A stretch of 10,282 nucleotides of DNA, taken from IMG/VR virus record IMGVR_UViG_2778261676_000001. One strand, written 5' to 3'. Below, piece by piece: positions 1 to 10,282 of the stretch. Numbering within the stretch: position 1 is the first letter of the stretch; every line of letters starts with the position of its first letter. The stretch is from a virus. Lineage: Duplodnaviria; Heunggongvirae; Uroviricota; Caudoviricetes. Below the pieces are notes generated by a model. That model ran no database searches. It saw only the letters and a list, made by a program, of their open reading frames with translations, and had not been told where the DNA came from. Position numbers and translations under genes: made by a program.

Positions 1-1175
1 ATATAGTTAAATGCGATGTTTTTGACGGTGTTTTCCGCGTTACCAGCAGCGTTAACGGTGATGGTGTGTCCATGTGAACCAATCGCAACGGAGTGCGTAT
101 GAGCACCAATACCGACAGTATGCGCGTGTGCACCTGCGCTTGCAGCAGTGCCGGACAGTGAGTGGGTATGTGCGCCAGCAGATGATGTTGCATAGTTTTG
201 ATTATGCACAACAGACAATCTTGTTGATGCACTACCAGCACCGGAGTTAGCACTAGCCGTGTTCACGTTGGCTAGTGAGTGTGTGTGTGCTCCAGCCGAG
301 TTTGTAGAGCCGCTCACACTGTGTGTATGTGCCCCGGTGTTATTCGTGGATTTAGTGCCGTAATCAAACGACGATGTGGTTTTCGTCCCCAAATCTGTAC
401 TGGATGCGCTGGCGCTGTGGGTATGCGATTTAATGCCGTCCTGTTCCTGAGACAATACGGCCCGACCACTGGCAGGTTTGCCCTTAATCGTCCAGCCACG
501 CATATCAGGGATCACGCCTGACGGATAAGCGGCTGCAAGTTTCGGGTAAGCAGATTTGTCAAAAGCCTGCCCCTGCATCAGGGCATAACCAGACGGAACG
601 GTATCTGATGGCCACGGGATTGGTGCGCCGACTGGGTAGCTTTCTGGTGGAAGATTTTTCGAGGTATAAACTTCTGCCCAGTCTTCCTCAAAACCATAAC
701 CGTCTCTTGAAGAACGGTAGAACAGACCACCATTTCTGTAATGCGCCTTCATCTGCAGGGTCCGGCAACTTCCGACTCCGGTATAGAAGTTAACCAGAAT
801 ATAGCTGTCGCCAGAGCGGGTGACATTGTAAGCGCCTGATTCGGCATTCCATGGAACGCCACCATCCGCATCGGCATATGTATCCGTTGCCCTTCTGGCA
901 AAAGCAGCCACATGCGCGGCGGTTAAAGTAATATCTTTGGAACCATCAAACTCAACACCAGAAACCAGTCTTGGCGTTTGCAGCTTTGTTGCTGTTAATG
1001 CATTACCGTTCAGACTTGCGGACAGTTTGGTTCCAATAACCAGTTCGCCGGTTGCGTTATCAATAGCAAACGGTCTTAATGTATTCCAGCCACCATAAAC
1101 ATCACCTTGATTGGTAAGCAGCAGGTAAGTTTTAGCGCCATCATTACGCCATAATGCACCATACTCCCCACCTAT
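1..1175 (-). pseudogene. stf: Side tail fiber protein (Stf / T4 gp37-like) C-terminal portion; 5-prime-truncated remnant, partial at window edge
   Basis: Minus-strand frame is open from 1175 through position 1 with no stop. Hand translation reads [212 protein letters not shown]... then tandem GAHTHS-type His-x-His repeats ...[19 protein letters not shown], which I recognise as the conserved C-terminal region of lambdoid side tail fibers. The frame is closed upstream by TGA at 1176-1178 and has no in-frame ATG near its 5-prime end, so the N-terminal majority of a normal Stf is absent. It is missing from the ORF track because it has no start and runs off the window. Confidence 0.7.
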
Positions 1176-2388
1176 TCATTCGAATCTGATTACCACCACG
1201 CGCTACAATTTCGTCTGTGGCAAAAAGTTTTTTGCACGACAAGTTATCGTTAACGATTAACGAATGAGACTCATAAAAACCACGCCCACTCTTAAAATCA
1301 AGGATAACGTCCGCCGCGATACATTCAGTCGCCGGATTTGTTGCCCCAAACTTATAGGTCGTATCATTAACAACGAGATCAGCACCAGGTGCGGATATTG
1401 ACAGGCCATCTTCAATAAACGCAAAAACAGGGAAAGCAGCGCCATCAACATAGAACACAGAGCGCAAATCATCGCCCTTATTACTCATCATTATTGAGTG
1501 AATGGCTCGTTCATTGTTTTGATATTGCCAGAACATGCCATAAGCATAACGCCCCCTGTCAGTCCAGCCACCAGGCATAACAAATCCGTTAAACTCGCAG
1601 TTATTCATCGGATCGCCTGCGGTTCGCGTTGCTGTGGTGATAATGACTCTTGATGCCAGTTCGCTTACGTAGGTTCCGGAATCCAGATACAGCTCGGTCA
1701 TTCCGCCGCTGTTTTTCTGCGTCTGTTTCTGCCCTAACTGGACAGCACCGATCGTCATAAACAATTCACCACAGCGACCGAGATTCGTGTACGTATTCAC
1801 ATCCTCGTTAATGCGCCCCATGAATGAGAACGGTCGATCAACCGAACAGATAAAGCTGTTCATTGCCTTGCGTTTCACCCACGAAGCATGGCCGCCATTG
1901 TCACCAAGAAAATCCCCTCCCTGCGACATAGCGATGGAAAGAGCAGGTATTGATTCGTAGTACGCCAGCATTTCAGAAAGGATCGCATCCAGTTTCCTTA
2001 TCGGAAAATAGGCCTGGTCATAGTTGCGATCCACCCGAAACTGGAACTCGTGATAATCATCATCGAGCTGAATGAAGTATTTACACCCGACCAGTTTTGC
2101 CTGGTCGAAACAGGCATTACGGGCGTAAAAAATTGAGCGGCGGTCACAGAAATTATCGGCTTCGTCAAAACGACTGGCGATATCGGCTTTGGAAAACACC
2201 AGCACCTGTTCACCAAATTCAGCCATGTACTGATGCCGTGTCTTATCTTCATCATCAACAACGATAAAAATTTTCCCGGTATAGCCAGCACGACGCAACG
2301 TCCGGTAAGTCAGAACTTTGTCCGGTCGCCCGTGAGTCAGAATAAAGGCGCAAAAATCATCACGCATATTCCTCCTCCTCACCACCAT
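1144..2388 (-). CDS. Uncharacterised protein with N-terminal GT-A fold (family-2-like) glycosyltransferase motifs and ~270-aa C-terminal region of unknown function
   Basis: 414-aa ORF from ATG 2388; alternative ATG at 2367 (407 aa) overlaps the upstream gene stop as ATGCGTGA and is preceded by GAGGAGGAGG. Motif series [11 protein letters not shown] / [11 protein letters not shown] / [27 protein letters not shown] matches the beta1, beta2 and ARN..G.Y..LD.DD (DxD) signature of GT-A glycosyltransferases. No Walker A and no methyltransferase motifs. Stop at 1144-1146 lies 30 nt inside the point where the stf frame opens. Confidence 0.85.
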
Positions 2389-3151
2389 GCATGATCTCCA
2401 CCATGCGCTGCGTCATCCGGACAAATCCATTTTCAATAGCCTGCTGATAATCAATGATCACCAGCGCCGACTCCTCGAAAAAACACTGAATTTCAGCGGG
2501 GGCGTGAGCGTAATAGTCCGCAATTCTGCTGAAATTAAACACCGTGTGACGTTCTGCCGCACACAGGAGGAATTTCTCAATATCAGGCTCAAGGGACGCC
2601 GAACGTATCCGGCTGATCAGCTCCTGAGTTTTCGTATCGTCGTACAGTTCACTGATATCCGGTTTACCGCCCGACGGCTCATAAACAGGCGTATCAATTT
2701 TCGTCGTATACGGCTCCTCCTCATTTCCTGTACCGGGCAAAACATCCGTCAACAGTTCATCAATTTCTGTCGGGATGAAGCCTGTCAGGGAGACATCAAA
2801 ATCAGCATTGATTAGGTCCGACAGCTCCATCCGCAACAGATCTTCATCCCAGCCAGCATTCATCGGCAGGCGATTATCTGCCAGGCGGTACGCCTTTTTC
2901 TGCTCATCCGTCAGGCCAGACAGAACAATGACCGGAACAGAATCCATTTTGAGCATTTCAGCCGCCATAACACGACCGTGACCCGCAATAATTTCGCCCT
3001 TTTCGTCAATCAGCACCGGATTAGTCCAGCCGAATTGCTTAATACTTTCTACCAGTTGTGCCACCTGCTCAGTACTGTGCGTCCTGGCGTTGTGCGCATA
3101 CGGTGACAATTCTTGTAATGGGCGATAGACTATCTTTAATTTCTCGCTCAT
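2360..3151 (-). CDS. ParB/Srx-fold (ParB-like nuclease domain) protein with acidic C-terminal tail
   Basis: 263-aa ORF, ATG at 3149-3151 preceded by AAGG. N-terminal region IVYRPLQELSPYAHNARTHSTEQVAQLVESIKQFGWTNPVLIDEKGEIIAGHGRVMAAEMLKMDSVPVIVL has the ParB N-domain pattern including the GxxR arginine motif. C-terminus is acidic (GGEEEEYA). Translationally coupled to the downstream glycosyltransferase-like gene. Confidence 0.85.
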   Translation of the reverse strand: MSEKLKIVYRPLQELSPYAHNARTHSTEQVAQLVESIKQFGWTNPVLIDEKGEIIAGHGRVMAAEMLKMDSVPVIVLSGLTDEQKKAYRLADNRLPMNAGWDEDLLRMELSDLINADFDVSLTGFIPTEIDELLTDVLPGTGNEEEPYTTKIDTPVYEPSGGKPDISELYDDTKTQELISRIRSASLEPDIEKFLLCAAERHTVFNFSRIADYYAHAPAEIQCFFEESALVIIDYQQAIENGFVRMTQRMVEIMHGGEEEEYA

Positions 3152-3167
3152 ACAGCCTTGCTTTATG

Positions 3168-3202
3168 AATAAAACGCACCCCAGCAGCCAGTGCTACTGG
3201 GG
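3168..3202 (-). terminator. Possible weak terminator/attenuator between trkG and the ParB-like gene
   Basis: Imperfect 9-bp stem CCCCAGCAG / CTACTGGGG (one mismatch) with a 6-nt loop, followed on the minus strand by GCGTTTTATT, ending about 20 nt before the ParB-like start codon. Confidence 0.25.
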
Positions 3203-3288
3203 ACGGAGGTGTTGCTGGTAAAGTTAGGTATTGGATCAATGAGTGAGTCAACATAATATTAAACTCACAATTATAAATCAGCCATATA

Positions 3289-4764
3289 TTAGGAGCGCCA
3301 AAAAAAACCTGAAAACAATATAATAACAGGATAAATTTCAAGGCGACCAAGAATCATAGCTATGCACATTAAACATTTTGCAATGTCATTAAGCACTCCG
3401 AATGACGATGCAGTAGCCCCAAAACCTAATCCCATATTATTAATACATGCAGCCACTGTTGCAAATGATGTAAGAAAATCATATCCCATACCATTTAACA
3501 CCAGTATAAAAAACACCGTGAAGAGAGTATAAAGAAAAAAGAAACTCCATACAGACCTCATTACACGATCTGTAACTATCTTCCCTCCTACATTTACACT
3601 CAACAACGCTCTGGGATGAGAAAGCTGATTTATCTCGTGTTTGCTTTGTTTGAAAAGTATAAGAAATCGAAGTGACTTAATTCCACCACAAGTTGAACCT
3701 ATACATCCCCCAAAGAAACTTGACAACAGCAAAAACACTATCGTGTGCGTGGGCCAACTTGCATAATCCTGCGTAGCTAAACCATTATCAGTGAGCATGG
3801 AGCTGGCAAGAAAAAACGAATGAATAAAACTTCCATGCAAGTCATACATACCTATATGCCAGACCTGGAAAGAGGTAACAATGATCACCCCTAAGGCTAT
3901 TAACAGAAAGAAACGAAGTTCAATATCTCTGATTAAAGGTTTTATCGTTTTCCTGCTAATAACAATATACCAAAGAGTGAAGTTGAAAGCCGATAGCAGG
4001 GAAAAAGAACCAGCCACCAGCTCAACCAAATAGTTATTAAAATATCCGATACTCTCGCTATGAGTTGAGAAACCACCAAGCGAAACTGTGGAAATCCCGT
4101 GACAAATAGCATCAAACAAAGGCATTCCTGCAAGTCTATAACAGACAATACAAGCAATACCTAATAAAGAATAAGTTATCCACAGTGTCCGTGACGTATC
4201 GGCCAGGCGGGGAGTGAGTTTGTCATCCTTAAATGGCCCCGGCATTTCTGACTGATAAAGCTTTGCACCACCAATACCCAATAATGGCAATACAGCAACC
4301 GCCAGAACAATAACTCCTAAACCACCTATAAAATTTAACTGTGACCGATAGTACAAATATGCCCGAGGTAATGAACTAACATCATCAATTACAGTTGCTC
4401 CTGTTGTTGTTATTCCAGAAACCCCTTCAAACAGAGCATCAATGAACGTTAAATTAAGTTCTGAGTCAATCCATAAAGGGAATGCACTAATAACAGAAAA
4501 CAAAATCCAAAACATTACAATTATAATAAACCCATCACGGGTACGTAATTGAATGCCAGATTTCTTAGTTGTATACCACGCTCCGCCACCAATGCAAAAA
4601 AATATAACGAAAGTTATAAAGAAAACAAACAGGCTTTTTTCTTTATAAAACAATGCTACAACCATTGGTGGCAACATTGAAAGACTATAGAGCCAAACCA
4701 GGAACCCACACATATGAGTAACAACTCTTACATGAGATGTATTCATATCTAAATATTCTTTCAA
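3289..4764 (-). CDS. trkG: TrkH-family potassium uptake protein, prophage-borne (TrkG-like)
   Basis: 491-aa polytopic membrane ORF with TrkH/KtrB-type pore-loop motifs (FEGVSGITTTGATV, ICHGISTVSLGGFSTHSESIGYF, GGCIGSTCGGIK). Markedly AT-rich relative to flanking phage genes, and sits directly after Rz as in Rac-type prophages. ORF-track start is a TTG at 4764 with AAGGTGG 6 nt upstream; an in-frame ATG at 4746 (MNTSHVRVV..., 485 aa) is the alternative start. Confidence 0.85.
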   Translation of the reverse strand: MKEYLDMNTSHVRVVTHMCGFLVWLYSLSMLPPMVVALFYKEKSLFVFFITFVIFFCIGGGAWYTTKKSGIQLRTRDGFIIIVMFWILFSVISAFPLWIDSELNLTFIDALFEGVSGITTTGATVIDDVSSLPRAYLYYRSQLNFIGGLGVIVLAVAVLPLLGIGGAKLYQSEMPGPFKDDKLTPRLADTSRTLWITYSLLGIACIVCYRLAGMPLFDAICHGISTVSLGGFSTHSESIGYFNNYLVELVAGSFSLLSAFNFTLWYIVISRKTIKPLIRDIELRFFLLIALGVIIVTSFQVWHIGMYDLHGSFIHSFFLASSMLTDNGLATQDYASWPTHTIVFLLLSSFFGGCIGSTCGGIKSLRFLILFKQSKHEINQLSHPRALLSVNVGGKIVTDRVMRSVWSFFFLYTLFTVFFILVLNGMGYDFLTSFATVAACINNMGLGFGATASSFGVLNDIAKCLMCIAMILGRLEIYPVIILFSGFFWRS

Positions 4765-4883
4765 TTATAACCACCTTGCTGCAATATTATGATTATACTG
4801 TATAAAATTTAACTCCTCTTAGATCTTACTTCACTGTTCCTTATGAAACAATCATCAAAATGAATCATATTGTAGTTAAGATT

Positions 4884-5348
4884 TTACTTTAAACACTGCT
4901 CGGTTATGTATTGCTGAGCACCTTCAAGTTGGGCCTGCATCATTACCAGTCGTTCCCGGAGGGTGAAATAATCCCGTTCAGCGGTGTCTGCCAGTCGGGA
5001 GGAGGCTGCATTATCCACGCCGGAGGCGGTGGTGGCTTCACGCACTGACTGACAGACTGCTTTGATGTGCAACCGACGACGACCAGCGGCAACATCATCA
5101 CGCAGAGCATCATTTTCAGCTTTCGCATCAGCTAACTCCTTCGTGTATTTTGCATCGAGCGCAGCAACATCACGCTGACGCATCTGCATGTCAGTAATTG
5201 CCGCGTTCGCCAGCTTCAGTTCTCTGGCATTTTTGTCGCGCTGGGCTTTGTAGGTAATGGCGTTATCACGGTAATGATTAACAGCCCATGACAGGCAGAC
5301 GATGATGCAGATAACCAGAGCGGAGATAATCGCGGTTACTCTGTTCAT
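4884..5348 (-). CDS. rzpD: Rz i-spanin (inner-membrane spanin subunit)
   Basis: Sequence [60 protein letters not shown]... is almost identical to lambda/DLP12 Rz as I recall it. The ATG at 5346-5348 overlaps the endolysin stop (ATGA). The ORF-track start at 5360 is an upstream GTG and is probably not used. Symbol given by similarity; the prophage of origin is not certain. Confidence 0.9.
4943..5128 (-). CDS. rzoD: Rz1 o-spanin lipoprotein, embedded in the +1 frame of Rz
   Basis: 61-aa ORF wholly inside Rz in a different frame. [23 protein letters not shown] has a lipobox (VVGC), followed by a proline-rich mature region [18 protein letters not shown], typical of Rz1. Confidence 0.85.
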
Positions 5349-5842
5349 TGCTGACCCCACAAACAGATTTCACGCTCAATCTCACGACGAGTCATGAGAC
5401 CTTTCCATTGCTTACCGCCAGCATATGTCCAGCGACGTAGCTGATCACATGCGCCTTTGATATCGCCCTGGTTTATTTTGCGAAGAAGCGTCGATGTTCT
5501 GAAATTGCCAGCACCCACGTTGTAAACGAATGAGTAAAGAGCGCCGCGCGTTGTTTCCGGTATATCGACTTTGATGTACGGGTTAATTTGTCTGGCGACC
5601 GTGGCAAGGTCTTTATTCAAGAGTGTTTTGCATTCTGCTTTGGTATACGTTTTACCGAGCATGATGTCTTTTCCTGTATGCCCGTGACATACAGTCCATA
5701 CACCAACAATATCTTTGTATGGTATGTAGCTGACACCTTCCAGACCATCGTTACCACTTGGGCCAGTGATTAACACTGATGCTATAGCAATTGCTCCGCC
5801 ACCAATAGCAGCAGCAACGACTTTTCGTAATGATGGAGGCAT
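5345..5842 (-). CDS. rrrD: SAR endolysin (phage-21 R-type lysozyme, GH24 family)
   Basis: 165 aa. N-terminal Gly/Ala-rich signal-anchor-release segment ([20 protein letters not shown]) followed by a lysozyme catalytic region ([25 protein letters not shown]). Start ATG overlaps the holin stop (TAATG). Closely resembles DLP12 RrrD / phage 21 R as I recall them. Confidence 0.9.
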
Positions 5843-6057
5843 TATTCACCTCTCGCAGCCTTGCGCTTATCTTCTTTAATCTTGAAATAAAGGTTTGTCA
5901 GGTACGTCAGCAGGCCAAATACCAGACTACCCAGCACACCGATTGCAGCCCACTGTGACGGAGTTACTCTATCGAGCAACTGTAAAAACCAGTAGCCAGC
6001 ACTGCCTGCGGAGGTGCCGTAGGCAATGCCTGTTGAAATTTTGTCCATGGATTTCAT
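5842..6057 (-). CDS. essD: Class II pinholin (S21-like) with dual-start motif
   Basis: 71-aa product [71 protein letters not shown] with two TM segments and the M-K-x-M dual start. GGAGGTGA Shine-Dalgarno sits 6 nt upstream of ATG 6055-6057. The ORF-track start at 6114 is an upstream GTG extension. Confidence 0.9.
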
Positions 6058-6156
6058 AGCCTCACCTCCGCACGGAACGGATGGCATAGTTATTATGTGT
6101 AGGCTTTCAGACACATCAATCAGAGCCTTAATTGATATATATGCTGGAGACGATGC

Positions 6157-6183
6157 AATATAAAAAGCTCGCCGTAGCGAGCT
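6157..6183 (-). terminator. Intrinsic terminator between the lipoprotein morons and the lysis cassette
   Basis: Perfect 7-bp GC-rich stem AGCTCGC / GCGAGCT with a 4-nt loop (6166-6183), followed on the minus strand by TTTTATATT. No U-tract on the plus strand, so it is unidirectional. Confidence 0.6.
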
Positions 6184-6308
6184 AATAAAATGTATTTCTC
6201 TGATATTATGTTTATTTGTATTAGCTCAGACTTGACATCACAGGTTTCGTATATAGAACATCATCAAATCTGTCAGTTTGCTATGAATGAGATATAGTAA
6301 TTGAAGAG

Positions 6309-6704
6309 CTAACCTCGCATGTCAAAGCCAGATTTCTGAAAATCTCTGTAGACTTCCGGATTGTTGAAGGCCGGAAATTTGGCTTTATGAGCTGCGGACT
6401 TTATCGCTTCGCAATAGGCTTTATCACCGTTACTGGTAGATATTTTTAACGCCGTGCCATCCTGAGAGAATTCCATATGCAACCTGCATTTTTTCCCTTT
6501 CCAGTTATGCGGCTCATCAAGTTTGGCATTAATTGCAGCTCTGATTCCCCGCGCTTGCGCCCCCCATTCATCCTGATCATCCCAGCGTCCTGAACTGCAA
6601 CTACCTGTAGCAGTAGTTTTGTGGCAATCTGAAGGGTGTAAAGGTGTGCATCCCGCAACAAAACCGACCCAAAAAGTCAACATAACGATTTTCTTTAATC
6701 CCAC
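6309..6704 (-). CDS. Lipoprotein with TolA C-terminal (domain III)-like mature domain
   Basis: 131 aa. GTG start at 6704 with GAGGAG 6 nt upstream. Signal peptide with lipobox (FVAGC). C-terminal part WKGKKCRLHMEFSQDGTALKISTSNGDKAYCEAIKSAAHKAKFPAFNNPEVYRDFQKSGFD follows the TolA domain III pattern (GK.C.L...G.L..I....D..C.A...A...AK.P..P..VY..F). Paralog of the next gene. Confidence 0.8.
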   Translation of the reverse strand: MGLKKIVMLTFWVGFVAGCTPLHPSDCHKTTATGSCSSGRWDDQDEWGAQARGIRAAINAKLDEPHNWKGKKCRLHMEFSQDGTALKISTSNGDKAYCEAIKSAAHKAKFPAFNNPEVYRDFQKSGFDMRG

Positions 6705-6854
6705 TTCTTGCTCCTCAATCCATTAAAATCTCAGCAATAGTAGTTGTTACGTCCGCCACTGGCTCAGAGCTGACTATCCGCTAAATTTAGCTCAGTGCCG
6801 TAGCTGTGTCAGAACAAACCTAAGCCGAAACCGTTTATTACAAAACAATAAATA

Positions 6855-7283
6855 TCAGGGTTTACAATCCAGCACCCCATTTTGAAATACTTTATATACT
6901 TCCGGCGAAGGGGGGGCAGGTATATCAGCATTCTTTATCGCATTCATCGCTTCACGACATAAATCGAGGTCTCCACTTTCTCTTTTAACCTCCAGTAGAA
7001 GGCCATTCGGAGCCATATGCATTCTCAGTGTACACTCTTTTCCTGAATACTTACTCGCATCCCCGAACTGTTTTTCGATGGCGCTCTTGATTTGATGGGC
7101 ATACAGACGGATATCCTCACTAACATCAGAAGTACGTTCAGATGAACTCACATACTGTGTCTCTATTGCTTTATCGGAGTAATATGATGTACGGTCATGA
7201 TAATTTGTCGATACAGCATCAGTGCACCCGATAATAATCCCACTAATAATCAACGTAAGAATTGATGCGCTACGAAAACCCAT
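6855..7283 (-). CDS. Lipoprotein with TolA C-terminal (domain III)-like mature domain
   Basis: 142 aa. ATG at 7283 with GAGGA upstream. Lipobox IIGC. C-terminal 85 aa YAHQIKSAIEKQFGDASKYSGKECTLRMHMAPNGLLLEVKRESGDLDLCREAMNAIKNADIPAPPSPEVYKVFQNGVLDCKP align closely with the E. coli TolA C-terminus as I recall it (YAGQIKSAIESKFYDASSYAGKTCTLRIKLAPDGMLLDIKPEGGDPALCQAALAAAKLAKIPKPPSQAVYEVFKNAPLDFKP). Confidence 0.85.
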   Translation of the reverse strand: MGFRSASILTLIISGIIIGCTDAVSTNYHDRTSYYSDKAIETQYVSSSERTSDVSEDIRLYAHQIKSAIEKQFGDASKYSGKECTLRMHMAPNGLLLEVKRESGDLDLCREAMNAIKNADIPAPPSPEVYKVFQNGVLDCKP

Positions 7284-7873
7284 TTTTCCTCACATATGTC
7301 ATATAGTAAAGGATTATATATACCGTTGTTTTGGACGCTCAAACAGCGAATCAGATCAAATAAAACGCACATTTGTTAACATTTACACAAAGTCTGCGTG
7401 GGATATTCTGAAAGAATATCCATAATGTGGAGAGAATCTATTGAAGTGCATGGTGCCGGGTGCCTCCCGGTGAACAAAATGTTCGTGATACCTGTCGGCG
7501 ACAGAAAAGGTTAATGGTATCACCCCACCGCACAGGGGGATTCACCATGCAGGAGTTTTCTTAGCAAACTCACTGCGCGCCCGGCAACTCCCAACCACAT
7601 AAAATGCGGAGTTTGTGGTATTTATGCATATAACTCGCAGGAATTATCTTAAAAAACTGATGTCGATCCGGATTAAAAAGAAGCAGGTCATCATCAGATG
7701 ACTGGAAAAAAGGAAAACAAAAAATACTCATCATACAGTTTTGATTGCAGGGATGAGCCTGCTATGCACAATATGCAGAATATAAGCAAGATAAAAATAT
7801 GCAGGCATATTATTTCGGATTTTGTTATTAACACAACCTTTTTAATAATCATTTGGCATACAATAAACCAGCC

Positions 7874-7900
7874 CAAAAAGAACCGCCTAAACAGGCGGTT
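7874..7900 (-). terminator. Intrinsic terminator in the Q-to-lysis intergenic region (candidate tR-prime-like)
   Basis: 8-bp stem AACCGCCT / AGGCGGTT with a 4-nt loop (7881-7900), followed on the minus strand by CTTTTT. No U-tract on the plus strand. Confidence 0.6.
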
Positions 7901-8144
7901 GGTCAATACAAAGGATGCTTCGTCTTTATTATAGTAATCTGAGGCGTCGGGTGTCTTGTATCAGACAACATATTGTCCCGCTAAACAGCGAATTACAAAC
8001 CACCCTGCAATGATCTCTCATCTCATTTTATATGAGTTGACGACATCAGGATAACGCATCATCAGCCCCTGCCAAGAAATATCAAAACTCCCGCCAGCAA
8101 TGTGTTATCACAATATTGTAAAAAAAACACAGCACCGAAACTAT

Positions 8145-8183
8145 AACTGGTCTCTGTTATAATTTGGAGCAGAAAGACCAGTT
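8145..8183. repeat. Perfect 9-bp inverted repeat (AACTGGTCT ... AGACCAGTT) with 21-bp spacer enclosing an extended -10-like element
   Basis: 8145-8153 AACTGGTCT is the exact reverse complement of 8175-8183 AGACCAGTT. The spacer contains TGTTATAAT (8155-8163, plus strand). Confidence 0.5.
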
Positions 8184-8220
8184 GCCCAACTAGCAGCATT
8201 CTCCCCTGCTTTCCTGACGT

Positions 8221-8247
8221 AAAAAAACCGCATTAAGCGGTTTTTTT
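8221..8247. terminator. Bidirectional intrinsic terminator just downstream of the Q-like gene
   Basis: AAAAAAACCGC-ATTAA-GCGGTTTTTTT: a GC stem flanked symmetrically by A7 and T7 tracts, so a hairpin plus U-tract forms on either strand. Confidence 0.65.
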
Positions 8248-8327
8248 ACGATGTCCATGTCTGCAATCCGCCTCGCGATACAGCTTTGCGAAGCATAGCA
8301 AAATTGAAGCAGTTTATACGTAAGAAA

Positions 8328-8870
8328 TCAAGCCATTTTCTCAGCAAATGATTCACGCATGGGAATATATAGGGCATACTCAGCAACAGCTAACCAATTA
8401 GCAATCCGTTTTTCGCATGTGCTAAAACACCACTCTGGGTGTGCATCATTTAGCAATTCAGCCATTTTGCGCTTAGTCATCCCTCGCCCTTCATAGCGTT
8501 GCCGGAGAATGCAAATCAATCCTGGATGCTCTGCCAGCACCTCACTTATGACTCGATCAATACATAACGCCTCTGCATCAGTACAATGCGCCAGCCAGCT
8601 CTTTTGCTTGCCGTTGATCATCTCTCGCAAAAACGCTTCCAGCTCAGCTTTCTCTATTCCCGCTTTTTTCATTCTGCGCAGGGCTTCATTAATGGCTGTT
8701 TTCGTCAGTTTTTTGGATGCCAACAACTGATTGAACATATTCCCTGACCTGCCACCGCCAATATACGACCAGCGCCCCCACATACGTAGTTTTCCCTGAA
8801 TCCAGACACTTTCCAGCGTGGTGAGGCGAAGGTGTTCTCCGCTTTTTCCTGTATTCGTTGGGTAAATCAT
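8328..8870 (-). CDS. Putative late-gene regulator (antiterminator Q-like) with C-terminal sigma-70 region-4-like HTH
   Basis: 180-aa ORF immediately downstream of, and translationally coupled to, the YbcO-like nin gene (ATGA overlap at 8867-8870). This is the position Q occupies in lambdoid phages, upstream of the lysis cassette. C-terminal LRQRYEGRGMTKRKMAELLNDAHPEWCFSTCEKRIANWLAVAE resembles an HTH of the sigma region 4 / LuxR type. Family assignment is by position and motif only. Confidence 0.5.
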   Translation of the reverse strand: MIYPTNTGKSGEHLRLTTLESVWIQGKLRMWGRWSYIGGGRSGNMFNQLLASKKLTKTAINEALRRMKKAGIEKAELEAFLREMINGKQKSWLAHCTDAEALCIDRVISEVLAEHPGLICILRQRYEGRGMTKRKMAELLNDAHPEWCFSTCEKRIANWLAVAEYALYIPMRESFAEKMA

Positions 8871-9157
8871 AAATGACCTTTCTTTCTCCAGATTTCTTGT
8901 GTGCGAAAAACCCCTTCAGCATGCATCAGGCGCAATTCTTCTTTGGTGTAATCGCTGGTTTTTACCCGCCCGTCGATTAGATCGTGGCATGAGCTACAGG
9001 CTATCGCCGCCTGCATATCGTGTGGTTTTGTCGCTGTTCCGCACGTCCCCGCCAGCCTGTAATGCGCCAGCACAGAGGTTTCGGGATTGTGATTGCAGTA
9101 GCCAGGGATTCTGATCTGGCACATCTGGCCTTTAGCCGCTTTACGTAAATTCACCAT
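8867..9157 (-). CDS. ybcO: YbcO-like nin-region protein (DUF1364, Cys-rich putative nuclease)
   Basis: 96 aa: MVNLRKAAKGQMCQIRIPGYCNHNPETSVLAHYRLAGTCGTATKPHDMQAAIACSSCHDLIDGR... matches the conserved pattern of DLP12 YbcO as I recall it (LRKAA.G..CQ.RIPG.CN.NPETSVLAH.RL.G.CGT.TKP.D..A.IACS.CHD.ID.R). Start ATG overlaps the upstream gene stop (TAATG). Confidence 0.8.
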   Translation of the reverse strand: MVNLRKAAKGQMCQIRIPGYCNHNPETSVLAHYRLAGTCGTATKPHDMQAAIACSSCHDLIDGRVKTSDYTKEELRLMHAEGVFRTQEIWRKKGHL

Positions 9158-9756
9158 TACGCAAACTCCAGTAGTTGTGCGGCCACATTTTCAACTTCCT
9201 CCTGAGAGGAGAATTTACGGAACAGAATCCAGTTCCACAGCACATTCAGTACAGATTTATAAACCTGCTGAAACTCGACTTCGTCCATATTCGCAAAAGC
9301 GATGGATTTTGCCCGACGCCCACGGCTACCGTCCGGATAAATATGCTCGGTGTAAAATCCGGCCTGAATGGTTACCCACTCGCGGAAAGCCTCAAACGAC
9401 TTTAGCAACGCCGTATCCCGGGTTCTACGAGTCGCAACGGTGTTAAGGTATTGCTCTGCGGCATCACTCAGGGCTGGCGTGTGTTCCCGACCAACTGATT
9501 CGCACAGGTAATCAACGAAACCAGACAGCAGTTCTCGTTCGCGAGGCGTGATCGCCCCACCGACCGGAGTCCAGTAATCGAATCCCAGTTGCAGGAGTTT
9601 GAAAAAACGCTTGTGGAATGCGTAGTTACGCACACGCTTAAAGTCTGCGTGTATCCACTCACCTATTTTGATTTGATGCAGAAAATCGCAACTCTCCGGC
9701 GTCGCCGGGAGAAGTAAACCAGAAGAAGTTTGTTTGACCAGTTGTATATGCGCCAT
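9157..9756 (-). CDS. Conserved lambdoid nin-region protein (DUF1367-like, ~200 aa)
   Basis: 199-aa ORF, ATG at 9754-9756 with GAGAG upstream; coupled to the ybcO-like gene. Size and neighbourhood (directly upstream of DUF1364 and Q) match the DUF1367 family from memory; the family call is not verified by search. Confidence 0.6.
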   Translation of the reverse strand: MAHIQLVKQTSSGLLLPATPESCDFLHQIKIGEWIHADFKRVRNYAFHKRFFKLLQLGFDYWTPVGGAITPRERELLSGFVDYLCESVGREHTPALSDAAEQYLNTVATRRTRDTALLKSFEAFREWVTIQAGFYTEHIYPDGSRGRRAKSIAFANMDEVEFQQVYKSVLNVLWNWILFRKFSSQEEVENVAAQLLEFA

Positions 9757-10282
9757 TTCTCAATCTCTCGATGGCGCAGTGCAGCAGATGCCAGTTGTTC
9801 AGGCTGACGTATAAAGTATAAATAAACTGGTTCCAGTGTAAAGCCCCCACCTTAATGGAATAAAAACCAAACAACAGATTGCTGGGATACAAACAACGCT
9901 TATTATTAAAAGCGGTTAAACAAATTAAATTTTAATGTTATGCAAATTTGTCAGATCACCATAATATCTCATTTGAAAACCGCTGAAATAACAGCCCTAT
10001 CAGGGTTAATCATATTAAGGTGAGTAAATATGGAAAACAACAAATCTGTACATTACGTTCCTTTTTTATCTGTAATACTTTTTGTTTTATGCTGTGCGTG
10101 GGCATTATTTTTATAAAAATATTTACAGATGAAGTAAACCCGCCAATCAGGTTAACTGTGGCTGCGTTGAGGATGCATAATACATCAGAGGTTGCGGGGA
10201 TTTCTCCCATAAGCGCTAACTTAAGGGTTGTGGTATTACGCCTGATATGATTTAACGTGCCGATGAATTACTCTCACGATAA

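Follow-up and report, generated by a model that had tools for sequence, protein, structure and literature searches.

The 10,282-nucleotide stretch analysed here (hereafter the window) carries on its minus strand what is left of a conserved two-gene phage module, in which a ParB-like protein is encoded directly ahead of a glycosyltransferase of the TAGT family. Judged from sequence, the chances appear evenly balanced that this module is a ParB-activated, late-expressed DNA glycosyltransferase. In the window, which comes from a defective Rac-like E. coli prophage, the module is dead: only ParB is intact, and this remnant is useful mainly as a pointer. Of 753 phage genomes, 288 had a TAGT/GT-A gene that stood alone, with no function assigned (PMC13216743), and the same held for about 65% of the glycosyltransferase contigs of a 2023 preprint (10.1101/2023.12.21.572611). 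One large, highly conserved TAGT subfamily comes instead as a translationally coupled pair with an apparently dedicated ParB. This would extend the principle of ParB as an activator of DNA-modifying enzymes from dioxygenases to glycosyltransferases, and the Rac-like prophages of ordinary E. coli strains offer an easy experimental system. No functional study of ynaK, of a "GREB1-related" protein or of a ParB-TAGT pair was found in the literature; the NCBI pipeline PGAP labels the E. coli TAGT protein "GREB1-related".

The following features were delimited in the window:

3..1175, minus strand: remaining stfR (aa 725-1128), identified by blastx, out of frame with the chimeric ORF and reaching the contig end
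1144..1666, minus strand: portion of the chimeric ORF that comes from stfR, with StfR aa ~561-724 in frame (blastx against E7 StfR)
1666..1668, minus strand: deletion junction, from blastn to E7 and LR-03 and a three-way junction alignment
1667..2367, minus strand: 5' 701 nt of the TAGT-family GT-A gene ("GREB1-related protein"), codons 1-234 of 310
2360..2380, minus strand: translational-coupling region, with GAGGAGGAGGAA at 2380-2369, the TAGT ATG at 2367-2365 and the ParB TGA at 2362-2360
2360..3151, minus strand: ParB-like gene "ynaK", 263 aa, intact, with Pfam, PHROG and NCBIfam matches
3179..3202, minus strand: hairpin resembling an intrinsic terminator, belonging to the trkG moron and located 28 nt ahead of the ParB start (promoter/terminator scan)

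The ParB-like protein

The first-pass annotation had recognised a ParB/Srx-type protein in ORF 2360..3151, and the assignment is confirmed by PF02195 (ParB N-terminal domain), which matched aa 23-90 with 29.3 bits (cut-off 26.3), and by phrog_620 (1e-90); the motif EIIAGHGRVMAAEM and the acidic C-terminal tail GGEEEEYA are both present as described. With the ParB of the complete E7 prophage it shares 100% identity. In the AF2 model, a ParB/Srx N-terminal domain of predicted NTP-binding type made of strands and helices (aa 1 to ~100) is followed by two helices (aa 103-134), a disordered acidic linker (pLDDT <50 at 136-157) and a helical, module-specific C-terminal domain (aa ~166-255) predicted with low confidence. 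The AF2 models were built on shallow alignments (15 and 17 sequences; pLDDT 61 and 64), and their C-terminal halves are unreliable. The linker includes a conserved motif, YTxKIxxPxYEP (aa 148-159), that was delineated from 45 partner ParBs; its residues Y148, T149 and Y157 are invariant, as is Y170. The same 45 proteins conserve N21-x-R23, S36, G57-x-x-R60 and D92-N93, and relative to the reference motifs (Box I N/Q-x-R, Box II GERR, Box III N) the Glu of Box II is replaced in module ParBs (GHGR/GNxR).

The best structures retrieved by Foldseek were CDP/CTP-bound ParB, Noc, PadC and KorB, and PDB profiles of Noc, Spo0J and ParB matched aa 23-93. The profile of canonical partition ParB, TIGR00180, reached 38 bits, below its cut-off of 58.45 and over the N-terminal domain only. 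No helix-turn-helix was matched in Pfam or PDB profiles, and no parA was found in the E7 prophage or in the other pair neighbourhoods scanned. By its profile matches, the protein is predicted to be of the NTP-binding type, has no predicted DNA-binding domain, and is not a canonical partition ParB. It is strongly acidic (pI 4.6, net charge about -22), and the median pI of module ParBs is likewise 4.6. Among the closest relatives of its N-terminal domain are phage ParB-methyltransferase fusions (phrog_498, 9e-51); similarly, the PADLOC MTase_II model matched at 2e-38, over the N-terminal ParB domain of the model only.

The end of this gene overlaps the start of the TAGT gene by 8 nt (ATGCGTGA), at the positions given in the first pass, with GAGGAGGAGGAA just upstream. 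An overlap of 8 or 11 nt is kept in 50 of 61 related ParB-TAGT loci, and this arrangement is not due to chance.

The truncated glycosyltransferase

The second gene had been said to open as a GT-A glycosyltransferase, which is borne out by PF20691 (TAGT): the profile matched the window ORF with E=4.6e-34 and 118.6 bits (cut-off 27.5) over positions 4-205 of 205, against 121.5 bits for the intact TAGT (P0002). In addition, phrog_842 matched the ORF at 6e-88. A Foldseek search with the TAGT model, in which only residues 1-150 are confidently modelled, returned SpsA and other GT-A enzymes, and no match came from searching PDB sequence profiles with TAGT. These profiles place the protein, by predicted fold, among GT-A enzymes and in the family of the T2/T6 DNA glucosyltransferase. 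Residues R14, DDD102-104 and NED187-189 are at least 90% conserved in 58 TAGT homologues, and the truncated protein retains R14, the D102-D104 DxD motif and N187-E188-D189.

The window ORF is identical to the intact 310-aa TAGT up to residue 234 only. Beyond this point a conserved basic C-terminal element (aa 235-283, charge +8) is lost, and with it 11 of the 70 positions showing conservation of 90% or more (K235, F237, V240, P244, S245, R258, H260, H261, W265, I272 and K279); the median pI of TAGT proteins is 8.8. The locus had been presented as an intact version of what is left in E. coli K-12, which applies to ParB and not to TAGT. As for the K-12 Rac prophage itself, ynaK is indeed cut there, at nt 254, but ydaY is a tail-module gene and not a remnant of the glycosyltransferase.

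Pairing and distribution of the module

Of 62 loci drawn from many phyla, 60 have ParB directly upstream of TAGT; the remaining two are cut by contig ends. The survey of co-occurrence beyond prophages suggested in the first pass recovered the pair in Lactobacillus phage c5, in the archaeal virus HHTV-2 and in a Porphyromonas phage. An intact, strictly conserved pair is carried by about one sixth of complete E. coli genomes, according to an estimate based on 60 sampled rows. TAGT adjoins all 33 viral ParBs that have the module C-terminal domain (16 are near-identical E. coli copies, so that about 17 loci are independent, and in 4 of the 33 one nucleotide-sugar-type gene sits between ParB and TAGT), whereas it adjoins only 1 of 47 ParBs related by the N-terminal domain alone. 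Across 58 loci, ParB and TAGT are the sole conserved genes, and the identity of TAGT between phyla amounts to 40-60%. Adjacency, the conserved start/stop overlap and the TAGT-linked C-terminal domain together support the view that the ParB-like protein would be a dedicated partner of TAGT.

ParB-TAGT fusion proteins were absent from the 150 best representatives; the long proteins of that set consist of TAGT joined to a second TAGT, to a SAM methyltransferase or to a sulfotransferase, or of TAGT with an unassigned N-terminal extension, and sugar-nucleotide enzymes are encoded nearby. An apparent exception to the pairing was noticed in the Vibrio jumbo phage pv27, where a 139-aa ORF that is not recognisably ParB precedes TAGT.

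Position at the head of the late operon

The pair opens the late/packaging operon: replication genes lie upstream of it, and terminase genes, which belong to at least five Pfam types, usually follow it closely. In phage c5, ParB-TAGT is the first gene pair after cos. Such near-invariable adjacency, together with the recurrent break/deletion hotspot within the pair in Rac-like prophages, could suggest a packaging accessory that aids terminase at pac/cos, its glycosyltransferase fold being non-catalytic or acting on DNA ends. This is very unlikely, since conservation exceeds 90% at the catalytic residues (R, DDD and NED) and TAGT is linked or fused to dedicated sugar-nucleotide and glycan-tailoring enzymes. 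Moreover, lambda is one of many related phages that package their DNA without a ParB-TAGT pair.

The first-pass annotation regarded the pair as prophage cargo next to the trkG moron. The inserted element is in fact trkG with its own terminator and not the ParB-TAGT pair, which forms the conserved head of the operon; between the trkG terminator and ParB, the promoter scan detected no sigma-70 promoter better than chance. A defence, superinfection-exclusion or anti-restriction cargo (moron) serving the lysogen would be consistent with the proximity of trkG in Rac-like prophages and with the presence of the ParB_N fold in defence nucleases such as GmrSD (PMC12373910). We nevertheless consider it most improbable. 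PADLOC-DB 2.0 held no match to TAGT and matched ParB to a methyltransferase N-terminus only, so that the proposed defence system corresponds to no known system in that database. The pair has a terminator upstream and no promoter of its own was found; it occupies the same pre-terminase position in strictly lytic-style and archaeal virus genomes; and decayed prophages lose it along with their structural genes, whereas a gene beneficial to the lysogen would be retained.

Comparison with known systems

The closest precedent is provided by the ParB proteins that activate phage thymine dioxygenases of the 5mYOX176/ParB176 type (O'Toole et al., PNAS 2026, PMC13229309). Like these, the module ParB is a phage ParB homologue encoded beside a post-replicative DNA-modifying enzyme, putatively so in the case of TAGT. 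Both combine a CTPase-fold N-terminal domain, a short helical segment, a disordered linker (roughly 50 aa in the 5mYOX activators; PMC13229309) and a C-terminal domain, with no DNA-binding domain, and have the ParBs of M. xanthus and C. crescentus as nearest structures. The cognate-pair specificity of the 5mYOX system is mirrored by duplicated ParB-TAGT units at three loci (L028, L057 and L064). In the 5mYOX system, the ParB residues equivalent to CTP-binding ones were dispensable (PMC13229309), which counts against the function proposed below for the module. The two systems differ in that the partner here is a glycosyltransferase and not a 2OG/Fe dioxygenase, which is absent: no 5mYOX dioxygenase (TET_JBP) was seen adjacent to a module ParB, the neighbour being TAGT in the 60 of 62 loci mentioned above. 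Furthermore, the C-terminal domain and the YTxKIxxPxYEP motif belong to TAGT-linked ParBs only.

The most similar N-terminal domain is that of the ParB-N6/N4 DNA methyltransferase fusions, which also share a similar prophage niche (Kaljevic et al. 2025, PMC12704722). Unlike in these fusions, the enzyme of the module is separate and a glycosyltransferase, and ParB has its own C-terminal domain and no fused catalytic domain.

The TAGT (TET-associated glycosyltransferase) family was reportedly defined by Iyer et al. in 2013. The T2/T6 beta-glucosyl-HMC-alpha-glucosyltransferase and the kinetoplastid JGT share with the module enzyme the Pfam family PF20691, the GT-A fold and the R...DDD...ED motif, which is that of phage DNA GT-A enzymes (bioRxiv 10.1101/2023.12.21.572611). 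The T6 enzyme scored 37.2 bits against PF20691 (cut-off 27.5). It was reached neither by hhalign of the TAGT alignment nor by the 58-sequence subfamily HMM, so that the link to this characterised enzyme is drawn from Pfam/PHROG profiles only. T-even enzymes differ from the module in having no ParB partner, in lacking the extra conserved basic C-terminal element of module TAGTs, and in using glucosyl-hmC supplied by a dedicated pathway, whereas no hmC/hmU pathway was found with the module.

Another relative is GREB1, an animal member of the TAGT family that O-GlcNAcylates ER-alpha (PMC7968844). It differs from the module enzyme by its length (1,949 aa), its cytoplasmic location, its protein substrate and the absence of a ParB partner.

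Proposed function

A role in DNA modification is, by analogy with the 2026 precedent of a ParB activating a phage DNA-modifying enzyme (PMC13229309), probably the best-supported reading of the module. The first-pass suggestion of a DNA-targeted modification module is strengthened by the TAGT family and the dedicated ParB partner, and loses its defence or cargo variant. ParB and TAGT would be made together as concatemeric DNA nears packaging, and ParB would bind TAGT through the module-specific C-terminal domain. The ParB-CTPase-fold N-terminal domain may then activate TAGT or hold it on double-stranded DNA, as in the 5mYOX system, and TAGT would move a sugar from a nucleotide-sugar onto DNA. 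Some phages might subsequently extend, methylate or sulfate this sugar. The packaged genome would thereby be shielded from the nucleases of the next host, which we infer to be an anti-restriction role.

The annotation of the complete E7 prophage (47 kb) contains no enzyme that could supply a hydroxyl acceptor, be it TET/JBP, dCMP/dUMP hydroxymethylase or another, and the unannotated ORFs of this prophage gave no 2OG-oxygenase or thymidylate-synthase match. Likewise, neither TET/JBP nor hydroxymethylase appeared within three genes on either side of the pair at 58 loci, for which each scan covered the 25 most frequent Pfam families and may have passed over single occurrences, and no acceptor-making enzyme was found in three further neighbourhoods (L071-L073). 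Consequently, DNA glycosylation by the pair would require either an acceptor without precedent or an enzyme that escaped recognition.

The latter case corresponds to a classical second-step TAGT acting on 5-hydroxymethyl-pyrimidines or on a first sugar, whose maker would be encoded elsewhere or be unrecognisable by current profiles. Every DNA enzyme of the family characterised so far acts on a hydroxyl group, which is carried by hmC, by hmU or by a sugar (PMC13216743; PMC7968844), and TET/JBP annotation is missing from thousands of 5mYOX-like contigs (PMC13229309). This explanation is quite unlikely, however, given that the complete E7 prophage contains no candidate maker and that ParB and TAGT alone are conserved across the 58 loci.

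The former case is a self-sufficient pair that would glycosylate ordinary DNA without hydroxymethyl groups, ParB being the obligatory activator on double-stranded DNA. Such activity, which we regard as doubtful, would attach the sugar directly, by N- or O-glycosylation, either to the backbone or to a base that is standard or Dam/Dcm-methylated, a chemistry not yet described. If canonical DNA were the acceptor, the modification would be of a new kind, and a self-sufficient pair of this sort would be present in roughly one sixth of E. coli genomes as well as in viruses that infect many bacterial phyla and haloarchaea.

Alternatively, TAGT could modify a protein, as GREB1 does with ER-alpha (PMC7968844), and the membership of this O-GlcNAc transferase in the family counts against DNA glycosylation. 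ParB would then be an adaptor or the substrate, and the candidate targets are proteins of the host, proteins involved in packaging or present in the virion, and ParB's own Tyr/Thr-rich linker. The missing source of hydroxymethyl-pyrimidines beside the pair, its contact with packaging genes and the invariant Y148, T149, Y157 and Y170 of ParB are in line with protein glycosylation. We find it rather unlikely. The neighbouring terminase, portal and capsid genes come from unrelated families while TAGT keeps its 40-60% identity across phyla, which argues for a universal acceptor over a phage-specific protein. In addition, the ParB-CTPase fold and its nearest relatives, namely the methyltransferase fusions and the 5mYOX activators, are DNA-directed (PMC13229309), and the basic conserved C-terminal element of TAGT suits nucleic-acid binding.

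The deletion in the window

Compared with the intact E7 prophage, about 22.7 kb between the terminase and the middle of stfR are absent from the window. At the junction, TAGT sequence ending in CCTACGT is joined to stfR, (GT)AAGCGAACTGG, with a 2-nt GT microhomology. A microhomology-mediated deletion removed TAGT codons 235-310 along with the genes for terminase, head and tail, and fused codon 234 to stfR. The downstream ORF had been read as a single protein of ~407 aa, of which ~270 aa could not be placed; it is TAGT through residue 234 and stfR from 1667 leftward, and the fusion accounts for the unplaceable part. A derivation of the window from the LR-03 arrangement through a second deletion was considered and rejected on account of a 2-nt difference between the left crossover points. 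The deletion endpoint coincides with the recurrent hotspot inside the pair; a search there for a long palindrome or repeat yielded nothing beyond a palindrome of 8 nt and a single imperfect direct repeat of 21 nt. The chimeric ORF ends after a frameshift near 1176, at a stop at 1146-1144. Its aa 230-390 match tail-fibre PHROGs, and the stfR part is 99% identical at the DNA level to the tail fibre genes of phages Kati and mEp332.

Organization of the window

The window, 10,282 bases long, comprises the complete contig NOMU01000037.1 from the E. coli draft assembly GCA_002518735.1. It contains the right-hand portion of a defective Rac-like prophage, with every gene on the minus strand. The gene order runs from DUF1367, DUF1364 and DUF1133 (Q-region) through two TolA-C-terminal-domain genes, holin and lysozyme to Rz/Rz1, the trkG moron, the ParB-like gene, a chimeric ORF and the 3' part of stfR.

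Features around the gene pair
3289-4764, minus strand: trkG potassium-transporter moron, flanked by lysis cassette and ParB gene
3179-3202, minus strand: strong terminator hairpin of trkG
3151-2360, minus strand: ParB-like gene, 263 aa
2367-1144, minus strand: chimeric ORF

What the first-pass annotation had observed of the pair was partly confirmed, and its interpretation is partly supported. The 263-aa protein has the ParB N-terminal domain (PF02195, 29.3 bits against a cut-off of 26.3; phrog_620, 1e-90) and both its GHGR motif and its tail GGEEEEYA. In the coupling region, GAGGAGGAGGAA (2380-2369) precedes the downstream ATG (2367-2365) and the stop codon of ParB (2362-2360). The downstream protein is, as had been proposed, a GT-A enzyme; it matches the whole TAGT profile (PF20691, E=4.6e-34), as well as phrog_842 'beta-glucosyl-HMC-alpha-glucosyltransferase' (6e-88); PF20691 contains the T2/T6 enzyme (PMC13216743).

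The pair had also been regarded as cargo beside trkG, a view that has to be reversed: no promoter was found between the trkG terminator (3202-3179) and ParB, so the pair, having none of its own, belongs to the late operon, and the inserted cargo is instead trkG. Defence cargo of the lysogen is the least probable of the readings considered here, and PADLOC returned no match for TAGT. The trkG moron and its own terminator interrupt the late operon.

A dead copy in the window and intact copies in E. coli

The glycosyltransferase had been considered a possible intact version; it is truncated after residue 234 and fused to StfR. By megablast, homology to Rac trkG-ynaK-GT DNA ends at window 1667; beyond that point the matches are tail fibre genes of phages, at 99% DNA identity. 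Residues 1-234 are identical to the 310-aa protein of E7, an E. coli strain with a complete Rac-like prophage (PGAP, the NCBI annotation pipeline, names it 'GREB1-related protein'), and the sequences are unrelated beyond. In a three-way junction alignment, ...CCTACGT is joined to stfR (GT)AAGCGAACTGG with a 2-nt microhomology. StfR residues 561-724 follow in frame up to a frameshift near window 1176 (StfR aa 724/725), which leads to the ORF end at 1144, and StfR 725-1128 continues out of frame. Compared with E7, about 22.7 kb are missing, with a 69-aa ORF, the small and large terminase subunits, portal, head, tail, J, lom and half of stfR. The resulting 407-aa chimera (P0015) was found on six contigs of independent samples and is therefore not an assembly artefact; its exact junction occurs in none of the complete E. 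coli genomes of the collection.

The window ParB does not differ from that of E7 (100% identity). Of 70 TAGT positions with at least 90% conservation in 58 homologues, the truncation removed 11, all of them in a C-terminal element (residues 235-283) of net charge +8, and with these positions lost the enzyme is very probably inactive. The window holds a dead copy of the module. In the related strain LR-03, TAGT is joined to a longer stfR remnant at a nearly identical site, only 2 nt beyond that of the window.

The ParB and TAGT DNA matched 1,584 records, and the complete pair was present in 33 of 60 evenly spaced rows of these, a sample from which we estimate roughly one in six complete E. coli genomes. 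Besides E7, strains S42, D9 and 64.1 have the complete pair. The suggestion that K-12 keeps only ynaK and ydaY remnants holds for ynaK, which is reduced to its first 254 nt, a stub of 85 codons, and fused to ydaY, but not for ydaY, which is no glycosyltransferase remnant since in E7 it sits among tail genes, between those for tail tube and tape measure.

Conservation of the pair and of its position

Scanning the TAGT alignment against one genome per species yielded 62 loci (39-99% identity), drawn among others from Enterobacteria, Bacteroidota, Clostridia, Veillonella, Planctomycetota, Acidobacteriota, Saccharibacteria and Kiritimatiellae. At 60 of the 62, the gene directly upstream, on the same strand, is a homologue of the window ParB, and at the remaining two the contig end falls at the TAGT start. 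The TAGT start and ParB stop overlap by exactly 8 nt in 24 of 61 loci and by 11 nt in 26. The pair forms ORF1/ORF2 of Lactobacillus phage c5, directly after cos, and gp21/gp22 of the haloarchaeal virus HHTV-2, and a Porphyromonas phage has the order resolvase-ParB-TAGT-TerS-TerL. ParB and TAGT are the only families common to the loci, some of which carry two units (ParB-TAGT-ParB-TAGT and similar). Upstream are replication and recombination genes; the genes downstream encode large terminase subunits, which fall into at least five Pfam types, as well as small terminases and portals. Such neighbours would suit a packaging accessory, a role that we hold to be very unlikely.

Among isolated phages there is one apparent exception to the pairing, the Vibrio jumbo phage pv27 (locus L067, 4459-5888), whose TAGT belongs to the subfamily (44% identity) and is preceded by a 139-aa ORF without a recognisable ParB domain. 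The Virgibacillus sp. CBA3643 'plasmid' pCBA3643-01 (L020; 49,973 bp) carries the pair followed by a terminase and is probably the genome of a phage-plasmid or of an unintegrated phage.

Anatomy of the ParB partner

In the AF2 model of ParB, the ParB N-terminal domain is followed by two helices and, after a disordered stretch (136-165), by a helical C-terminal domain modelled with low confidence; by structure, the closest proteins are CTP/CDP-bound ParB, Noc, PadC and KorB. Neither a helix-turn-helix match in the protein nor a ParA partner was found. Common to 45 partners are N21-x-R23, S36, G57-x-x-R60, D92-N93 and W101-D102 in the N-terminal domain, the linker motif Y148-T-x-K-I-x-x-P-x-Y-E-P...ELYD and the C-terminal motif FLxxAAxRHxVFNxxxIAxYY...SALVIID. 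The partners are uniformly acidic (median pI 4.6, net charge about -22).

A scan of viral contigs with ParB separated two groups. Proteins with the full C-terminal domain had TAGT adjacent at 33 of 33 viral loci (about 17 of them independent of E. coli), four with an inserted gene; for relatives sharing only the N-terminal domain the figure was 1 of 47, the others being 370-510-aa fusions or proteins of about 190 aa. The N-terminal domain itself is nearest to the N-terminus of ParB-methyltransferase fusions. The C-terminal domain, the linker motif or both would thus be the TAGT-specific part.

Accessory genes and proposed function

The gene inserted between ParB and TAGT at four viral loci encodes about 318 aa.

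Inserted histidine-phosphatase/cytidylyltransferase-like gene
L101, 2942-3895
L103, 1419-2387
L104, 4770-5729
L107, 4734-5690

By its motifs, the protein resembles a histidine phosphatase in the N-terminal half (RHGQTYWN) and a cytidylyltransferase in the C-terminal half (HSGH), and it may supply a sugar or polyol donor. Natural fusions join TAGT to SAM methyltransferases (P0249, P0254, P0279), to a sulfotransferase (P0285) or to a second TAGT (P0265, P0267); four other TAGTs (P0266, P0271, P0293, P0296) bear an N-terminal extension of 180-270 aa with no assigned domain. Sugar-nucleotide enzymes occur sporadically near the pair. Together with the conservation of the pair, the inserted gene, fusions and neighbouring enzymes point to some acceptor bearing a glycan that is first built, then tailored.

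Our literature search found no study on the ParB-TAGT pair. 'Solitary' TAGTs were reported in 288 of 753 phage genomes with no defined function (PMC13216743), and on about 65% of phage glycosyltransferase contigs neither 5mYOX nor ThyS is a neighbour (bioRxiv 10.1101/2023.12.21.572611). Among the thymine dioxygenases of phages, one subclass requires a cognate ParB on double-stranded DNA; in this ParB a linker connects the N- and C-terminal domains, and a DNA-binding domain is absent (PMC13229309). In prophages, ParB-CTPase folds are often fused to methyltransferases (PMC12704722), and Iyer et al. (2013), as quoted in PMC8256090, proposed a role for ParB in directing modification enzymes while DNA is packaged.

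The best explanation is that the intact module pairs ParB with a glycosyltransferase that would modify DNA and that no precursor enzyme accompanies. More specifically, to a ParB-activated DNA glycosyltransferase module we give about an even chance: both proteins would be produced as late expression begins, ParB would form a complex with TAGT and activate it, and concatemeric DNA, the presumed sugar acceptor, would be glycosylated ahead of packaging, with a putative anti-restriction benefit. Glycosylation of a protein is unlikely, despite the precedent of GREB1, a TAGT-family member that glycosylates a protein (PMC7968844). Dependence on an unrecognised hydroxymethylase, which would provide the hydroxyl acceptor, seems quite improbable: no TET/JBP or hydroxymethylase turned up in the E7 prophage, in three further loci (L071-L073) or among the 25 commonest Pfam families that each scan listed for the three genes on either side of the pair at 58 loci. 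The ParB-TAGT module is widespread and directly testable in E. coli.

Recurrent deletion hotspots

Many different E. coli chimeras retain TAGT residues 1-231 to 1-234, followed by sequence of a minor head protein, an I-like tail protein, J, Stf or Tfa, and in many more it is ParB residues 1-165 (end ...GGKPD) that are kept.

Deletion hotspots (L001, E7 locus)
Window ~1667-1680, codons 231-234, L001 10625-10637: TAGT hotspot, 13 nt (GGATTCCGGAACCTACGTTAAAAG)
Window ~2657, codon 165, L001 9646: ParB hotspot

Among about 23 clusters of truncated TAGT, 12-13 end within the 13-nt hotspot. The six junctions that were sequenced are separate events with 1-5 nt of microhomology, their left ends at L001 10625-10637, or at 9646 in ParB, and their right ends 4.4-24.5 kb downstream. 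No long palindrome accounting for the hotspot was found; one possible cause is cutting by terminase at a pac-type site, about 420 nt upstream of terS, another a replication pause site.

The lom gene is also among the downstream endpoints. A 21-nt direct repeat of 81% identity adjoins both hotspots (L001 9618-9638 and 10657-10677), encoding YEPSGGK in ParB and YAPSCVK in TAGT, and chimera P0221 apparently recombined inside it.

Other elements of the window

6855-7283, minus strand, and 6309-6704, minus strand: two small TolA C-terminal-domain lipoprotein-like genes (PGAP names; Pfam PF06519)
7394-7580, minus strand: full-length match to the Rfam sRNA family STnc100

The STnc100 match (86.6 bits against a gathering score of 47) sits in an AT-rich, ORF-poor region between the Q-like gene and the TolA-like genes. 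The latter, placed between the antiterminator region and the holin gene, are possible morons mimicking TolA domain III.

Follow-up and report, generated by a model that had tools for sequence, protein, structure and literature searches.

Two predicted outer-membrane lipoproteins with a TolA domain III fold in the Q-to-holin slot of an Escherichia coli prophage

The window, a 10,282-nucleotide stretch of a Rac-like E. coli prophage, encodes two small lipoproteins (A and B) whose C-terminal regions adopt the fold of TolA domain III (TolA-III). Group A colicins and filamentous phages both use TolA-III as an entry handle, and in the Tol-Pal system the domain is the end through which force is transmitted. 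We infer that A and B may serve as outer-membrane-tethered decoys of this co-receptor, binding its ligands and thereby giving exclusion or immunity to the carrier, a reading that we favour tentatively and at somewhat less than even chance. Both genes are on the minus strand, at the coordinates given in the earlier note on this DNA.

6309..6704, minus strand: protein A, 131-aa lipoprotein (signal peptide 1–18, lipid Cys19, Cys-loop segment, TolA-III domain approximately 46–130)
6855..7283, minus strand: protein B, 142-aa lipoprotein (signal peptide 1–19, lipid Cys20, linker to approximately 51, TolA-III domain 52–142)

A TolA-III domain behind a lipoprotein signal peptide

In a profile scan, Pfam family PF06519 matches residues 49–138 of B (E = 5.5e-23, 81.4 bits) and residues 44–125 of A (E = 1.3e-14, 54.6 bits), both above the curated gathering threshold of 25 bits. 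TolA-III chains in the PDB are matched by phmmer with E=6.6e-27 for B and 5.2e-09 for A. B is 59.3% identical to residues 336–421 of E. coli TolA over 86 ungapped residues and shares its C-terminal KP end. The identity of A to TolA is 33.8% over 77 residues, and that between A and B is 30.8%. The AF2 model of B (domain pLDDT of approximately 86–93) superposes on 2x9a_B with an r.m.s.d. of 0.7 Å and a TM of 0.96, and also matches 1tol and 3qdp in a structure search (E ~5e-11). The model of A has the helix and strand order of TolA-III, with a pLDDT above 90 across most of the domain. Every A- and B-family sequence has both cysteines of the TolA disulfide pair Cys363–Cys388. The claim of the earlier note that both proteins end in a TolA domain III is therefore upheld by the profile and PDB chain matches, by significant similarity in alignment and by the predicted folds.

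The TolA equivalog models NF007065 and TIGR02794 match with their C-terminal part only (model positions ~265–387). Scores with NF007065 (cutoff 213) are below the cutoff for both proteins (B 102.8, A 53.7). With TIGR02794 (cutoff 59.45), A scores 47.2, below the cutoff, and B scores 73.3, above it on the C-terminal stretch alone, which accounts for the misleading name ‘TolA’ that PGAP gives to B. Full-length TolA has domains I and II, which A and B lack; their N-termini are lipoprotein signal peptides.

The N-terminus of A is MGLKKIVMLTFWVGFVAG followed by the lipid Cys, with lipobox VAGC. Translation starts at a GTG with a GAGGAG Shine-Dalgarno sequence 6 nt upstream, and relatives share this start position; the alternative of PGAP, 124 aa from Met8, lacks the charged n-region. 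The N-terminus of B is MGFRSASILTLIISGIIIG followed by the lipid Cys, with lipobox IIGC, an ATG start and GAGGA upstream. Both proteins pass a rule-based lipoprotein test (n-region, hydrophobic h-region, lipobox [LVI][ASTVI][GAS]C, +2 residue other than Asp), and the lipobox and its Cys are kept throughout the A and B families, in agreement with the lipoprotein signal peptides noticed in the earlier note. The residue at +2 after the lipid Cys is Thr in both (KK...VAG-C-T in A, R...IIG-C-T in B). As this residue is Thr rather than Asp, the +2 rule predicts sorting to the outer membrane, and A and B are accordingly predicted outer-membrane lipoproteins.

Compared with E. coli TolA-III (approximately residues 334–421; 1TOL, 2X9A, 3QDP/3QDR, 1S62), A and B thus have the fold and the disulfide in common. 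Unlike TolA, they lack the transmembrane domain I and the long helical domain II, and with them any link to TolQR and the proton motive force. They would sit on the opposite, outer membrane through the predicted lipid, and they are encoded by a prophage, outside the tol-pal operon.

Protein B and the proposed decoy mechanism

The surface of TolA-III that binds g3p, colicin N and TolB comprises helix α2 and strand β3 (PMC4339652), and the colicin A site has been defined separately (PMC3365938). B is identical to TolA at 11 of 16 residues of helix α2. In β3 it keeps L417, D418 and K420, and F419 is present in 79 of 80 relatives; the B of the window carries the rare F140C allele (1/80 relatives). 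Half of the strand bound by colicin A is also kept (L375, L376, K379). The comparison of residues shows that B retains the surface to which g3p-N1, colicin N and TolB bind, with most of the binding helix and strand in place. The linker that precedes the domain, reaching approximately residue 51, is variable, rich in Ser, Thr and Tyr, and modelled as disordered. Values of dN/dS are 0.10–0.34 for the domain and 0.31–0.59 for the linker, indicating purifying selection. The alleles of B are 65–99% identical within one species and more diverse than those of A. We infer that B mimics the TolA-III of E. coli, is specific to this species and varies widely between alleles.

As decoys, A and B would act as follows. 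The lipid anchor and a linker of 25–35 residues would hold the TolA-III domain at the inner face of the outer membrane, where, as domains I and II are lacking, it would have no coupling to the TolQR motor. By β-strand augmentation it would bind TolA-III-type epitopes, that is, g3p-N1 of filamentous phages and the stretches of Tol-dependent bacteriocins that contact TolA, and capture them where they emerge beneath the outer membrane. Because the anchor would transmit no force, binding would be a dead end, import would stall and the carrier cell would be tolerant. β-augmentation at TolA β3 is chiefly backbone-dependent (PMC4339652), and proline is absent from the β3 strand of both A and B. The affinity of TolA-III is approximately 1 µM for g3p and colicin N (PMC4339652) and 40–200 µM for TolB; at modest levels, a decoy should thus sequester invaders to a greater extent than it perturbs Tol-Pal. 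A decoy of the β3 site would nevertheless compete for the TolB N-terminus as well, which could be costly and counts against the proposal.

The Q-to-holin slot

A and B lie between a Q-like gene and a P21-type holin gene, all on the same strand. The surrounding features, in the order of transcription, are as follows.

8328..8870, minus strand: Q-like late regulator (DUF1133, PF06576, E=2.5e-107; Phage_antitermQ, PF06530, borderline at 26.1 bits against a cutoff of 26)
7881..7957, minus strand: candidate late promoter and short leader (AAGACA-18-TATAAT at 7957..7928, then a terminator hairpin at 7900..7881)
7394..7580, minus strand: STnc100 prophage sRNA, the upstream neighbour of B (Rfam, 86.6 bits against a gathering score of 47)
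7313..7342, minus strand: sigma-70-like promoter candidate (TTGAGC-18-TATAAT, 10/12 consensus matches), approximately 30 nt upstream of B
6166..6183, minus strand: intrinsic-terminator-like hairpin and T-run between A and the holin gene (dG -13 kcal/mol, z = -2.7)
5842..6114, minus strand: phage-21-type holin, first gene of the lysis cassette (PGAP has a 71-aa form from approximately 6057)
5345–5842: SAR endolysin, a lysozyme matching RrrD 4zpu and 3hde (E ~1e-110)
4884–5360 and 4943–5128: Rz/Rz1 spanin of the lysis cassette

No solved structural relative of the Q-like protein was found. The element at 7881..7957 is a candidate pR'/tR'-like late promoter with its leader, judged by its motifs. 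STnc100 (family background in bioRxiv 10.64898/2026.05.13.724894) is the sole Rfam match in the window, and no tRNA genes were found in the gap between the Q-like gene and B. Similarity to phage mEp460_ev081 stops within STnc100, at approximately 7474. Diverged alleles were considered as support for the promoter candidate before B. The upstream region of the 65%-identical allele is unrelated and that of the 90% allele too similar to inform, so a candidate conserved solely among near-identical alleles gains no independent support from them.

The slot is occupied by the A-B pair in Rac-like prophages and in mEp460_ev081, and by B-type alleles in prophages with PF03589-type Q genes. B, A and the holin gene form one module in 77/77 viral contigs of sufficient length, next to at least two Q types. 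In related phages the genes on either side of A and B are neighbours, and the insert is exchanged among backbones, as is the case for morons. This moron-like layout in the Q-to-holin slot recurs in several unrelated lambdoid backbones and is in keeping with a decoy. With the DUF1133/borderline Phage_antitermQ gene on one side and the P21-type holin gene on the other, the accessory slot is the one that the earlier note had described. Its likening of the slot to that of stx also stands. The 65%-identical B allele is immediately upstream of a nanS-p-type esterase/DUF1378/DUF826/holin array; in Stx phages, on the layout generally known, stx is in the same place, by the nanS-p/DUF1378/DUF826/holin array.

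The position in the late operon, on one strand from the Q-like gene to the holin gene, and the mobility of B-A-holin as a module in all of the 77 contigs long enough also suit a different role, which we regard as rather unlikely. Transcribed in a Q-dependent manner immediately ahead of the pinholin, SAR endolysin and spanin genes, A and B might act against Tol-Pal: the tethered TolA-III would capture the TolB N-terminus and block TolA-driven release of Pal, weakening the outer membrane or raising vesiculation and so aiding lysis and virion release. The β3 site conserved in B is the site used by TolB, and a review of Tol-Pal holds that vesicle production could be regulated via interactions of TolB. 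Periplasmic TolAIII, in work by Levengood-Freyermuth in 1993 and Henry in 2004, is said to give leaky, hypervesiculating cells. Against this, a complete Rz/Rz1 spanin is already there for outer-membrane disruption, the affinity of TolB for TolA-III is low (40–200 µM), and the terminator between A and the holin gene and the promoter candidate before B are moron-like. The A-type genes in plasmid relaxase operons and as lone non-phage chromosomal genes (below) would be left unexplained. For the decoy reading, timing also matters: if A and B are made late only, from a Q-dependent transcript, protection of the lysogen is not the point.

Protein A, distribution and origin

A differs from TolA on its surface. 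Only 4 of 16 residues of helix α2 are identical, all three mapped TolA ligand sites have diverged (K368E, D377K/N, K379S, K396H), and there are charge reversals at the colicin A site in a domain 34% identical overall. A decoy for g3p or colicin A is therefore a weaker reading for A than for B. A further Cys-loop segment, C27...C36 (SSGRWDDQDEWG), is conserved and has no TolA counterpart. Another conserved segment, GSCSSGRWDDQDEWG, bears a likeness to the TolB-binding epitope of colicin E9. The Trp spacing is off by one and W47 aligns with TolA I337, in the first helix of the domain; the resemblance is probably coincidental. Against plasmid and other-genus copies, dN/dS is 0.06–0.13, and A is near-invariant across genera under purifying selection. 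A thus represents a lineage of its own, strongly conserved, with a changed surface and an additional disulfide-loop segment, and its ligand may differ. Purifying selection acts on both genes, with B the more diverse in alleles, an observation that speaks for decoys.

Of 5,426 complete E. coli genomes, 774 (~14%) carry the A-B pair with hardly any sequence change; E. coli K-12 lacks it. Among 50,697 isolated phage genomes, the genes were detected in one (mEp460_ev081). This count (1/50,697) and the absence of a match in PADLOC-DB 2.0, where A and B hit no family of defence-system protein models at E up to 1, count against the decoy reading. The nearest relatives of A, 78–89% identical, are single genes in Citrobacter, Enterobacter, Serratia, Klebsiella and Raoultella, together with plasmid genes. 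In E. coli, A-type genes are confined to prophages and plasmids. In the IncI-complex plasmids examined, the gene directly follows nikA-nikB (nikB being the relaxase gene); a role as a leading-region (early-entry) gene was rejected for it, as it is located on the side of oriT opposite ardA. In pO157-like plasmids, which are non-mobilizable, it is near hok/psiA/psiB. In other lambdoid prophages, the Q-to-holin slot holds a B-type allele without an A partner. The superfamily of short lipoprotein TolA-III proteins is broad by these searches: 98 of the best 150 representatives of the wider superfamily are at most 175 aa long, and a clear lipobox was seen in 56 of those 98, which speaks for decoys.

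The earlier note had called A and B paralogous, the outcome of tandem duplication and specialization. This view was abandoned, as the two are 31% identical and belong to separate lineages, each found alone elsewhere: the relatives of A are single genes or plasmid genes, and B alleles stand by themselves. Their presence together in the prophage looks like two independent acquisitions.

In the other genera, A-type genes appear as ordinary-looking lone chromosomal genes in varied neighbourhoods, outside recognizable mobile elements, and no conserved partner gene was found beside them in 28 genomes. Their ordinary chromosomal setting counts against a decoy, as does the divergence of A at the ligand sites under a dN/dS of approximately 0.1, a pattern to be expected from binding to a conserved host protein rather than from an arms race. 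Another possible role, above all for A, is that of an accessory protein of the envelope. In this view the A lineage is a divergent TolA-III module whose ligand is a conserved component of the host, for instance the N-terminus of TolB, CpoB or some other periplasmic protein that donates a β-strand; it would tune envelope physiology, and mobile elements would have acquired it secondarily. The identity of 78–89% in at least eight genera, the low dN/dS (0.06–0.13, Cys-loop segment included), the chromosomal contexts with neither phage or plasmid genes nor a fixed partner gene, and a surface unlike TolA at the parasite-binding sites all argue for it. The A-type gene has, however, a scattered distribution: it is not part of the core genome of these genera and its locus changes from one genus to the next, as is usual for accessory genes that spread horizontally. 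In E. coli, prophages and plasmids are its only known locations, and gene context points to no candidate partner. We consider this explanation improbable.

That A and B are functionless, captured 3' fragments of tolA persisting by vertical inheritance of the Rac-like prophage is very improbable: a near-invariant pair in 774 genomes is consistent with recent common descent, and PGAP simply names B ‘TolA’, but dN/dS is well under 1 for both genes, each has acquired a lipoprotein signal peptide and a ribosome-binding site, distinct intact alleles occur in several prophage backbones, plasmids and other genera, and both folds are confidently predicted.

Comparison with known systems

Cor (phi80, N15, HK022) and Llp (T5) are small outer-membrane lipoproteins of phages that stop phage and colicin entry from the periplasmic face by plugging FhuA. 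A and B resemble them as small phage-encoded lipoproteins with a predicted outer-membrane location; Cor and Llp plug an outer-membrane receptor, whereas A and B would imitate a periplasmic co-receptor. Background on Llp is given in bioRxiv 10.64898/2026.03.26.714494. The Cor/Llp family is absent among the Pfam and PHROGs scan matches of A and B, whose sole PHROG match is phrog_5772, annotated as unknown function. No need for TolA is known in the lambdoid phages that carry A and B.

Soluble periplasmic TolAIII reportedly causes a tol-like phenotype (Levengood-Freyermuth et al., in 1993), and Boeke, Model and Zinder are said to have described, in 1982, g3p-mediated immunity of Ff-infected cells; colicin tolerance and resistance to filamentous phages are reported for both. 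Like both, A and B would shift the equilibrium between TolA-III and its ligands in trans. The former is an overexpression artefact and the latter a ligand-side block, whereas A and B, if the proposal is true, are a natural, lipid-anchored, selected decoy on the receptor side. Accessory genes of the lambdoid Q-to-lysis region include stxAB in Stx phages and nmpC in DLP12; bor is elsewhere in lambda. Like stxAB and nmpC, A and B are cargo downstream of Q and upstream of the holin gene, with candidate signals of their own, and are swapped among backbones. They are different proteins from these and from Bor, and the benefit is presumably different.

Significance

A literature search found no functional study of the short TolA-III lipoprotein family, and databases name the domain only. 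A mobile, natural, lipid-anchored copy of TolA-III is carried by approximately 14% of complete E. coli genomes, the IncI-complex plasmids examined, pO157-like plasmids and many Enterobacterales.

A broader form of the decoy reading is possible, though we hold it with more doubt than the reading itself: such decoys could form a widespread, unrecognized class in Enterobacterales, carried by prophages, by conjugative plasmids and by chromosomal islets, and could make their hosts tolerant to Tol-dependent bacteriocins and keep filamentous phages out. The pili of IncI-complex plasmids are the receptor for If1-type filamentous phages, and 2x9a is the solved complex of If1 g3p with TolA-III; together with the place of the A-type gene directly after nikA-nikB, this speaks for the decoy reading itself. 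The IncI copy behind the relaxase gene might then shield pilus-bearing donors from If1-like phages, and B might be engaged in an arms race in which it mimics the TolA of its host.

E. coli K-12 carries neither A nor B and is therefore a clean background. If A and B are decoys, they would represent a new principle by which cells exclude superinfecting phages and tolerate bacteriocins, in which a periplasmic co-receptor is imitated rather than a surface receptor blocked or modified. They would then bear on colicin and phage antimicrobials, on strategies that use plasmid-dependent phages against resistance plasmids, and on colicin sensitivity typing, and would provide Tol-Pal research with natural competitive inhibitors that have two different surfaces. 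If they perturb Tol-Pal instead, they would be a phage tool for controlled outer-membrane weakening or vesiculation.

Organization of the late region

The relevant genes of the window all lie on the minus strand and make up the late region of a lambdoid prophage.

Features of the late region, in transcriptional order; the regulatory signals are in silico predictions.
9157–9756 (−): DUF1367 gene, start of the late-region order listed here
8867–9157 (−): YbcO-type nuclease gene, adjoining the DUF1367 gene
8328–8870 (−): Q-like gene encoding a DUF1133 protein, with a borderline Phage_antitermQ profile match
8222–8245, centre approximately 8233 (−): very stable hairpin AAAAAAACCGCTTAATGCGGTTTTTTT with A- and T-run flanks (−19.7 kcal/mol, z = −5.9)
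7957..7881 (−): promoter-like site, short leader and terminator, further upstream of B
7394–7580 (−): full-length STnc100 prophage sRNA, between the Q-like gene and B (Rfam RF02076, 86.6 bits, gathering score 47)
7342..7313 (−): candidate B promoter TTGAGC-18-TATAAT (10/12 sigma-70 match), approximately 30 nt upstream of B
6855–7283 (−): B, lipoprotein of 142 residues, after a gap of approximately 1 kb
6309–6704 (−): A, lipoprotein of 131 residues, after B
6183..6166 (−): terminator hairpin between A and the holin gene (−13 kcal/mol)
From approximately 6057 or 6114 to 5842 (−): phage-21-type holin (PF04971), after A
5345–5842 (−): lysozyme, essentially identical to RrrD (4zpu) and 3hde, a phage lysozyme chain (E approximately 1e-110)
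4884–5360 and 4943–5128 (−): nested Rz/Rz1, after the lysozyme

The segment 4884–6114 (−) is a phage-21-type lysis cassette. The N-terminal segment of its lysozyme is rich in Gly and Ala, a feature typical of SAR endolysins. Beyond Rz/Rz1 lie trkG and then a ParB-like gene, and the rzpR-trkG-ynaK stretch of the K-12 Rac prophage is 99.6% identical to window positions 2898–5328. The part kept by K-12 Rac starts inside Rz, with the breakpoint at 5328, and everything upstream, including A and B, is missing from K-12. Downstream of trkG, a 414-residue ORF (1144–2388, −) carries a TET-associated glycosyltransferase (TAGT) domain (PF20691), a hint that the prophage may modify DNA; it overlaps the end of a ParB_N-domain ORF (2360–3151, −), and the annotation of strain D9 has two shorter hypothetical genes in this region.

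The stretch of approximately 1 kb between the DUF1133 gene and B contains no convincing ORF. The hairpin at 8222–8245, approximately 85 nt after the Q-like gene, was missed by the terminator scan and could be a terminator working in both directions. Comparison with relatives gave no independent support for the candidate B promoter, and no terminator was found in silico between B and A.

Two lipoproteins with a TolA domain III

Both proteins begin with a lipoprotein signal peptide, as the earlier note had read from the ORFs. The sequence preceding the lipidated Cys is MGLKKIVMLTFWVGFVAG in A (GTG start, preceded by GAGGAG) and MGFRSASILTLIISGIIIG in B (ATG start, preceded by GAGGA), and the lipobox and Cys are kept in the relatives of each. 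In the RefSeq copies of strain D9 (9210–9584 and 9756–10184), A is called from Met8, giving 124 residues and losing the charged n-region. The E. coli +2 rule sorts lipoproteins to the outer membrane or not by residue +2; since this residue is Thr in both proteins, A and B should be destined for the outer membrane.

The C-terminal halves of A and B are TolA domain III, with every test run in agreement. Against the Pfam model PF06519 (cutoff 25), B scores 81.4 bits and A 54.6 bits, and phmmer against solved chains of the domain gives E-values of 6.6e-27 and 5.2e-09, respectively. TolA residues 336–421 align to B without gaps at 59.3% identity, with coincident C-terminal ends, and the identity to A is 33.8%. 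In the AlphaFold model of B, residues 1–51 are disordered and the domain is confident, superposing with 0.7 Å on 2x9a_B, the TolA domain III of the If1 g3p complex; in the model of A, helices and strands follow one another as in TolA domain III, and pLDDT exceeds 90 across most of the domain. Both families keep the TolA disulfide pair without exception. Alignment and fold prediction thus bear out the TolA pattern proposed earlier, including its closeness in B.

The NCBIfam TolA equivalogs match A and B over only the last ~100 model positions and, with the sole exception of B on TIGR02794, score below cutoff, which indicates that A and B are single-domain TolA derivatives rather than TolA proteins. 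The RefSeq/PGAP name of B, 'cell envelope integrity protein TolA' (gene tolA), is misleading, as only domain III is present.

Ligand surfaces and selection

Published ligand sites of TolA domain III were mapped onto A and B. The g3p-N1 domain contacts helix alpha2 (334–349) and adds a strand to beta3 (412–420), the edge shared by colicin N and the TolB N-terminus, where backbone hydrogen bonds of D418 and K420 are decisive and side chains are minor (PMC4339652). Colicin A uses the other edge, L375–P380, with cation-pi interactions to K368, K379 and K396 (PMC3365938). B shares 11 of 16 alpha2 residues with TolA and retains F412, L417, D418 and K420, as well as L375, L376, K379 and K396 of the colicin A site, with K368H and P380R as changes; these retained residues point to a close mimic of the host receptor domain. 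The equivalent of F419 is Phe in 79 of 80 B relatives, and window B has the rare F140C (6864–6866, −; VLDCKP versus VLDFKP), which puts a periplasmic Cys with no partner into beta3, the strand that binds ligands. A is identical to TolA at 4 of 16 alpha2 and 2 of 7 beta3 positions, and carries K368E, D377K/N, K379S and K396H; its surface differs from that of TolA and is conserved within its own family. Strand beta3 is free of proline in both proteins.

For A, dN/dS is 0.06–0.13 against plasmid and other-genus copies, including the stretch that leads from the lipid Cys to the domain; for B, it is 0.10–0.34 in the domain and 0.31–0.59 in the linker. Such low values argue that neither is a decaying fragment. 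This stretch of A (residues 20–48; 6590–6650, −) follows the pattern C-x-PLHPS-x-C-HKTTA-x-GS-C-SSGRWDDQDEWG and is near-invariant across genera, as PLHPS-C-HKTTATGS-C-SSGRWDDQDEWG. It contains two extra conserved Cys, has no TolA counterpart and may bear a loose resemblance to the TolB-binding epitope of colicin E9.

Separate lineages of A and B

The B-type family is small (46 clusters), with named members from E. coli and Shigella only and alleles at about 99%, 90%, 73% and 65% identity. The 90% and 65% alleles occupy the Q-to-holin slot of other prophages, with no A-type gene there. One prophage has B immediately upstream of a DUF1737-SASA esterase, DUF1378, DUF826 and holin array, which is where stxAB sits in Stx phages; the stx-like position suggested earlier is thus found.

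The A-type family is larger and tighter (368 clusters, 78–89% identity), with hosts including Citrobacter, Enterobacter, Serratia, Klebsiella and Raoultella. In representative genomes of these genera, Leclercia, Kluyvera and others, the genes are single and chromosomal in varied neighbourhoods, with no nearby phage or plasmid genes and no constant partner. Approximately 600 E. coli and Shigella plasmids carry an A-type gene (87–88% DNA identity). In IncI1/B/O and IncK2/Z plasmids the gene follows nikB, the relaxase gene, after 67 bp; it reads in the direction of nikA-nikB and towards trbABC, and ardA lies across oriT from it. The pO157-like plasmids have it between toxB and hok/psiA/psiB. On neither plasmid group was the gene found to have a name or function in the literature. 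Two contigs of 8 kb, assigned to Lachnospiraceae and Treponemataceae MAGs, carry A-type genes 88.5% identical to window A, the same value as for an IncI1 plasmid copy, and are probably mis-binned enterobacterial plasmid fragments.

The tandem duplication proposed in the earlier note is rejected, as the two genes belong to distinct families that each occur alone: B alleles are found without A, and A-type genes are single in other genera. Searching 1.8 billion representative proteins with a profile returned 545 relatives; among the best 150, 98 have at most 175 residues, and 56 of these 98 have a clear lipobox. The frequency of short lipobox-bearing relatives suggests that a lipoprotein carrying TolA domain III is a broad and diverse architecture.

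Spread of the B-A pair

The 1.4-kb segment containing A and B is present at near full length with at least 99% identity in 774 of 5,426 complete E. coli genomes, and at least part of it matches in 1,365 genomes. Among 50,697 isolated phage genomes it occurs only in mEp460_ev081, whose Q-annotated genes and lysozyme differ from those of the window. The similarity covers the holin, A and B and breaks off within the STnc100 sRNA at approximately 7474, so lambdoid modules may be joined by recombination there. In 80 IMG/VR prophage contigs with the 99% B allele, B is followed by A and the same holin in all 77 that are sufficiently long, and a DUF1133 gene lies upstream in approximately half of the 80 and is absent there in the rest. 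This constancy beside a variable upstream gene suggests a B-A-holin module shuffled among lambdoid backbones.

Possible roles of A and B

A and B carry the ligand-binding end of TolA without the parts that couple to TolQR, and are predicted to hang off the outer membrane via short flexible tethers. Any protein that docks on TolA domain III could then dock on A or B and reach a dead end. Parasite affinities for the domain are approximately 1 µM, versus 40–200 µM for TolB; at moderate levels, decoys should thus catch colicin translocation domains and g3p-N1 more than they disturb Tol-Pal. The pili of IncI-complex plasmids attract If1-type filamentous phages. Since If1 g3p binds TolA domain III (known structure 2x9a), the A-type gene in the relaxase operon of these plasmids fits a protective role. 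We give slightly less than an even chance to A and B being decoys for Tol-dependent invaders.

For A, a surface divergent from TolA yet highly conserved, together with the ordinary chromosomal settings of A-type genes, suggests instead a conserved host partner. Both genes lie inside the late operon and may encode lysis or vesiculation helpers, although an Rz/Rz1 spanin pair is already there.

The putative decoys are closest by mechanism to the exclusion lipoproteins Cor and Llp, which block a receptor whereas A and B would imitate a co-receptor, and to exported TolAIII, for which a laboratory phenotype is reported. No PADLOC model matches A or B, the 2020 Tol-Pal review does not mention prophage homologues, and a full-text literature search found no study of the family. 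The domain family is already known; databases label these genes by it, and both proteins fall in PHROG 5772, where no function is assigned. A and B thus appear to be a variant of this family: natural, mobile, single-domain TolA derivatives with a predicted lipid anchor, whose function is easily testable.

Follow-up and report, generated by a model that had tools for sequence, protein, structure and literature searches.

Does the start of the late operon in a lambdoid prophage of E. coli carry a gene for a small RNA on the strand that is otherwise free of genes? The question arises from an earlier note on the window (the whole stretch of DNA analysed here, 10,282 nt), which had read in positions 8140-8250 a candidate plus-strand RNA gene of ~75-80 nt, with an extended -10 inside an inverted repeat and a bidirectional terminator at its end. 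The window is a lambdoid E. coli prophage whose genes all lie on the minus strand (in order DUF1367, YbcO, DUF1133, two TolA-C, essD, rrrD, Rz and trkG), and the area 8140-8330 is most likely the start of its late operon on that strand. The presence of trkG presumably marks a Rac-like element. This stretch was found at an identity of at least 99% in ~445 of 5,426 complete E. coli genomes. A gene-free gap of ~1 kb separates the DUF1133 gene (8870-8328) from the TolA-C genes, and the proposed RNA gene falls within it. We consider it probable from the comparison with relatives that the region is a late-operon start whose ordinary terminator, tR', was placed beside a promoter-like hairpin arm by a 560-bp deletion, which would make the arrangement accidental and not a conserved gene. 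The features on which this reading draws are collected in Table 1.

Table 1. Features at the start of the late operon, with window coordinates, strand and basis.
Feature	Position	Strand	Basis
Q-like antiterminator gene, 180 aa, Pfam DUF1133	8328-8870	-	E=2.5e-107
Candidate late promoter pR'	8292-8331	-	Block conserved 3' of DUF1133 genes in many Enterobacterales loci
Early-transcribed block TCGCAAAGCTGTATCGCGAGGCG	8269-8291	-	Nearly invariant in the eight sequences of alignment A1
Intrinsic terminator, most likely tR'; perfectly palindromic A7/T7 hairpin	8218-8250	-	14-bp palindrome; equivalent in 21/23 Q loci; identical in L147 and L172
Post-terminator late leader with AGCAG/CTGCT hairpin and right arm of the repeat (8175-8183)	8168-8217	-	Homology, BLAST/alignment
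Joint of the 560-bp deletion	8167-8168		BLAST breakpoints at 8168 and 8167; three-way alignment
Extended -10-like TGTTATAAT, promoter proposed in the earlier note	8155-8163	+	Exact match, inside the late-strand hairpin 8138-8165
Conserved RNA hairpin AAAUUAUAAC-AGAGACCA-GUUAUAGUUU	8138-8165	-	RNAalifold consensus with covarying pairs
P1 3' strand CGGUGCUG (8137-8130), then U8 run (8127-8120)	8120-8137	-	Remnant of the element's terminator-like end
Hypothetical plus-strand RNA of ~77 nt, if the -10 fires	8170-8247	+	Position inferred from the -10

Sequence elements of the gap

The individual elements named in the earlier note were checked by direct reading, and all of them are there. The extended -10 is an exact match, and the inverted repeat is perfect over 9 bp, with AACTGGTCT (8145-8153) and AGACCAGTT (8175-8183) separated by a spacer of 21 nt. 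The terminator A7-CCGC-attaa-GCGG-T7 is present at 8221-8247, and the repeat finder showed it to be part of a perfect 14-bp palindrome (8218-8231 and 8237-8250). The internal AGCAG/CTGCT hairpin exists, with its arms at 8192-8196 and 8206-8210 and not at 8190-8208 as had been given. The remark that no -35 can be recognised also holds, the hexamer 17 bp upstream being CCGAAA, a 3/6 match.

Taken alone, the extended -10 is unremarkable: TGNTATAAT occurs once in the window where 0.58 occurrences are expected, and at least once in 88 of 200 shuffles, which is chance level. Perfect inverted repeats of at least 9 bp with spacers of 3-40 nt number seven in the window, against 1.4 expected. An extended -10 within the spacer of such a repeat was seen in 0.1% of 1000 shuffles, in a test that was chosen post hoc, and the co-occurrence of the two is beyond simple chance. 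We attribute it to the history of the locus set out below, namely a hairpin arm and a deletion, and not to selection for a plus-strand gene.

Searches against known features and families gave little for this segment. The promoter and terminator scan reported neither the extended -10, which lacks a -35, nor the A7/T7 terminator, which it probably overlooked because the stem runs on through A-T pairs; the terminator was checked instead with the repeat finder and a custom script. At Rfam gathering thresholds the sole match in the whole window was STnc100 (7580-7394). Under permissive settings isrK, AgrB, OrzO-P, the Thr leader and others matched the terminator on both strands with 12-23 bits, all far below threshold. 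Among 50,697 records of the phage databases there was no match to positions 7930-8222.

A probable late cassette downstream of the DUF1133 gene

The gene that ends at the upstream border of the gap has several ties to antitermination. Its protein shows a borderline match to Phage_antitermQ (26.1 bits), some phage records label the DUF1133 protein 'antitermination protein Q', and in position and family the gene corresponds to the one upstream of isrK in relatives. Among solved structures in the PDB there is no sequence relative of the DUF1133 Q protein, and the binding sites of Q21 and Q-lambda are therefore not transferable to it.

To see what follows such genes elsewhere, the DNA past the stop codon was read in 27 loci with relatives of the Q protein, taking one genome per species; these comprise 23 distinct loci. 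The relatives share 52-99% identity and come from Escherichia, Shigella, Salmonella, Citrobacter, Klebsiella, Enterobacter, Buttiauxella and others. This showed that a GC hairpin with a T-run lies ~50-100 nt past the Q stop in 21 of the 23 distinct Enterobacterales loci, with a weaker, 4-bp version of the hairpin in one locus (L014). Most of the loci also share the block TTGnnn-17-TTnAAT-5-TAnGCT and a short stretch of conserved sequence behind it. The version of this block in the window reads TTGATT (8331-8326, overlapping the Q stop codon), a spacer of 17 bp, TTCAAT (8308-8303) and TGcTATGCT (8300-8292). By analogy with known Q cassettes, TGcTATGCT may be an extended -10 or a sigma-dependent pause element; the hexamers are weak matches, and their exact assignment as promoter elements would follow from the same analogy.

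The cassette and its terminator are thus conserved, and the comparison makes it most likely that the hairpin at 8218-8250 is the tR' terminator of the late operon. Its core (8221-8247) lies ~80-110 nt past the DUF1133 stop codon on the same strand, and the whole segment pR'-tR' (8331-8218) is co-oriented with the DUF1133 gene and directly downstream of it, with essD, rrrD and Rz beyond tR' on the same strand. When Q is absent, transcription from the candidate promoter would end at tR' and give a short RNA of ~65-75 nt; when Q is present, we infer that polymerase would pass the terminator and go on to transcribe the leader, the TolA-like genes and the lysis genes. The symmetric sequence of tR' could terminate plus-strand transcription too.

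This layout, with a Q gene followed by a candidate pR', a putative -10-like pause element and a terminator, is that of a Q-dependent late cassette. As in the lambdoid examples (the 6S RNA of lambda, phages 21 and 82, and StxS of Stx phages), the promoter-like block and the terminator of the window lie within ~110 nt of the stop codon at the Q position, lysis genes lie downstream, and the predicted terminated transcript would be ~65-75 nt long. Unlike them, the window carries a Q of the Pfam DUF1133 family, which stands outside the solved Q21 and Q-lambda families, and its promoter hexamers are weak. A second comparison is offered by antQ-isrK of Gifsy-1 in Salmonella, where directly downstream of a Q-like gene come a promoter and a short RNA whose Rho-independent terminator is partly read through. 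The window shares with antQ-isrK (RF01394) this order of Q-like gene, candidate promoter and terminator of a predicted short RNA, and in one relative (L035) a true Rfam isrK match of 74 bits lies right after the DUF1133 gene. In contrast, the short-transcript region of the window scores 21.6 bits on the minus strand (8221-8294) and 20.1 bits on the plus strand (8166-8247), where the gathering score is 50; its sequence is unrelated to isrK-type regions (alignment A3), and neither a c4-like RNA nor an antirepressor gene follows. By these scores and alignments, the region of the window is not a member of the isrK family.

Seen as a terminator, the hairpin resembles bidirectional ('I-shaped') intrinsic terminators in its GC stem with equal A- and T-tracts and its perfect 14-bp palindrome. 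It differs from them in that its relatives have only A-rich, imperfect upstream flanks, and in that the window has no annotated convergent plus-strand gene that would need such a terminator.

The leader that follows tR' shows ~70-77% homology to its counterpart past tR' in O157-type prophages. It is identical in the metagenome contig L147 and in E. coli APEC 102026 (L172, a complete genome), where it runs on into a segment of 560 bp. Some close Q relatives (84-89% identity: L008, L012 and also L035) have an isrK/c4-type module after them instead.

A late-strand hairpin and a 560-bp deletion

BLAST searches with positions 8090-8330 and 7930-8222 divided the region into two homology blocks. From 8330 to ~8168 the relatives are O157-type prophages, and from ~7997 to 8167 they are segments that, in the late direction, immediately follow a prophage tRNA-Gly gene. 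The window itself holds no tRNA gene, and the link to tRNA comes from the relatives. The motif that contains the -10, ATAACTGGTCTCnGTTATA, recurs in the tRNA-Gly-type relatives; type B has it as CGTTATAAT and type C as TGTTATAGT, and the L035 type lacks it. In types B and C no plus-strand terminator-like feature follows the motif; what comes next on that strand is the antisense of tRNA-Gly.

What these relatives have in common is a late-strand element of ~100 nt, made up of a closing helix P1 (CAGCACUG ... CGGUGCUG), an internal region, an AU-rich 10-bp hairpin (AAAUUAUAAC-N8-GUUAUAGUUU) stacked on P1, and a run of six to eight U. The intact element has no Rfam family. In the window, the loop and 3' arm of the hairpin hold the left arm of the 9-bp repeat, the complement of its 5' arm AUUAUA is the plus-strand TATAAT, and the U8 run forms the A8 tract upstream of the -10 when read on the plus strand. 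The 5' partner of P1 is present in five relatives (L033, L034, L035, L147 and L172) and deleted from the window.

The variation of the hairpin follows the late strand. Across its four variants the pairing is 10/10 on the late strand, maintained by G-U, A-U and G-C exchanges, against 8-9/10 on the plus strand, where pairing is poorer because G-U becomes C-A. The sole substitution within the hexamer (TATAAT to TATAGT, in type C) strengthens the late-strand pair. The TG sits at the boundary of loop and stem, with T as the last base of the loop, and type B differs there (CG) and loses the TG. P1 shows one compensatory change from A-U to G-C, besides G-U/A-U exchanges. With four hairpin variants in all, these covarying pairs are suggestive of selection on a late-strand RNA structure, and likewise suggest that the resemblance of the hairpin arm to a promoter is a by-product of that structure. 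For the prophage tRNA cluster, the element is probably the terminator or 3' trailer. The earlier note had asked for conservation of the -10 among related prophages: the letters are indeed kept in part, but as an arm of the late-strand hairpin, with the TG lost in type B, TATAGT in type C, and the whole motif absent from the L035 type.

The two blocks are contiguous in the window and separate in undeleted relatives. By BLAST, contig L147, recovered by a metagenome scan for the hairpin core, matches window positions 10117-8168 (91%) and 8167-5044 (98.7%) and has 560 additional bases between these two matches. The same long structure is found in APEC 102026, and in a three-way alignment the flanks on either side of a clean 560-bp gap in the window show 100% identity of both sequences to it. 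These 560 bp extend the post-tR' leader and carry a truncated tRNA-Gly together with the missing 5' half of the element, that is, the 5' strand of P1, a U-run and a GGUCUC segment. Since the long form matches the organisation of types B and C, it is ancestral and the window is a deletion derivative. Among the 5,426 complete E. coli genomes, ~445 carry the deleted form versus 3 with the long form; E. coli D9 (CP010152), ATCC 43896 and NCTC9080 are among the strains with the deletion. This excess could reflect selection for the new arrangement, or equally the clonal inheritance of a cryptic prophage.

The long form separates the -10 from the terminator by ~620 nt and the arms of the repeat from each other by ~580 nt (581). 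A plus-strand RNA is predicted to begin at ~8170, which is where the joint 8167|8168 falls, and the parts on the two sides of this joint were 560 bp apart before the deletion, which means that 'promoter' and 'gene body' are of separate origin. By this comparison, the compact unit of promoter, inverted repeat and terminator is one made by a single deletion. The earlier note had also tied its proposal to conservation of the repeat in related prophages; the local repeat does not exist in the undeleted ones. Within the lineage of the deleted form, the repeat region is identical in all ~445 genomes and ~50 contigs, which makes covariation analysis of the 9-bp repeat impossible.

The distance between the arms also bears on the suggestion that the repeat is an operator for a dimeric DNA-binding regulator, acting on a promoter in its spacer. 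Such a role would fit two perfect 9-bp arms with centres 30 bp apart and the rarity in shuffles of an extended -10 between such arms. The half-sites, however, were not adjacent before the deletion, being 581 bp apart and in different homology blocks in the closest undeleted relatives (L147 and L172). The local repeat is found in no other lineage and no candidate regulator lies nearby, and we find an operator hardly credible.

The deletion joint runs through the open reading frame that might speak for a type I toxin-antitoxin pair, in which a hydrophobic 45-aa minus-strand product (8199-8062) would be the toxin and the plus-strand RNA its antitoxin. The frame exists, its product is hydrophobic, an antisense RNA would span its start codon, and OrzO-P gives a weak Rfam match of 20.4 bits. 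That score is far under the gathering score of 60, the frame came into being with the deletion, the spacing to its ribosome-binding site is 1-2 nt, and it has no Pfam match. In addition, the T8 run within it varies between T8 and T7 among otherwise identical copies, shifting the frame. We rejected the frame as coding for its span across the joint, this frameshift and the lack of a Pfam match; the frame-shifting polymorphism effectively refutes the toxin-antitoxin reading, to which we give almost no credence.

A function of the late strand past tR' was considered as well, in the form of an attenuator-like switch between two mutually exclusive folds, one being the hairpin of the repeat (8183-8145) and the other the inherited hairpin, closed by newly formed pairs (8170-8132) and with UGUG-U8 behind it. 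The fold energies are nearly equal (-13.1 and -12.9 kcal/mol), the second fold is followed by a U-rich run as in a terminator, and in types B and C the GAGACC segment of the same loop has a pairing partner upstream, GGUCUC or GGUUUC. A Q-modified RNA polymerase would nevertheless ignore such a terminator, and the competing 5' arm adjoins the hairpin only through the deletion. Further, the late-strand segment as a whole has no significant z-score (-0.85 to -1.0) and the GGUCUC/GAGACC helix is not chosen in the RNAalifold consensus, and we hold a switch of this kind to be highly improbable.

Taken together, these comparisons suggest the following order along the minus strand for the late-operon start that we favour. 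The DUF1133 Q gene ends at 8328 and would be followed by the promoter region and a short early block, then by tR' (8250-8218), a leader of 50 nt and the deletion scar at 8168|8167. The deletion took out a tRNA-Gly gene in decay, and with it half of a structured, terminator-like element of ~100 nt, namely the 5' half; the inner AU-rich hairpin (8165-8138), the 3' strand of P1 (8137-8130) and the U8 run (8127-8120) are the remnants of this element. Viewed from the opposite strand, the hairpin arm resembles TATAAT, and the U8 run takes on the look of an A-tract lying upstream. This look-alike promoter was set by the deletion 58 nt from the back of a palindromic terminator, and two unrelated 9-mers came to lie 21 nt apart, which read as an 'inverted repeat'.

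A possible plus-strand RNA

A plus-strand gene for a small RNA of ~75-80 nt, as the earlier note had it, finds no support in the comparison, its -10 and its body and terminator having come from segments 560 bp apart in undeleted relatives. The fallback offered in that note, a read-through structure in the minus-strand late leader, comes close to the evidence, with the hairpin remnant, the leader and tR' all on the minus strand. We infer that the plus-strand unit is non-functional.

There is, even so, a physical case for a real RNA of ~77 nt that would start at the extended -10, end at the palindromic terminator and have been newly born, as an antisense or trans-acting small RNA, through the deletion. 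The promoter would have a perfect TGNTATAAT with an A8 tract at about -43 to -50, and promoters of this make-up, with a flawless extended -10 and an A-tract before it, can be active even when a -35 is lacking. A symmetric A7/T7 terminator lies 58 nt downstream with a T7 tail on the plus strand, and the predicted transcript contains no ATG. Folding of the inverted repeat favours the plus strand, with -16.8 kcal/mol (z=-3.9) against -13.1 kcal/mol for the minus strand, and the fold of the whole hypothetical RNA has a z-score of -2.8, mostly due to the terminator. Such an RNA would be fully antisense to the post-tR' leader and tR'; pairing with the first 50 nt of the leader and with tR', it might damp leaky late expression, or it might act in trans. 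The deleted form is, moreover, the dominant one among E. coli genomes.

A precedent exists in EPEC: PasA, an Hfq-dependent small RNA backed by Northern blot and RIL-seq and present in many lineages, is read from the strand opposite to that of the late operon, in the interval from Q to the holin gene. The architecture proposed in the earlier note, an independent, antisense small RNA with a Rho-independent terminator, is like that of PasA and of other small RNAs between Q and holin genes in prophages of pathogenic E. coli. Unlike PasA, the unit of the window is the deletion product of one near-clonal lineage only, and no sequence similarity was found between the PasA locus of E2348/69 and the window.

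Several further points weigh against transcription as a gene. Promoter and body come from different segments joined by the deletion, the unit occurs in no independent lineage, and the variation of the -10 tracks late-strand pairing rather than the promoter consensus. A -35 is missing, and the sequence belongs to no known RNA family, its isrK scores being driven by the terminator. In the literature we found no transcript data for strains with this sequence. On balance, we regard a real RNA from 8170 to 8247 as unlikely. That the deletion created a new antisense small RNA gene, with the hairpin arm and U-run as its look-alike promoter and the reverse face of tR' as its end, and that this gene keeps the late and lysis genes silent or has targets in trans, seems to us very unlikely. 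If true, such a gene could explain why the deleted form, with ~445 genomes, outnumbers the undeleted one, with 3. A functional plus-strand RNA would likewise be a datable case of a small RNA born by deletion, for which APEC 102026 and the strains with the deleted form would stand as natural 'before' and 'after' states.

For the late-operon start that we consider probable, the analysis gives a description of the late terminator, with its leader, from a DUF1133 (AntQ-like) antitermination cassette that belongs to a common Rac-like prophage of E. coli. It also indicates that a 'promoter in a palindrome beside a terminator' can arise from a late-strand hairpin and a deletion, which calls for caution with small RNA calls made from sequence alone in mosaic prophage DNA.

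A structured RNA element and the micro-ORF downstream of its remnant

Immediately 3′ of prophage tRNA-Gly genes lies a structured RNA element of ~100 nt, which we located in three relatives: locus L033, metagenome contig L147 and E. coli APEC 102026 (L172). Its closing helix surrounds an inner AU hairpin, and a U-run forms part of it as well; some pairs covary, and no family in Rfam matched it. The element could be the terminator of the tRNA cluster; more speculatively, by analogy with 3′ETS-leuZ, it might act as a 3′ external spacer RNA.

In the window, the remnant of this element ends in an A8/T8 run (8120-8127), next to a perfect palindrome that is nested inside the near-palindrome TGTGTTATCACAATATTGT and conserved only within the window-type left module. 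Comparison of the window with the copies in L054, L065 and L110 showed that this homopolymer is 8 or 7 long between otherwise identical lineage copies. The terminator loop likewise varies by an A/G substitution (ATTAA or ATTGA).

Downstream of the remnant, GGCAGGGGCUG precedes a micro-ORF whose N-terminus, M(M)[RH][YH]P[DGY]VV, is retained among the diverged relatives L033 (MHYPDVVNITK), L034 (MMRHPYVV) and L106 (MMHHPGVVNN...). This retained N-terminus shows synonymous changes at third codon positions, and the length of the micro-ORF varies from 8 to 21 aa among relatives. The micro-ORF may encode a leader peptide.

Features in the window and in related loci
Feature	Locus	Position	Strand	Remark
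Perfect 10-bp palindrome ACAATATTGT	window	8110-8119		adjoins A8/U8 run
Micro-ORF MMRYPDVVNSYKMR	window	8018-8062	-	
Promoter-like site AAGACA-18-TATAAT	window	7957-7928	-	
Terminator AACCGCCTgtttAGGCGGTT + T-run	window	7900-7881	-	clean
STnc100 (Rfam sRNA family)	window	7394-7580	-	full-length match
~100-nt structured RNA element	L033	about 2640-2745	-	
~100-nt structured RNA element	L147	2583-2697	+	
~100-nt structured RNA element	L172	about 1525-1640	-	
isrK/c4-type module	L035	3982-4184		example, downstream of DUF1133 gene

Candidate small transcripts in the Q-to-TolA interval

The non-coding kilobase from Q, the DUF1133 antiterminator-like gene, to the TolA-like genes holds the probable late terminator and also a match to STnc100, which scored 86.6 bits against an Rfam gathering score of 47. 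Relative L035 carries three copies of STnc100, and a 2026 preprint has linked this sRNA to PasD. At 7873-7957 (minus strand), a promoter-like site is followed after about 25 nt by a terminator; this region would be predicted to yield another very short late-strand transcript.

An isrK/c4 module in place of the pR′-type block

Residues 1-149 of the window's Q protein are encoded at 100% identity by L011 (JARKOR010000130.1), a 5.2-kb contig binned as 'Candidatus Nanosynbacter', which is most likely mis-binned or a contaminant.

The Q proteins of relatives L008 and L012 share 84-89% identity with that of the window. Downstream of the Q match, however, these two loci, together with L009 and L035, carry a wholly different module, consisting of isrK, the c4 antisense RNA and an ORF6N antirepressor-like gene, where the window has the promoter-like pR′-type block. 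This replacement raises the question of what these DUF1133 Q proteins recognise.
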